From NCBI GenBank assembly GCA_963754875.1, contig CAVWHO010000016.1, positions 192,001 through 256,000 of the forward strand: DNA of 64,000 nt, written 5' to 3'. The notes beneath the pieces are model-generated. The model searched no databases. It saw only the letters and a program-made list of their open reading frames with translations, and was not told the DNA's origin. Positions 1-64,000 of this stretch are shown here, in pieces; positions within the stretch are counted from its first letter, which is position 1; the number at the start of each line of letters is the position of its first letter. The DNA comes from Nitrospirota bacterium (GTDB lineage Bacteria; Nitrospirota; UBA9217). Both the position numbers and the translations under genes were made by a program.

Positions 1-27
1 GCGAATGCGAACGCAAAACTCGAGCAA

Positions 28-1020
28 TCAACTCAAAACTCGCCTCAGGTCCTCCCTCACCTCTCCCAAATCTTCGAGCAGTTCCTTCGTTTCCTCATAA
101 TAGATCGGCGCGCCCAGAGAAAAGTGCATCAGCACCCGGTTCAGCTTCTCCGGCAGATAAGGATAAATCTTCTTGAGATTGTTCACACGGTTGTGGAACA
201 CGATGTTCAGGTCGTCTTCGGTCAATCGGTCGAGAAGGTGCGGCGCCTCATGAAGAAGGCGATAGGTCGTGATGTCCCCACGGCCCGTAATGAAGAGCAG
301 GACATTCCCGAGTCCGAAAAGGTCGTAGCCGAAGCGGCTCTCGCCGTGGCGGTAGTTGAAGTCAAAGTCGATCCACCGGTATCTGCCCGTGGAAACATCC
401 TTAATGATGTGGTCGCGCCGGATATCGCCGTGCTTTTCGTTGTTCTCATGCAGGAACCGGATCGCCTCGGAGACCTGGATGAACTCGTCGAGCAGCGCGG
501 GATAATAATTATAAAAAAAATCTTCGTGGTCCTTGCCCATTTCGAGAGCCAGCTGGCCGAGTGTCTTTCCCTTGATATAATCCAGGATACGTAGCTGGTT
601 CCCGGAAGAGTCGAGCACCGTCTTGCCCTGCATGAATTCCTGTCTGCCTCGCACCAATTCAAGGATCCGCGCCTCCTTCTGCGGGCTCCTGACGCACTCG
701 AACACGAGATTCCCGATCTTCGCCTCGAACCGCTCCCTGAAGACCCACTTGAGAATCTTGACCTCGCCATTCAGGAGGTTCCGGGCACGCTTGACCCAGA
801 ACTTCTGCTCATCATCAATGCCGAACCTGCCCTCGCGCTCATTGTTCCGCACAAAGTAGGGCACCCCGCCCAGCACGACCACGTCGTCATAGTCCACGCG
901 GAAGAAATCGGACGTGTCCTTAACTTTCACGCGCTTGGGCACACGCTCGCGCGGCACCCACTTGCGGACCATATGCAAGAGCTCTTTTTCTGAATAACCG
1001 CCCGCTTCAGACGACATCAT
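28..1020 (-). CDS. Protein kinase-like (Ser/Thr kinase fold) protein
   Basis: HGDIRRDH catalytic-loop-like and IDFDF (DFG-like) motifs. ATG at 1020 is preceded by GGGAG. Confidence 0.65.
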   Translation of the reverse strand: MMSSEAGGYSEKELLHMVRKWVPRERVPKRVKVKDTSDFFRVDYDDVVVLGGVPYFVRNNEREGRFGIDDEQKFWVKRARNLLNGEVKILKWVFRERFEAKIGNLVFECVRSPQKEARILELVRGRQEFMQGKTVLDSSGNQLRILDYIKGKTLGQLALEMGKDHEDFFYNYYPALLDEFIQVSEAIRFLHENNEKHGDIRRDHIIKDVSTGRYRWIDFDFNYRHGESRFGYDLFGLGNVLLFITGRGDITTYRLLHEAPHLLDRLTEDDLNIVFHNRVNNLKKIYPYLPEKLNRVLMHFSLGAPIYYEETKELLEDLGEVREDLRRVLS

Positions 1021-1248
1021 ATACTCCCGGTTCCTTGTTACATTATATATCATATCAAACCGCTCCAATTTCGGGATGACAATGACAAAACTGGACAGTG
1101 CGTGCTTTGGCAATCCGAAATTAGCGGTCTGAAACAGGCAATCACAACCTTTTCTCTTGACTTTTCGGGCAAATAACGCTAATTTCCCTATAATAATTCT
1201 TCATGGCCCGGACCGGTACGGCCCATGCACGGAGGGGCTTAGCCACCC

Positions 1249-2007
1249 ATGTCGTATCAGATCAAACTCGAAATTTTCGAAGGTCCCATGGACCTTCTGC
1301 TGCATCTCATCAAGAAGCACGAACTCGACATCTACTCCATTCCCATCGCACTCATTACCCAGCAATACCTCGAATATATCGACATTATGAAGAGTCTTGA
1401 CATGGAAATTGCCGGTGATTTCCTTGTCATGGCGTCGACGCTCACGCACATCAAGTCCAAGATGATGCTGCCGCCGCCGGAAAACCCGGAAATCGATGAT
1501 GACGGGGTCGACCCGCGTGCCGAGCTCATCCGTCGCCTGCTCGAGTACAAAAGCTTCAAGGACGCAGCAGGTTCCCTCGAAAACAAAGAAGAAACCTGGT
1601 CGCAGATGTACACGAGACCGGCTGAAGCCGCGCCCGATGTGCCTGCTGACGACGAGCCGCTGCTCTTCGACTTCCACCTCTTCGACCTGCTCGCTGCGCT
1701 CAAGGATGTGATGGCCCGCGTACCCGACGCCAAGTTCGAGATCACGGCCGAGGCGGTCTCGATCACGGAAAAGATCTCCCAGATCCTCTCACGCCTCGAA
1801 ACCGTGGACAGCCTGCTCTTCTCTGATCTCTTTGAAGGGAGCACGTCCAAGGCCCAGGTCATCGGCACGTTCCTGGCGCTCCTGGAACTGATCAAGACTA
1901 GGGTCATAAAAGCGTTCCAGGTCGAGCAGTTCGGAGCCATCAGGATCATGAAATCCGTGACCGACACACAGGACAAAGACACAGCCACGGGGAACCTTTT
2001 CGGATAA
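1249..2007 (+). CDS. scpA: Segregation and condensation protein A (kleisin)
   Basis: FEGPMDLLLHLI N-terminus; DPRAELIRRLLEY; C-terminal FLALLEL winged helix. Confidence 0.95.
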   Translation: MSYQIKLEIFEGPMDLLLHLIKKHELDIYSIPIALITQQYLEYIDIMKSLDMEIAGDFLVMASTLTHIKSKMMLPPPENPEIDDDGVDPRAELIRRLLEYKSFKDAAGSLENKEETWSQMYTRPAEAAPDVPADDEPLLFDFHLFDLLAALKDVMARVPDAKFEITAEAVSITEKISQILSRLETVDSLLFSDLFEGSTSKAQVIGTFLALLELIKTRVIKAFQVEQFGAIRIMKSVTDTQDKDTATGNLFG

Positions 2008-2068
2008 GTGAGAGCCGTTTGGGAAACGCTTGATCGTTCGAACGCTTAAACGCTCAAACCTTTTTTGT

Positions 2069-2920
2069 ATGACAAAACCTGACATCAAAGCGCTTGCGCT
2101 TGAAAAAAAGTTCGGCGTCATCGAAACCGCTATCTACGAGGACCGCACGCTTATCGGCGACCTTGTAGCGCAGCTTGCGGAAAAAAACGGGGACGTTCGC
2201 TCGGGCGTTCTGAACCTTCTGTCGCGGGTCGGCTTTGACTTTCCGAACGATACGCGGCCCCATCTGCCGACCCTGATCGCGCTTTTGGACGATCCGGACA
2301 TGTTCATCAAGATCGACGCGGCGAATGCCGTGGGCAACCTGGGCTTCAGCTTCAAGGAATCGGCGGCAAAAGCAGCCCCCAAATTAAAGGCGCTCCTGGA
2401 CCATGAGCAAAGCCTCGTCCGCCAGGAGGCCGCCTATGCTTTGGGCAACATCGGCTTCGCGCACACGGACCTGGTCCGGGACGCGGTCCCGCGTCTGATC
2501 CAGATGCTGGAAAAAGGGGACGATGATGAGCGCGAGGCGGCTGCCCATGCTTTGGGCAAACTCGGCATCAACGCACCGGAGCTGATCCGCGGGATCCTGC
2601 CTAAACTCGTCGAAGTGCTCGAATTTTCGAAAGAGGCCACCTGCGGCGGTGTGCTCTTCGCCCTGGGCGCCATCGGTCTCCACTATCCCCGGGAAGTGGC
2701 AAGCCTGGTGCCCCGGTTGATGAAGTATTTGGACAGCGGCCACCCGAACGCGGTCAAGAACGCCGTCGCTGCCCTTGGCAATATAGGCAGCTCGAACCCC
2801 GACATCGTAAAAGATGCGGTCCCGAAGATCCGGCAGATCATGGAATCTACGAACGATATCGACATTAAGATGAACGCCAAAGTCGCCCTCGGAAGGCTAG
2901 GCGATCCGTCGGCGATGTAA
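2069..2920 (+). CDS. HEAT-repeat protein
   Basis: Tandem ~38-aa units such as LxxLLD...vR.eAAyALGniG, roughly six copies. Confidence 0.85.
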   Translation: MTKPDIKALALEKKFGVIETAIYEDRTLIGDLVAQLAEKNGDVRSGVLNLLSRVGFDFPNDTRPHLPTLIALLDDPDMFIKIDAANAVGNLGFSFKESAAKAAPKLKALLDHEQSLVRQEAAYALGNIGFAHTDLVRDAVPRLIQMLEKGDDDEREAAAHALGKLGINAPELIRGILPKLVEVLEFSKEATCGGVLFALGAIGLHYPREVASLVPRLMKYLDSGHPNAVKNAVAALGNIGSSNPDIVKDAVPKIRQIMESTNDIDIKMNAKVALGRLGDPSAM

Positions 2921-3018
2921 GCAACTACAGTTTTGAGTTCGAAGTTCTTAGTTTTTAGTTGGCGAATTTTAATGCCAACAACTCAAGACTCAGCACTTAA
3001 AACTCATATTTTTTTGAG

Positions 3019-3735
3019 GTGCAGGAATTGGAAGATCAAGAACTGAAATCGGCGATCGAAGCGCTTCTTTTCGTTGCAGGCAGCCCCCTGTCCGTAGACA
3101 GACTCAAAGGCGTCTTTGAAGAAGTGACAAAGGAACAGATTGAAGCGCAGCTTTTGGCGATCAAACAGGAGTGCGACGACCGGAACGCGGGGATAACGCT
3201 TGCAGAAGTGGCTGGCGGGTACCAGTTTGCAACAAGACCGGAGAACGCTGCCTGGATCCGGAAGTTCAAGGCCGTAAAAGTCTCAGCCAAATTGTCGAGA
3301 CCGGCCCTCGAAACACTGGCCATCGTGGCATACAAGCAGCCGATCACCCGTACGGAGGTGGAAGCGGTGCGCGGCGTGAACATCGGCGGCATCATGCGAA
3401 ACCTCATGGAACGCCGCCTCGTGAAAATCGTCGGCAAAAAGGACGTTCCGGGCAAACCCCTGCTGTACGGCACCAGCTCGGAGTTTCTTCAGTACTTCGG
3501 ATTAAAGGACCTCTCGTCCCTGCCGACGCTCAAGGAGTTCCAGGAGCTTGAAGCCGGGGAAGAGGTCATGGAAGAAGTCCCTCTTGAAGAAATGGACGGG
3601 TCACCTGCCGGGGAATCGGCCCCGGAAGAATCGGCGTCCGGGGAACCGCCTGAACCGGGAGATGCAGCGGAAGGCACGGCGTCCGAAACAGAACCCGTGA
3701 CTGCGGACGTGACCGGGGAGAATGTGGCGGGATGA
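3019..3735 (+). CDS. scpB: Segregation and condensation protein B (kite)
   Basis: IEALLF, VAGGYQFAT, LETLAIVAYKQPITR and FLQYFGLKDL motifs; acidic tail. Confidence 0.95.
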   Translation: MQELEDQELKSAIEALLFVAGSPLSVDRLKGVFEEVTKEQIEAQLLAIKQECDDRNAGITLAEVAGGYQFATRPENAAWIRKFKAVKVSAKLSRPALETLAIVAYKQPITRTEVEAVRGVNIGGIMRNLMERRLVKIVGKKDVPGKPLLYGTSSEFLQYFGLKDLSSLPTLKEFQELEAGEEVMEEVPLEEMDGSPAGESAPEESASGEPPEPGDAAEGTASETEPVTADVTGENVAG

Positions 3736-4676
3736 TCGAAATCCAGGATGCTCTGCGTAAGAAGGAAATCTGGGCTATCGGCGGCGGTAAAGGCGGGATC
3801 GGAAAAAGCCTGATTACCGGCAATATCGGCATTCACCTAGCGCGCCTGAAAAAGAAGGTCCTGCTTGTGGACGCCGACCTCGGCGGCGCAAACCTTCATA
3901 CGACCCTCGGCATCGGTGTCCCGGAAATAACGCTCTCCGACTTCCTGAACCGGCGTGTGGAAAACATCCAGGACATAATCATCAACACGACCATCCCGAA
4001 CCTCAGCCTCATCAGCGGTGCACAGGACTTCCTTGACGCGGCCAATCCCAATTTCGCCCAGAAGACGCGGCTCCTCCGGCACCTTGAGACGCTCGATGCG
4101 GACTATATTTTGCTGGACCTCGGAGCAGGCACATCGTTCAATATCCTCGATTTTTTCCTCTTCTCTGACCACGGCATTCTCGTGGTGCTGCCCGAGCCAA
4201 CCGCAATCGAGAACGCATACCGGTTCATCAAGAGCGCTTTTTACCGAAGATTCAAAAAAGTCGTGGCGAACCAAAACATCAAGGACCTGATTGATGCTGC
4301 CATGGACCAGAAGAACACGATGGGCATCCGGACTCCCTACGACCTTATCGAACGCGTGAAGATGTTGGAACAGGAAGTCGGCGAGATCCTCGAGCTCGAA
4401 GTGCTCAAGTTCAGGCCTAAGCTGGTCGTGAATCAGGTGCGGACCAAAAACGATATCCAGATCGGGTTCTCGATGAAGAGCGCATGCCAGAAATATTTCG
4501 GCATCAACCTCGATTACCTGGGTTACGTGGAATACGACGACTGCGTCTGGCAGTCGATCCGGAGCAAGCGGCCGTTGGCCATAGAATACCCCTATTCCCG
4601 GCCGTCACGGTGCATTGAGCGCATCGTTCACAACCTCCTTCGGAAAGAGCAGCTCACGGCAAGCATGCTGTATTAA
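3732..4676 (+). CDS. MinD/FlhG-family P-loop ATPase
   Basis: Deviant Walker [35 protein letters not shown]. Start overlaps the scpB stop (ATGA). Confidence 0.85.
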   Translation: MIEIQDALRKKEIWAIGGGKGGIGKSLITGNIGIHLARLKKKVLLVDADLGGANLHTTLGIGVPEITLSDFLNRRVENIQDIIINTTIPNLSLISGAQDFLDAANPNFAQKTRLLRHLETLDADYILLDLGAGTSFNILDFFLFSDHGILVVLPEPTAIENAYRFIKSAFYRRFKKVVANQNIKDLIDAAMDQKNTMGIRTPYDLIERVKMLEQEVGEILELEVLKFRPKLVVNQVRTKNDIQIGFSMKSACQKYFGINLDYLGYVEYDDCVWQSIRSKRPLAIEYPYSRPSRCIERIVHNLLRKEQLTASMLY

Positions 4677-4829
4677 AAAACATTGACCGCGAGGCACCGG
4701 AACACCGGGAAAGCGGAAGACGACCAACGTATCAACTAAACCCCCGGCGGATCCTGAAATACTTCGTACCTTTGTGCATTTGTGATGAAATTTGTTTCGC
4801 CTCTTCCGGTTTTGAGAGAGAATAACACC

Positions 4830-5513
4830 ATGATCAAAAAAATTGAAGACCTGAATTACTACGAACTGCTGGAGGTCAGCCCCACGGCCACTTCGCAGGA
4901 GATCCACAAGGCCTACGAACGGGTCCGGCGGATCTATGAGCCGAACTCCATCGCCCTCTATTCGCTCTTCAGTGCCGACGAGACTGCGGCCATCCACCAA
5001 CGGATCGAAGAAGCTTACCGTACCCTCGTATACGAAGACAATCGAAAACGGTACGATGCGATGTTGAGGCAGCAGAATGACTTGCCGGAACCGCCTCCGC
5101 CTCCCCCGCCGCCAAAGTATCAGCGCCAGCCGATTCAACCGGCACTCTCGCTGCCGTCGGGCAATCATTACCGAAGCAGCATGGACCCGCCTCAGGCGCC
5201 GGCGGAAGAGACACCGGCCCCCCTGGAAAGAGTCGCCCCCCTGTCCCAGTTTATTGCCGAGTTTTCCGGCGCCGCGATCAAGATGCTGCGGGAACAGCGC
5301 GGGCTGAGCTTGCGGAATGTTGCGGATGCGACAAAGGTGAGTGTCCGGTATCTTGAAATGATCGAGGAAGAAAACTTCACAAAACTTCCGGTCCGCGCCT
5401 ATACGCGGGGTTTCCTCACGCTTTATGCCAAGGCCCTTGGCTGGGACACGGAGCGGGTTACCGCCGACTACTTGAAACGCTACGATGCCGCACGGGCGCC
5501 AAAGACGAAATAA
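4830..5513 (+). CDS. J-domain-like protein with Pro-rich linker and RodZ-type HTH
   Basis: NYYELLEVSPTAT...EAYRTL...RKRYD (no HPD motif); C-terminal LREQRGLSL...RGFLTLYAKALG. Confidence 0.75.
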   Translation: MIKKIEDLNYYELLEVSPTATSQEIHKAYERVRRIYEPNSIALYSLFSADETAAIHQRIEEAYRTLVYEDNRKRYDAMLRQQNDLPEPPPPPPPPKYQRQPIQPALSLPSGNHYRSSMDPPQAPAEETPAPLERVAPLSQFIAEFSGAAIKMLREQRGLSLRNVADATKVSVRYLEMIEEENFTKLPVRAYTRGFLTLYAKALGWDTERVTADYLKRYDAARAPKTK

Positions 5514-5613
5514 CAGAAGAAGATGGATGATTCATGATGCATGATACCTGATGGACAATCGATTTTCGGTTTGTCCTTTATCATGCATCCTGCATCCTCT
5601 TACCTTCCTCGGC

Positions 5614-8600
5614 CTACTGCCTTTTCAGTTCCCGTTCCTTCCAGATCACGTAAATCGCAGGATAAATGATCAGCTCCAATATCGTCGATGTCACCACGCC
5701 TCCGATCATAGGGGCCGCGATCCGCTTCATCACGTCCGCGCCGGTGCCGCTCGGAGAACATAATCGGCACCAGCCCCGCGAGAATCACCGACACCGTCAT
5801 GATCTTGGGCCTGATGCGTTTCACCGCGCCTTCCATCACCGAGTCCTCGATGTCCTGCAAAGAATTGATCCTTCCTTCCTGGTGCCACCGGTTAAATGAC
5901 AAGTCGAGGTAGAGCAGCATCACGATGCCCGTTTCCGCGTCGAGGCCCGCCAAGGCGATCACGCCGACCCAGACCGCGGTGCTCATGTGGTAGCCCAGGA
6001 AATAGAGGAACCAGACCGTGCCCACAAGCGAAAAGGGAACTGCCAGCAGCACGATCGTGGTCTTGGTGAGCGATTCTGTGTTGAGATAGATCAGAACGAT
6101 GATGATCAGGAGCGTGAGCGGAATCACGTAGAAGAGCTTGGCTTTGACGTTCTCCATGTATTCGTATTGCCCGCTCCACTGGATCGTGTATCCCGCAGGG
6201 ATCTCCACCTTCTCGGCAATCGCCTTGCCGGCCTTCGCCACGTAGCCGCCATAATCGCTTCCTTCAATGCCGAGCGTCACCGCGGCAGTCAGACTCCCCC
6301 CCTCGCTCTGGACCATGCCGGGGCCGCGCGTCACTTTGATGTCCGCAAGCTGGCCCAACGGGACCTGGGCGCCATCCATCGTCGGGACAAGCACCCGCTT
6401 GAGCTTCTCGATATCGTTCCGCAGTTCCCGGCCGTAGCGGATGTTCACGGGATACCGCTCCCGGCCCTCGACCGTCGTGGTCAGGTTCATGCCGCCGATG
6501 GCGGACTCGATTACTTCCTGCACGTCCTCGATGGTGAGGCCGTATCTGCTGATTTCGTCGCGGTTGATGTCGAAATCGAGAAAGTAGCCCGTATTGGCCC
6601 GTTCGGCGTAAACACTGCGCGTACCGGGGACGGTGCGAAGAGCCTGTTCCAGATCGAGGCCGATACGCTCGATCCCGTCAAGATGGGGGCCGAATATCTT
6701 GATGCCCAGGGGCGTCCGGATGCCCGTCGCGAGCATATCGATCCTGCCGATGATCGGCATGGTCCAGGTGTTCGCCACGCCGGGCATGGTGAGGGCATTG
6801 TCGATGTCATCGCGAAGGTCTTCCCATTTTTTGTACTGCGGCCGCCACTGGCTCATGGGCTTTAAGGTCACATTGGTCTCGACCATCTCGAGCGGCGCAG
6901 GATCGGTCGGTGTCTCGGCCCTGCCTGCCTTGCCGAAGACTCGCTCCACCTCGGGAAACTCTTTGATGATCCGGTCCTCGGCCTGGAGCACCTCGCTCAT
7001 GGTCGTGATGGAGGCGCCGGGCACTGATGACGGCATGAACAGGAGCGTGCCCTCGTAGAGCGGCGGCATGAACTCCGAACCCAATTTGGTAAAGGGGAAA
7101 ACCGTGACCAGAACGATGACGATCGCAGCGATGATGACGAACTTCCGAAAGCGGAGTGCGAAGTCTGCAACGGGGTGATATATTTTCGTGAGAACATGAC
7201 TGATGGGGTTGTTGTCCTCATGCCTGATCTTTCCTTTGATAAAGAGCGTCATCAGCACGGGTGTAAGCGTGATGGCGAGGAAACTCGCAAAGAGCATGGA
7301 AAACGTTTTTGTATACGCGAGGGGTTTGAACATTCTGCCGGCCTGTTCCTCCAGCGTAAAGACAGGGAGAAACCCCACGGTGATAACGAGGAGCGAGAAG
7401 AAGAGCGACGGTCCGACCTCTTTTGCAGCGTCGATAATCACGTCCACGCGCGATCCGTGGACCATTCCGCCCTTTTCCCACTCTTCGAGCTTTTTGTGCG
7501 CGTTCTCGACCATGATGATCGACGCATCCACCATGGCGCCGATGGCGATGGCGATGCCGGAGAGGCTCATGATGTTCGAGCTGATCTTGAGGTAGTACAT
7601 GCAGACGAAGGAGATCAGGATCGCCACGGGCAGGGTCAGGATCACGACGAGAGCACTCGGAAGATGGAAGAGGAAGATGATGCAAACTACGCTCACGGCA
7701 ATGCCGAGTTTTATCACTTCTTCGCGGAGCGTGTCCACGGAGCGGTGGATGAGCTCGGACCGGTCATAGGTTGTCACGATCTTGACCCCCTCGGGCAGAG
7801 ACGGCTGCAGCTCTTTAATCTTTGCTTTCACCCGCTCGATCACGTCGAGGACGTTTTCGCCGAAGCGGACCACGACAATGCCGCCTACGGTCTCGCCTTT
7901 TCCGTCCAGGTCCGACGTGCCGCGCCGGATCTCCGGGCCGAGCTGGACCTGGCTGATGTCCCGGAGCAGGATGGGCGTACCTTTCTCGTTTGTGCCCACG
8001 GCGATCTTCTCGATGTCCGACTTGTCGTGGATGTAGCCGCGGCCGCGGACCATGTATTCCCTGCCGGACCATTCCACGACCCTGCCTTCCACGTCGCGGT
8101 TGCTGCGCCTGACAGCGTCCATGACCTTTGCAAGTGAAAGCTTGTACGCCGCGAGCCGGTTCGGGTCCACAATGATCTGGTACTGTTTCACGAACCCGCC
8201 CACGCTCGCCACCTCGGAAACGCCGGGCACTGATTCAATGGCATACTTGAGGGTCCAGTCCTGGAGCGATCGGAGCTGGGAAAGATCGTGTTTTCCGCTC
8301 TCGTCCTCCAATGCGTACTGGAACCCCCAGCCCACACCGGTCGCGTCAGGGCCGAGCTGCGGGGTCACGCCCGCGGGAAGTTTTCCCTGGACGCCCTGGA
8401 GATATTCGAGCACCCGGCTCCGCGCCCAGTAGATGTCGGTGCCGTCTTTGAAAATGACATAGACGAAGGACGTGCCGAGAAAGGATTTGCCGCGCACCAC
8501 GCGCACCTCGGGCGCAGCGAGCAGCGTCGAGACAATGGGATAGGTGATCTGGTCCTCGACCAGGTCCGGGCTCCTGCCCGTCCATTCAGTGTATACGATC

Positions 8601-8740
8601 ACCTGGGCGTCCGAAAGGTCCGGGATGGCGTCGAGCGGCGTGTGATACACCGCCCAGATCCCCCAGAGGGTAAGGAACCCCACCAGCAGAAAAACGAGGA
8701 ATTTATTTCGTGCCGAAATTTCTATGATTTTGGCTAACAT
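5614..8740 (-). CDS. cusA: CusA/CzcA heavy-metal RND efflux permease (frameshift near 5752)
   Basis: DAIPDLSDAQVIVYTEW, GPDATGVGW, AIAIGAMVDASI. The conserved C-terminus GTGADVMKRIAAPMIGG...TAG (5614) continues in a shifted frame. Confidence 0.9.
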
Positions 8741-8835
8741 GATATGAAACCTCAGTTCCGGGTTCAGAGTTCAGCATGTAAAGTGCCACCGTCTGTTTCT
8801 TCTTCTTTTTTCTCTGAACTCTGAACTATGAACGA

Positions 8836-10050
8836 TTAGTATCCCCCCGACCTCAGCTGGCTCTCGGAATCTATCAGGAAGTTGCCGGACGTAACGACGC
8901 GCTCGCCTTTTTTAATGCCTTTCAGTACTTCTACGTAATCCTCTCCTCGCAGGCCGAGGGTCACCCGCCGCATCTCGTACACTCCCGGTTTTTTCTCGAC
9001 ATAGACGATCTGGCGCGTGCCCGAATCAATCACTGCCTCGCGGGGGATCACCAGCCTTGAGCCTGAAGAGACCATGATCTCGACATTCGCAAACATCTCG
9101 GGCTTCAGGAGGAGTCCGGGATTCTTCATGGACAACCGCACTTTGACCGTCCGGCTCACCGGGTCCAGGGACGGATTGATATAATTTACGATTGCACGAT
9201 GACTCTGGCCGGAATAGTACGGCAAGGTCACCACTGCAGTCTGGCCGACCCTGACTAAGGGGACTTCATATTCGTAAATATCGGCCATGATCCAGATCGA
9301 CGAAAGGTCGGCTATTTTATAAAGGTTCATGCCCGGCGTAATATAGCCTCCTTCGAGCACCATTTTCTCGAGCACGATGCCGCTCTGCGGCGACTCGATG
9401 ATCATCTCGGTCTGAGGTTTTCCGGTCTTTTCAAGCTCCGCTATCTGCGAGTCGGTGATGTCCCAGAGCTGAAGCCGCCGCTTCGCCGATTGCAGCAGTT
9501 CGCTGCGTGAGGCCTCAATCTCGGCCATGTGGCCGGTCCCGGTCAGAGATGACCTCACCGACCGCAGCGCAATGAGATATTCCTCCTGGGCCGTGACGAG
9601 ATCAGGACTGTAGATCGACAATAGAGGCTGGCCTTTCTCCACCTGTTTTCCGGTATAATCGACGTAGAGCTTTTTCACCCATCCCGCGATCTTTGTGTTC
9701 ACGAAGGCGAGACGCGTTTCGTCGGGCTCTATCTTGCCCACGGTGCGGATCTGCTTATCCAGCGAGCGAAGGTCCGCCACGGCCGTGCGCACACCGATGA
9801 GCTGCACCTTATCCGGGCTGATCGTAATGACCGGAGGAGCGGCCTGTTTCATGCTTGCGGCACTCTGCTCCTTGCTACCCGACACCTGTCCAGAGTGGCC
9901 AGCGTGCTCCTGGGCCGATACGACAAGGCTGACAAAAACTAAAACGCACGCGGCACAATGCGCAAAGAAAATGGATTTTCTTTTTTCCCGTCCGCAGCCT
10001 TCACGGAGCCTGTACCGCTTGCGGAACATTCCATAATTATTACATTTCAT
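8836..10050 (-). CDS. cusB: CusB-like RND periplasmic adaptor
   Basis: YSPDLVTAQEEY, LKPEMFA, GNFLIDSESQL. Lies between the TolC-family gene and cusA. Start is uncertain. Confidence 0.85.
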   Translation of the reverse strand: MKCNNYGMFRKRYRLREGCGREKRKSIFFAHCAACVLVFVSLVVSAQEHAGHSGQVSGSKEQSAASMKQAAPPVITISPDKVQLIGVRTAVADLRSLDKQIRTVGKIEPDETRLAFVNTKIAGWVKKLYVDYTGKQVEKGQPLLSIYSPDLVTAQEEYLIALRSVRSSLTGTGHMAEIEASRSELLQSAKRRLQLWDITDSQIAELEKTGKPQTEMIIESPQSGIVLEKMVLEGGYITPGMNLYKIADLSSIWIMADIYEYEVPLVRVGQTAVVTLPYYSGQSHRAIVNYINPSLDPVSRTVKVRLSMKNPGLLLKPEMFANVEIMVSSGSRLVIPREAVIDSGTRQIVYVEKKPGVYEMRRVTLGLRGEDYVEVLKGIKKGERVVTSGNFLIDSESQLRSGGY

Positions 10051-11290
10051 GATCTTCTCCCGTTATCTCGCCAAGCATGGACATGGTCTTGTTCAGGTTC
10101 ACCAGCTCTTCCTGCTCCATGAGCTGGTACTTCAGGAGCATGTTCTCGCTTTCCAGCAGCGTCATAAAATCGGTTTTCCCTACCTGGTAATTCGTCGTAG
10201 CGGACTGGAGCGACAGCTTCGCCTGCGGAATGATCCCCGCTTCATAGAGATCGATGTGGTGCTCCGCAGTCTTCACCATGGAATAGAGGTCGCGCACCCG
10301 GGCCAGCGTCGCAAGCCGCTCTGCGTCGTACTCATAGCGCGCAGCGCTGAGGTCCGCAGACGCGGACTTCACGCCCGTTGATTTATTCCAAAAGTAGAGC
10401 GGAATTTTGAACATCACACTCGCCTGCCATACGTCCGTTTTTTCGCCCCGCGTGAACCATCCGCCGGATACCACCATGTCCGGCAGGTATTCCCTGCGGC
10501 TCAGGGAAAGCTCTTCCCTGCTTTGTTCCACCGTCCGCTGTTTTCCCTTCAGCATCGGGGAATGCTCGATCGCCATGGCGGCCATTTCATCTACGGTAAC
10601 AGCGGGCGTCGCCCTCGGAAGCTCATCAGGCCTGCCAAGGGGCGCAAGGGGATTGCGGCCAACAAGGCTGTTGATGGCCGACGCTTGTGCTTCTTTTTTC
10701 TGTTCCTCTTCGGCAAGCCGGTCCAGGATCATGGAGACCTCAAGCTGGGCTCGAATTACATCCTGTTGGGTCCCTTGGCCTGTTGCGTACCGTGTTTCGG
10801 CGATGCGCTGAAAATTCTTCAAGAGTTCCTTGGTCTGGTCCAGAATCTCGGCGGATTTGAACGCGAGGAAATATTCATAGTACGCGGACCTGAGGCTATT
10901 CAATACTTTAAGCTTTGTTTCGCGGGCAGCCTCATCCATCCTTTCCGCTTCTTTGCCAGCTGCACGGCCTTTTGCCCCGAGCTTGCCCGGAAACGGGATC
11001 TCCTGAGTGAAGACCACGCCTTGCATGCTCATATCTTCCGTTCCTACACTCCACGTGCCTGGAGACCCGACATTCTGCACCATATAGCCAATCATGGGAT
11101 CAGGCATCGCCGCGGCAACGATCTTCCTGTCATCTGATGCCTCGGCTTTCTTCGCCGCCATGAGGATTTCGGGATTGTTCTGAAGCGCCTCCTGCTCAAG
11201 ATCTTTCAGCAAAATGAGGGAATCATCGGCGAGGGAAACTGTGGGAACGAGGAGAACCGCAATTACCAAAACGACCATAGGGATCCGCAT
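10040..11290 (-). CDS. TolC-family outer membrane efflux protein
   Basis: Signal peptide, QEIPFPGKL, YATGQGTQQDVIRAQ, NYQVGKTDF. Confidence 0.88.
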   Translation of the reverse strand: MRIPMVVLVIAVLLVPTVSLADDSLILLKDLEQEALQNNPEILMAAKKAEASDDRKIVAAAMPDPMIGYMVQNVGSPGTWSVGTEDMSMQGVVFTQEIPFPGKLGAKGRAAGKEAERMDEAARETKLKVLNSLRSAYYEYFLAFKSAEILDQTKELLKNFQRIAETRYATGQGTQQDVIRAQLEVSMILDRLAEEEQKKEAQASAINSLVGRNPLAPLGRPDELPRATPAVTVDEMAAMAIEHSPMLKGKQRTVEQSREELSLSRREYLPDMVVSGGWFTRGEKTDVWQASVMFKIPLYFWNKSTGVKSASADLSAARYEYDAERLATLARVRDLYSMVKTAEHHIDLYEAGIIPQAKLSLQSATTNYQVGKTDFMTLLESENMLLKYQLMEQEELVNLNKTMSMLGEITGEDHEM

Positions 11291-11565
11291 TGCCAACCTC
11301 CTGGGGTTGTTATTGTGCAAGGTTCAGACCATCATAGCAAAAACAGTTTATCGTGACAAATCAAACCGTTATGGGCAGGATGACTCAGCATGATAATTTT
11401 TGTGGAGCGCTTGCTGAAGTGGATGTAGTATTTGATACAGGCGGCAGATGATCTGATAGCGGACAAACAAAATCGAAAGCGTTTATTCTCGCGCAGAGGC
11501 TTTTCATAATCCGCTTAGAGATGAGAGAATGGCGGGGAAAGGACTTGCGGCCCGCTGGTGGTCCG

Positions 11566-12420
11566 TTACTTCATTCTGGCAAGCCGATCCTTAGCGATTT
11601 CAGCTTCATTGGAAGCAGCATGCTCCCTGATGACCCTGTGAAGATACTCTTTTGCTTTAGGAAAATTTTTCTCGTTTAGGTACGAGAGCCCGATCTTTAG
11701 TTTTGCGCCGGCTACTTTGTCGCTCTTGGGGTAGTTTTTGATGACCTTGGCAAAGGCCTCGATCGCCTTGCTGAACTCTTTCTTGGAGTAATAGCATTCG
11801 CCGACCCAGTATTGAGCCTTGTCCACCGTGCTGGTATCGGGATACTGGACAACATAATTCTGGAACCCGGCAAGAGCGAGGTCGAAATGCCCCTTGTCGT
11901 AATCGTGTTTCGCCTGTCGATAGGCTTCGGAAGGCTCGATCGTCTTCGGGGTCGATGACTTCCCTTTGCCCGCCGCAGTCGGGGACGCGGCCGTAGGTGT
12001 CCCCGCGCTCAGCAGCTTAACTTTTGCATCGAGTTCGTCGACACGGGCTGAAAGCTCTGCAATTTTGACGGCCCGGTCATCCAATTTCTGCGAAAGTTCC
12101 GCGATGCGGAAGTTGTTTTCTTCAAGCTTGCCTTGAAGGAGCTGTAAATCCGTAGTTAGCTGGTCGTTTTTGGCACCATAGTCAGCCATGACCTTCTGCG
12201 CGTCCACGGATCCCTTGACATTCTCATCGAGCATATCAAGACGCTTCAGGATGTCCCGGTCGAGGCGTTTCTGCAGTTCCTGCGCAAGCGCTTTGGTGTT
12301 TTTCACGTCCTGGCGCAGATCCGTCATCTCGGACTGGGTTTTGACCAGTTCGGCCTGGGGGGCACAGGCGGCCAGCAAGAATAGGATACCGGAAATGGTG
12401 AGTAAAGGCTTGGCTGTCAT
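11566..12420 (-). CDS. cpoB: Tol-Pal system protein CpoB/YbgF
   Basis: Lipobox LAAC, coiled coil and TPR (AQYWVGECYY, YPKSDKVAGAKLKIG). Downstream of pal. Confidence 0.88.
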   Translation of the reverse strand: MTAKPLLTISGILFLLAACAPQAELVKTQSEMTDLRQDVKNTKALAQELQKRLDRDILKRLDMLDENVKGSVDAQKVMADYGAKNDQLTTDLQLLQGKLEENNFRIAELSQKLDDRAVKIAELSARVDELDAKVKLLSAGTPTAASPTAAGKGKSSTPKTIEPSEAYRQAKHDYDKGHFDLALAGFQNYVVQYPDTSTVDKAQYWVGECYYSKKEFSKAIEAFAKVIKNYPKSDKVAGAKLKIGLSYLNEKNFPKAKEYLHRVIREHAASNEAEIAKDRLARMK

Positions 12421-12561
12421 CTGACTCTTTACGAATTCCTTCCGCACACTCGACTAACGGGAACCGGGGACGCGGGAAAGTTGAGAGGGGGAAAGGCGAC
12501 GCGAGGCAATTAACTCCGCGTCACCACTTCACCCCTTTTTTGCTTCGTGAAACCTGCGTTC

Positions 12562-13128
12562 CTACTCTGTTAGGGCCACGAGATCATCTCTGCGGTTTTT
12601 CTGCCAGCAGTCTTCGGTATGCTCCGTGCAGACGGGTTTTTCCTTGCCGTAGCTGATGAGCGAGATGCGTTTAGATGAGATCCCCATATCGGTAAGATAT
12701 TTCTTCGCGCTCGTTGCCCGGCGCTGCCCGAGGGCCTGGTTGTATTCCTTGGTGCCCCGTTCGTCGCAGTTCCCCTCTATCCTGATCTTGATCTTAGGAT
12801 TGGCCTTGAGCCACTCGGCATTGGCTTTCATCACGGACCGAGCGTCGTCGCGGATAAAGGACCTGTCAAAATCGAAGTAGATCGGCTGCAGACCGGCTGA
12901 TGCGGCCGCGGCACGCTCTTTGGACTCTTCCTGTGCCGCTTCCGGTTTGGCCTCTTCCTTCGTGGGCTCGGTCTTTTGTTCAACCTTCGGCTCTTCCTTG
13001 GCAGGTGCGACGGCGGTTTCCTGTGATTCAGGCGAAGTAGTTACTTCCGCTTTCTTGGGGCAGCCCCAGAGAACCAGGATACTCAACAACATAATGACCG
13101 GAACATACATACGTTTTCTGCTCATCAT
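12562..13128 (-). CDS. pal: Peptidoglycan-associated lipoprotein
   Basis: LWGC lipobox; IYFDFD, IEGNCDERGTKEYNQALGQRRA, ISYGKEKP; GGAGG RBS. Confidence 0.93.
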   Translation of the reverse strand: MMSRKRMYVPVIMLLSILVLWGCPKKAEVTTSPESQETAVAPAKEEPKVEQKTEPTKEEAKPEAAQEESKERAAAASAGLQPIYFDFDRSFIRDDARSVMKANAEWLKANPKIKIRIEGNCDERGTKEYNQALGQRRATSAKKYLTDMGISSKRISLISYGKEKPVCTEHTEDCWQKNRRDDLVALTE

Positions 13129-13289
13129 ATATCCTCCTCTATTCTGTTGTTTCAAAATGAATAATAACAGACAAGCAAATGCAAGACCTTATGTGCGGGA
13201 ATACGTTCTGAAGATAGCATACAACCCTACTCTTGTCAACGGTAAAGGATTTTCGACCATCTGGGCGTCCTGCTACAAAGTGCACGGTA

Positions 13290-13620
13290 TCATTGACGCT
13301 TATTGCTCCAAAACTTCTGCACCGTCTTGCCGAGTTGTGCATGGTTTGCGCCGTGGACACGGCGCCGCAGAAACCGTAATTCCGGAACTGTCCCCTGATG
13401 AGGTCGTTTGAGTAATCGCCCGATACGATCCTTTGTTTTCACATCGCATTCCAGCAGCCTTTTCATGACTCCTCGCCCCCCTGCCGGGGGAATGGTCAGG
13501 TCCATGATGACGACGCTAATGGCAGCCTTTTTTTCCTCGGCATAGACGTGGAACGTTTCCTGGCCGTCGCGGGCGCAGAACACAGCGTTTCCCAGTGGCT
13601 CAAGCCGTTTTCCCCTCCTC
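13290..13620 (-). pseudogene. Degenerate receiver-domain remnant
   Basis: ARDGQE...VVIMDLTIP..GG in one frame, then IVSGDYSNDLIRGQFRNYGFCGAV in another. Resembles a decayed hybrid-kinase C-terminal receiver. Confidence 0.55.
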
Positions 13621-13633
13621 CGCTTGCTGCTGA

Positions 13634-14143
13634 TCACCACCCGTTATCATGGACCCGCGAACCGTCGAAGCGGTCTTGTGCCTGTTTGATCTCCGCCGGG
13701 AACCCGAGCGGGATGAGAGAAAACGGCACGACGTGTTGCGGCATGCCCAACAACCTCCGAAGGTTCATGACCCGGTCTTCAGTCGGATATACACCGCACC
13801 AGACCGAGCCGAGCCCTTTTGCATGGGCGGCAAGCAGCATATTTTGCGTTGCCGCCGCGCAGTCGAGCACCCAGTATCCTTTGTGTTTTTCCAGCGTGGG
13901 ATCGCCGCACACGAGGATGGCCGCGTGAGCCTGTTTCAGCATCCCGGCATAAGGATGGAACTGAGGGATCTCATCAAGGATCGCGCGGTCGGTTATGACG
14001 ATGAAATGCCATGGCCGCTCACCTCCCGCCGAAGGGGCGCTCATGGCTGCTTTCAGGATCTCCTCGATGAGTGTGCGGGAAACGGGCTTCGGTGTGTAGA
14101 GCCTGATACTCCTGCGGGAAAAGATCGCTTCCAGTGCTTCCAT
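13634..14143 (-). CDS. Nitroreductase-family flavoprotein
   Basis: RRSIRLY, APSAGGERPWHF, DCAAATQNMLLAAHAKGLGSVWCG; AAGGAGG RBS. Confidence 0.92.
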   Translation of the reverse strand: MEALEAIFSRRSIRLYTPKPVSRTLIEEILKAAMSAPSAGGERPWHFIVITDRAILDEIPQFHPYAGMLKQAHAAILVCGDPTLEKHKGYWVLDCAAATQNMLLAAHAKGLGSVWCGVYPTEDRVMNLRRLLGMPQHVVPFSLIPLGFPAEIKQAQDRFDGSRVHDNGW

Positions 14144-14162
14144 ACAGTCCTCCTTGCCGCGC

Positions 14163-16187
14163 TTAGCGCACTTTCGTCTGATATGTCCGGACCATCTCCT
14201 CGACGCCCCGTTCCAGAGTGTATTCAGGCTCCCAACTGAGCACGCGCCGGGCCTTATCGTTGAGAAACAGAAGATCGGAAGACGCATACTGCACATACGC
14301 ATTCAAGCTGAATTTCACATTAAACAGGCTGCCGACAAAGTCAAGAGCACGCGACGGAACGCCCAGTGCAACAGTCGGCACGGGCAAGAGCCTGAATTTT
14401 TTCCCGACTGATGCGGCAATGGCATTGAAAAAATCATACCAACTGTGACGCAGGCCGTCGGTAAGATTGAATGTTTGGCCTGCGGCATTCTCTTGCAAGC
14501 CGGCGAGGTAGATGGCGCGGGCAAGATCTTTCACATGAATGAGCGGGGCGACGTTATTTCCCTTTCCCACAAAGGGAAAACCAATAGGGCCGAATCGTTC
14601 GATTGCAGCGATTAACCCTCCGAGGTAACGGGAGCCAGAGCCGTAGACCACGCCGGGCCTGATGACGACGTACTCTACCGCTGTCTGTGCTGCAAGAATC
14701 TCTTCACACTGTTTCTTGTAGGCGGTGTAATGCTCTTCGGGGACAAGCTTCGGTTCTGTCTCTTCCGAGGAAGGAAGTGCCGAGGGAATGCCTGCCACGG
14801 TCAACGAGCTGATGAAGAGGAAGCGCTTTAAGCCCGCTTTTTCAATGTTGTTGAGAATCTTTTCTACAAGCTTCACGTTCTTCTTCGCGGCTCGGGGTGA
14901 TGTGTTCCTCAGCTCTCCGATATGGTAGAGCACATCCATGCCCGCCATGGCATCAACGAGTGAGCCGGCATCCTGGAGGTCTCCGCGAAAAAGCGAGACA
15001 TCTTTTCCTGCGAACTGCGCAGGAAGTTCAGCCGTTCGTGCAAAGAGCCGGACGGTGTGGCCGTTTTCCGCGAGCAGACTGACGACCTTGCTCCCGATGA
15101 ACCCTGTACCGCCGGTGACAAGTGCTTTCATACATGCCAGCTTTGAAGCTTCAATAAAGCACTGCGGGTCTTCTGCAAGAAAATCGTCAACGCCGTGCGA
15201 CCGTGCATAGGCGTAAGCAATCGCCCGGCAGCCCCTGCACTGCGCCCACCGGCTGCAGGTGCGGCATTTACCCTTGTATCTGTTCCGGTCCCTGAGCGCA
15301 TCGAGGATCGGCGACGTTGACCAGAGCTCCCGGAGGGAATCCTTCATTACGTTCCCGAGAGAGAGGGGCAGCCTCCTGCAGGGCATTACATCTCCATTCG
15401 GGAGCACGGTCAAACCGGCAACACCCGCCGAGCATCCGCTGATGGCAACGGACCCGGCATCATCGTCCGTTTTCACCCGCATCTGCGACGCGACCGGGTC
15501 TCCGATTACGATTTCGATGCCGTCATGGCCGAGCGCGAATACTGTTTCATAGAGGTCCCTTACCTGCTCCCGGGTCAGCATTTGCGCGAGCAAGGACCTG
15601 CCTTTCCCGGCAGGCACGAGCCGCGAGAACCCGATCCGTTGTACCCGCATGTGCGAGCCAAGAGCGATAATTTTTTTTACCGTCGAAGCATTGATGGCGG
15701 AAAGCGTAGCGTTCAGCGTGATCGGAAGTTTTGCGTCGACAAGGCATTCGACTCCCTCTATTGAGGCACGAAAGCTCCCCTTGCCGCGGATCGCATCATG
15801 GACATCCTCCGGGCCTTCCATACTTACCTGAACTCCATCGACACCGAGATCAGCAAGACTCCGGGCCCGATCCCGGCTAACAAGGGTCCCGTTGGTAAGA
15901 ACATACATTTTGAATCCCTGCTTCTTGATTTCTCCCAGGATATCGAAGAGGTCTTTTTTCAGGAACGGTTCGCCGCCGGTAACATTCATACTTGGCGAAA
16001 AAGCGACCCCGTAAGTGTCCGACCAGTCTTTGATCATGTCCGATACTTCACCGACGACTCGTTTCATTTCAGACAAAGGCAGCTCTCCAGTGCTTCGCTC
16101 GCTCTGGTAACAGTGCCTGCACCGGAGGTTGCAGTTTTCCGTTAAATGCCACTGGATAAAAAACTCAAAGGGTTTATTGGTTGCCAT
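14163..16187 (-). CDS. Radical SAM/SPASM protein, in frame with an NAD-dependent epimerase/dehydratase (extended SDR) domain
   Basis: CNLRCRHC SAM cluster, TGGEP, SPASM C..G...DVMPC...CRTC.....CRGC...DPQC; then MKALVTGGTGFIG and YTAYK (YxxxK). Confidence 0.88.
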   Translation of the reverse strand: MATNKPFEFFIQWHLTENCNLRCRHCYQSERSTGELPLSEMKRVVGEVSDMIKDWSDTYGVAFSPSMNVTGGEPFLKKDLFDILGEIKKQGFKMYVLTNGTLVSRDRARSLADLGVDGVQVSMEGPEDVHDAIRGKGSFRASIEGVECLVDAKLPITLNATLSAINASTVKKIIALGSHMRVQRIGFSRLVPAGKGRSLLAQMLTREQVRDLYETVFALGHDGIEIVIGDPVASQMRVKTDDDAGSVAISGCSAGVAGLTVLPNGDVMPCRRLPLSLGNVMKDSLRELWSTSPILDALRDRNRYKGKCRTCSRWAQCRGCRAIAYAYARSHGVDDFLAEDPQCFIEASKLACMKALVTGGTGFIGSKVVSLLAENGHTVRLFARTAELPAQFAGKDVSLFRGDLQDAGSLVDAMAGMDVLYHIGELRNTSPRAAKKNVKLVEKILNNIEKAGLKRFLFISSLTVAGIPSALPSSEETEPKLVPEEHYTAYKKQCEEILAAQTAVEYVVIRPGVVYGSGSRYLGGLIAAIERFGPIGFPFVGKGNNVAPLIHVKDLARAIYLAGLQENAAGQTFNLTDGLRHSWYDFFNAIAASVGKKFRLLPVPTVALGVPSRALDFVGSLFNVKFSLNAYVQYASSDLLFLNDKARRVLSWEPEYTLERGVEEMVRTYQTKVR

Positions 16188-16324
16188 GAGATTTAAGGGA
16201 TGCAGCAGATTGCGAATAACTTCGTTTTACACTTGTCAATTATGATCTAAGAAAGATGAGGCGGCAGATCAGGCGGGCCCTCGTGCAACGGCACAGACCA
16301 GCCGGATCTGCCGGCTTGGGTGTT

Positions 16325-16340
16325 GTTGCTGACCAGCAAC
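16325..16340 (-). promoter_or_regulatory. Putative bacterial SECIS element
   Basis: Minus-strand GTTGCT-GGTC-AGCAAC, a perfect 6-bp stem with a GGTC loop. It begins 10 nt after an in-frame TGA and resembles E. coli fdhF GGTTGCAGGTCTGCACC. Confidence 0.7.
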
Positions 16341-16341
16341 G

Positions 16342-16464
16342 TTAGCTCTTTCAGCCCTTTCATTTGCGACAGAGAGTGCCGGGATTCTGCTTTGCAAGCC
16401 GCTTCATGGCATTCCAGTATGCTGCTTCTTTAGTAAGAGCGTCCCTGCTCATTTGCTTCTTCAT
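16342..16464 (-). CDS. Putative selenocysteine-containing RiPP precursor MKKQMSRDALTKEAAYWNAMKRLAKQNPGTLCRKUKGUKS
   Basis: RBS-like AAGGTGA; in-frame TGA at 16362-16360 and 16353-16351; TAA at 16344-16342; SECIS-like hairpin follows; lies 155 nt upstream of the rSAM/SPASM gene. Confidence 0.7.
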
Positions 16465-16571
16465 CCTGAATTCACCTTCTTTCTCTTGGCATGGAGATAA
16501 TCATATCATAAAAAAGGAGGTCCTGCGATGTCCCACCGTTCGCATATTACGAGGCGTTACAGTATGTGACT

Positions 16572-17318
16572 TCAAGGCCTCCCGGCCGCTTCCCGGTCGA
16601 GAAACCAGGCAAGCATCCCGCTTTTGGGCCGGACCAGTCCGGCTGGATATCCTTCAGAATTTCCCTCGTTCAAAATATTCTTAACCACCTTCGCTTTAGC
16701 CCCGCCCGTCGCAAGGAATAACACATAAGAGGAATGGTTGATGATCGGAAGTGTAAGGGTAACCCGGCTCATCTTGGGCTTTTCGAAATACACGGGAACG
16801 GCGATCCGCGCAGTTTCATGGAGCGCCGATGAACCGGGAAAGAGAGATGCCGTATGCCCGTCCTCGCCTACGCCCAACATGATAAGGTCAAAGGCGGGGA
16901 TATGCGTTCCATAGAAGTCCTTGATGCTCTGTTCGTATTTACGTGCCGCTTCGCCGGGATCCGCTTCTCCCTCCACGCGGTGAATATTGTTCTTCGGCAG
17001 GGGAACATGCATCAGCAACTCATCGCGAAGCAGTGCATAGTTGCTTTCAGGATGATCGGACGGAACGCACCTCTCGTCTGCCCAGAACAGGTGTATGCGG
17101 CGCCAGTCGACTGTGGTTTGATAGGGTGTCGAGCCGAGCAGCGCGTACAGTCGCCGCGGCGTTGAACCGCCTGAAAGGGCAACGACAAATCTCCCTTGCG
17201 CGGCAATCGCCGCGCGTGAAAGCGAGTAAAACGATTGGGCAGCCGCGCGGCTCAGCGCTTCGAGATCTTCGAATACTAAAACCTCCATCCCGCCTCGGAC
17301 ATTCACAAAGGTCTCCAC
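16572..17318 (-). CDS. pgl: 6-phosphogluconolactonase
   Basis: LSGGSTP, FWADERCVP, GVGEDGHTASLFP. Confidence 0.95.
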   Translation of the reverse strand: METFVNVRGGMEVLVFEDLEALSRAAAQSFYSLSRAAIAAQGRFVVALSGGSTPRRLYALLGSTPYQTTVDWRRIHLFWADERCVPSDHPESNYALLRDELLMHVPLPKNNIHRVEGEADPGEAARKYEQSIKDFYGTHIPAFDLIMLGVGEDGHTASLFPGSSALHETARIAVPVYFEKPKMSRVTLTLPIINHSSYVLFLATGGAKAKVVKNILNEGNSEGYPAGLVRPKSGMLAWFLDREAAGRP

Positions 17319-18880
17319 GAGCGTCCGATTTTTTTCAGCAGGCGCAGCGCCTCATTTGGCCCGTCCGTCCCCGCGGGGTACAGTGCGAGCGGCACGCCCT
17401 TTCCCGAATCGACAGCATCGAGCACCGGGGTAAGCGCTGACCATGCAAGCTCCACGCTGTCTTCGCGCATGAAGAGCATATGGTCGCCGATCATGCAGTC
17501 CAGCAGGACCCATTCGTAGGCGTCGAGTGCCATGCCGCGGGAATAATCGTATTTCATCTCCACCGGGTTCAGGCAGATCTTGGTGCCTGCCTCTTTGGTC
17601 TGGAACGTCAGGCTCATTCCCTCTTCCGGTTGTATCTTCAGAACGATGGAGTTCGGTTCAATGGGACCGCTGACCGAATCGGGAAACATGGAGTGCGGCA
17701 CTTCACGGAATTGAACGGCGATCTCCGTTTTCCTCACCCCAAGGCGCTTCCCGGAACGGAGAAAAAAAGGAACACCGTGCCAGCGCCAGTTGTCGATAAA
17801 TGCTTGCATGGCCGCAAAGGTCGGCGTTAGCGATGCTGCTGCTACGCCCTGTTCCTGGCGGTAGCCGGGGACTTCGCTGCCGTCGATCGTCCCTTTTGTA
17901 TACTGCCCGACCACAAGTTGATCGGCCAGCGTATCGAGGGACAGGTGCCTGAGGGAACGGAGGACCTTTGCCTTTTCATCCTGCACGCGGTCGGCGATGA
18001 ACACCGCGGGTGGCTCCATGGCAATGAGGCTCAGGAGCTGGAACATGTGGTTCTGGAACATATCACGAATCACGCCCGCTCCTTCATAATAACCGGCACG
18101 GTGTTCCACGCCGATGGTTTCGGTGGCCGTGATCTGTACATGGTCCACATACCGCCGGTTCCACAACGGCTCGAAAATGGCGTTCGCGAACCGGAACATC
18201 AAAATATTCTGCACTGTCTCTTTGGCCAGGTAGTGGTCGATGCGGAATATCTGGCTTTCTTTATAATGGGTATGTACGAGTTGGTTCAATTTCCGGGCCG
18301 AGGCAAGGTCATGGCCGAAGGGCTTCTCGATCACGATATGGCTGCAGCCCTTTTCCTCGCGCGACAGCCCCGCAGCTGCGAGATTGTGGATCACGCTTTC
18401 GAAGACCGTCGGCGGTATGGCCAGATAAAAAATGCGGTTCCCCGTGGTCTTATGCTTGCTCTCGAGCTTCGGAAGGATATCGACAAGATCGACGGTGTAC
18501 GACGCCAGGTTCTCGTAATTGAAGGTGGAGTAATAGAGATGGGGCACGAACTCGTCCCACACCCGCTGATCAAAATCACGCGGCAGCGTCGTTTTGACCG
18601 CGTCCTGCATGGACCCGCGGAATTGCTCGGTCGTCATCCTGATACGGCTGGTGCCGAGAATAAAAAACAGCTGCGTGAGCATTCTGTTTTTGAAGAGCCG
18701 GTAAAGCGACGGGAGGAGCTTCCGCCGCATAAGATCGCCGGACGCGCCGAAAATGATGAATGCCGCCGGCTGCGGTACCTCGACATCACAGTTCTCGACG
18801 CGGTGATACGCCTGCAGAGAGTCTGCACCGTCCCCTGCCAACTCCATGCTTTTTTGACGGGTGGCGTCATCCTTGTTCAT
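17303..18880 (-). CDS. zwf: Glucose-6-phosphate 1-dehydrogenase
   Basis: FGASGDL, EKPFG, RIDHYLAKE, RDMFQNH. Confidence 0.96.
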   Translation of the reverse strand: MNKDDATRQKSMELAGDGADSLQAYHRVENCDVEVPQPAAFIIFGASGDLMRRKLLPSLYRLFKNRMLTQLFFILGTSRIRMTTEQFRGSMQDAVKTTLPRDFDQRVWDEFVPHLYYSTFNYENLASYTVDLVDILPKLESKHKTTGNRIFYLAIPPTVFESVIHNLAAAGLSREEKGCSHIVIEKPFGHDLASARKLNQLVHTHYKESQIFRIDHYLAKETVQNILMFRFANAIFEPLWNRRYVDHVQITATETIGVEHRAGYYEGAGVIRDMFQNHMFQLLSLIAMEPPAVFIADRVQDEKAKVLRSLRHLSLDTLADQLVVGQYTKGTIDGSEVPGYRQEQGVAAASLTPTFAAMQAFIDNWRWHGVPFFLRSGKRLGVRKTEIAVQFREVPHSMFPDSVSGPIEPNSIVLKIQPEEGMSLTFQTKEAGTKICLNPVEMKYDYSRGMALDAYEWVLLDCMIGDHMLFMREDSVELAWSALTPVLDAVDSGKGVPLALYPAGTDGPNEALRLLKKIGRSWRPL

Positions 18881-19761
18881 GCTATCTTCCTTTTTTCGGA
18901 TTTTATCAATCTGTTCCAGTCCTCGGAAAACCGTTCCATTCCCCTGGTTGTCAGCTCATGCCGTACATCGTATTCCTCCCATTTTTTGTCGAGTTGTATC
19001 TCTTTGTAGGGAATGGGCTTCGGGAATTGAGCGTTGTAGCGGTAATCGTCTCCAGGCAGAGGCATCCCCTTTTCACCCCAGGCTTTCAATATTTCGTAGG
19101 GCGCTGTAATGATGTCCGTCCCCAGCTTGAGCGCATACAGGAAGTGTTCGATGTTCCGCACGCTCGCGGTCAGGATTTCCACGCGGTCTTCTCCCTGCGC
19201 ATACATACGCAGGATATTGGCGATCACATCCATGCCGTTCTCACCGCGGTCATCGAGTCTCCCGACGAACGGTGAAACGAACACCTGCCCTTTCCGGGCG
19301 CCCCGCGCTGCCGCATACACTGCCGCTGCCTGCTCCTGTGAGAAGCAGAGCGTCATGTTCACACGCATTCCCGTCTGTACCGCCCGCTCTGCCGCTTTGA
19401 GCCCTTCCCGGTTCGTCGGAAACTTGACATGCGCATTGGCGATCCAGGAAAACATTTCTTTCCCCTGCTTTAGCATCGTTTCGGCCTGGGTCGTTACGTC
19501 GGCATAGACCTCCACGGATATCGATCCCCCGGGGATTAACCCGCAGAGGGTTGTTACGACCCCGCGATAAAAATCAAGTACCTCTTTAACGCTGAACGTC
19601 TCGCCCCGCTCAAGCCTTGCGCGGGCTTCAGGGTTCTTCGCGATCAGCGTCGGGTTTGTTGTCTGGCCGTCGAGGAACCCGAGGAGCCGTATGATGTCCT
19701 TCGTTTCCACCGGATCACCGCCGTCCAGAAATATTTTTGTTTTGAGTTTTTGCGGCCTCAT
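18877..19761 (-). CDS. tal: Transaldolase family protein
   Basis: GQTTNPTLI, NMTLCFS, SPFVGRLDD, ASVR. Confidence 0.9.
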   Translation of the reverse strand: MRPQKLKTKIFLDGGDPVETKDIIRLLGFLDGQTTNPTLIAKNPEARARLERGETFSVKEVLDFYRGVVTTLCGLIPGGSISVEVYADVTTQAETMLKQGKEMFSWIANAHVKFPTNREGLKAAERAVQTGMRVNMTLCFSQEQAAAVYAAARGARKGQVFVSPFVGRLDDRGENGMDVIANILRMYAQGEDRVEILTASVRNIEHFLYALKLGTDIITAPYEILKAWGEKGMPLPGDDYRYNAQFPKPIPYKEIQLDKKWEEYDVRHELTTRGMERFSEDWNRLIKSEKRKIA

Positions 19762-19784
19762 TCCAATCCCCCCTTTTTGCCAGG

Positions 19785-20720
19785 TCAGGCAATTTTTCTC
19801 TTTTTCCCCTTCCCCTCCTCTGCCGCAGATGCCTGCACCTCATGGCCTCCAAACTGATGCCTGAGGGCAGAGACGATCTGTCCGGCATAGGTGGGGTTTG
19901 TCTGCGACTGGAGCCGAAAATCGAGGGCTCCCTTGATGATAGGCGCGGGGACTCCGAACTCCTTCGCCGCGTCTATGGTCCACAGGGCCTCTCCGCTCTG
20001 CGCGACCGCGCCAGAGATACCTTCGAGGTTCTCACCGGATTGTTCATACGCAGCCTTGAGCCACCCAACCAGCCGCGATTCGATCACGCTCTTGTGGTTG
20101 TACAGCTCGGCGACCTTCGCCAGATCGAGGTCGAAGCCCGAAGCCTTCAGGATAGCAAACCCCTCGGCAAGCGCCTGCATCATGCCGTATTCGATCCCAT
20201 TATGGACCATCTTCACGAAATGGCCTGCACCCGATTTGCCGAAGTACGCGTACCCCTGATCGACCGAAGCGTCGCGAAAAATCTGTTCGTACCTGCGAAA
20301 TACTTTCTCGCTCCCGCCGACCATGATACACGCCCCCGTTCGCGCGCCGCCTGGACCACCGCTTACTCCCGCATCGAGAAAGTTGATGCCCTTACTCTCC
20401 AATTCCTGTGCCCGGCGAATCGAGTCCTTGTAGGGTGAATTGCCTCCGTCGATTATCGTATCACCTTTCGTCAAGTACGGCGAGAGGTCCTTCAAAATCG
20501 CATCGACCGCCTGATAGGGCACCATGATCCAGACAAGCCGCGGCGACTCCAGCGCAGTCACGAGCGAGCGGACCGAATCCGTTGCAATTGCCCCTTTTTG
20601 TGCGATTTTTTGGACAGGTGCTTTACTCCTGTTATAGGCAACGAGCTGGTGCCCCTTTTCGAGCAGCAACTCAGCCATGTTGTAGCCCATCTTGCCCAAA
20701 CCGATATATCCCAGCTTCAT
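19785..20720 (-). CDS. gnd: 6-phosphogluconate dehydrogenase (short decarboxylating type)
   Basis: IGLGKMG, IDGGNS, VKMVHNGIEYG, LRHQFGGH. Confidence 0.94.
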   Translation of the reverse strand: MKLGYIGLGKMGYNMAELLLEKGHQLVAYNRSKAPVQKIAQKGAIATDSVRSLVTALESPRLVWIMVPYQAVDAILKDLSPYLTKGDTIIDGGNSPYKDSIRRAQELESKGINFLDAGVSGGPGGARTGACIMVGGSEKVFRRYEQIFRDASVDQGYAYFGKSGAGHFVKMVHNGIEYGMMQALAEGFAILKASGFDLDLAKVAELYNHKSVIESRLVGWLKAAYEQSGENLEGISGAVAQSGEALWTIDAAKEFGVPAPIIKGALDFRLQSQTNPTYAGQIVSALRHQFGGHEVQASAAEEGKGKKRKIA

Positions 20721-20809
20721 GGCAATTTCTCCTTTTGAGTTCTTCGCAAATTATTGTGCGTCACAAGATTCAACAGCTTTCACCCACAGCCTGAATCCGG
20801 AGGGCCATT

Positions 20810-21265
20810 TTAGCGTTTAATGAGCTCCTTTTCGATATTCGCGATCTTGCTCAGCCGCCGCACATGCCGTTCCGCACCCGAGAATGTCGACTTCAAATAC
20901 GTAGCTACGATATCCTTTGCCAATTCAGGTCCGATGACCCGTGCTCCAAGACATAAAACATTCATATCATCGTCCTCCACGCCTTGGTGCGCAGAGAAGG
21001 TGTCGTGGCATATGGCGGCCCGGATCTCGGGGAATTTGTTCGCCGCTACACAGGCCCCGACCCCGCTGCCGCAGATAAGTATCCCCCGCTCTGCTCTCCC
21101 ATCGATAACAGCATTGGCCACGGCCCGGGCATAGTCAGGATAATCGACTGGGTCGCTGTCATAGGTCCCCAGGTCACGTACGGCGTGACCCAGCTTTTTA
21201 ATGTACTCCAGGAGAATTACTTTCAGGTGAAATCCCCCGTGGTCAGCACCGATGGCGATATTCAT
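20810..21265 (-). CDS. rpiB: Ribose-5-phosphate isomerase B
   Basis: GADHGG, VDYPD, CGSGVG, NVLCLGARVIG. Confidence 0.95.
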   Translation of the reverse strand: MNIAIGADHGGFHLKVILLEYIKKLGHAVRDLGTYDSDPVDYPDYARAVANAVIDGRAERGILICGSGVGACVAANKFPEIRAAICHDTFSAHQGVEDDDMNVLCLGARVIGPELAKDIVATYLKSTFSGAERHVRRLSKIANIEKELIKR

Positions 21266-21291
21266 TGTCTTACGCTCCTTCACCGTCTTCA

Positions 21292-23037
21292 TCAACAATA
21301 AAGCGGATCGGCGCAGGTCAGGACCTGTTCGCTCTTGCTGCCGCTGCGAAAAACCGTAATACCTTTGACGCCTTCCCGGTAGGCGAGGAGAAAGGCCTTT
21401 CGCACGTCTTCCTCGGTGGCCTGCTGCGGAAAGTTGATCGTCTTGGACACGGCGTTGTCCGTGTGGCGCTGAAACGCCGCCTGCATGCGCACGTGCCACT
21501 CGGGCGCGATTTCGAAGGCCGTCACAAAAAGACGCTTCACGTCTTCGGGCACGCTGCTCATGCGCTGGATGGATTCTCCTGCCAGGACTCGCATCAGTAG
21601 CTGGTCGCTGAAGAACCCCTGCTTTTTTGCCGTTTCGAGGAAGGACTTGTTGAGCTCCGGGAGCTCGACGTCTCCCAGTATGTGGCGCGTAAAGGAGAGC
21701 GCAAAGAGCGGCTCGATGCCGCTTGAGCAGCCCGCAATGATCGAAAGTGTTCCCGTCGGAGCAACCGTCGTCACGGTCGCGTTCCTGAGAGCGGGGCCGC
21801 CCGCTCGATCGTATCTGCTCCCGGGATAGTTCGGAAACACACCGCGTTTTCGTGCAAGTTCGGCCGAATACGCCCGCCCTTTTTCCCTCACGAATTTCAT
21901 GATCTCCTCGCCCGTGCTCAGTGCTTCTTCGGAATCGTAAGGAATACCCAGGCGGATCAATATGTCGGCAAAACCCATGACGCCGAGGCCGATCTTCCGG
22001 TTGCCCTTTGCCATTCGGTCGATTTCGTCGAGCGGATACCGGCTCACATCGATCACGTCGTCCAGAAAATTGACGCCGATCCGCACGGTCTGTTTTAGTT
22101 TTTCCCAGTCTATCTCAGCAATACCGTTAACGGACTTGACCATCAGGCCGAGGTTGATAGACCCGAGATTGCACGGTTCGTAGGGCAGGAGCGGCTGCTC
22201 GCCGCAAGGATTGGTGCTCTCCATCTCTCCGAGCTGCGGGGTGGGATTGTCCCGGTTGATCCGGTCGAGAAACACTACGCCGGGATCTCCCGTTTTCCAG
22301 GCCATCTGCACGATCCTGTCGAAAACCTCCCGTGCCTTCAGCGTCTTGACCACCTGCCGGTTGTGCGGATTGACAAGCAACAGCTCCCCGCCGCTCTCGA
22401 CAGAATGCATGAAATTCTCGGTCACAGCCACAGAAATATTGAAATTTGTCAATTCTCTGTTGTCTTCCTTGGCTGAGATGAACTCCAGGATGTCGGGATG
22501 ATCCACGCGCAGGATTCCCATGTTCGCACCGCGCCGGGTTCCGCCTTGCTTGATCACCTCCGTGGCTATGTTGAAAACCCGCATGAACGATACCGGACCA
22601 CTTGCTGCGCCACTGGTGGTGCGCACGGCATCGTCCTTGGGCCGCAGCCTGCTGAACGAGAAGCCTGTGCCGCCTCCACTCTGGTGGATGAGGGCCGTAT
22701 TCTTGACTCCGTCGAAGATGGATTCGAGCGAATCTTCGATCGGCAGCACGAAACAAGCTGCCAGCTGCTGAAGAGGCCGACCTGCATTCATCAGGGTCGG
22801 TGAATTCGGCAGGAATTCGAGATTTGCGAGTACGCTAAAAAATTCCTCTTCCGTTGCTCGGATATCCGCGTGGTCGTCATAGAGAAGCTCGGCCTGGGCA
22901 ACATTGCTCGCCACCCTGCGAAACATCTCTTCCGGCGACTCTACAGGCCTCCCGTGGTCGTCCTTTTTCAAATAGCGGCGCGAAAGCACCGCCAATGCAT
23001 TTGCAGTAAGGCCCGTATCCTGTGTCTTTACAGTCAT
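21292..23037 (-). CDS. nrdJ: Class II (adenosylcobalamin-dependent) ribonucleotide reductase, compact form
   Basis: PNSPTLMNAG, ACFVL, TNPCGEQ, APTGTLS, SKTINF. C-terminus ends in CADPLYC. Confidence 0.88.
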   Translation of the reverse strand: MTVKTQDTGLTANALAVLSRRYLKKDDHGRPVESPEEMFRRVASNVAQAELLYDDHADIRATEEEFFSVLANLEFLPNSPTLMNAGRPLQQLAACFVLPIEDSLESIFDGVKNTALIHQSGGGTGFSFSRLRPKDDAVRTTSGAASGPVSFMRVFNIATEVIKQGGTRRGANMGILRVDHPDILEFISAKEDNRELTNFNISVAVTENFMHSVESGGELLLVNPHNRQVVKTLKAREVFDRIVQMAWKTGDPGVVFLDRINRDNPTPQLGEMESTNPCGEQPLLPYEPCNLGSINLGLMVKSVNGIAEIDWEKLKQTVRIGVNFLDDVIDVSRYPLDEIDRMAKGNRKIGLGVMGFADILIRLGIPYDSEEALSTGEEIMKFVREKGRAYSAELARKRGVFPNYPGSRYDRAGGPALRNATVTTVAPTGTLSIIAGCSSGIEPLFALSFTRHILGDVELPELNKSFLETAKKQGFFSDQLLMRVLAGESIQRMSSVPEDVKRLFVTAFEIAPEWHVRMQAAFQRHTDNAVSKTINFPQQATEEDVRKAFLLAYREGVKGITVFRSGSKSEQVLTCADPLYC

Positions 23038-23121
23038 TCTGAACCCCTAACCACTATTTTAGCACTCTTGAGAATCGACCGTACTTTCACCAGCTTGGTA
23101 GAAAGAAACGCCATCACGACC

Positions 23122-23829
23122 TTAGTAGTAAGAGACGAACAGGACCAGGAACAGGATGCTTTTTGTGACCTCGATCCAACCGGTAGTCTGCAGCCTGACT
23201 TTGTAGAGCGTGGCTGCAGCTACGAGGTTCTCGACCAGGGGAAGGAGAATGAGCAGGGGGATAAACATTCGGTGATAGACATATGCGGAGAGCAACACAT
23301 ACACAATCGTCAGGATCCGGTCCGCCGTTTTTTTCATCAGCATCGCCTTGATCTTGAAAATACCGGCGGTAAAATACACCGCCAGGCCGAGGAACAACCT
23401 GACGTCAAGCCCCCCGGTGAGGAGGTACTTCGCAAGCACGCCCGCCAGGCTGAGCAGCACGAACCCCAGGATCTCCGTGAGAATAAAATGCTCGCCAGCC
23501 AGCTTGTTTGACAGGAGATAGGCCGCAGGGAAAATCAAGAGCGGCAGAAGCATGGTTATATCGTTCCGGAAGACGGCGAGCAGGATCGCTGCCGCCGAAG
23601 CGACGTGGCCCAGGAAAACGACCAGCGGCGTTCGGTCGTCCCTGCTGCGACGCCATTTCATGAATGCCTGTTTGGAGTTAATCAGCACGGCAAGTGCGGC
23701 AAAGAGTGGAAAGAGTAACCACGTAAATGCGTGGCTTACACCAGCGCCTATTAAATACGCGACGACCAATACGCTCCACGAGCCATACTCTTTTAAGAGG
23801 TATGATTTTGCTTCTGTTTTCATATACAA
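23122..23829 (-). CDS. YwiC-like integral membrane protein
   Basis: N-terminal KEYGSW motif; multiple TM helices. Confidence 0.6.
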   Translation of the reverse strand: MYMKTEAKSYLLKEYGSWSVLVVAYLIGAGVSHAFTWLLFPLFAALAVLINSKQAFMKWRRSRDDRTPLVVFLGHVASAAAILLAVFRNDITMLLPLLIFPAAYLLSNKLAGEHFILTEILGFVLLSLAGVLAKYLLTGGLDVRLFLGLAVYFTAGIFKIKAMLMKKTADRILTIVYVLLSAYVYHRMFIPLLILLPLVENLVAAATLYKVRLQTTGWIEVTKSILFLVLFVSYY

Positions 23830-24034
23830 AGTATATCATGGGTCGCGAGATGCTGTTATGAGGGGAATCATGATTTCGAAACGTGAAACGCATTCCGACA
23901 GATAAATCTGTCTGACCATGATTGGAGTGCGACGGCAGAACAAGGTTGTGGTAGCCGCAATTTCGCGCTCTGTCTTGACAACGGGAAAGGCTGGATAGTG
24001 TTGAAGTAGATTGTCGAAGTGAAAGGAGGCAGAG

Positions 24035-24415
24035 AGGAAGAAGCGTATAACCATAGACGTTTTGGCCTTTGCTCTTGCCTTAGGGGCAGCGTATGCTGCA
24101 GAGGTGAGCACGCCTATGACGGGCGGGACGAGTGTTTCAGAAATGTATATGCCAATGACGCACGAGATGAGCAGTGCAGGAACCTATAATGGTATTACCT
24201 GTTTTGATACTGGTTCAGGGTGTGAGATTGCTCAAGGCGCAGGTGCAGACGGATTCGCTCCAGAAGAACCAGGCTTAGAACAGAACGACGGATGACGAGT
24301 TCTGATTTAGGCAGGGCTCCCTGGCAGGAAAGGGTTCATGCATAGAAAGCACCGTTTCTGCGGGACCCGCAAGAGATAACGGTGTTACGGTTTTTTTGAA
24401 ACAGAACCGATAGAA
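24035..24415 (+). pseudogene. Decayed small secreted protein with NG(I/V)TxF-like repeats
   Basis: AAGGAGG RBS followed by AGG instead of ATG; signal-peptide-like KKRITIDVLAFALALGAAYA; YNGITCF and, after stops, DNGVTVF. Confidence 0.4.
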
Positions 24416-24501
24416 GCGAATGACGAGCTTCTTTAAAAAGACGACAATAAGGCGGTGCAAATCAAAAGTAAGCGGACAGTAGCAAGTATCAAATGTAGAG
24501 T

Positions 24502-24535
24502 AAAAAAAGCAGGCGATAAGTTAGCCTGCTTTTTG
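24502..24535. terminator. Bidirectional intrinsic terminator
   Basis: AAAAAAAGCAGGC-gataagtta-GCCTGCTTTTT between convergent units. Confidence 0.75.
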
Positions 24536-24542
24536 TTTCCTG

Positions 24543-25181
24543 CTACGGGAATATCGCCCCTTGAGTGAATCCATGCTTGGTACTTACATCATAAGCCTGC
24601 TCATCGTCGTTCAATTTCTTCATTCTCAGGCGGCAGAGCGTCTGCACTTCCCGGTCAAGGCCGGAGCAGCTCGGCGCCGGCGGTAATTTGCCCACGGATT
24701 GAGAAAGTTCAGTTGCCGCTTTCACGGCAATGTCCCGATGCCCGTTTTCATGCACGGTGAGGTTTTTCATGTAACTGTCCCATTTGGCTACGAGCGGCTG
24801 GGGCACCCCACCGGCGTGGACCCATTTGGGATAGAGGAAGACCACCTCGACAGAGGCTTTGAAAGAAACCGCAGTACAGGACTGGGGGGCACGGTCGTAA
24901 TCGTAGTTCCACTTCACTCGCCAGCTTGTCACAGAATCGTACTTTCTTCCATCATCCCATCTGCAGCTGTTATGGTTCATGTCACAACGCAATTCCGGTT
25001 CGCTCGACCCCTTGACTTCATAGTATTCGAACTTTTCAGTCACCTTGGGCGAAATTGACGGCTTTATCATGAGACGGTCAATGTTTTTATCAACTTTTGC
25101 AATAACGATTTTATCTTGAGCTGCACCTATTGATGCAGCAGCAATTAACAGAAGTAGAAGAAAAACCGTGCTTTTTATCAT
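24543..25181 (-). CDS. Secreted DUF922-like putative Zn-dependent protease
   Basis: Signal peptide, YYEVKG, YPKW, HENGH (HExxH), HGFTQGA. Confidence 0.75.
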   Translation of the reverse strand: MIKSTVFLLLLLIAAASIGAAQDKIVIAKVDKNIDRLMIKPSISPKVTEKFEYYEVKGSSEPELRCDMNHNSCRWDDGRKYDSVTSWRVKWNYDYDRAPQSCTAVSFKASVEVVFLYPKWVHAGGVPQPLVAKWDSYMKNLTVHENGHRDIAVKAATELSQSVGKLPPAPSCSGLDREVQTLCRLRMKKLNDDEQAYDVSTKHGFTQGAIFP

Positions 25182-25473
25182 GTCGAAACCCCAAATAAAA
25201 TACTTGGATTTAGGTGTCTCTATTCTTTATAAGAAATCAGGTGAAGAAAAAACAATGGCAAGAAAAAAAAGAAACGAGGGCATAGCCTCGAACAAATGTT
25301 CGCACATTTGATTGTAACATACAACTTTCGACCATTTGAATCAAGTGAGAAAAAAGGATCGGAGTTATGTCCTAGCCCGTGATAGAGTACTTTCGGCTTA
25401 TGGAACATTCTGACTCAGGTACACTTTTTGGTCTTCTTTATCAGCAGGCAATATGATTCTGAAGTCTGACAAT

Positions 25474-25500
25474 AAAAAAGGCCAGGCATTCAGCCTGGCC
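25474..25500 (-). terminator. Intrinsic terminator of the nuo operon
   Basis: Minus-strand GGCCAGGC-tgaat-GCCTGGCC-TTTTTT downstream of nuoN. Confidence 0.8.
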
Positions 25501-25553
25501 AATTTGCGGACGTTTCCATTCCTGCATTTTCCCGTATCCGGAAAGCGCAGCAC

Positions 25554-27008
25554 TCACATGATCCCGGTGATCGAGGCACGCGCGTAGTTCAGGATATCCG
25601 TCGGATACACCCCGATAACGAGCACAGCGGTTACCGAGATCGCCAGCGCCAGTGCGAGGGACGGAGACGTCAAAAGCTCAACGCTGCCTTTCGGCTCATG
25701 CATATACATGACCATGATGACCCGGAGATAAAAATAGGCGCTCACCGCAGAGAACAGCACACCCGCTACCGCAAGCCAAATGAGCCCTGCCTGCACCGCG
25801 GATTTAAAGATATAAAATTTCCCCACGAACCCTGCAAGAGGCGGGATGCCGGTGAGCGAGAACATGAAAATCAACATAAGAAAAGCCGCGGTCTTGTTCG
25901 TTTTGCCGAGCCCCGCAAAATCGGAAATTTCCTCGCCCCGCTCCCCAGCTTTTCTGAGCATGATCACAACGCCGAAAGCGCCCATGTTCATGAGGGCATA
26001 GATGCAGACATACAACATCACGCTCGCAGCGCCATCCGGCCCTCCGGCTGCAAGACCGACGAGAGCATACCCGGCATGGGCAATTGACGAGTAGGCGAGC
26101 ATCCGCTTGATATTGGTCTGGGACAAGGCCATGATGTTGCCGACGGCCATGGTAAGGACCGCAAGCCCGGAAATGATTACCGTAGAGTGTTGGTGCAGCG
26201 GTTCAAAGGCATACAGGAAAACCCTGAGCAGCACGGCGAAACCGGCCACCTTGGGTCCTGCAGACATAAAAGCCGTAACCGAGGTCGGCGCCCCCTCATA
26301 CACATCAGGCACCCACATATGGAACGGCACGGCTGCCACCTTGAACCCGAAGCTCACGACCAGCATGATCATGGCGAGAAAGATGATAGGGTTCGTAAGG
26401 CTGGTACTACGCAGGTACGTCAGGATCCCGGTGAGATTCGTGGTGCCCGAAAGCCCGTAGAGAAGCGACATGCCGTAGATCATAATGGCCGAAGAAAAGG
26501 CGCCAAGGATGAGATATTTGATCGCGGCCTCGTTCGACCGGTTGTTGTGCCGCATAAAGCCCGCAAGAATGTAGATGGAGAGGGCCATGAGTTCCAGGCC
26601 AAGATAAATCGTAATCAGGTCCCCTGCCGATGCCATGAGCATCATACCGCTCGTTGCAAAGAGCATGAGGGCGTAGTATTCGCCGCGATGGATGTCCTCG
26701 ATCTTGAGGTAGTTGATTGAAACCAGGATCCCGAGTCCGCAGGCAATGTAGAAGACAAATTTAAAAAATGTGGAGAAGGCGTCCAGCTGAAACGTTCCGG
26801 CAAAAACGACCTCGTTTGCGCCCATTAACTTATAAGTAGCGATGGCTGCACCGACGACGCCGAGCACGCTGAACCAGCCGAGTATTGATTTTCGGTCCTT
26901 CTCGACGAAGAAATCGAAGATGAGCACTAAGAGAGCAGTGACGATCATGATAGTCTCAGGCAATATCGGAATTATCTTTTGCAGAAATTGTTGATACAGA
27001 GTGGGCAT
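25554..27008 (-). CDS. nuoN: NADH-quinone oxidoreductase subunit N
   Basis: EAAIKY, FKVAAVPFHMWVPDVYEGAP, KRMLAYSSIAHAGY. Confidence 0.95.
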   Translation of the reverse strand: MPTLYQQFLQKIIPILPETIMIVTALLVLIFDFFVEKDRKSILGWFSVLGVVGAAIATYKLMGANEVVFAGTFQLDAFSTFFKFVFYIACGLGILVSINYLKIEDIHRGEYYALMLFATSGMMLMASAGDLITIYLGLELMALSIYILAGFMRHNNRSNEAAIKYLILGAFSSAIMIYGMSLLYGLSGTTNLTGILTYLRSTSLTNPIIFLAMIMLVVSFGFKVAAVPFHMWVPDVYEGAPTSVTAFMSAGPKVAGFAVLLRVFLYAFEPLHQHSTVIISGLAVLTMAVGNIMALSQTNIKRMLAYSSIAHAGYALVGLAAGGPDGAASVMLYVCIYALMNMGAFGVVIMLRKAGERGEEISDFAGLGKTNKTAAFLMLIFMFSLTGIPPLAGFVGKFYIFKSAVQAGLIWLAVAGVLFSAVSAYFYLRVIMVMYMHEPKGSVELLTSPSLALALAISVTAVLVIGVYPTDILNYARASITGIM

Positions 27009-27022
27009 GATTTCTCCTTACC

Positions 27023-28561
27023 TTATTTTCCTATCACGGTGCTGAGCATCTGGGTGACCGCCGGTGCCGTCGCCACCTTGGCGTTGATCTGCTGAACCAA
27101 GTTTTCCACCGAGGCATGCATCACACCAAAGGCGGCGTTCGGGTAAAGACCGATGAGGAACACCAGCACGACGAGCGGAAATGCCGCCGCAACTTCGCGG
27201 ACATTCATGTCTGCAAGGTGCTCATTATGTGAATTCGTTATCTTGCCGAAGGCAACGCGCTGGTAGAGCCAGAGCATGTATCCTGCGCCGAGGATGATGC
27301 CCAGCGACGCGATCACGGCGTACGGTTTATAGTGCAAAAATGCGCCCAGGAGGATCGTGAACTCGCCGATAAAACCGTTCGTTCCCGGCAGCCCGATTGA
27401 CGAAAACGTGATGATCATCAGGAATGTGGCGTACACCGGCACCCGGGCCGCGATCCCGCCGTAGTCCGCGATCTGCCTCGTGTGGGTCCGCTCGTAGATC
27501 ACACCCACGGCGAGGAACAGCGCGCCGGTCGAGATGCCATGATTCAGCATCTGAAGGATGCCGCCTTCGAGGCCCTGGAGGTTCAACGCAAAGATGCCGA
27601 GGGTCACAAAGCCCATATGGCTAACACTGGAGTAAGCAATGAGCTTCTTGAAATCGGTCTGCGCAAAGGCCATATAGGCGCCGTAGATGATGGCAATGAC
27701 CGAGAGCACCATGATGGCAGGCGTCCAGGCAATGGCCGCGTCGGGGAAGAAGGGCAGCGAGAAGCGCAGAAACCCGTAGGCCCCCATCTTGATGAGGATG
27801 CCCGCAAGAATGATACTGCCGGCAGTCGGCGCCTCAACGTGGGCGTCGGGCAGCCAGGTGTGGACCGGGAACATCGGGACCTTGACGGCAAAAGCCGCGA
27901 AGAAGGCCGCAAACACCCACATCTGGAAGGTGTAGTCGAATTTATGATTCATGAGCGCGAGCACGTCGAACGTGTGTCCGGCCGCGAAATAGACCGCGAT
28001 GATCGCGATGAGCATGAGCACGCTGCCGACCAGCGTGTAGAGGAAGAACTTGATTGCTGCATACAGCCGGTTCGGACCGCCCCAGATCCCGATCAGAAGG
28101 TACATGGGGATGAGCATGGCTTCCCAGAAAATATAGAAGAGGAAGAGGTCAAGGGAAACAAAGACGCCGATCATGGCCGCTTCGAGGAACAGCATGGCGA
28201 TCATGAATTCCCGCACCCGGTCCTGGATGGCGGTCCAGGAGACCATGATCGATATGACCGTGAGGAGCGCAGACAGCGCGACGAACAGAATGCTGATCCC
28301 GTCAACGCCGAGCCGGTAATTGATGTTCCAGGCCGCGATCCAGGGCATGCTCTCGCCGAACTGCATGTTGGCAATGGAACTGTCGAAGTTTAGGAGAAGC
28401 GGTATGCACAGGCCGAGTTCGATGAGCGAAAAGGCGAGTGCTGTCCAGCGCACCACAACCGCATTTCGAATGAAAAGCAGGATAAACGCCCCGGTCACGG
28501 GGAGAAGGATAAAAAGGCTCAGCAGCGGATAGTCAAGCTGATTGAGTTTCAATTCGAGCAT
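27023..28561 (-). CDS. nuoM: NADH-quinone oxidoreductase subunit M
   Basis: FWEAMLIPMY, HTWLPDAHVEAP, LPGTNGFIGEF. Confidence 0.95.
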   Translation of the reverse strand: MLELKLNQLDYPLLSLFILLPVTGAFILLFIRNAVVVRWTALAFSLIELGLCIPLLLNFDSSIANMQFGESMPWIAAWNINYRLGVDGISILFVALSALLTVISIMVSWTAIQDRVREFMIAMLFLEAAMIGVFVSLDLFLFYIFWEAMLIPMYLLIGIWGGPNRLYAAIKFFLYTLVGSVLMLIAIIAVYFAAGHTFDVLALMNHKFDYTFQMWVFAAFFAAFAVKVPMFPVHTWLPDAHVEAPTAGSIILAGILIKMGAYGFLRFSLPFFPDAAIAWTPAIMVLSVIAIIYGAYMAFAQTDFKKLIAYSSVSHMGFVTLGIFALNLQGLEGGILQMLNHGISTGALFLAVGVIYERTHTRQIADYGGIAARVPVYATFLMIITFSSIGLPGTNGFIGEFTILLGAFLHYKPYAVIASLGIILGAGYMLWLYQRVAFGKITNSHNEHLADMNVREVAAAFPLVVLVFLIGLYPNAAFGVMHASVENLVQQINAKVATAPAVTQMLSTVIGK

Positions 28562-28674
28562 GGATAAACTCCTTAATGAAACAGGGTACTGAGTGCAGAG
28601 TTCAGCGTGAAACCGTAATCGCTAAAGGAACGTTTGGCTATGTATTCGTATTATGGATCTTATAACTTCGTACG

Positions 28675-30610
28675 TTAATTAAAAATGTAGTACAAACCTA
28701 CCAGCACCACGAGGCCGAGCCCCATGGTAAAGGCGTACTGCTGCACATAACCGCTCTGAAGTTTCTTGCCGCTCTGACTCGTAGAGCCGATGAAGCCGGG
28801 CAATGCCATTCACCGCGCCGTCTACGATTTTCACGTCCCCCACCGTGTAGAGGAATTTCGCGAGTTTGTGGACCAGGCCGTCGACGAAGATGTAGTTGTA
28901 GATCTCGTCAACCTTGTACTTGTGCAGGAGCAGGTTGTACGTGCCGGCGAATTTCGTCGCCATTCGATCGGGGACTGACGTGTTCTTTACATACAGCATA
29001 TACGCAAGCCGGATACCGGCCGCTGCAACAGCCACGGAAAATACCATGAGCCCGAGTTCGAGCCAATGGCTTTCCGCTTCTGCAGCGTGCTCAGCGTGGG
29101 GAAAGAGCGGCGCTAGAAAATCTCCGAACAGGTTCGCATGGGGAATAATCGCACCCGGTATGCCGATCAAGCCGATGAACGCGGCGAAGAACGCGAGGAT
29201 CATGAGCGGTACGGTCATGACCTTGGGCGATTCATGCACGTGGTGCTCAACATCATGGTCCATCCGCGACTTGCCGTAGAAGGTAAGATAGATCAGCCGG
29301 AAGGAGTAGAAGGCAGTCATGAACGCACCGACTACGCCGAGTACCCACAACAGTCTGCCGAGGGACGAAGCGTTATAGGCGCTCCAGAGAATCTCGTCCT
29401 TGCTGAAGAAACCGGCAAAGGGGAAGATGCCGGCAAGCGCAAGCGAACCGATAATGAAAACGACATGGGTAATCTTGATCTTGGATTTGAGCGCGCCCAT
29501 CTTGCGCATGTCCTGCTCGCCCGAAAGGGAATGGATCACACTGCCCGAAGCAAGGAACAGGAGCCCTTTGAAAAACGCATGCGTCGTGAGATGGAAGATG
29601 CCGGCAGAGTACGCCCCCACGCCGAGGCCCAGGAACATATACCCGAGCTGGCTGATCGTGGAATAGGCAATTACCCGCTTTATATCGTTCTGCACGAGAC
29701 CGATGGTCGCGGCAAAGACGGCGGTCAGACCGCCCACGATCGCTACGGTGTTCATCGCAGTTTCAGAGAGCGAGAAGATCGGCGCGCAGCGCGCCACCAT
29801 GAACACGCCGGCGGTCACCATGGTTGCAGCATGGATCAGGGCGCTGACCGGGGTAGGGCCTTCCATGGCATCGGGCAGCCAGACATACAGAGGAAGCTGC
29901 GCAGATTTGCCCATCGCTCCCAGGAACAGGAGGAGCGCGATCAGCGTGACCACGTTGATCTCCCCGCCGAAGAGCTGATAGGTCTGGCTCGTGATCGCCG
30001 GGGAACCCATTGAGGCGAAGACTTCGGAAAAATCGAGAGTGCCGCAGGTCAGAAAAATGAGTAGAACGCCGAGCACGAACCCGAAGTCGCCCACGCGGTT
30101 TACCACAAAAGCCTTGACGCCCGCATCAGCAGCCGACTTTTTCTCGTACCAGAAACCGATGAGCAGGTAGGAGCAGAGGCCCACGCCTTCCCAGCCCACG
30201 AACATGACCAGGAAGTTATTGGCCATCACAAGTACGAGCATGAAGAACGTGAAGAGCGCCAGGTAGGAGAAGAACCGGGGATATCCCTTGTCGCCGTGCA
30301 TGTAGCCTACGGAGTAAATATGAATGAGCGAACTGAGCGTGGTCACCACCAGCAGCATCACCGCGGTGAGCTGATCTATCTGGAAACCCACGTTGACCGA
30401 GAAGGTGCCGACTGAGATCCAGTTGTAAAAATTCTCATTCAGCTTTGCCCCGCCGAGGACATCGATGAACGCGCTGATGGAAAGAATGAACGCGCCGATC
30501 ACGCCCGCAATGGGGAAGTAGGCGGCCCTCTCTTTCAGGATTTTCCCGAACAGCCCCGCAATCAAAAAGCCGGCAAACGGCAAGAGCGGTATGAGTGCGT
30601 ATGTGAGCAT
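28675..30610 (-). CDS. nuoL: NADH-quinone oxidoreductase subunit L (frameshift near 28799)
   Basis: GWEGVGLCSY, WLPDAMEGPTPVSALIH. The C-terminal LQSGYVQQYA lies in a shifted frame. Confidence 0.93.
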
Positions 30611-30664
30611 GTCATGCACCTCGATTTTCAACGGAATAATACGTTCTCAACAGCGGACCGGAAC

Positions 30665-30967
30665 TCAGCCCTTCATGATATTGAACTCGTCCACGTAGAT
30701 GCTCCCCCGGTTGCGCGAGAGCAGAATGATGATTGCGAGCGCCACGGCAGCCTCGGCAGCGGCCACCGTTATGACGAAGATGACGAAGATCTGTCCGGTC
30801 AACGATTGCAAATAGTGTGAAAAAGCGACAAGGTTGATGTTCGCCGCATTCAGCATGAGTTCAATGGACATCAGAATGATGAATATGTTGCGCCGGCTCA
30901 AGACGCCTATGATGCCGATCGAGAACAGTGCTGCGCTCAGCATGATATACCAGGACAGGGGGATCAT
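30665..30967 (-). CDS. nuoK: NADH-quinone oxidoreductase subunit K
   Basis: MSIELMLNAAN, VAAAEAAVAL. Confidence 0.95.
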   Translation of the reverse strand: MIPLSWYIMLSAALFSIGIIGVLSRRNIFIILMSIELMLNAANINLVAFSHYLQSLTGQIFVIFVITVAAAEAAVALAIIILLSRNRGSIYVDEFNIMKG

Positions 30968-31057
30968 GGGACCTCCAGACTAATCAGGGTCATGGGGCAG
31001 GGGTCATGGGTCACGATTTCCTTGACCCTTGCTGCTTGACCCTTGACCCGTCTTTTT

Positions 31058-31564
31058 TTACTCGTTACTCCTCTTCTTTGCCAACATGACCGCGCCCACC
31101 AGACCTACGAGCAGGATGATGGACGCCGCCTCAAAGGGGACCAGATACTTCTGGTACAGCAGTTCACCCAGTTCCTTGACGCCGCTTCCGGCAAGCTGCA
31201 TGGGCTGCCCCGTATCTGCAGAGAAGGTGCCACGCGAGATAAGAAGGATGACCTCGGCGGCGATCACCACGCCGAAACCGACCATCCAGGGCCAAAAGCG
31301 GTTGGCACGTACTGCGGAACTCTCCCGGTCCACGTTCAAAAGCATCACCACAAAGAGGTAGAGGATCAGGATGGCCCCTGCATACACAATGATCTGCACT
31401 GCTGCCAGGAATTCTGCGTTCAGGAGCACGAACACCCCTGCAATGTGAAAAAATAAAAGCAGCATGAACATCACACTGTGAATAGGGTTCCTTCGGGTTA
31501 TCATCAGGACGGCCGACAGCAGAATGACCGCTGCGAAGTACAGGAATATTAGCTCATGCGTCAT
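31058..31564 (-). CDS. nuoJ: NADH-quinone oxidoreductase subunit J
   Basis: QIIVYAGAILILYLFVVML, PFEAAS. Confidence 0.94.
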   Translation of the reverse strand: MTHELIFLYFAAVILLSAVLMITRRNPIHSVMFMLLLFFHIAGVFVLLNAEFLAAVQIIVYAGAILILYLFVVMLLNVDRESSAVRANRFWPWMVGFGVVIAAEVILLISRGTFSADTGQPMQLAGSGVKELGELLYQKYLVPFEAASIILLVGLVGAVMLAKKRSNE

Positions 31565-32031
31565 TTCTTGTTTACCGCCTTCCCGCCCATGAAGCGATCG
31601 CCCACGTCGACCAGGCGGTCCTTGGTATAGAACGCGTCTTTTCTCGAATAGCAGGCAAGTTCAAACTCGGGCGTCATCAGGATCGCCGATACGGGGCAGG
31701 CATCGATGCAAAACCCGCAGAACACGCACCGGAGCAGGTCGAGTTCGTAGGAGTTGACGAGCTTTTCGTGCTCGGACCCCTCTGAGGTTGTCACGGTAAT
31801 AGCTTTCGAGGGACAGACCGCCTCGCACAAACCGCAGCCGATACACGCCGCCTTTCCCGTTTCATCGCGCCGCATGGCATGGAGCCCCCGCGAACCGGGG
31901 ATCGGCTTTCGTTTGAACGTGGGGTACTGACGGGTGACGGCCGGCGTCAGCATGGTCTTGAGCGTCAATGCCATACCTTGGGCTATTTCGATCAGAAAGA
32001 TCGTTTTGAAGAACTGTTTCACTTTATTCAT
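31561..32031 (-). CDS. nuoI: NADH-quinone oxidoreductase subunit I
   Basis: CIGCGLCEAVCP and CVFCGFCIDACP. Confidence 0.93.
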   Translation of the reverse strand: MNKVKQFFKTIFLIEIAQGMALTLKTMLTPAVTRQYPTFKRKPIPGSRGLHAMRRDETGKAACIGCGLCEAVCPSKAITVTTSEGSEHEKLVNSYELDLLRCVFCGFCIDACPVSAILMTPEFELACYSRKDAFYTKDRLVDVGDRFMGGKAVNKK

Positions 32032-32091
32032 CGTCGTAGACCTCTTACTCCTTACTCCGAACTCTTCACTCCTCAAGTCTCACTACTTCCC

Positions 32092-33177
32092 TCACAGCCA
32101 TCCCATCTGCTTCATGCCTGCTGCGACGAGTAACGTAACGAGCGATAACGGCAGTAATATTTTCCAGGATATGGACATGAGCTGGTCATACCGGTACCGC
32201 GGGAGCGTGGCGCGGAGCCACATATAGAAAAAGATAAAGAAGTACAGTTTGCCGAGCAGCCAGATCGTGGGTGGAATGGCTGCCAGGAGCTTGTTGATAA
32301 ACGCGATGGGGGCGATATGGCCGAGCGTATGAGGCAATATCTGCACGGGAAGCCAGCCGCCCAGGAACATGATGGAGACGAGGAGGGACACGACGATCAT
32401 GTTCATGTACTCGGCCATGTAGAAAATGCCGAAACGAATGCCGCTGTATTCGGTAAAGTACCCTGCTACGAGTTCACTTTCTGCTTCCGGCAGGTCGAAA
32501 GGCACGCGGTTCGTCTCGGCAATGCCCGCCATGAGGTACAGGAAGAACGCCACCGGACCGACGGGCAGCGCCACGATGAACCACCGGTTCGCCTGGGCAT
32601 TCACGATCTCGGACAGATTGAGCGACCCCGCCATGAGCACGACCGTGATAATGGCAAAGGCCATCGGGATCTCGTAACTGATCATTTGCGCAGCCGAGCG
32701 GAAGCCTCCCATGAGGGAATATTTATTATTCGAGGACCAGCCAGCCATGATCACGCCGTAGGTGCCTATGCTCGAGAAGGCAAGAATATAGAGCACGCCG
32801 ACATTCAGGTTCGACACCCACAGGGGAACCTTGTTGTGTAAGAGGCCGAAGAAGTCTGTGGGCGGACCAAAAGGAATCACCACCATCGCCCCGAATGCCA
32901 TGACGAGCAGGATCAAGGGCGCTATGCTGAACACCCACTTGTCGGCACGTTCGGGGATGATGTCTTCTTTCATCATGAACTTGACCGCGTCCGCGATCGG
33001 CTGAAGTATTCCGTGCCAGCCGGTCCTCATCGGACCGAGCCGCCCCTGCATGTGGGCCAGCACTTTGCGCTCCATAAGCTGCAGGTACATGGCGTTTGCC
33101 AGGATGAACGCAAGGAGTACGGCAACGGGTATCCCCAGCGTGAATACGTAATGGAGTATTTGGTTCATATCGGGCAT
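32092..33177 (-). CDS. nuoH: NADH-quinone oxidoreductase subunit H
   Basis: ERKVLAHMQGRLGP, PFDLPEAESELVAGY, PRYRYDQL. Confidence 0.95.
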   Translation of the reverse strand: MPDMNQILHYVFTLGIPVAVLLAFILANAMYLQLMERKVLAHMQGRLGPMRTGWHGILQPIADAVKFMMKEDIIPERADKWVFSIAPLILLVMAFGAMVVIPFGPPTDFFGLLHNKVPLWVSNLNVGVLYILAFSSIGTYGVIMAGWSSNNKYSLMGGFRSAAQMISYEIPMAFAIITVVLMAGSLNLSEIVNAQANRWFIVALPVGPVAFFLYLMAGIAETNRVPFDLPEAESELVAGYFTEYSGIRFGIFYMAEYMNMIVVSLLVSIMFLGGWLPVQILPHTLGHIAPIAFINKLLAAIPPTIWLLGKLYFFIFFYMWLRATLPRYRYDQLMSISWKILLPLSLVTLLVAAGMKQMGWL

Positions 33178-33186
33178 GTTCTGCTC

Positions 33187-35311
33187 CTACACTTCTATCT
33201 TGTAGTGTCGAATGGTACCGATTTCTTGAGAACGGGTGATCGTCCCGCCTGACGAGAACAGCAGGCGCTCTCCGGTGATCACTTCCTGCTTCATGATCGA
33301 ATCCGATGAAAGCGAAAGTTCCTCCGGACGATCCTGCAAGCGGCGATTTTTCACTGGCCCAGCACGCTCCGACAGCAAGGTCTTTGTAAAAGGGCACAAC
33401 GGACCGTATCTCTGCCAGGATGTCCCGGACCGAGCCGTAGTTCATGGAACCGCCCATCTTCTTCGCAAGGTCCTGGATGATCTCCCAGTCGGGCCGTGAC
33501 TCTCCGATGGGCTCTTCGGCCTTGTTTAATTGCTGGAGCCGGCGCTCGAGGTTCGTGAAGGTCCCGCTCTTTTCCGCAGAACTTGCCGCAGGAAGCACGA
33601 CATGAGCGAGCTTTGCCGTCTCAGTCATAAAGATGTCCTGTACCACAAGGAATTCGAGCTTCTGGAGTATCGACGTGAGAGAAGGATCACTCCCTACAGG
33701 ATCGTCACCCATGATGTAAAGTGCAGCCAGCTTGCCCGACGCGATCGAGTTGATCATCTCGACGGCGTTCATGCCGGGCTGTTCGGCCTTACGATACCCC
33801 GGCAGGTAGCCTGAAATCACACCCATATCGAGGGAGCCCTGGAAGTTGCTTCTCCGGACGAGCGGATAGTACGTAACGGTTGGGAGTTTACTTGCAAGGT
33901 CTCTGATCAGGGAAACCTCGCTGTCCGTCAGCCGCGCAGGAACAATGATTGCGACCTTCTTCGCTGTTTTCAGCAACTCTGCCGCCTGTTTGGCCTCGCC
34001 GGTCCCTGTTGCGGAGGAAAGAGCTTTGACCAGGTCGGCTAGAGCACGATCGGTACTCGTCGGCAATACCACCGTCGCGATTCTGTTGAACTTGTTGAAC
34101 TCGTCGTTTACCAGGATCACCTTCCGGTCCTTTTTGTTGACGGCACGGACGATCTCGATGCCGGTAAGCGGGTTGATCTCGCCCACGTTTTTGTCGAGCA
34201 CGAGAATCACGTCATGCTCGGCCATCCGGTTCAATTCTCCGGAGAAGAACGACGTATTCAGGCCCTTGGGAGCCTTGAGCCGGGCGAGCGAATCGATATT
34301 GTTGGTTTCAACAACGGTGCGCAGGAATTTCTGGAACGCATAGCTGTCCTCGTTCGTGGTCCGGACCGATCCGAGCCCGCCGATCTTCCCTGCGCCGTTC
34401 TTACTCTTGATCACATTGAGGTTGGTCGCGATGACCGAGAGCGCCTCTTCCCAGGTACAGTCGACCAGTTCCCCTCCCACCCGCATCTTGGGATTCGTCA
34501 GGCGTTCGCTGCTGTGAACAGCGTCCCAACCGAACCGCCCTTTTGCGCAGAGGTAATTGTTCCGTGCAGGACCGACCCGCATGATCTTCCCTTCACGCGT
34601 TTCATAGCTGATCCCGCAACCGCAACCGCAATAGTTGCAGACCGAGGAAGTTGCTTCCAGGTTCCATGACCGGGCCTTGTATTTGAACTGACGCGTGGTG
34701 AGAGCGCCAACAGGGCAGATCTCGACGCACTCGCCGCAGAACTCGCAGTCGAGCGGCCGGTCGAAATCGGTGCTGATGCGCGCCCGTGTTCCCCGGCGCG
34801 TGAACGCCCACTCGCCCACCGCGTTCTGTTCGTCGCAGATCCTGACGCACTTGCCGCAGAGGATGCACCGGCTGATGTTGCGCTCGATGACCGCGCTCTC
34901 GTAATCCGGCGGAAGATATCCCTTTTCAGCGTCGAACCTGCTCGGACCAAGCCCGTACTCATGTACCAGGTCCTGGAGGTTGCACTCGCCCGCTTTGTCG
35001 CACACCGGGCAGTCGAGGGGATGTTTGATCAGGAGCAGTTCGAGGACCATCCTGCGTGCCTCGATGAGCGCCGGCGACGAGGTTCTGACGACCATGTTGT
35101 CCGTAGCCGGCGTGGTGCACGAAGGAGTGAACTTGCGCGGCGTTCCCTCAATCTCGACGAGGCAGATGCGGCATGCTCCGAAGGGATGGAGTTTGTTGTC
35201 GTGGCACAGGGTAGGTATCCGGGACCCCGCGGCAACCGCCGCCTCGTAGATCGTGGAACCCGCCGGGACCTCCACTTTTTTTCCATCAACTGTTACTGTC
35301 ATTTTTTGCAT
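33187..35311 (-). CDS. nuoG: NuoG-like subunit with HydA/FdhA-type Fe-S N-terminus (frameshift near 33325)
   Basis: [2Fe-2S] GACRIC, HPLDCPVCDKAGEC, CILCGKCVRIC, CEFCGECVEICP, CNYCGCGC, then a molybdopterin-oxidoreductase-like fold. The likely C-terminus EELSLSS...YKIEV is in another frame. Confidence 0.85.
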
Positions 35312-35362
35312 ATAAGGTTACCTTCGCGTTTGTATCTTGAACATTGAATTTTTGAATGATAG

Positions 35363-37153
35363 TTAATCAATCGCCCAGAACCGGCAGTTCTTGATGCAGG
35401 TCTTGCACTTGGTGCATTTCTCCGGATCGATATAAGCGACCTGCCCTTTTTCCCATTTGATCGCATTGACCGGGCAGTTTTTGAAACAGAGGCCGCATTT
35501 TTTGCACTTCTCCTCGTTTACCTTGAATTCGATCAGGGGCGTACAGACCCGGGCGGGACACTTGTGATCCTTGATGTGCGCTTCATATTCGTCGCGGAAA
35601 TACTTGATCGTCGTGAGCACCGGGTTCGGAGACGTCTGGCCAAGACCGCACAGCGACGTGTCCTTGATCTGCTGAGAGAGTTCGAGCAGCAATTCGAGGT
35701 CGCCTTCGCGGCCCTCGCCATTCGTGATGCGGGTGAGGATCGAGAGCAGCGTCTTGTTTCCGATCCTGCAGGGCACGCACTTGCCGCAGGACTCGTCTTC
35801 TGTAAACTCAAGGAAGAACTTGGCCATGGCCGGCATGCAGGTCAACTCGTCCATCACCACCATACCGCCGGACCCCATGATCGCGCCGGTCTTGTTGATG
35901 TTCTCGAAATCCACGGGCGTATCGATGAGCGAAGAGGGAATACAGCCGCCTGACGGTCCGCCCATCTGCACGGCCTTGAACTTCCGGTTTCCTTTGATGC
36001 CGCCGCCGATGTCGAAGATCACGGTCTTGAGCGGGATGCCCATGGGCACTTCGACAAGCCCGATATTGTTCAGCGCTCCCGAAAGTGCGAACACTTTCGT
36101 GCCTTTGCTCTTCTCGGTCCCGATGCTCGAAAACCAGTCCGCCCCGTTCAGAATAATGGGCGGCACGTTGGCAAAAGTTTCGACGTTGTTCAGGACCGAC
36201 GGCCGCTGCCAGAGTCCCTTGACTGCCGGGAACGGCGGTTTGGCCCTCGGCATGCCGCGCCTACCTTCGATGGACGCCATGAGGGCCGTCTCTTCACCGC
36301 AGACAAACGCCCCGGCTCCCTGATAAATCTCGATATCCAGATCGAATCCGGTGCCGAGAATGTCCTTGCCGAGAAGACCCCGGTCTTTGGCCTGCTCAAT
36401 GGCGAGCTGTAGCCGGTGCACGGCAAGGGGATATTCGGCCCGGACATAGATATACCCAAGATGGGCATTAATAGCTTTTGCGGCAACGATCATGCCTTCG
36501 AGCACGGAATGGGGGTCCGCCTCCATGACGCTGCGGTCCATGAACGCGCCGGGGTCGCCCTCGTCTCCGTTGCAGAGGATGTATTTGATGTCGCCCTGGA
36601 CCCGCGCACAGAGCTCCCACTTGAGTCCGGTCAGGAAGCCTGCTCCTCCCCGGCCGCGGAGACCGGACTTTTTCACCTCGATCACGATTTGTTCGGGAGT
36701 CATCTCAGTGAGCGCTTTGGCCGCCGCCATGTAACCGTCACGGGCAATGTACTCCTCGATCTTCTCGGCATCAATGAGGCTCCGGTTCCGGAGCGCGCGC
36801 AGCACCTGGTGTTTGAAGAAGGGGATCTCGTTCATCACCGGGATCGTCTTCTTGTCAGTCGGCGGCGTGTAGAGGAACTTCTCGACCGGCCGTCCCTTGA
36901 TGAAGTGCTCCTCAACCAGGTGCGGAACATCCTCGGGCTTCACCAGCTGGTAGAAAATGTCTTCGGGGTAGACGACCATGACCGGCCCCTTGGCGCAGAA
37001 CCCATTGCAGCCGGTCAGTACGATCTTGACCTCGTTCTGAAGGTTTCGCTTGATAAACTCGGTTTCGAGTGCATCTCTGACCTTCAGCGATCCGTTTGCC
37101 ACGCAGCCCGTGCCTGCGCAAATCATTATGTTTGAGCGGTATGTCGTTTCCAC
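35363..37153 (-). CDS. nuoF: NuoF/HydB(HndC)-type NADH-binding flavoprotein
   Basis: N-terminal thioredoxin-like CAGTGC/GCNGFC, GRGGAGF, DEGDPGAFMDRS, CGEETAL, SCGKCVPC, and C-terminal 2x[4Fe-4S]. Confidence 0.92.
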   Translation of the reverse strand: METTYRSNIMICAGTGCVANGSLKVRDALETEFIKRNLQNEVKIVLTGCNGFCAKGPVMVVYPEDIFYQLVKPEDVPHLVEEHFIKGRPVEKFLYTPPTDKKTIPVMNEIPFFKHQVLRALRNRSLIDAEKIEEYIARDGYMAAAKALTEMTPEQIVIEVKKSGLRGRGGAGFLTGLKWELCARVQGDIKYILCNGDEGDPGAFMDRSVMEADPHSVLEGMIVAAKAINAHLGYIYVRAEYPLAVHRLQLAIEQAKDRGLLGKDILGTGFDLDIEIYQGAGAFVCGEETALMASIEGRRGMPRAKPPFPAVKGLWQRPSVLNNVETFANVPPIILNGADWFSSIGTEKSKGTKVFALSGALNNIGLVEVPMGIPLKTVIFDIGGGIKGNRKFKAVQMGGPSGGCIPSSLIDTPVDFENINKTGAIMGSGGMVVMDELTCMPAMAKFFLEFTEDESCGKCVPCRIGNKTLLSILTRITNGEGREGDLELLLELSQQIKDTSLCGLGQTSPNPVLTTIKYFRDEYEAHIKDHKCPARVCTPLIEFKVNEEKCKKCGLCFKNCPVNAIKWEKGQVAYIDPEKCTKCKTCIKNCRFWAID

Positions 37154-37207
37154 GTTACCCTACCCCATTAAACAGTTTAAGCGGTTTACACAGTTCAAAC
37201 CGTTATT

Positions 37208-37585
37208 TTAATACGTCGTCTCATGCCCGACGACCAGTGCAAATTCCGGAACCGGCTTGCCTCCCACCACATGTTCGGCGAATATCTTCCGCATCTTCTC
37301 ATCCGTCAGCGAGATATACTTCACCGGCGGCTCGCCGGTAAGTTCTATCGTTGCCATCGGCTCCTTGCTGCAAAGCCCCGCACAGCCCGAGGTGGTGATC
37401 GCAACGTCTTTGAGATTGGACTTCGTGAGTTCTTCCATGACAGCGTTCATGATGCCGCGGGCACCTGCTGCGATGCCGCAGGTTCCCATATGCACCGTGA
37501 TCTTGACCCGGAACCCACCCTCGCGCAGTCCCTGATGGTACTCTTGCTTGATCTTTTTTAAATCCGCTATCGTCAACTTTGCCAT
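37208..37585 (-). CDS. Thioredoxin-like [2Fe-2S] ferredoxin (HndB/HydD-like)
   Basis: VHMGTCGIAAGAR, SGCAGLCSKEP. Confidence 0.88.
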   Translation of the reverse strand: MAKLTIADLKKIKQEYHQGLREGGFRVKITVHMGTCGIAAGARGIMNAVMEELTKSNLKDVAITTSGCAGLCSKEPMATIELTGEPPVKYISLTDEKMRKIFAEHVVGGKPVPEFALVVGHETTY

Positions 37586-37686
37586 ATGCCCCCCTATGGG
37601 GAAATCCTCAATTCAAATATCGAAATCCTGAACGTTGCCTTTAACGATATTATTTTGAATTTCGGATTTCGTGCATCGAATTATCC

Positions 37687-38196
37687 TTAATCATATTTTT
37701 TCACGATGTCCATCACCTTGGTGGCCGCCACGTCCCCGTACGTGTCCTGTCCAATCACGACGACCGGCGCGAGTCCGCAGGCGCCAAGGCAACGCACGGC
37801 TTCGATAGAGTACTTTTTGTCTCGAGTGATCTCTCCAACCTCGACGTCCAACTCGTCCTTGAGCTTGATGAGGATTTCTTCGCTCCGCTTTACATAGCAG
37901 GCCGTGCCGAGGCAGACGCGGATGACGTGCTTGCCGCGCGGGACGAGGGTGAAGAAAGAATAGAACGTGGCCACGCCGAACACGACGCTCGGTGACATCT
38001 TCATCCCTTTCGCGATATACCGCTGCACGGCATGAGGCAGATAGCCGCACACGTCCTGCGACTGTTGGAGCACCGGGATGAGCGAACCGGGCTTGTTCTT
38101 GTACCGCTCGATGATCGCATCGATCTTCCGGTACATCTCGGGCACTATGACTTCATTGTCTGTTGCAGTCTGTTGGGCTACCGCTTCGTTACTCAT
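37687..38196 (-). CDS. nuoE: NuoE/HydC(HndA)-type [2Fe-2S] subunit
   Basis: GVATFYSFF, VCLGTAC, RCLGACGLAP. Confidence 0.92.
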   Translation of the reverse strand: MSNEAVAQQTATDNEVIVPEMYRKIDAIIERYKNKPGSLIPVLQQSQDVCGYLPHAVQRYIAKGMKMSPSVVFGVATFYSFFTLVPRGKHVIRVCLGTACYVKRSEEILIKLKDELDVEVGEITRDKKYSIEAVRCLGACGLAPVVVIGQDTYGDVAATKVMDIVKKYD

Positions 38197-38224
38197 GTTC
38201 TACCTCGTTTACTCAAGTGTATTG

Positions 38225-38761
38225 TTACTGTTTGAGTTTTATTTCGTCCTGCAACATGCCCCTGATCGCAGCAAGCGCTGCAGGCCCGCTGATCGGGACA
38301 CCTTCGAGCTCGGCCTTGAGCTCCCTGGTATCAAACCGGAAGGTGTGTTCTCCGTCCCGTTCTTCATATATATAGTCCCGGTCACCATGGCCGGCGATCA
38401 GCGTAATCAGCGTTTCGGCCATATTCCCTATCGCCGGACGGTCCATATGACTCAAGCCGAACGTGACCAGCACCCTCGTTCCCGCGCCCGGCGCCGATTC
38501 AATGACCAGCGTTCCGCCGGTCTGCTCGGCTGCCTGGGTCAACAGGGGGATTCCCAGGCCTGTCTTCTTGTGTTTCGTCGTAAAGAACGGGTCCCGCACC
38601 CTGGCAAGCGTCTCTGCATCCATACCCTTGCCGTCATCAAGCACTTCGACTCGAAGAAGGTCGTTCTTCTCATCCCGTTGGATAATTATGGTGATACATT
38701 TCGCGTCGGCCCGAATCGAGTTCTCGGCGATATCGAGGATATGGAGAGAAATATCTTCCAT
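38225..38761 (-). CDS. Stand-alone HATPase_c (histidine-kinase-like) protein
   Basis: SLHILDIAENS, DDGKGM, DPFFTT, GLGIP. Confidence 0.85.
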   Translation of the reverse strand: MEDISLHILDIAENSIRADAKCITIIIQRDEKNDLLRVEVLDDGKGMDAETLARVRDPFFTTKHKKTGLGIPLLTQAAEQTGGTLVIESAPGAGTRVLVTFGLSHMDRPAIGNMAETLITLIAGHGDRDYIYEERDGEHTFRFDTRELKAELEGVPISGPAALAAIRGMLQDEIKLKQ

Positions 38762-38765
38762 GTCC

Positions 38766-39512
38766 TCAACACTCCGCCTTCCTGCCGTCCCTGCCGATCA
38801 GGGCTTTTTTGATCTCAGCCACGGTTCCGTCTTCGATCGTAAAGCAGGTATAACGTTTCCCGATATCCCCGGGGTTGTGGGCATCCGAGCTGGTTATGAT
38901 CGGATACTTCCTGCAGTCCGGGAACCGCTCCTTTGCAGCAGATGCAGTCATTTGCGCCGATACTTCCACTGCGTCCAGGACCAGTGTGGAAGGGATGAAC
39001 CCGAGCTGCCCGATAAGGCTGAAGGATTCACGATCCACATGCGCGGCCACCACGAGACTTTCGTTTTTCGCCCGCCGAGCCGCTGCTACGATCGCTTCCG
39101 CCGGAAGCGACGTCGCCGCAATCAAAAACCGGTCGCAGAAACCGGTCACACCGTCTTCGTCGTCTGCGATCACCTGCATGCCGAAGGCATGTTCGTCATT
39201 CGTGCCTGCCAGGTGCCGGTAAATAAACTCCTGAAAGTCCAGGAGGTCATCGTCGTCATCAAAGAAAACCAGGAGGTGCGCTTCTTCGGAGGAGGTGACT
39301 TCCATCCCGCCGAGTACCATCAGGCCGTTTCGGCTGCCCGCCTTCTTCACGGCAAGCGCGTTTTCCGCCGAATTATGATCGCACACGCCGATCAGATCGA
39401 GGCCCTTCGAAAGGGCCGCATTCACGACCTCGCGCGGCGACATATCCAGGCTGGAGCAGGGCGACAAACACGTATGCACGTGCAGATCGGCTTTAATGCG
39501 CCTCAGCGCCAC
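38766..39512 (-). CDS. PHP-domain phosphoesterase
   Basis: DLHVHTCLSPC, DHN, AHVDR, SSDAH. Confidence 0.88.
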   Translation of the reverse strand: MALRRIKADLHVHTCLSPCSSLDMSPREVVNAALSKGLDLIGVCDHNSAENALAVKKAGSRNGLMVLGGMEVTSSEEAHLLVFFDDDDDLLDFQEFIYRHLAGTNDEHAFGMQVIADDEDGVTGFCDRFLIAATSLPAEAIVAAARRAKNESLVVAAHVDRESFSLIGQLGFIPSTLVLDAVEVSAQMTASAAKERFPDCRKYPIITSSDAHNPGDIGKRYTCFTIEDGTVAEIKKALIGRDGRKAEC

Positions 39513-39843
39513 GGATCCCCGCCTTGTACAATCTACCGACCAGTTCGAAAGCCGAAAGGTCGCTTACGAGAATCGGTATGTTCTCTTCCTCAGCCTTGGC
39601 TATGGTATCTTGTTCCGGCTGTCTGCCCTGGACCAGAACGATCCCCGAGAGCCCCTTGTGCGATGCCACTGCTACGATGTTCTGGTGGATATGGAGAGTG
39701 ACCCAGAGGACTCCTTCGTCTGCATGCGCAAGGACGTCCGACAACAGATCGCTCACGTAACCGCCGGTCACTTCGCCGTCGAGATGACCGGAACCGGTTT
39801 TTACTTCAAGATTAAATTCTTTTACAAGGTCCTTCAGGTTCAT
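39493..39843 (-). CDS. DRTGG-domain protein
   Basis: GGYVSDLLSDVL, WVTLHIHQNIVAVA. Confidence 0.8.
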   Translation of the reverse strand: MNLKDLVKEFNLEVKTGSGHLDGEVTGGYVSDLLSDVLAHADEGVLWVTLHIHQNIVAVASHKGLSGIVLVQGRQPEQDTIAKAEEENIPILVSDLSAFELVGRLYKAGIRGAEAH

Positions 39844-39857
39844 GGGTGGGCCCCCCG

Positions 39858-40811
39858 TCAGCTCGTGTAAAAGAATTGCATCGTCAGGTGCGTTCCTTCA
39901 GGCACCGACGATTTGAGAGCCATTTCATCGGCGCACTTCTTCATATTTACGAGCCCCATGCCCGCTCCGAACCCCAGTTCCCGGACCCAATCGGGCGCCG
40001 TGGAGTACCCCGGCTGCATGGCTTTATCAACGTCGGGGATGCCGGGGCCGTTATCGATCGCTTCCACCGTGATCCCCCACTTCTCTATCTGGGCCCGGAT
40101 TTCTCCGCCTTTAGTGTACGAGGCGAGATTGATTTCTGCTTCATAGGTCGCCACTCCGATCCTTCTGAGGAGCGGTGGACAAACACCTAATTTTTTGAGC
40201 GCGTTCTTCAACTCGCTCGCGGCCTTTCCAGCGTCCTTTAAGGTCTGACCGGGAACCTGGAATTTGAATGCAAAGCTGATCTCGTCTGCAGATACATCCT
40301 GAAAAAACTTCTGCATCGTCGGCCGATGACGCACCACCGCTGCTTTTGTCTCGGATTGCTCGTATTCCACTTCAAGTTTCCTGAGCAAACCCTCGACGAT
40401 ACTTCCCTTGGTAATGATACCGACCAGTTCATCATCACGGCTCAGCACCGGATATCGGCGGTACCCAAATTTTGAGAACTTTGCGATGCAATGGACGAGA
40501 AGTTCGTCAATGTACAGGCATTGCACTTTCTGCGTCATTCGCTCCCGGACCGGGGCATTGATGGCATTATCAGTGAAAGCATTGATCAGGTCTTCTATGC
40601 TGATCATGCCGACGAGCCTGCCGTTCTCGACCACGGGCGTACCGGAAATGCGGTTGTCCCGCAAAACGAGCCTGAACTCCGACATGGTCTGGTCCGGACC
40701 TACCGTGACCATCTTGGTGGCCATGACCTCGCCGACGGTGAGCTCATAGACCATCTCCTGGGTCTTCGTCACGCGGTCTGTCGTGTCTTGCTCTTTACCC
40801 GGTAGCGCCAT
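39858..40811 (-). CDS. CBS-pair plus RsbT/anti-sigma-type Ser/Thr kinase (HATPase)
   Basis: Two CBS motifs, then YEAEIN, DNGPGIPD, GYSTAP, GFGAGMGL. Confidence 0.85.
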   Translation of the reverse strand: MALPGKEQDTTDRVTKTQEMVYELTVGEVMATKMVTVGPDQTMSEFRLVLRDNRISGTPVVENGRLVGMISIEDLINAFTDNAINAPVRERMTQKVQCLYIDELLVHCIAKFSKFGYRRYPVLSRDDELVGIITKGSIVEGLLRKLEVEYEQSETKAAVVRHRPTMQKFFQDVSADEISFAFKFQVPGQTLKDAGKAASELKNALKKLGVCPPLLRRIGVATYEAEINLASYTKGGEIRAQIEKWGITVEAIDNGPGIPDVDKAMQPGYSTAPDWVRELGFGAGMGLVNMKKCADEMALKSSVPEGTHLTMQFFYTS

Positions 40812-40815
40812 TGTC

Positions 40816-41172
40816 CTATTGCCGCTCGGCTACCCCCCTGAGACCGCTTGTATACAGTATGCCGCATGCTTCAAACATCGTCAGATTCGTAACGAAGAGG
40901 GGGATGTCTTTTTGTTGTGCCAGTGCAACAGCGGCCGTATCAGGCTTTTTCCCGCGGACCACGCAAACTGCCCTGATTTCGGCGATATCGGCTGTTCGCA
41001 CTGCCTGGGGGTTCGTGATTCCCGTGATTAAGATGCCGTTTGCATAAGAACGTCCCAGAACATCGCTCATCAGGTCGGCGCTGAAGCACCGGTCGACTTC
41101 AATCTCATCGAGGAGCCCATCACCGACAAGAACCTCGGCCTGAAGCAGCTTGATGATGTCTCTCAGTTTCAT
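40816..41172 (-). CDS. DRTGG-domain protein
   Basis: ADLMSDVL, ITGITNPQAVRTA, VRGKKP, MFEACGILY. Confidence 0.8.
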   Translation of the reverse strand: MKLRDIIKLLQAEVLVGDGLLDEIEVDRCFSADLMSDVLGRSYANGILITGITNPQAVRTADIAEIRAVCVVRGKKPDTAAVALAQQKDIPLFVTNLTMFEACGILYTSGLRGVAERQ

Positions 41173-41190
41173 CGCGCGATCCCCAAACCG

Positions 41191-42390
41191 CTACCTATCG
41201 CACTCGCCGAGCACGATGTCGATCGTTCCGATGCAGGATATAACGTCCGCCACCATATGTCCGGTCACCATCTTCGGGAGGGCGCTTATGTGAACATACG
41301 ATGGGGCGCGGATCTTGATCCGGTACGGCCGGCCGCTTCCGTCGCTTACAATATAGAAGCCAAGTTCGCCTTTCGGCGCCTCAGTGGCAACATACACCTC
41401 GCCTTTGGGCATGGGCACCCACTTGCTCATCAGCACGAACTGGTGTGCAAGCGTCGCCATGTTCTGCATCACCTGGGTTTTTTCGGGTACGGCGTAGCGC
41501 AGGTCGCTGGTGGTGATCGGACCGGGCTGCATCATGTCCAGGCACTGTTTGATGATCCGGTTGCTCTGGCGCATCTCGTTGATACGCACGATATACCGGT
41601 CGTAGACGTCGCCGTTCTTGCCGAGCGGAACGTCGAACTCAACCTTATCATATGCGGCATAGGGCTCGACCTTGCGCAGATCATAGTTCACACCCGAGCC
41701 GCGGAGAGTACCGCCGGTCAGACCGTAGTTTACCGCTTCCTCTGCCGAGAACACGCCGATGCCGACGGTGCGCTGGAGCCAGATACGGTTCTGACGAATC
41801 ATCGTGTCGTATTCTTCAAGCCGCTTGGGGAAGAGCTCAGTGAACTCGCGGCATTTATCTATGAAATCGCGCGGCACATCGTTGCGCAGACCGCCGATGC
41901 GGACATAGCTCACCGTCTGGCGAGCGCCCGTCACCATCTCTGCAAGGTCAAGGACCAGTTCCCGTTCCCGCAGGGTGTACATGCAAACCGTCATGGCGCC
42001 GATATCAAGGGCATGGGTGCCAAGCCAGACCAGGTGCCCGGAAATCCGCGTAAGCTCGGCCATCAGCGTCCTGATATACTGCGCCCGCTCCGGGACCGTG
42101 ATATCCGCGAGTTTTTCCACAGCTATCACGTATCCGAGATTGTTGTTCATGCACGTGATGTATTCGAGCCGGTCCGTAACGGGGATGTTCTGATGGTAGG
42201 TCTTGCTTTCCATCAGCTTCTCGATCCCGCGGTGCAGATAGCCGGGACGCGGGTCGCACCCTACGACGGTCTCGCCCTGCAGGTCGAGCACCAGGCGCAG
42301 CACACCATGCGTGGCCGGATGCTGCGGCCCCATATTCAGGGTTATTTCTTTTTGAACGATCTCTTTCTTTGCTGTTTCAGTCGAGGACAT
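41191..42390 (-). CDS. nuoD: NADH-quinone oxidoreductase subunit D
   Basis: NMGPQHPATHGVLR, GYLHRGIEK, EAPKGELG, GECDR. No CxxC Ni-binding motifs. Confidence 0.95.
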   Translation of the reverse strand: MSSTETAKKEIVQKEITLNMGPQHPATHGVLRLVLDLQGETVVGCDPRPGYLHRGIEKLMESKTYHQNIPVTDRLEYITCMNNNLGYVIAVEKLADITVPERAQYIRTLMAELTRISGHLVWLGTHALDIGAMTVCMYTLRERELVLDLAEMVTGARQTVSYVRIGGLRNDVPRDFIDKCREFTELFPKRLEEYDTMIRQNRIWLQRTVGIGVFSAEEAVNYGLTGGTLRGSGVNYDLRKVEPYAAYDKVEFDVPLGKNGDVYDRYIVRINEMRQSNRIIKQCLDMMQPGPITTSDLRYAVPEKTQVMQNMATLAHQFVLMSKWVPMPKGEVYVATEAPKGELGFYIVSDGSGRPYRIKIRAPSYVHISALPKMVTGHMVADVISCIGTIDIVLGECDR

Positions 42391-42475
42391 AAGTTCACCA
42401 TAGAAAAGGGGCCGGGATCCAGCGTTCGGGGTTCAGGAAAAGGTTTGTTCTCCTGAGCCCGGCCCCAGTTATTTA

Positions 42476-42945
42476 TCAATAACCTTTCAGCGGATATTCC
42501 TTCCTCAGCGGGTGCCCTTCCCAGTCCTCGGGCAGCAGTATCCTGCGGAGGTCCGGATGGCCGTCGAACTTGATACCCATGAGGTCATAAGTCTCCCGCT
42601 CATGCCAGTTGGCCGTTTGCCAGATCGAAGAGACCGAATCTATTCTCGGGTCATTTTCCGTCACCCTTACCTTCAAACGAATGCGGTGACGGTGCACGGT
42701 AGATATCAGATTATACACAACTTCAAAACGAAGCCCCGTATCTTCGGGGTACCGGGAAAAATCGACGGCAGTCAGATCGGCCAGGTGGTCCATCTTGAGG
42801 GAGGGCTCATCACGCAGGAACAGGCAGATGTCCTTGATCTTGTCCTTCGTGAGCATGACACCGACCTGCCCGGCGTACACGCTGTGCCGAGTACGTGGCC
42901 GGCAAATTTTTCTTCTATCATTTTAGCGATTTGTAAAGGATCCAT
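42476..42945 (-). CDS. nuoC: NADH-quinone oxidoreductase subunit C (frameshift near 42883)
   Basis: [35 protein letters not shown]. The ATG at 42945 has an RBS but is one base out of frame. Confidence 0.9.
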
Positions 42946-43045
42946 ACGACCTCGTCCTGAGCCGCACGCGCTGAACGCTCGTGGTGCGCGGTTCTAGCTT
43001 CGAAAAATTCGTGATAGCAGCTTAATAACGGTATGTGGAGACTTG

Positions 43046-43525
43046 TTACTTCCGGATGTAGTGCTCTTTCCTGATCTTTTCCTGAAGCCTCATGATGCCG
43101 TTCATCAATGCCTCGGGCCTGGGAGGGCAACCCGGGATATAGACATCCACGGGAACAATGTTGTCCACGCCCTGTACAACGCTGTAGGTATTGAATATAC
43201 CGCCGGATCCCGCGCAGCTTCCCATGGCGATGACGTACCGCGGCTCGGGCATCTGATCATAGACGCGCCTCACGATCGGGGCCATCTTTTTCGTCAGTGT
43301 ACCGGCAACGAGCAGGAGGTCGGATTGTCTTGGAGAGGGACGCGGCACGGTCCCGAAACGGTCGAAATCATGCTGGGGCGCGGAATAGTATTGGATCATC
43401 TCAATGGCGCAACACGCAAGTCCGAATGTCATGGGCCAGATCGAACAGGACCTGCAATAGTTCAGGAACCCGTCGATCGTTGTGGTGATATACCCTTCAT
43501 CGAAAATGTTCTGGATTACTCCCAT
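43046..43525 (-). CDS. nuoB: NADH-quinone oxidoreductase subunit B
   Basis: [29 protein letters not shown]. Confidence 0.95.
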
Positions 43526-43890
43526 TCAAGGGCCCCCTTCTTCCACGCGTAGAAATATCCCACAACCAGAATGGCGATAAAAATCACCATTTCCACAAAA
43601 CCGTACATACCGAGATGGCTATAGGCTACGGCCCAGGGATACATAAACACGGCTTCGATATCGAAAATGAGGAACAGCATTGCAATGATGTAATACCGGA
43701 TAGAGAACTTCTGGTGAGCGTCCGTGAAGGGGGTGATGCCTGATTCGTAGGTGAGCAGTTTCTCGGGATAGGGGTTCCGAGGCCGGAGGATCCAGCTGAA
43801 AACCAGCATGCCGACGCCGACAGCAGTGCCCAGCAGTAGAAAAACTACAACGGGCAGAAAGTGTACCGGAAGGTACGCACTTGGAGTCAT
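43516..43890 (-). CDS. nuoA: NADH-quinone oxidoreductase subunit A
   Basis: [27 protein letters not shown]. Confidence 0.95.
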
Positions 43891-43950
43891 ACGCTACTCC
43901 CTGCAATTAAATTTTTTATTAAATTTAGAAATATGACATCTTCTAAAAAC

Positions 43951-43968
43951 CTGTGCATATTATGACAA
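43951..43968 (-). promoter_or_regulatory. Possible Rex-like operator upstream of nuoA
   Basis: TTGTCATAATATGCACAG, an 18-bp imperfect match to TTGTGAA-N4-TTCACAA. Confidence 0.4.
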
Positions 43969-44157
43969 CTCATTTCGTTTGTCAATAAAAAAGAATTATA
44001 GCATTATAAAAAAACCGTGTTTATTTGCAAGACAAAGGTATGAAAGTTCATTATTTTGCAATTTTGTGGTTTGTTATAATATCGTCGACACAATTTTCAG
44101 GAACACTTGTTTTCGGTATTTCGATAAAGTACAATAACGTGCAGAACGGAGGAAGAC

Positions 44158-44781
44158 ATGGACCCCTATTCCAAGGAACAGTTGCTATCGTTCTACAACC
44201 TGCATTTCAAAAAATTCGGCGAACGACCGGAAGCGCTCCGCTGGACGCCGCAAGGACAGCTCAAGCGTTACCACACGTTTCTCGACATCGCACCTGACCT
44301 GAGCAACCAGAAGATCCTCGACTACGGCTGCGGCATGGCTGATTTTTATAAATTTTTAAAGAGGCGCGGCATCAACGTGAAGTACACCGGCGTGGACATC
44401 AATGAAAACTTCATTAATGTAGCGAAAAAGAAGTATCCGGAATGCACCTTCCGGGTGATGAATGTGGATGATGATTCTCTCGAAGGATTCTATGATTACA
44501 TTTTTATTTGCGGCGTTTTCAACCTGCAAGTCCCGGGCGTAGACGACGACCTGAAGAACGCACTCGTGACGCTCTTTAAGCATTGCAACAAGGGCCTGGC
44601 CTTGAGCGCGCTGTCGACTCACACAACCGTAAAGGACTATGAGCTCCACTTCACTTCGCCGGAGGAAATGGTCAGGTTCTCCATCGAGAATCTGTCTCCT
44701 TCGGTCGTTCTGCGTCACGACCGGCTCCCGAACGACTTCACTCTCTTTGTCTATACGTCATATAATGAAATAGAACTCTGA
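44158..44781 (+). CDS. Class I SAM-dependent methyltransferase
   Basis: ILDYGCG, YTGVDIN, YDYIFICGVFN. Confidence 0.88.
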   Translation: MDPYSKEQLLSFYNLHFKKFGERPEALRWTPQGQLKRYHTFLDIAPDLSNQKILDYGCGMADFYKFLKRRGINVKYTGVDINENFINVAKKKYPECTFRVMNVDDDSLEGFYDYIFICGVFNLQVPGVDDDLKNALVTLFKHCNKGLALSALSTHTTVKDYELHFTSPEEMVRFSIENLSPSVVLRHDRLPNDFTLFVYTSYNEIEL

Positions 44782-44852
44782 GATAACGAAGGAAGGGACA
44801 TGGGTTGTACGATCACGGACGATCTGCCATTCAAAACTCATGCAGCCGCTGC

Positions 44853-45017
44853 TTAATGCGCGCCCTTCGAAAGATATAGCCCATACAGCAATGAACCCCA
44901 GGCGATCAACGTCACATAGGTCGCGACTTTCCCTTTATCAAAGTCATTTATTCTTCCTATCAAAAAGGATATGAAAAACGTAACGATCGCAAATACAAGT
45001 ACCCCCATTACCACCAT
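44853..45017 (-). CDS. Small (54 aa) two-helix membrane protein
   Basis: AAGGAGG RBS; MVVMGVLVFAIVTFFISFLIGRINDFDKGKVATYVTLIAWGSLLYGLYLSKGAH; directly follows hesA. Confidence 0.6.
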   Translation of the reverse strand: MVVMGVLVFAIVTFFISFLIGRINDFDKGKVATYVTLIAWGSLLYGLYLSKGAH

Positions 45018-45040
45018 GATATCGCCTCCTTTCCGGTTTG

Positions 45041-45787
45041 TCAGGCTCTACAGACTTCGCAGTTTTCATCCCGTGGTATTTTTACTTTCTTAAATTCCAT
45101 ATCATAGGTGTTGAACACCAGCATCTCCGAGAGCAGCGGTTTCCCGTATCCGGTAATAAGCTTAATTGCTTCCAGCGCCATCATGCATCCCAACATTCCC
45201 GAAACCGCGCCGAGCACGGGAAACCCCAGTTCCTGCCACGAAGGGTCGTCCTCAGGATACACGCAGTGGACGCAGGATGCAACTTTCGGAAGAACGTTGA
45301 AGATGTAACCTTCCATCCCGTTCATGGCCGCCTCGACCATGGGAATTCCTTTCTCGATGCAGGCCTTGTTCAGGATCCTCCGCTCGGAAAAGTTCGGACG
45401 GGCAGACAGTGCTATCTGGGCCGTCCGAAGCAGCGCCTGGACATTGCTGCTCGTGATCCGCTCATCGTAAGTCTCTATCTCAACCTCGGGGTTCATTTCC
45501 TGGATCGTCTTTTTCGCCTGCAGGACCCTGCTCTTTCCGATACGGTTGCTTCTCATCAGGATCTGCCGGTTCATGTTCGACAGGGTCAGATTTCCCGCAT
45601 GCACCAGGACCAGCCTCCCGATCCCGGCTGCAGCGAGATAGAGCGCCGCGGTCCCTCCCAGCCCGCCCACGCCCGCGATAAGAGCGGTTGAATTCCTGAG
45701 CCATTGCTGATGGTCGGACGTAAACCCGCGCAGCATCATCTGCCGGCGATAACGTTCCCGTTCCGTATGAGTCAGCTCTGCGTCCAT
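45041..45787 (-). CDS. hesA: HesA/MoeB/ThiF family protein
   Basis: RYRRQM, GVGGLGG, SNMNRQ, two CxxC motifs; downstream of nifB. Confidence 0.85.
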   Translation of the reverse strand: MDAELTHTERERYRRQMMLRGFTSDHQQWLRNSTALIAGVGGLGGTAALYLAAAGIGRLVLVHAGNLTLSNMNRQILMRSNRIGKSRVLQAKKTIQEMNPEVEIETYDERITSSNVQALLRTAQIALSARPNFSERRILNKACIEKGIPMVEAAMNGMEGYIFNVLPKVASCVHCVYPEDDPSWQELGFPVLGAVSGMLGCMMALEAIKLITGYGKPLLSEMLVFNTYDMEFKKVKIPRDENCEVCRA

Positions 45788-45835
45788 TGCTAAACCGCCC
45801 CTCACCCTGGCTCGTCGATCTCTGACGAAGACCCG

Positions 45836-46723
45836 CTAAACCACTTCGCTGTATTCCTCGCCGATCCGCGCCATGAGCACTTCCAGTTCCATGTCCTTGT
45901 CCTCGCCGAGAACGCCGCAGGCATCGGCGCGGCATTGTTTGCAGTGCGTCATCTGCCGGATGTAGGGCCTGCACAATGCCCGCATCTTGTTGATCTCAGC
46001 ATGGGACGGCCGCACGAGATGGGCAAATTCCGCTTGCGGGATGAGTGGGATGATGTTCATGAGGTCCGCACCGAGTTTCCCGGCCCGTTCTGCAATAAGG
46101 GGCAGTTCAGCATCGTTCACGCCGGGTATGAAAACCGTGTTGACCTTGACGATAAGACCGGCATCGATCGCGCTCTTCAGCCCCTTCCACTGGTTCGCCA
46201 GGAGCAGTTCCGCGGCTTCCCTTCCCTCATATCGCCGTCCATGGTAAATGACCCAGGAGTAGATCTTCTCCGCGACCTCTGGGTTGACGGCATTGATCGT
46301 AACCGTCAGGCTCCGGACGCCTGCTGCGAGAAGCTGCTCCAGCTTGTCCGGCAGAAGGAGCCCGTTCGTGGAAAGACAAAGCGTAAGGTCAGGATATTCC
46401 CAGTTGATGTGTCTCAGTACTACGAAGGTTGGAGCATTCACGAGCGGGTCTCCGGGGCCCGCGATCCCGATGACGCTCAGGCGGTCGCTCCGCTCGATAA
46501 GCGCCCTCGTGCGATCAAGGGCTTCTTCCGGTGTCAGTACCCTGCTGGTAATTCCCGGCCGGCACTCGTTGGCGCAGTCGAATTTCCTGACGCAGTAGCG
46601 GCACTGGATATTGCACGCAGGCGCAACCGGCAGATGGGCTCTGCTGAATTTTTCGTGCGCCTCTTCTGTGAAACAGGGGTGCACCTTGATAAACTCCTTG
46701 TTAACACGAGCTGGGTCGTTCAT
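45836..46723 (-). CDS. nifB: FeMo-cofactor biosynthesis radical SAM protein NifB (no NifX domain)
   Basis: HPC, HLPVAPACNIQCRYC, ECRPG, AGPGDPL, CKQCRADA. Confidence 0.93.
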   Translation of the reverse strand: MNDPARVNKEFIKVHPCFTEEAHEKFSRAHLPVAPACNIQCRYCVRKFDCANECRPGITSRVLTPEEALDRTRALIERSDRLSVIGIAGPGDPLVNAPTFVVLRHINWEYPDLTLCLSTNGLLLPDKLEQLLAAGVRSLTVTINAVNPEVAEKIYSWVIYHGRRYEGREAAELLLANQWKGLKSAIDAGLIVKVNTVFIPGVNDAELPLIAERAGKLGADLMNIIPLIPQAEFAHLVRPSHAEINKMRALCRPYIRQMTHCKQCRADACGVLGEDKDMELEVLMARIGEEYSEVV

Positions 46724-46755
46724 ATCAGCCTCCTTGCATCCATGCTCATGATAAT

Positions 46756-46771
46756 AGCAATATCACTGCCA
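46756..46771 (-). promoter_or_regulatory. Sigma54 (-24/-12) promoter of nifB
   Basis: Minus-strand TGGCAG-TGATA-TTGCT. Confidence 0.75.
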
Positions 46772-46855
46772 CCTGTTGCCTCTTGATAATCAATGAGTTG
46801 AAGGGAATGCGAAAGGAGAGCTTGCAAAGACGTTGGGCAATTGACTAATTTTCGA

Positions 46856-47332
46856 TCAACCGCCGGCTGTTTCGGATATTACGTGATGTTTTCGCAGGCA
46901 GATGAGCCTCGTGAAAGTCCAGCCCCGGGATGCGTAGAAATTCAGTGCCCGGTGGTTCTCCCGGTCCGCCAAAAGCTGGAGTCGCGTAAGCCCCTGTTCC
47001 CTGCTCCAGGCGATGATCCTTTCGATAAGGAGCGTGCCGACATTGCAGCGGCGGAAGCGCCTGTCCACGATCACGTCTTCCACGAGTCCCACACGGCTTC
47101 CCTCAGCGGTAGAAACGAGCGTCTGGACCGTGGCCATGCCCACGATGCTGTCGTCGGCGACGGCCACGCCGACGAAGACCCTCCCCGACAGATCAGCGAC
47201 GAGCATGCCGAGGCCCTTCGCCTGCTTGACGACGTCGACTTTGAAGTCCGTCTCTACGCTGAATAAGTCGGCGAGCAGTTCGCACATCAGGGGTATGTCA
47301 TCCGGTCGAGCAGGTCGAATGGTTATTTTCAA
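46856..47332 (-). CDS. GNAT acetyltransferase
   Basis: TIRPA, VEDVIVDRRFRR..VG, ALNFY. A TTG start right after the ferredoxin stop is assumed. Confidence 0.8.
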   Translation of the reverse strand: MKITIRPARPDDIPLMCELLADLFSVETDFKVDVVKQAKGLGMLVADLSGRVFVGVAVADDSIVGMATVQTLVSTAEGSRVGLVEDVIVDRRFRRCNVGTLLIERIIAWSREQGLTRLQLLADRENHRALNFYASRGWTFTRLICLRKHHVISETAGG

Positions 47333-47334
47333 GA

Positions 47335-47613
47335 TCAGACCGACACATGCACATGGCATTTTTTCGTACAGGTGCGGCTGCAGGCTTCGCACCCGATACA
47401 GTTGGCGAGATGGGCAACAGACATGACTTTATTTCCCATATCATCACCGTACTCGTCCTCTCCTTCAAAGGGCTTCTCTATGAGTTCGAGTACGTCGAAG
47501 CCGCAGACTTTGAAGCACCTGCCGCATCCGATGCACTTGTTTACGTCAATGGAATCGATGAATTTCGGGGTCCAGGGTTTTCCACCCCGCGTGGTTCCGG
47601 TGATGGGGGACAT
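47335..47613 (-). CDS. fdxB: nif-specific ferredoxin III
   Basis: TRGGKPWTPKF, CIGCGRCFKVC, CIGCEACSRTC. Confidence 0.88.
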   Translation of the reverse strand: MSPITGTTRGGKPWTPKFIDSIDVNKCIGCGRCFKVCGFDVLELIEKPFEGEDEYGDDMGNKVMSVAHLANCIGCEACSRTCTKKCHVHVSV

Positions 47614-47693
47614 GGTTCCTCCTTGTGAATAAGGGGCAGGGGCCAGCGTAAAAAAACTTCTGAACACCGGCTACTGAACCCACTGCCCTGCCT

Positions 47694-48110
47694 TTACGCT
47701 ATCGCTTCGCCGTTCTTTTCGCCCGTCCTGACGCGCACCGCGTTCTCTATGGGCGAGACGAAGATCTTGCCGTCGCCGGCCTTGCCGGTGTGGTTCACCT
47801 TGATGATGGATTTGACGATCTTCGTGACCACGTCGTCTGGCACCACGATCGTTAAAAGCCGCTTTGGAACGAAGAGCGCGATCTTCGGCAGCGTATGGTC
47901 AAGCGCATACGTGGACGGGGTCGGCTTCAGCTTTGCCGTGGTGCAATAGCTATCCGGCATCTCCGAATCCATTTCTCCGCACATGGCGCCTTTCTGCTTG
48001 CCCCTGCCTTCAACGCTCTGGATCGTAAGCGATGGATAGCCGAGGTCATCAAGCACCTTTTTTGTTTCCGGGAGTTTGTCCCGGCGTATGATGGCAGTGA
48101 TTTCTTTCAT
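47694..48110 (-). CDS. nifI2: P-II family regulator NifI2
   Basis: MKEITAIIR, GRGKQ, long T-loop, PKRLL, GDGKIFV. Confidence 0.85.
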   Translation of the reverse strand: MKEITAIIRRDKLPETKKVLDDLGYPSLTIQSVEGRGKQKGAMCGEMDSEMPDSYCTTAKLKPTPSTYALDHTLPKIALFVPKRLLTIVVPDDVVTKIVKSIIKVNHTGKAGDGKIFVSPIENAVRVRTGEKNGEAIA

Positions 48111-48213
48111 TGTTCAGCCTCCTTAAAATTCAGCCACAGAGGCACAGAGACACGGAGAAAGATAAAGTGCTGTTCCAATTCACTCCGCAGTCCGTGCTCC
48201 GCAGCCCGCATCG

Positions 48214-48531
48214 CTACAGCCCGGCTTCCCCGGTCCTCACCGTATATGCAGCCTCCACCGGGCTGATGAAGATCTTGCCGTCACCGATGAAGCCCGTCCT
48301 CGCCTTGTCCTGGATCACCTTCATTACCTTGTCAAGGTCCTTGTCGTCGATCACCGTCATGATAAGCACTTTCGGCAGCTCATCGTAATGCACCGGCCCG
48401 ACGGTCAGCCCCTTCTGTTTCCCCCGTCCGAACACCGGCACCTTGGTAAGAGACGGAAAACCGGCTCCTTCCAGTGCCAGCACGACCTCCTGCTCCTTCT
48501 CGGGCCGGATAAAAGCTCTGATCATCTTCAT
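48214..48531 (-). CDS. nifI1: P-II family regulator NifI1
   Basis: IRPEK, GRGKQKG...YDELPK, GDGKIF. Confidence 0.88.
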   Translation of the reverse strand: MKMIRAFIRPEKEQEVVLALEGAGFPSLTKVPVFGRGKQKGLTVGPVHYDELPKVLIMTVIDDKDLDKVMKVIQDKARTGFIGDGKIFISPVEAAYTVRTGEAGL

Positions 48532-48585
48532 GATTTGTTTCCTCCTTGTACTCCGAACTGTGTACTTTGTACTCTGAACTCTAAG

Positions 48586-48981
48586 CTATGGTTTACTCAA
48601 CGCCTTCTTCAGCCACGGCGGCGGCGATTTTTTAATCGTTTCCCCAAGCTGTTCGAGGGCATTCTCGATCGAAATGATCTCTTTCACTTTCATAGGCATG
48701 ATCCCTTTTTTCACCAGACGCGCTGCCGAAGGGCCGCCGATCTCCGTAAGATAGATAAGCTTGCAGTCCGCGAGACGATCGACCTTCCCCTGGACGGCAC
48801 TGTCATGGAGCGGTCCTCCGTCCTTCGTTTCCGAAACGGCCTTATCAATACCTTCGGCGAATTTTCGCATTTCAAGGAAATGGTGACCGCCTTCCGTCAT
48901 ATCGTAGATCGCAAACACCCCGCATCTGCCGAAATGCTCGTCCACATTTTTACCGTCGGTTGTTGCAAATGCAACCTTCAT
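48586..48981 (-). CDS. nifX: FeMo-cofactor carrier NifX
   Basis: MKVAFAT, VDEHFG, IGGPSAARL, PPPWLKKAL. Confidence 0.9.
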   Translation of the reverse strand: MKVAFATTDGKNVDEHFGRCGVFAIYDMTEGGHHFLEMRKFAEGIDKAVSETKDGGPLHDSAVQGKVDRLADCKLIYLTEIGGPSAARLVKKGIMPMKVKEIISIENALEQLGETIKKSPPPWLKKALSKP

Positions 48982-49014
48982 AAACTACCTCCTGTTCCTG
49001 ACCCTGGCCTCTAA

Positions 49015-51693
49015 TCAATGTTTCTTCATCAGCAAATTCGCCATGTCATTCACCATGGTCATTGTTCCCCGATAGCCGATCGTGACCTTTGAAGTGTATC
49101 CGAAGGTTTTATACACCGGGAACCCCATTTCATAGAGCGGAATCTCAAGCAGTCGCGCTGTGCTCTCTGCATGTGAGTTGGAGATGAGCACATCGAAATC
49201 ACCGGTAATGGAAAAGAGATCGCCGATCCGCACTTCCCGGGCGCGGATCCGGTCTGCCGCCTCGGACAGTGTCGGGATGACAGCCAGTTCGACTGTCGCG
49301 CCCATTTCATCAAGCCATTTCGAGGTCTGGACCGCAAGGTCGGGCTCGAGGGCGATACATATTTTTTTGTTTCCGAAGAGAGCATGTGCGTCCCGCATGG
49401 TGTCCACCAGTACTCTTCGCTGCCGTTCGTATTTGCTGGGAACGGGTTGCCCGCTTACCTCAGTCAGGAACTGAATGAGCCGGTCAGAGTCGGAAAGTCC
49501 CGATATACTATCGAACATGCGATAAGCAATGCCGAATTTCTGCTGCAGCAGTTTTGCCGCGGGTTCCATGCTCATCCCGAAGGCGACGGTACAAGATGCG
49601 TCAGCCAGGGATGCCAGTTCCTCCATTGTCGTCCCGCCTGAAGCCAGGGGAGAAAAAACCTCTCTGCTCCCGTCGAGAGCAGACAGGTTCGGGAGAATGG
49701 TCACCTTCAAGCCGAAGGATTCTGCAAGGTCCGTGACCTCAATGAAATCCGCCGGCGTCAGATGCGATCCTGCGATGATGTTGATTCTATTTGTCTGCGA
49801 CGCCTTTACTCCAGACCCGAAACTCGAAACTATTTTCTCAATCGCCTTTGCATACCCCGTTTCCAACCCGCCGTCATAGTCCGGGGTCGGTATATGAACA
49901 ATTATTGAGTTTAAAGATTTACTCCTGGCCCTTATCTCCTGACTCCTGGCTACTGCTTTTACATCATCCCCCTTTACTTCGGAAAGCCCTGACGTGAGCA
50001 CGCCTATGAGAGCGGGTTTATTTTTCTCGATGAAACCTTCTATCGTCGTAGCCAGTTTCTCCTCACTGCCCATGACAACGTCTTCCACGAACAGCTTCGA
50101 CGACGCGAGTGCGATCGGTTCGCGAAAGTGTTTGGTCAGGAGCACTTTGCCGAGGAACGTGCACCCCTGGCCTCCGTGGATGATCGGCAAAGCGCGGTCG
50201 ATGCCCTGGAGCGCGATTGCCGCGCCCATTGAGGGGGAGTGCTTGAGTGGATTGATCAGAATTGCAGATTTCGGATTGGCGTTTTCGGATTTTTTCCTTC
50301 CTCTCCCCTCGCGGGAGAGGACCGAGATGAGGGGGGCTTCTGCAATCCGCAATCCACAATCCGCAATTGTTTCGCTTTTCTTGTAGAAGCGAAGACTATT
50401 GCTGATCTGCTCGGCAAGGTTCGCCAGCCCGAGATACCCTGCATAAGGCGTATGCCGTTCCTGGTTCACGTCTACAAAGGGATAGCCTTCCTTGATGGCC
50501 AGATACTGGTTCCGGCCTCCGGCAATGAGCATGTCCGCACCGCGGTCCTTCAGAAGCTTCAGCAGGTTCTTCGGCGTCACGTCCTCGACCAGCGGCCCGT
50601 CGGGCCCCAGCAGTTCCTTCATTTTTTCTTCATCTTCGATAGTGCTTTTCTTCGTTCCCACAGCGACGAGTTCGATTCCGAGGTCACGGAGCGCGGAGAT
50701 GAAGGACCAGCTCTTGACCCCGCCGGTGTACAGTACCGCTTTTTTGCCGAGCAGGTGATCATAAGGCTTGAGTTGCAGCTTGAGCCGCTTCTCTTCGCTT
50801 TTTATCAGTTCCTCTGCGGCTTTTGCAAGTGCGGCGTCTCCCGACTCCTTGCCCCTGGCCCCCTGCCCCTGAAGTTTCTGGGCAATCGCGCGCAGGGCCT
50901 TTGCAATCTCCGTACTTCCGAAGAAGGACACCTCTACGTAGGGAATGCCGTATTTTCTCTCCATCTCGTGCGCTACATTAATGAGGGCACGGCTGCAGAC
51001 GACCACGTTCAGTTTTGCATGGTGCGCCCAGGTGATCTCCTCGAAGGTCGAGTCGCCGGTGATCTTCGAGAGAATCCGAATGCCGGCCCTGGCCAGGAGC
51101 GGCTCCACGAGCCAGAGATCGCCGGCGATGTTATACTCGCCGATCAGATTAATATCATAGTGAGTTGTGACCGGCGGCTCTCCCGTGCCAATTACCTGTT
51201 CAAGCAGGACTTCGCCGGCTATGCGGTTCCCGAGGTTCTTCGGACCAACGAAGCCCGGCGCGTTCACTGCGATGACCCGGATGCCGAACTCGTTCTCCGC
51301 CCGCTTGCACACGGAGTCGATGTCTTCACCCGTGAGCCCGCTCACGCAGGTGGAGTAGACAAAGATCGCTTTCGGCTTTGTTGACTCGTACGTCTTCGCG
51401 ATTGCCTGAAAGAGCTTTTCTTCCGAACCATAGACGATGTCGATTTCGCCCATGTCGGTGGTGAAACCCATGGTATGCAGATTTCCCTTTGTTGACTGCG
51501 TCCCCCGGCCCTCCCAGGAATTGCCGCAGCAGGCGATGGGACCATGCACAAGGTGTGCGGTGTCGGCAATGGGCTGAAGCACGATCATGGCCCCGTCGAA
51601 AGCGCAGGACTCCCCGCCCCGTGAACGGCAGACCTTGTCTTTGTTGTCCGTGCTGCAGCCGTGCGCCGTTAATTTATCGATCGTGCTGACCAT
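49015..51693 (-). CDS. nifEN: Fused nitrogenase cofactor scaffold NifEN
   Basis: CAFDGA, KNLGNR, YTGGVKSWS (NifE), then INPLKHS..GA, HGGQGC, HFREPI (NifN), all in one frame. Confidence 0.93.
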   Translation of the reverse strand: MVSTIDKLTAHGCSTDNKDKVCRSRGGESCAFDGAMIVLQPIADTAHLVHGPIACCGNSWEGRGTQSTKGNLHTMGFTTDMGEIDIVYGSEEKLFQAIAKTYESTKPKAIFVYSTCVSGLTGEDIDSVCKRAENEFGIRVIAVNAPGFVGPKNLGNRIAGEVLLEQVIGTGEPPVTTHYDINLIGEYNIAGDLWLVEPLLARAGIRILSKITGDSTFEEITWAHHAKLNVVVCSRALINVAHEMERKYGIPYVEVSFFGSTEIAKALRAIAQKLQGQGARGKESGDAALAKAAEELIKSEEKRLKLQLKPYDHLLGKKAVLYTGGVKSWSFISALRDLGIELVAVGTKKSTIEDEEKMKELLGPDGPLVEDVTPKNLLKLLKDRGADMLIAGGRNQYLAIKEGYPFVDVNQERHTPYAGYLGLANLAEQISNSLRFYKKSETIADCGLRIAEAPLISVLSREGRGRKKSENANPKSAILINPLKHSPSMGAAIALQGIDRALPIIHGGQGCTFLGKVLLTKHFREPIALASSKLFVEDVVMGSEEKLATTIEGFIEKNKPALIGVLTSGLSEVKGDDVKAVARSQEIRARSKSLNSIIVHIPTPDYDGGLETGYAKAIEKIVSSFGSGVKASQTNRINIIAGSHLTPADFIEVTDLAESFGLKVTILPNLSALDGSREVFSPLASGGTTMEELASLADASCTVAFGMSMEPAAKLLQQKFGIAYRMFDSISGLSDSDRLIQFLTEVSGQPVPSKYERQRRVLVDTMRDAHALFGNKKICIALEPDLAVQTSKWLDEMGATVELAVIPTLSEAADRIRAREVRIGDLFSITGDFDVLISNSHAESTARLLEIPLYEMGFPVYKTFGYTSKVTIGYRGTMTMVNDMANLLMKKH

Positions 51694-51755
51694 AGATGCT
51701 CCATGCACTTTGAATTGTGTACTCTGTACTCTGTACTCTGTACTCTGAACTATCC

Positions 51756-53261
51756 TTATCTGATCACATCAAAGCTCGCAGAACCTTCGGTCTTTCTGTC
51801 CAACTCGTCAAGCACCGTGTTCACCAGCATGGTCACGAGGTTCAAGGCGCCCTGGTATCCGATGATGGGCTGGCGGTGTAAATGGTGCCGGTCGAAAAGC
51901 GGAAACCCCATACGGACCAGCGGCGTTCCCGTGTCCTGAGTCAGAAACTTTGCATAGGAGTTGCCGATCAGGATGTCCACGGGATCGGTGAACAACAGCG
52001 AGCGAAGATGCCACATGTCCTTGCCGGCGTAGACCTTCCCGTTTGCGCCGAAAGGTGAGGATGCCAGCAGTTCATTCGCCTCTGCCTCGAAGTGCTTGTC
52101 GCCGTTCGTACAGACGACGTGCACCGGCTCGCCGCCCATCTCCATAATAAGGCTCATCATCCCAAGCAGGATGTCCGGGTCGCCGACCAGGGCGAACCGC
52201 TTGCCGTGGACGTAGGGATGAGAGTCCACCATGGCGTCCACAACTCTGCCGCGTTCCGCTTCCACCTCCGCTGGGATCTGCTTTCCCGTGAGCTTGGAGA
52301 GCTCTGCAAAGAACCCATCGGTGTTCCTGATGCCGATCGGAGAAAGAGTGAGCGTCTTCTGGCCCCACTCCTTCTGGATGTAATCCGTAGTCTTCGCGGT
52401 CGAATACTTCTGGAGCGCGACCGTGGCCAGTGCGTTCACCCCGTCCATGGCGTCGGGAATCGGGGTCCCGCCGGGGTAGAGTTTGTATTCGCCCGTGTTC
52501 GGTGAATCAAAGGTAGCGCTCACGTCCGCAAGCACCGTTGCCTCGATGCCCATCATGGCCATGAGCCGTTTGATCTCGTGGTAGTTCCCGGTATAGGTAT
52601 CGAAGCCCGGGACAATGTTGATCTTCCCGTTCGATTCACCCTTCTTGCCTGCCCAGAGCGCCTTCAGGATCCCTCTCATCATGTTGTCATAACCCACGAT
52701 ATGCGAACCCACAAAGCTCGGGGTGTTTGCGAAAGGGATGAGCAGGTCCTGGGGCACGACGCCCTTTTCCTTGGCCGTCTTGATGTAGGCGTTCAGGTCG
52801 TCGCCGATCACCTCTGCCATGCAGGTCGTTGAGACCGCGATCATCTTGGGTTTGTACAGAGTGTAGGCGTTTTCCAGGCCTTCGAGCATGTTGTTCAGAC
52901 CGCCGAATACCGCCGCATCCTCGGTCATGGACGTGGAGATCGCGGCAAAAGGCTCTTTGAAGTGACGGCTCAAATGGCTGCGGAAATATGCCACGCACCC
53001 CTGGGCGCCCTGCACGAACGGCATGGAGCCTTCAAAACCCGAAGCGCAGAACACCGCTCCGAGGGGCTGGCAGGCCTTTGCGGGATTGATCTTGATGTTC
53101 TCCCGTTTGAAATTGAGTTCCTTGTACTCCTCGGTCTTGGTCCAGTCGGCAATTTCCTGAACCTTCTCCGCGGGCCAGCAATTTTCGAATTCCTTTTTGC
53201 GCTCGAACTGTTCCTTATAGTCTTTCTGTTTGAACAGCTCGCTATGGTCTCTAATTTTCAT
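51756..53261 (-). CDS. nifK: Nitrogenase MoFe protein beta chain
   Basis: NPAKACQPLGA, QGCVAYFR, TTCMAEVIGDD. Confidence 0.96.
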   Translation of the reverse strand: MKIRDHSELFKQKDYKEQFERKKEFENCWPAEKVQEIADWTKTEEYKELNFKRENIKINPAKACQPLGAVFCASGFEGSMPFVQGAQGCVAYFRSHLSRHFKEPFAAISTSMTEDAAVFGGLNNMLEGLENAYTLYKPKMIAVSTTCMAEVIGDDLNAYIKTAKEKGVVPQDLLIPFANTPSFVGSHIVGYDNMMRGILKALWAGKKGESNGKINIVPGFDTYTGNYHEIKRLMAMMGIEATVLADVSATFDSPNTGEYKLYPGGTPIPDAMDGVNALATVALQKYSTAKTTDYIQKEWGQKTLTLSPIGIRNTDGFFAELSKLTGKQIPAEVEAERGRVVDAMVDSHPYVHGKRFALVGDPDILLGMMSLIMEMGGEPVHVVCTNGDKHFEAEANELLASSPFGANGKVYAGKDMWHLRSLLFTDPVDILIGNSYAKFLTQDTGTPLVRMGFPLFDRHHLHRQPIIGYQGALNLVTMLVNTVLDELDRKTEGSASFDVIR

Positions 53262-53280
53262 GATGCCACCTCCAAACGTG

Positions 53281-53458
53281 AATTAACCACGGACATTGAT
53301 ACAACCAGTAAAACCTTTGACACTGAAGAGTCGGATGAAAGGCTATGAGTTACACGAATACGTCCTTGACTGATCCTGCCCCTTCATAGCTTTTGTCAGT
53401 GAAAATCCGTAGCAAAGAATTTGACTTTCTCAGTGCCTCCGCGCCTCCGTGGTAAATT
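53281..53458. repeat. REP/MITE-like element with terminal inverted repeats between nifD and nifK
   Basis: AATTAACCACGGA ... TCCGTGGTAAATT ends. Related ccacagag/cacggag units occur at ~48134-48200. Confidence 0.5.
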
Positions 53459-54931
53459 TCATTTTTTCCGTCTTATTAAACTCCACGTCGGGCTGTTCAC
53501 GGTCATGTCCATGTCCCGGGCAAAAACCGGAAACCCGTCGAATCCGTGATAGGGTCCCGAGTAGTCCCAGGAATGCATCTGCCGGAACGGCACGCCGAGC
53601 TTGTGATAGGAATACTTCTCCTTGATGCCCGAGCCGACCATGTCAGGCTTCAGCCGCCGCGTGAACTCTTCCAGCTCGTACAAGGTCGCATCGTCCATGA
53701 TTACCGCGCCTTCCTTCATCTCGGGATAGGTGCGCTTATAATCGTCACTGTGGCCGAATTCATAACCGGAAGCCACCACTTCCATACCGAGGTCTTCATA
53801 AGCACCGATGGTGTGACGCGGACGGAGGCCGCCGACATAGAGCATCACTTTTTTACCTTCGAGCTTTGGCCGATATTGCGCGACGACCTTCTCCATGAGC
53901 GGCGCGTACTTGGCTATGACCGCCTCTGCGTTCTTCTGGATCTTCTCGTCGAACTTGGCAGCGATCTTTCTGATGCTGTCAAAGGTTTTCGTAGGGCCGA
54001 AGAAATTGAACTCCATCCAGGGGATATTGTAAGCCTCTTCCATGTGGCGGCAGATGTAGTTCATGGACCGGTAGCAGTGGATCAGGTTCAGCTTGGCCTT
54101 GGTCGCAATGCCGATCTCGTTGATCGTTGAGTCTCCCGTATACTGGGCGATAACGCGAAGCCCCATCTCTTCGAGTATCTTGCGCGAGGCCCAGGCGTCG
54201 CCGCCGATGTTGTAGTCGCCGATCAGGTTCACGTCATACGGCGTGGTTTTTTCGAGCGTGCCCTTACCGAGCACATAATCCTTGATAGTATCGTTCGCGA
54301 TGTGATGGCCCAGGGATTGGGACACGCCGCGAAAGCCTTCGCACCGTACCGGCACGATCGGGATGTTGATCTCCTTTGCCACGCGCTTCGAGACCGCTTC
54401 GATGTCGTCGCCGATCAGCCCCACCGGGCATTCGGACAGAATGCCGATACCGCGGCCGAGCGGGAAAAGCCCGTGCAATTCCTTGATCGCCAAATCGAGA
54501 CCCTTGTCGCCGCCATAAACGATATTCTTTTCCTGAAAATCCGTCGTAATGTGCATGGTGCCGAAAGCGTCGATCCCGGTCTGGCCGTTGTAGTAGTTCC
54601 GCCGAGACCACCAGGAGTACTGGCCGCAACCGATGGGACCGTGGCTGATCGTGATCTGGTCCTTCACCGGGCCCCAAACCACGCCCTTGGCTCCCGCGTA
54701 AGCGCAACCGCGCACGGTCATGACGCCGGGACGGGATTTGACGTTCGACTTCACCTGGCAGGTACTGCACTGTCCCGTCGGATCGTTGGCTGCAAGGTGC
54801 TTCGCCCGCTCCTTCTTCGATTTTTCCGGGTATGCATCCAGGACCTCTTCGATCATTTTTTGGGTGTCTTTGATCTTCGTGCTTACGGGTTTTGCATCCT
54901 TGCTTTCCTTCTCTTTCACTTCCGTGCTCAT
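53459..54931 (-). CDS. nifD: Nitrogenase MoFe protein alpha chain
   Basis: [33 protein letters not shown]. Confidence 0.97.
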
Positions 54932-55006
54932 AGCAATCTCCTTACGCCGAGCGATTCATGATTCAATCGTGCATCGTGAATCCTGTTTCGTGCATCTGTT
55001 CCGGTT

Positions 55007-55930
<924 letters not shown>

Positions 55931-56157
55931 TTAAGGGTCGATTCAAAAGCGAATGCGTAAAGCAAGAGCAGGTGATAGGAAACTATACAGAAAATGGCCT
56001 TGGCAAAAAAAAGATAATGCGTCTTTTGCTTTTCATCTCCGCTATTCTATGCTATATTGCAGCCGTTCAGGCTCACGATAAGACATGTGTATTTATAGAG
56101 TCGTCATAAAGAGCGGCAGTAGAGATAGCATTTCATAATGCTGAGGAAGGTAAAACG

Positions 56158-56630
56158 ATGAAGATGTCCGACATGATCAAAGATGCACTGGAAAGAAAAG
56201 GCTATCGGAATCTCAAAGATGCTTCGAAGATCCTGGGGATAAGCCCGGAGCTCGTGCGGGTAATCATCAATAAAGGGCATGTTCCCAAAGACAAAACGCT
56301 CAGGATCATAGCGACGAAACTGGGTCTGGACAAGTCGTCCTTGATCCTGGCCGCACATCAGGAAAAAGTGCCCCTCGAAGTGAGGGGTTTTTTCCTTTCA
56401 CCTACGGAATCGAAATTCCGGGAGGGCAAACGGATATATCCTCTCTCCCAGGAGCAATGCGACTACCTCGAAAGGGTCCTGACTACCGAAGAAGTACAGA
56501 TGATAAGAAAATATCGTCAGGTACCGAAGACGGCAAGACGCAGATCGTCGGCTATATCGATTTCATGTTTGCGTCCAAAAGAGAGAAGCGGCAATTACTG
56601 CTTCAGGACCGGGGTTACGCACTGACGGTT
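56158..56630 (+). CDS. XRE-like HTH regulator divergent from nifH (frameshift near 56525; end uncertain)
   Basis: LKDASKILGISPELVRVIINKGHVP..TLRIIATKLGL. The C-terminal EDGKTQIVGYIDF is in a shifted frame. Confidence 0.6.
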
Positions 56631-56774
56631 GATCTTCCCCGGTCTCGCCACCGCAGTTCCATTCATCAAGTGAAACGACTGGAATTTTCTATTTCCAGTG
56701 TTCTTCCTGCTCCGTCACCTTCATCACGATCGTCTGCACTCCATCTGCTGTACAACGGTTCAAGGAAGGGTCTC

Positions 56775-58019
56775 GTGGAACAGAGAAGCAAACAGTGATC
56801 TCCGCCATATTTTAAGCCTGCCTGTTATTGTCGCCGCCCTCGGCTATTTTGTCGACATCTACGACTTGGTGCTTTTCAGTATCGTCCGCGTGCCGAGTCT
56901 GAAGTCCCTGGGGCTTTCCGGGCGGGAGTTGATCGACAACGGAGTGTTTCTCCTGAACATGCAGATGGCAGGCATGCTGATCGGCGGGATCCTCTGGGGG
57001 GTCCTTGGCGACAGGAAGGGACGACTCAAGATCATGTTCGGATCGATCTTCCTTTACTCAGTCGCCAACATTGCGAACGGTATGGCAACATCCCTGCCGG
57101 CCTATGCGGGTCTGCGCTTCATCGCCGGAGTCGGCCTCGCCGGAGAGCTTGGCGCGGGTATCACGCTCGTCTCGGAGGTCCTGCACACGCGGCATCCGGG
57201 GGTACGGCACTATGCTCGTGGCCTCTGTGGGCGTCACGGGCGCCATCCTCGCGAACATCATTGCAAACGCGTTCGACTGGCGAAATGCCTTCATCATCGG
57301 AGGCGTCCTCGGCCTCCTTTTGCTCATCGCCCGCATCAGCGTTGCCGAGTCGGGCATGTTCCGTGCCATGCAGGAAAAGACCGGCGTGACCCGCGGGAAC
57401 CTGATGGCCCTTTTCTCGGATCGAAGGCGTTTTTTCCGCTATCTTAACTCTATCCTGATCGGCGTCCCCATTTGGTTCGTCGTCGGCGTCCTGATCACTT
57501 TTTCGCCGGAATTCGCCAAGACGCTCGGGACGACCGGGCCAATCTCTGCCGGGAACGCAGTCATGTTCTGCTATCTGGGACTGGTCTTCGGCGATCTTTC
57601 GAGCGGCCTTCTGAGTCAGGCGCTGAAGAGCAGAAAAAAGGTCGTCCTCCTCTTCATGCTCCTGACCCTGGCGGCCGTCGGCCTCTACTTCAGGCAGGGG
57701 AGCCACGAGCCCGGGCTTCTTCTACGGCGTCTGTCTTGTGCTCGGTTTTACAAGCGGCTACTGGGCCATCTTCGTGACCGTCGCTGCCGAACAGTTCGGC
57801 ACGAACTTGCGCGCAACGGTCGCCACGACCGTCCCCAACTTCGTACGGGGAATGGTTGTTCCCATCACCCTGCTGTTTCAATTTCTTCGCGGGTACTTCG
57901 GACTCGAATACGGTGCATTGATGGTCGGTGCCCTCTGCGCCATCGCGGCGTTCTTTGCGCTTAATTCCCTGGAAGAAACATTCCATAAGAATCTGGACTA
58001 CTATGAAGAGTTCCCGTAA
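56775..58019 (+). CDS. MFS transporter (frameshifts near 56785, 57190 and 57715)
   Basis: ALGYFVDIYD, GDRKGR, GLAGELGAG, AEQFGTNLRAT, spread across frames. Confidence 0.85.
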
Positions 58020-58176
58020 TGCCCGAGCAACGGCGTTGCAGGCCGCAACGGAACGGACATCATCCGTGGTTCTTGCAGACCCCTCCCGCATCTGACAAGT
58101 TAGGACAAGGAGTCGGGAGGGACCGACGGATGCACAGAGTCCGGTGATTAATCGTGTCTCAAATGAGACCAAACGA

Positions 58177-58545
58177 ATGAGCGAAAAGAAATACATATCG
58201 ATAGTATGCTTATTGCTGATTTGCAGTTGCAATAAGTCTCCTGCCAACCTCCCCCTCACAGACGACACTGTAAAGAACAACAAAATCATCAACGCTTTCA
58301 TTCCGAGCGGCACGCATGCGTCAAATGCAATAATAAAGATGGAACAAGAAAATTTCTCCTGTAAAATTTTGACAGATGAAAAAATTCGAAGCCCTAAAAA
58401 TACTAGAGCAAACAAGAATTCGAATGTAGATTTCGTGTGGTGCGAGCGAAAGACGGGAACGGTCTTTGCCAGGCGATGGCAGGTTATTATGAGTCTGGAT
58501 AGCGAAGATAAGGTCAGCAATATATCGGTTTCGACGGGTTTGTAG
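58177..58545 (+). CDS. Hypothetical lipoprotein
   Basis: MSEKKYISIVCLLLICSC lipobox-like signal; AT-rich. Confidence 0.55.
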   Translation: MSEKKYISIVCLLLICSCNKSPANLPLTDDTVKNNKIINAFIPSGTHASNAIIKMEQENFSCKILTDEKIRSPKNTRANKNSNVDFVWCERKTGTVFARRWQVIMSLDSEDKVSNISVSTGL

Positions 58546-58647
58546 GTTCATGAGCAGTACTAGCCGCGCCTGAGATGACGGACTCGATTGCCTAGATCAG
58601 GTTGGATTCGTGCGACTATGTTTGAATTCCTGGGGGTATGAATAAAT

Positions 58648-59070
58648 ATGAGGAAAAGTGAAACGATGCTTAAATGGTTATTATTGGTCGGGGCCGTCTA
58701 TTTCCTGGCTATTGCGGTCGTGCATATGCTGAGGATCAAAATACCGCTATTGTTCGTATATTTCGATGTCCCCTCCTATGGATATCAAGACAGAATAATT
58801 TCTTTTCTATCGTTCGGCTGGTCGACTTTTTTGTTTATGGCGTCTCGTGACCCCATAAAGAACCGGGACGCGGTCAAGGCCATTCTTATCTCCGGCCTCG
58901 GCGCGATCTTTGGTCTGACCGTAATAAATAGCGTCACCGATTTTCGCGCATTGTCTCCGGATATTAATCCTTGGGTTTTCCGAATAGAGACTCTTGGACT
59001 GAGTGTATATGTGGCTGCCTTAATCTTTAGTTATTTTCTCTCAACTAATCAAAGCGCAAAAAGAAACTAA
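58648..59070 (+). CDS. Hypothetical membrane protein
   Basis: About four hydrophobic segments in a 140-aa open frame. Confidence 0.65.
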   Translation: MRKSETMLKWLLLVGAVYFLAIAVVHMLRIKIPLLFVYFDVPSYGYQDRIISFLSFGWSTFLFMASRDPIKNRDAVKAILISGLGAIFGLTVINSVTDFRALSPDINPWVFRIETLGLSVYVAALIFSYFLSTNQSAKRN

Positions 59071-59417
59071 TATGGCCTGTATTCGTTATAGTTTAATTCT
59101 TTGCAACATAAAGTTTCTACCCGTTATTCAACGGCATCTACCCATAGAATTACCCACATGACATACCCAATCGACATTGTTGACATCGCCGTGAATCAGG
59201 CATATATTTGTCTGGAATACTGTGAAGGGGTGTGGCAAGTTCATTGTGATACGAGATAACCTCTGGCCCAGCCAATTTTACGGAGGACCATGATGATGCA
59301 GAAGAGCCACAACGTGGCAACGCCAGCTTCAAAGTTTTAAATTAAGATTTCTTTACAAGGAGGCGGTTTTCAACAAATATAAGACGAAGTAATAGCGCTA
59401 ATGTTCCACGAGGGGGT

Positions 59418-61160
59418 ATGGAGAACAAAACTATTAACGAGAGAACATTGTCGAATAAAGACGATAGCGCTCAGACGGCTGAGATTCTTACTATTGTTTT
59501 GAACAATATTACGCAAGGTATGGTCGTTGTTGGGCCAGACTATGCCGTGCTGGCATTCAACAAGCAGTTGGAGACACTTTTCGGATTGCCGCAGGGAACA
59601 GTCGAGACAGGCCGTGATTTCAGAAATATCCTCAAGGCATGGGCTGATGTGACGGGACAAACAGGGGATATCCTTGAACGGACTTTACGAGAACTTGACC
59701 TGCCCAATCCCTTTGAAATTGAGTTTCCGCAAATGATACAAGGGATTAATCGATGGTGCCTCCTGACCCATAACCCTTTGCCCTCGAAGGGATTTGTAAG
59801 GACATATACTGACATCACCGCGAGGAAAAAGGCGGATGAGCAGCACATGTATGATGCCTTCCACGATCCTTTGACGGGCCTCCCGAACCGGGCACTTTTC
59901 ATGGACCGGCTCCAACACGTCATCACCGCGTCGCAACGCCGGCAGGGCACTCCCAACTACGCGGTCTTTTTCCTCGACATGGACCGGTTTAAGATCATCA
60001 ACGACAGCCACGGTCATACCATCGGCGATCAACTCCTCGTCGTGGTCGGTCGCAAGCTGGCCGATTGCATCCGGCCCGGCGATACCATCGCGCGGCTGGG
60101 AGGTGATGAATTCGCCCTGCTCCTGCAGAACATCAACGACCCCGCTTATACGGTCAATGTCGCCGAACGGATCCGGGAAAAATTGGCTGTTCCGCTCGAT
60201 ATCAAAGGCCATAAAATATTTACCTCGATCAGCATCGGAATCGCGTTAGGCTCGGAAGGCTATGAACGGCCGGAACAGGTCCTGCGCGACGCGGACATCG
60301 CGATGTACGAAGCAAAAGGACGGGGAAATGCATCGTATGAGATCTTCGATATCAAGCTGCATGCCAATATCCTGGACCGGATGCAGCTGGTGGCAGATCT
60401 GCGGGGAGCAGTCGACAATAAGGAGCTTACGCTCTATTATCAGCCCATCATCGACCTGAAAACGCAACAGTTGACGGGATTTGAAGCACTCGTCCGCTGG
60501 AATCATCCGAAGCGGGGCCTCATCTACCCCATGGAGTTCATCCCTCTGGCAGAGGAGCATGGACTCATCTATCAGATCGGAGCATGGATTCTTCACGAAG
60601 CCTGCCGCGAGCTGAAATTGCTTCAGGTGCGGTACCCCGCGCAACCACCGCTCAATATGAGCATCAATATTTCAAGCAGGCAATTCTCGCAACAGGACCT
60701 TGTCGGCATCCTCTCCGGATTTTTGACAGAGACGGGCATTGATCCGCATACCCTGATATTGGAGATCACCGAAAGCATGATCATGGAGAACGTTGGCGCT
60801 GCCGTGGAGACAATGAACCGGCTGCGCAACATGGGGATACAGATCCATATTGATGATTTCGGCACCGGCCATTCTTCGCTGAGCTACCTGCAACTCTTTC
60901 CGGTCAGTGCGCTCAAGATCGACCGCAGTTTTATCAACAAACTTACGGCCAATGGTGACAATCAGGAAATCATCACACACATTGTTTCCCTGGCCAAGAG
61001 CCTGAATTTCGAGGTGATTGCCGAGGGAGTCGAAATGGAGCATCAATTAGCCAATATCAAGAACCTGCACTGCGGCTACGGCCAGGGTTTCCTCTTTGCC
61101 CGTCCCATGGCTTTTAATGCAATAGACGCATGGATGCAAAAGCAGAAGCGTCAAATGTAA
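59418..61160 (+). CDS. PAS-GGDEF-EAL diguanylate cyclase/phosphodiesterase
   Basis: PAS, DPLTGLPNR, RLGGDEF, FEALVRW, DDFGTG. Confidence 0.93.
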   Translation: MENKTINERTLSNKDDSAQTAEILTIVLNNITQGMVVVGPDYAVLAFNKQLETLFGLPQGTVETGRDFRNILKAWADVTGQTGDILERTLRELDLPNPFEIEFPQMIQGINRWCLLTHNPLPSKGFVRTYTDITARKKADEQHMYDAFHDPLTGLPNRALFMDRLQHVITASQRRQGTPNYAVFFLDMDRFKIINDSHGHTIGDQLLVVVGRKLADCIRPGDTIARLGGDEFALLLQNINDPAYTVNVAERIREKLAVPLDIKGHKIFTSISIGIALGSEGYERPEQVLRDADIAMYEAKGRGNASYEIFDIKLHANILDRMQLVADLRGAVDNKELTLYYQPIIDLKTQQLTGFEALVRWNHPKRGLIYPMEFIPLAEEHGLIYQIGAWILHEACRELKLLQVRYPAQPPLNMSINISSRQFSQQDLVGILSGFLTETGIDPHTLILEITESMIMENVGAAVETMNRLRNMGIQIHIDDFGTGHSSLSYLQLFPVSALKIDRSFINKLTANGDNQEIITHIVSLAKSLNFEVIAEGVEMEHQLANIKNLHCGYGQGFLFARPMAFNAIDAWMQKQKRQM

Positions 61161-61406
61161 GGCATCATTATTCGGGATCAGGTGTCTCCTGAGTGGATCC
61201 ATCCCGAACGAGGCAGGACCGTCACGAGGGGTGGGGTTCGTAATCACCCCTTTGAGGCCCCCTGTCAAATGCTTCAAGAACTTCTTCCCGGACCTTGCAC
61301 ATCTTACTCGCTGAACGGTGTGCACGTTTCATGTAAAACTCATAGTGGCAAAGTATCAGGCTGCAGCGTCAACTTGATCGCAGCGTGACGCTGCCGAGGC
61401 AAAATT

Positions 61407-62860
61407 TTACTCCTCTTCCGCCTCTTCTTCTCCTTCATCGGTAAACGGACCTTTGATCCCCAGCTCTTTAATCTTTTTCCTGAGTGTATTGCGGTTGATG
61501 CCGAGCAGATGCGCGGCACGGACCTGGTTGCCTTCGGTCTTGCGAAGCACGAGAGTGATGAGCGGCTTTTCCACGCGGTGGAGCACCATGGTGTAAATGT
61601 CTCCGCGTTCGAGTCCGCCCATGCGTTCCACAAGGTCGGCGAGCTTTTCTTCGAGGAAATTCTCGAAGGAGAGGTGCGCTCCCTGCCCCGGCTTGAAGAT
61701 CTGCGGCGGCAAAGCATCGGGGAAGATCTTATCTCCTTGCGACAGGGTGATAGCGCGTTGGACCGCGTTTTCGAGCTCCCGCACGTTGCCCGGCCAGTCA
61801 TAGGCGCGGAGGATCTTGAGCGTTTCCGGCGTCAGGATCTTTTTCTTCGCGTCGTTGCCCTGGTATTTCTGCATGAAGAACTCGGCGAGCGGCACGATAT
61901 CGTCCTTGCGTTTTCTGAGCGGCGGAATATTGAGCTGGATGACGTTCAGGCGGTAGAACAGGTCCTCGCGGAAACGCTTCTCGCGCACCATCTTCTCGAG
62001 GTTGTGATGGGTGGCGGCAAGCACGCGCACGTCGGTCTTGATCGATTCCGTTCCGCCGACCCGCTCGAACTCCCTTTCCTGCAGCACGCGCAAAAGCTTG
62101 CCCTGGAGCGGCAGGTCCATGTCCCCGATCTCGTCGAGGAACAAGGTCCCGCCGGCAGCGGCCTCGAACTTTGCCGATCTTGCGCCCGATCGCGCCGGTA
62201 AAGGCGCCCTTCTCGTGACCGAAGAGTTCGCTTTCGAGCAGCTCCGACGGGATGGCTGCGGAGTTTACTGCCACAAACGGCCGGCCCTGCGCGTTTGCTG
62301 TGATAGTGGATCGCGCGCGCAACAAGCTCTTTTCCGGTGCCGCTCTCGCCGTGGATCAGGACCGTAGCATCGCTTTCTGCGACGCGGCCGATGGTCTTGT
62401 AAATCTCCTGCATGGCGGCGGTGTTGCCGACGAGCCCGCCCTCGTACTTTTCCCGCACTTCGGCGCGGAGCACGTTTATTTCTTCGGACAGCCGCCTGAC
62501 GTCGATTGCCTTGCGCACGAGGATGTTGACTTCGTCGAGGTCGAAAGGTTTGGTGATGTAATCGAAGGCGCCTCGCCGCATCGCCTCGATGGCGTTCTGC
62601 ATCGTGGCCTGGGCAGTCATGATGATGACCGATGTGCCCCGGCCTTCGGATTGGATCTTGTCGAGCGCCTCAAACCCGCCCATCCCGGGCATGCGGATAT
62701 CCATGAGCACGATCGCAATGTCGTCTTCCTTGAGCCGGGCAAGCGCTTCGGTCCCGTCTTTGGCGAGCACCGTCTCGAGCCCCTCTTTTTCGAGCGACTT
62801 TTTGAGCACCCACCGGACGCTTTCGTCGTCATCGACTATGAGTATTTTTTCTTTGGCCAT
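61407..62860 (-). CDS. NtrC-family sigma54 response regulator (frameshifts near 62286 and 62171)
   Basis: Receiver [34 protein letters not shown] and Fis-type HTH, spread over three frames. Confidence 0.9.
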
Positions 62861-62902
62861 GATAGTTAAATCGCCTTGTGCAAAGCGTCTTTACTCGATG
62901 CT

Positions 62903-64000
62903 CTAACCTGCCAGCGGCAGATACACGCTGAATGTCGTGCCTTCGTTCTCCTGGCTCTCCACGCGGATCGTACCCAGGTGCTCTTGCACGATCTGGTACG
63001 AGAGGGCCAGCCCCAACCCCACGCCCCGGTCCTTGGTCGTGAAGAAGGGCGTGAAAATGTCCTGCAAATGCTCCTGCTTTATGCCGGGGCCCGAGTCGCT
63101 CACCTTCACGACCATGAGCTGGTATTTCTTCCCATCGGACTGCACGGTCGTGAACAGGTCCGACATCCTCGTGACAACGGCAAGTTTCCCGCCCTTCGGC
63201 ATGGCCTCGATGGCGTTCTTGATGATGTTCAGGAATACCTGGATGAGCTGGTCCTCGCTGCCGTAGACATCAGGCAGGCTCGGGTCATAGATACGCGCGA
63301 GAACCACACCCCGCTGCCTTGCACTCTCCTCGTTCAAAAGAAGCACCCGGTCCAGGACGCTGTGAATGTTCGAGGCCTTCATTTCCCGGGGCTTGATCCG
63401 CGTAAAATCGAGGATCCCTTCGAGCACCTTATTCAAACGGTCCGATTCCTTCAGGATCACGTCAAGGTATTCTGTCAGGCTTTTGAGCGACCCCCCAGCG
63501 GCCGTGTTGCCGGACTGGAGTTCGGACTTCATGAGCTGCGCCGCGCCGCGGATGCCCACGAGCGGATTTTTTACTTCATGCGCGATGCCGGCTGCAATCA
63601 AACCGAGCGTGGCAAGACGGTCGGACCTCCGCATGCGCTCTTTGAGGTCCCGGACGCCCGTCTGGTCACGGATCGTAAGGATCACGCCGGTGGGGCGGCC
63701 TTCGTCGTCCGTCAGCATGCTCGTGACGATCCCCGACGGGATGGGGCGGCCCGTGCTTTACCACAATCTCCGCTTCGTAGTCCGAGTAGGATCTCCCGGA
63801 GGAGACGGTCTTCTCGATCTGGCTGACCACGGCCGGCGTATCGAATAAGACAGCCCGGATGTTCTTCCCGATGGCATCGGCCGCCGGGATTTCGGTCATC
63901 TCCTCGGCCGCGCGGTTCCAGATACGCACGCGTCCTTCAGCATCGGTAACAGCTACGCCATCGATGATTCCCGTAAGAATATCAGCGGTAATGTCTTGCA
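62903..64000 (-). CDS. NtrB-like PAS sensor histidine kinase (5' end outside window; frameshift near 63745)
   Basis: WNRAAE PAS, AHEVKNPL, NIIKNA, DSGPG, PFFTTK, GLGL. Confidence 0.88.

Follow-up and report, generated by a model that had tools for sequence, protein, structure and literature searches.

A small gene on the minus strand of the window (the whole 64,000-nucleotide stretch of DNA that was analyzed) very probably encodes, by way of two in-frame UGA codons, a 40-residue peptide with two selenocysteine (Sec) residues, of which annotation retains a truncated form. Directly downstream lies a gene for a radical SAM/SPASM enzyme. The pair probably constitutes a two-gene system of a Sec-containing precursor peptide and a dedicated radical SAM/SPASM maturase, in which insertion of Sec is very likely and modification of the peptide by the enzyme is likely. 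Overall, the findings point to a not yet catalogued family of modified peptides that contain selenium and occur with a radical-SAM partner in many anaerobic bacteria.

Organization of the locus

Re-reading of the minus strand gave the same positions for the ribosome-binding site (RBS), ATG, Cys codon, both TGAs and TAA as an earlier sequence-only reading, and the hairpin that had been placed 10 nt past the second TGA was found there. The radical SAM/SPASM gene reported just downstream of the peptide was also present, with a start at 16187 and matches to PF04055 and PF13186. The features are as follows.

16534-16505 (-): possible sigma-70-type promoter, weak, with 9 of 12 consensus matches
16478-16472 (-): RBS-like AAGGTGA, 7 nt before the ATG
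16464-16342 (-): putative selenopeptide gene of 40 codons, ATG at 16464, core C32-x-x-U35-x-x-U38-x-x-stop
16371-16369 (-): Cys32 codon (TGT)
16362-16360 (-): first in-frame TGA (U35), at which gene callers stop to give a 34-aa product
16353-16351 (-): second in-frame TGA (U38), TGA in 91 of 91 loci
16344-16342 (-): terminal TAA of the peptide gene
16340-16325 (-): SECIS candidate, hairpin GTTGCT-GGTC-AGCAAC with a 6-bp stem and GGTC loop, just past the stop
16312-16263 (-): long stem-loop and then a pyrimidine-rich tract, between the peptide and enzyme genes
16187-15144 (-): radical SAM/SPASM enzyme, 347 aa, with CxxxCxxC and seven SPASM Cys
15146-15144 (-): lost stop codon, TCA here and TGA in related strains
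15131-14163 (-): NAD-dependent epimerase/dehydratase, a neighbor in close relatives only

The promoter candidate is situated in the 108-nt gap after pgl, where one site was detected versus 0.4 expected in shuffles. Most relatives have a GGAGGTGA-type RBS at the equivalent spot. Residues 1 to ~28 of the peptide form a leader-like helical part in which E13 and W17 are invariant. The stem-loop at 16312-16263 was not called by a strict terminator scan, a similar structure was predicted in nearly all of 33 folded loci, and it is possibly a partial terminator or an mRNA stabilizer. Rfam searches returned nothing credible at the locus and only tRNAs, with no cobalamin riboswitch, in 14 other loci that included unlinked copies. 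Some 3 kb past the epimerase gene, at 11320-5600 (-), three genes resemble CusA/CusB/TolC-type heavy-metal efflux components from their translations alone; no link to the cassette was shown.

The radical SAM/SPASM enzyme

The enzyme has a CxxxCxxC motif at residues 19, 23 and 26 and SPASM cysteines at residues 252, 270, 308, 311, 317, 320 and 343. Across 64 orthologues these ten cysteines, three of which serve the SAM cluster while the others belong to SPASM, showed little or no variation, and the matches to PF04055 and PF13186 were above the gathering score. The protein begins directly with the radical SAM domain and has no N-terminal RRE/PqqD domain. A structure model with a pLDDT of 90.5 matched the folds of anSME, SkfB, SuiB, PqqE and CteB at 15 to 23% identity, and the closest folds are those of peptide- or protein-modifying SPASM enzymes. 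None of the NCBIfam models shown was passed (score/cut-off in bits: AhbD, 176/500; NirJ2, 170/500; ACGX, 165/400), and further scores were also below the cut-off (SbtM, 152.6/350; GeoRSP, 152/400). ESM Atlas matches to the enzyme were generic clusters of radical SAM/SPASM proteins, and none was usable for the peptide. One quick tree gave a monophyly value of 88 for the enzyme family, a second did not resolve its monophyly, and neither fixed the position of the family. SbtM grouped in these trees with TIGR04222-linked enzymes and two others, with the enzyme family standing apart at modest support.

In the window, the enzyme ORF runs in frame into the epimerase gene because codon 15146-15144 is TCA, and the resulting 674-aa ORF was observed in this genome only. 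A fusion of the two proteins as a functional feature was rejected, as the enzyme of relatives stops at about 347 aa and four related-strain runs read TGA at 15146-15144. The lost stop is a private mutation or an assembly error.

Distribution and pairing of the two genes

Enzyme orthologues were collected from 27 loci of named genomes, 25 of them at 43 to 69% identity, together with 61 relatives. Record titles of the 27 loci assigned them to Nitrospirota, Syntrophorhabdaceae, Thermodesulfobacteriota and Deltaproteobacteria, and the peptide gene was found upstream of most of the orthologues that were fetched. One carrier of the peptide gene is a named species, Syntrophorhabdus aromaticivorans UI (locus L022).

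A set of 401 Nitrospirota genomes was searched for both genes. The peptide profile had 75 matches, of which 3 were removed as chance (G317, G363 and G380), and the enzyme search at an E value of 1e-70 had 75 matches, of which 2 were set apart as a different subfamily (G116 and G133). The peptide was thus present in 72 genomes, the enzyme in 73 and both in 71, although kinship among the genomes inflates such co-occurrence counts, as it does the covariation counts given below. Exceptions were G195, in which the peptide gene is at a contig end and lacks the enzyme; G154, in which the enzyme has an internal TAA and no peptide was matched; and the 100%-complete genome G020, with an enzyme and, unexplained, no peptide match. 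G404 and G405 also had the enzyme and no peptide match. In 401 genomes of a second phylum (that of G401), 27 of 29 matches were genuine, the remaining two (L141 and L142) being removed as chance.

Carriage of the peptide followed the capacity to encode Sec. The selA gene was detected in 66 of the 72 peptide-bearing genomes versus 191 of the 401 overall, and 4 of the 6 exceptions carried selB, selD or tRNA-Sec. Two incomplete genomes showed none of the Sec markers that were checked, namely G033 (86% complete) and G032 (63% complete, with selA and selD tested).

All loci were pooled into 91 homologous loci with distinct cores. A conserved ORF upstream of radical SAM homologues had been anticipated, and the peptide gene was directly upstream of the enzyme gene in 83 of the 91, a proportion that is inflated since many of the loci were located via the enzyme. 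The two genes were on different contigs in 7 of the 71 genomes with both, which favors action of the peptide product in trans. G287 and G397 each have a decayed copy of the peptide gene before the intact enzyme gene, and an intact copy at another site. These results supported a dedicated one-to-one partnership of peptide and enzyme.

Neither a conserved third gene nor a conserved RRE/PqqD, protease or exporter was present among clustered ORFs or 140 flanking ORFs, and the family had no conserved immunity or signal-peptide feature. Recurrence in the flanking ORFs was only local (YceI, 6; PEMT/ICMT-type methyltransferase, 5; nitroreductase, 3; SelD, 2). The PEMT/ICMT-type gene, for a membrane methyltransferase, follows the cassette in L005, L006, L007, L092 and L153 and possibly represents a local tailoring enzyme or plain synteny. 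The selD gene adjoins the peptide gene in G287 (L162:2168-3115) and the enzyme gene plus decayed peptide gene in G397 (L154:1557-2444). In one Desulfobacterota-type clade (L118, L121, L122, L127, L129 and L130), the cassette has a B12-binding radical SAM gene as a neighbor and the SECIS loop is TGGAT. Three copies of the peptide gene were seen in G343 (L095, L096 and L101), of which one accompanies an intact enzyme, another an enzyme remnant, and a third has a decayed leader. One neighbor of an unlinked copy (L097:2-2227, minus strand) has SpvB and TcdB-middle Pfam domains, indicative of a Tc/Rhs-like carrier.

Predicted complex of peptide and enzyme

The complex was modeled with custom alignments and the 34-residue form of the peptide, which ends before the Sec residues. 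A score of 0.83 was obtained, versus 0.02 for the best of three controls; the mark applied to this score is reached by 116 of 157 solved pairs and by 2 of 215 mismatched pairs. Separate runs shared 85% or more of their contacts, with a partner pLDDT of at least 77. In the model, whose closest contacts involve invariant residues of both partners, W17 and E13 of the peptide contact W55, Y59, R286 and W289 of the enzyme. All four of these are invariant except Y59, which 57 of 64 orthologues have. C32 contacts G251/S253 beside the cluster ligand C252. Solved leader-enzyme complexes exist at 16 to 18% identity to the enzyme (SuiB-SuiA and ChlB-ChlA), and a part of the score may reflect likeness to them. 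Overall, the modeling supported binding of the peptide to the enzyme. The sequence-only reading had described a 40-aa RiPP precursor with two Sec residues: the ORF with two TGAs was kept in 91 of 91 loci, and the role as a precursor draws on co-occurrence and the predicted complex.

As modeled, the helix of the peptide that bears E13 and W17 would dock on a family-specific W55-Y59 segment and on R286/W289 of the SPASM domain. Such docking would replace an RRE domain and would place C32 next to auxiliary cluster I.

A selenopeptide could also bind the enzyme as a partner rather than as a substrate. It might be a subunit that ligates a cluster or a metal, donate electrons or selenium, or have a regulatory part, and the enzyme would then act on some other molecule. 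One-to-one co-occurrence and a predicted complex would fit a subunit equally well, a conserved protease or exporter is lacking, and the C-x-x-U-x-x-U core is spaced like a cluster-binding motif with three ligands. The two best NCBIfam scores of the enzyme, to the heme-pathway proteins AhbD and NirJ2, also lean this way, but both are far under the cut-off and the true AhbD is encoded elsewhere in the genome (521 bits). Genes for precursors typically have a leader-plus-core layout, an upstream position and an intervening stem-loop, all of which are seen here. Moreover, the next-nearest enzymes of the phylum also follow a Cys-rich tail, that of the TIGR04222 proteins, and C32 was modeled on the substrate-facing side of auxiliary cluster I. 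We consider a partner role improbable and prefer that of a precursor.

A still weaker case can be made for the ORF as a cis-acting selenium sensor, a leader peptide with no role of its own in which double read-through would control the downstream hairpin or tie translation of the enzyme to the selenium supply. In 5 of the 91 loci (L024/L114, L026, L137, L138 and L139), the ATG of the enzyme overlaps the stop of the peptide and the SECIS is within the first codons of the enzyme, so that translational coupling to Sec read-through is possible in these five; most other loci have the long stem-loop between the genes. A pure sensor would not, however, need an invariant E13, W17 and C32, and an intact peptide gene with its SECIS is kept apart from the enzyme gene in the seven genomes noted above. 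The complex model, in addition, joins invariant residues of both partners. A sensor as the whole explanation is very unlikely; Sec-dependent coupling may well exist, but in a secondary role.

Evidence for probable reading of both UGAs as selenocysteine

Twelve occurrences of the pattern C-x-x-TGA-x-x-TGA-x-x(-x)-stop were detected on both strands of the 4.3-Mb genome. Only the peptide locus had a GG-loop hairpin of at least 6 bp at SECIS distance. The sequence-only reading had looked to homologues for both TGAs and conserved codons beyond them. Both Sec positions were TGA in all 91 loci, with synonymous variation after the first TGA in codons for Lys (AAG/AAA), Gly (GGC/GGT/GGG) and Ser (AGY and TCN). 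The terminal stop, by comparison, was TAA in 46 loci, TGA in 32 and TAG in 13. Family members are 36 to 42 aa in length and share a core consensus of K-U-K-(G/S)-U-K, and M1, E13, W17, C32, U35, K36, U38 and K39 were invariant in 36 aligned peptides.

It had also been claimed that gene callers would miss the peptide, and 111 of 116 database protein relatives ended at C-x-x, indicating that the core is lost by these programs. The predicted alignment of TGA with Cys among homologues was, on the other hand, nearly absent. Cys replaced Sec in none of the 91 genomic loci, for which the filter also admitted TGC or TGT at the Sec positions. The one case was a metagenomic protein (P0079) among the 116 relatives, with Cys at the first Sec position in a protein-level sequence alone.

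Taken together, the conserved ORF, coding constraint through two UGAs, SECIS-like element and confinement to Sec-encoding genomes are, as far as sequence can speak, almost certainly real. The ribosome would read both UGAs as Sec and halt three codons past the second. A third Sec in the 32 loci with TGA as the final codon was considered and rejected; this TGA is only a few nucleotides from the stem and the lengths of read-through are unconserved, as for a stop.

That the first TGA is an ordinary stop, with a 34-residue product ending in C-x-x and the downstream letters acting as an RNA or DNA signal, is extremely improbable: the 34-residue form in databases, the genomes without Cys variants and the UGA termination expected to some degree of any selenoprotein gene agree with it, but database shortening is the default of gene callers, a true stop should drift among TAA, TAG and TGA as codon 41 does, codons 36 to 40 vary synonymously even between the AGY and TCN codons of Ser, the hairpin has the form and spacing of a SECIS and genomes that do not encode Sec are essentially free of the gene.

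The SECIS candidate

The hairpin loop is 25 nt from the U35 TGA and 16 nt from the U38 TGA, and a single hairpin located beyond the stop would serve both codons; with these distances, one SECIS probably does so. A second SECIS for the first UGA, a small hairpin over codons 37 to 40, was rejected since it is broken in the S/K/E variants. The bare hairpin folded at -6.9 kcal/mol, with a z score of -2.4 in a 26-nt window and of -1.0 and +0.5 in wider windows; folding energy by itself proves little for this hairpin. A covarying stem had been expected in homologues, and in 40 sequences 240 of 240 cells were paired and 22 had changed on both sides, a level attained in 0 of 500 shuffles. A script detected the hairpin in 84 of 91 loci, and inspection by eye showed the same type of stem in the other 7, where T-GG or A-GG opens the loop.

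In the published bacterial SECIS model (PMC13188914), the loop is 3 to 9 nt with an early G, the stem is 4 to 16 bp, the spacing is 16 to 37 nt and the energy is -7.5 kcal/mol or lower. The shape of the hairpin and its spacing to each UGA agreed with the model, and the bare stem was slightly short of the energy, at -6.9 versus -7.5 kcal/mol, a comparison in which the segment folded by the model may differ. The spacings of 16 and 25 nt are just outside the 17 to 23 nt of the other selenoprotein-type genes in the genome, for which 14 to 27 nt was scanned.

Selenocysteine machinery of the genome

Machinery for Sec was required by the sequence-only reading, and the source genome (G000; 90% complete) encodes selA (604 bits), selB (374 bits), selD (379 bits) and tRNA-Sec, with selD itself having an in-frame TGA. 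A genome scan for a TGA followed 14 to 27 nt on by a GGT-loop hairpin gave 137 matches, mostly by chance, among which were seven selenoprotein-type genes: FdhA, SelD, MsrA, UXX-star family 1, an ArsM-like methyltransferase that scored below the family cut-offs and two ArsS. Their GGT loops are 17 to 23 nt past the TGA, and in three of the seven the hairpin is past the stop, as in the peptide gene. The selenoprotein-type genes are on contigs C5, C7, C13, C14, C17, C20 and C21 (L178-L183 and L003), and the ArsS-type proteins are radical SAM enzymes. A repeated stretch at C8:295078 (+) and C10:62740 (-) of this genome (L184 and L185) has an in-frame TGA with a GGT-loop hairpin 23 nt on, and the C10:62740 (-) frame had no NCBIfam match. 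This stretch may encode an unknown selenoprotein, or it may be a repeat or the antisense strand of a different gene.

Proposed chemistry

From its seven-Cys motif, the enzyme apparently has an auxiliary cluster I with three Cys ligands and a free site. By analogy with PapB/Tte1186 and SbtM, the S or Se of each Cys or Sec would bind the free iron and a 5'-deoxyadenosyl radical would abstract H. Thio- or selenoether crosslinks may be formed with a likelihood somewhat short of even, for example to the Lys that follows four residues later and hardly varies. Oxidation of the C-beta of the SbtM/anSME type, leading to (seleno)oxazoles or related groups, is a less favored possibility, and some other chemistry is unlikely. 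A near-invariant Lys occurs four residues after C32 and again four residues after U35, positions that would suit crosslinking; the bases after each TGA may instead be fixed by the recoding context. A strict SbtM-type reaction is weakened by the finding of Gly before U38 in only 48 of 91 loci.

With no protease, exporter, immunity or signal-peptide feature conserved, an intracellular product seems most likely, and the peptide might use its selenium for redox chemistry or metal binding instead of leaving the cell as an antibiotic. The most far-reaching form of the proposal is speculative and more doubtful than credible. It describes a RiPP family that depends almost wholly on selenium. One SECIS past the stop would serve two UGAs at a distance of nine bases, and an enzyme with no RRE would build natural selenoether rings in C-x-x-U-x-x-U. 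The product would act inside the cells of anaerobic Nitrospirota and Desulfobacterota-type bacteria as a selenium-based cofactor for redox reactions or metal binding.

Novelty of the family

No family for the peptide was present in NCBIfam (June 2026) or Pfam, and five stray matches to these collections among 36 homologues, each in one or two members, were dismissed as chance. A word-index protein search found one truncated relative. Neither a description of the family nor a natural selenoether RiPP was found in the literature listings and article passages that were searched. In the table of a May 2026 inventory of 119 prokaryotic selenoprotein families, the peptide family is absent and the sole RiPP-type entry is the selenobacteriocin TIGR04081 (PMC13188914). 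The family would be a second Sec-containing RiPP precursor family, unrelated to TIGR04081, and it has been missed because it is short, cut by gene callers and nearly without Cys homologues. It is carried by 72 of 401 Nitrospirota and 27 of 401 second-phylum genomes. The two-gene system would offer a route to new C-Se chemistry. Its peptide gene would be a natural setting in which to ask whether two neighboring UGAs can be recoded by a single bacterial SECIS, and its enzyme could serve to study how a leader is recognized when no RRE is present.

Comparison with known systems

The SbtA/SbtM system shares with this locus a Sec precursor gene beside a radical SAM/SPASM enzyme, occurrence in anaerobes and at least two Sec residues per peptide. 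SbtM oxidizes Gly-Cys/Sec to a thio(seleno)oxazole and has an auxiliary cluster proposed to bind Cys/Sec (PMC9204691). Both SbtM and the present enzyme start the radical SAM domain with Q-W-H-x-T. The sequence-only reading had distinguished the peptide from the Geobacter-type selenobiotic system, and this distinction was borne out: TIGR04081 was not matched by the peptide or 35 homologues at E values of up to 10, and TIGR04082 was not passed by the enzyme. SbtA-type precursors at SbtM loci are ~90 to 110 aa long, their leader is hydrophobic and their S/G-G-U or G-S-U motifs lie far apart, whereas the peptide described here is 36 to 42 aa with a C-terminal C-x-x-U-x-x-U and no G-U-G-type motif. 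The enzyme lacks the ~200 N-terminal residues of SbtM (about 516 aa), scored its 152.6 bits against TIGR04082 over profile positions 199 to 516 alone, is 26 to 32% identical to SbtM and was not its sister in quick trees.

A small precursor and one seven-Cys SPASM enzyme are also features of the ranthipeptide and sactipeptide systems (PapB, Tte1186/CteB, SkfB and AlbA), and CteB and SkfB were among the structural matches of the enzyme. PapB and Tte1186 accept Sec in vitro, bind it at an auxiliary cluster and form Se-C links (PMC10177961). In contrast to the present peptide with its Sec residues, natural substrates of these systems use Cys. The enzyme is far under their cut-offs (PapB, 73.8/340; StsB, 105.6/625) and has no RRE.

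Similarity to the UXX-star families (NF041114, NF041211 and NF041212) lies in the C-terminal U-x-x-stop and a SECIS past the stop. The UXX-star motif was reportedly defined by Haft and Tolstoy in 2025 as a C-terminal U-x-x-stop. The family-1 member of the source genome has the same layout and is glutaredoxin-like, with about 70 aa; the peptide matched none of the three models. The ACGX (TIGR04340), GeoRSP (TIGR04303) and AhbD/NirJ2 (TIGR04545/TIGR04055) enzymes resemble the present one in size (about 330 to 350 aa) and in having no RRE, and they gave its highest NCBIfam scores, 152 to 176 bits versus cut-offs of 400 to 500. Unlike GeoRSP-type loci, the cassette has no PqqD neighbor, and the peptide has no ACGX repeats.

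The next-nearest Nitrospirota enzymes, at 41 to 43% identity, follow TIGR04222 proteins with C-S-G-C tails. In G116 and G133 (L149:2497-4478 and L150:1790-4353), TIGR04222 membrane proteins with Gly/Ser/Cys-rich tails are encoded directly before an unclassified radical SAM/SPASM enzyme, which is a candidate for an anaerobic alternative to MNIO modification. The TIGR04222 proteins are proposed MNIO substrates (PMC12452194), and no MNIO was found among the scanned neighbors of the cassette. Bufferins made by MNIOs are Cys-derived thiooxazole copper chelators, and their likeness to the peptide is one of analogy only. The substrate families differ, the present peptide having neither a signal peptide nor a membrane part. 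The likeness to the TIGR04222 systems hints at metal-binding products from Cys-rich cores.
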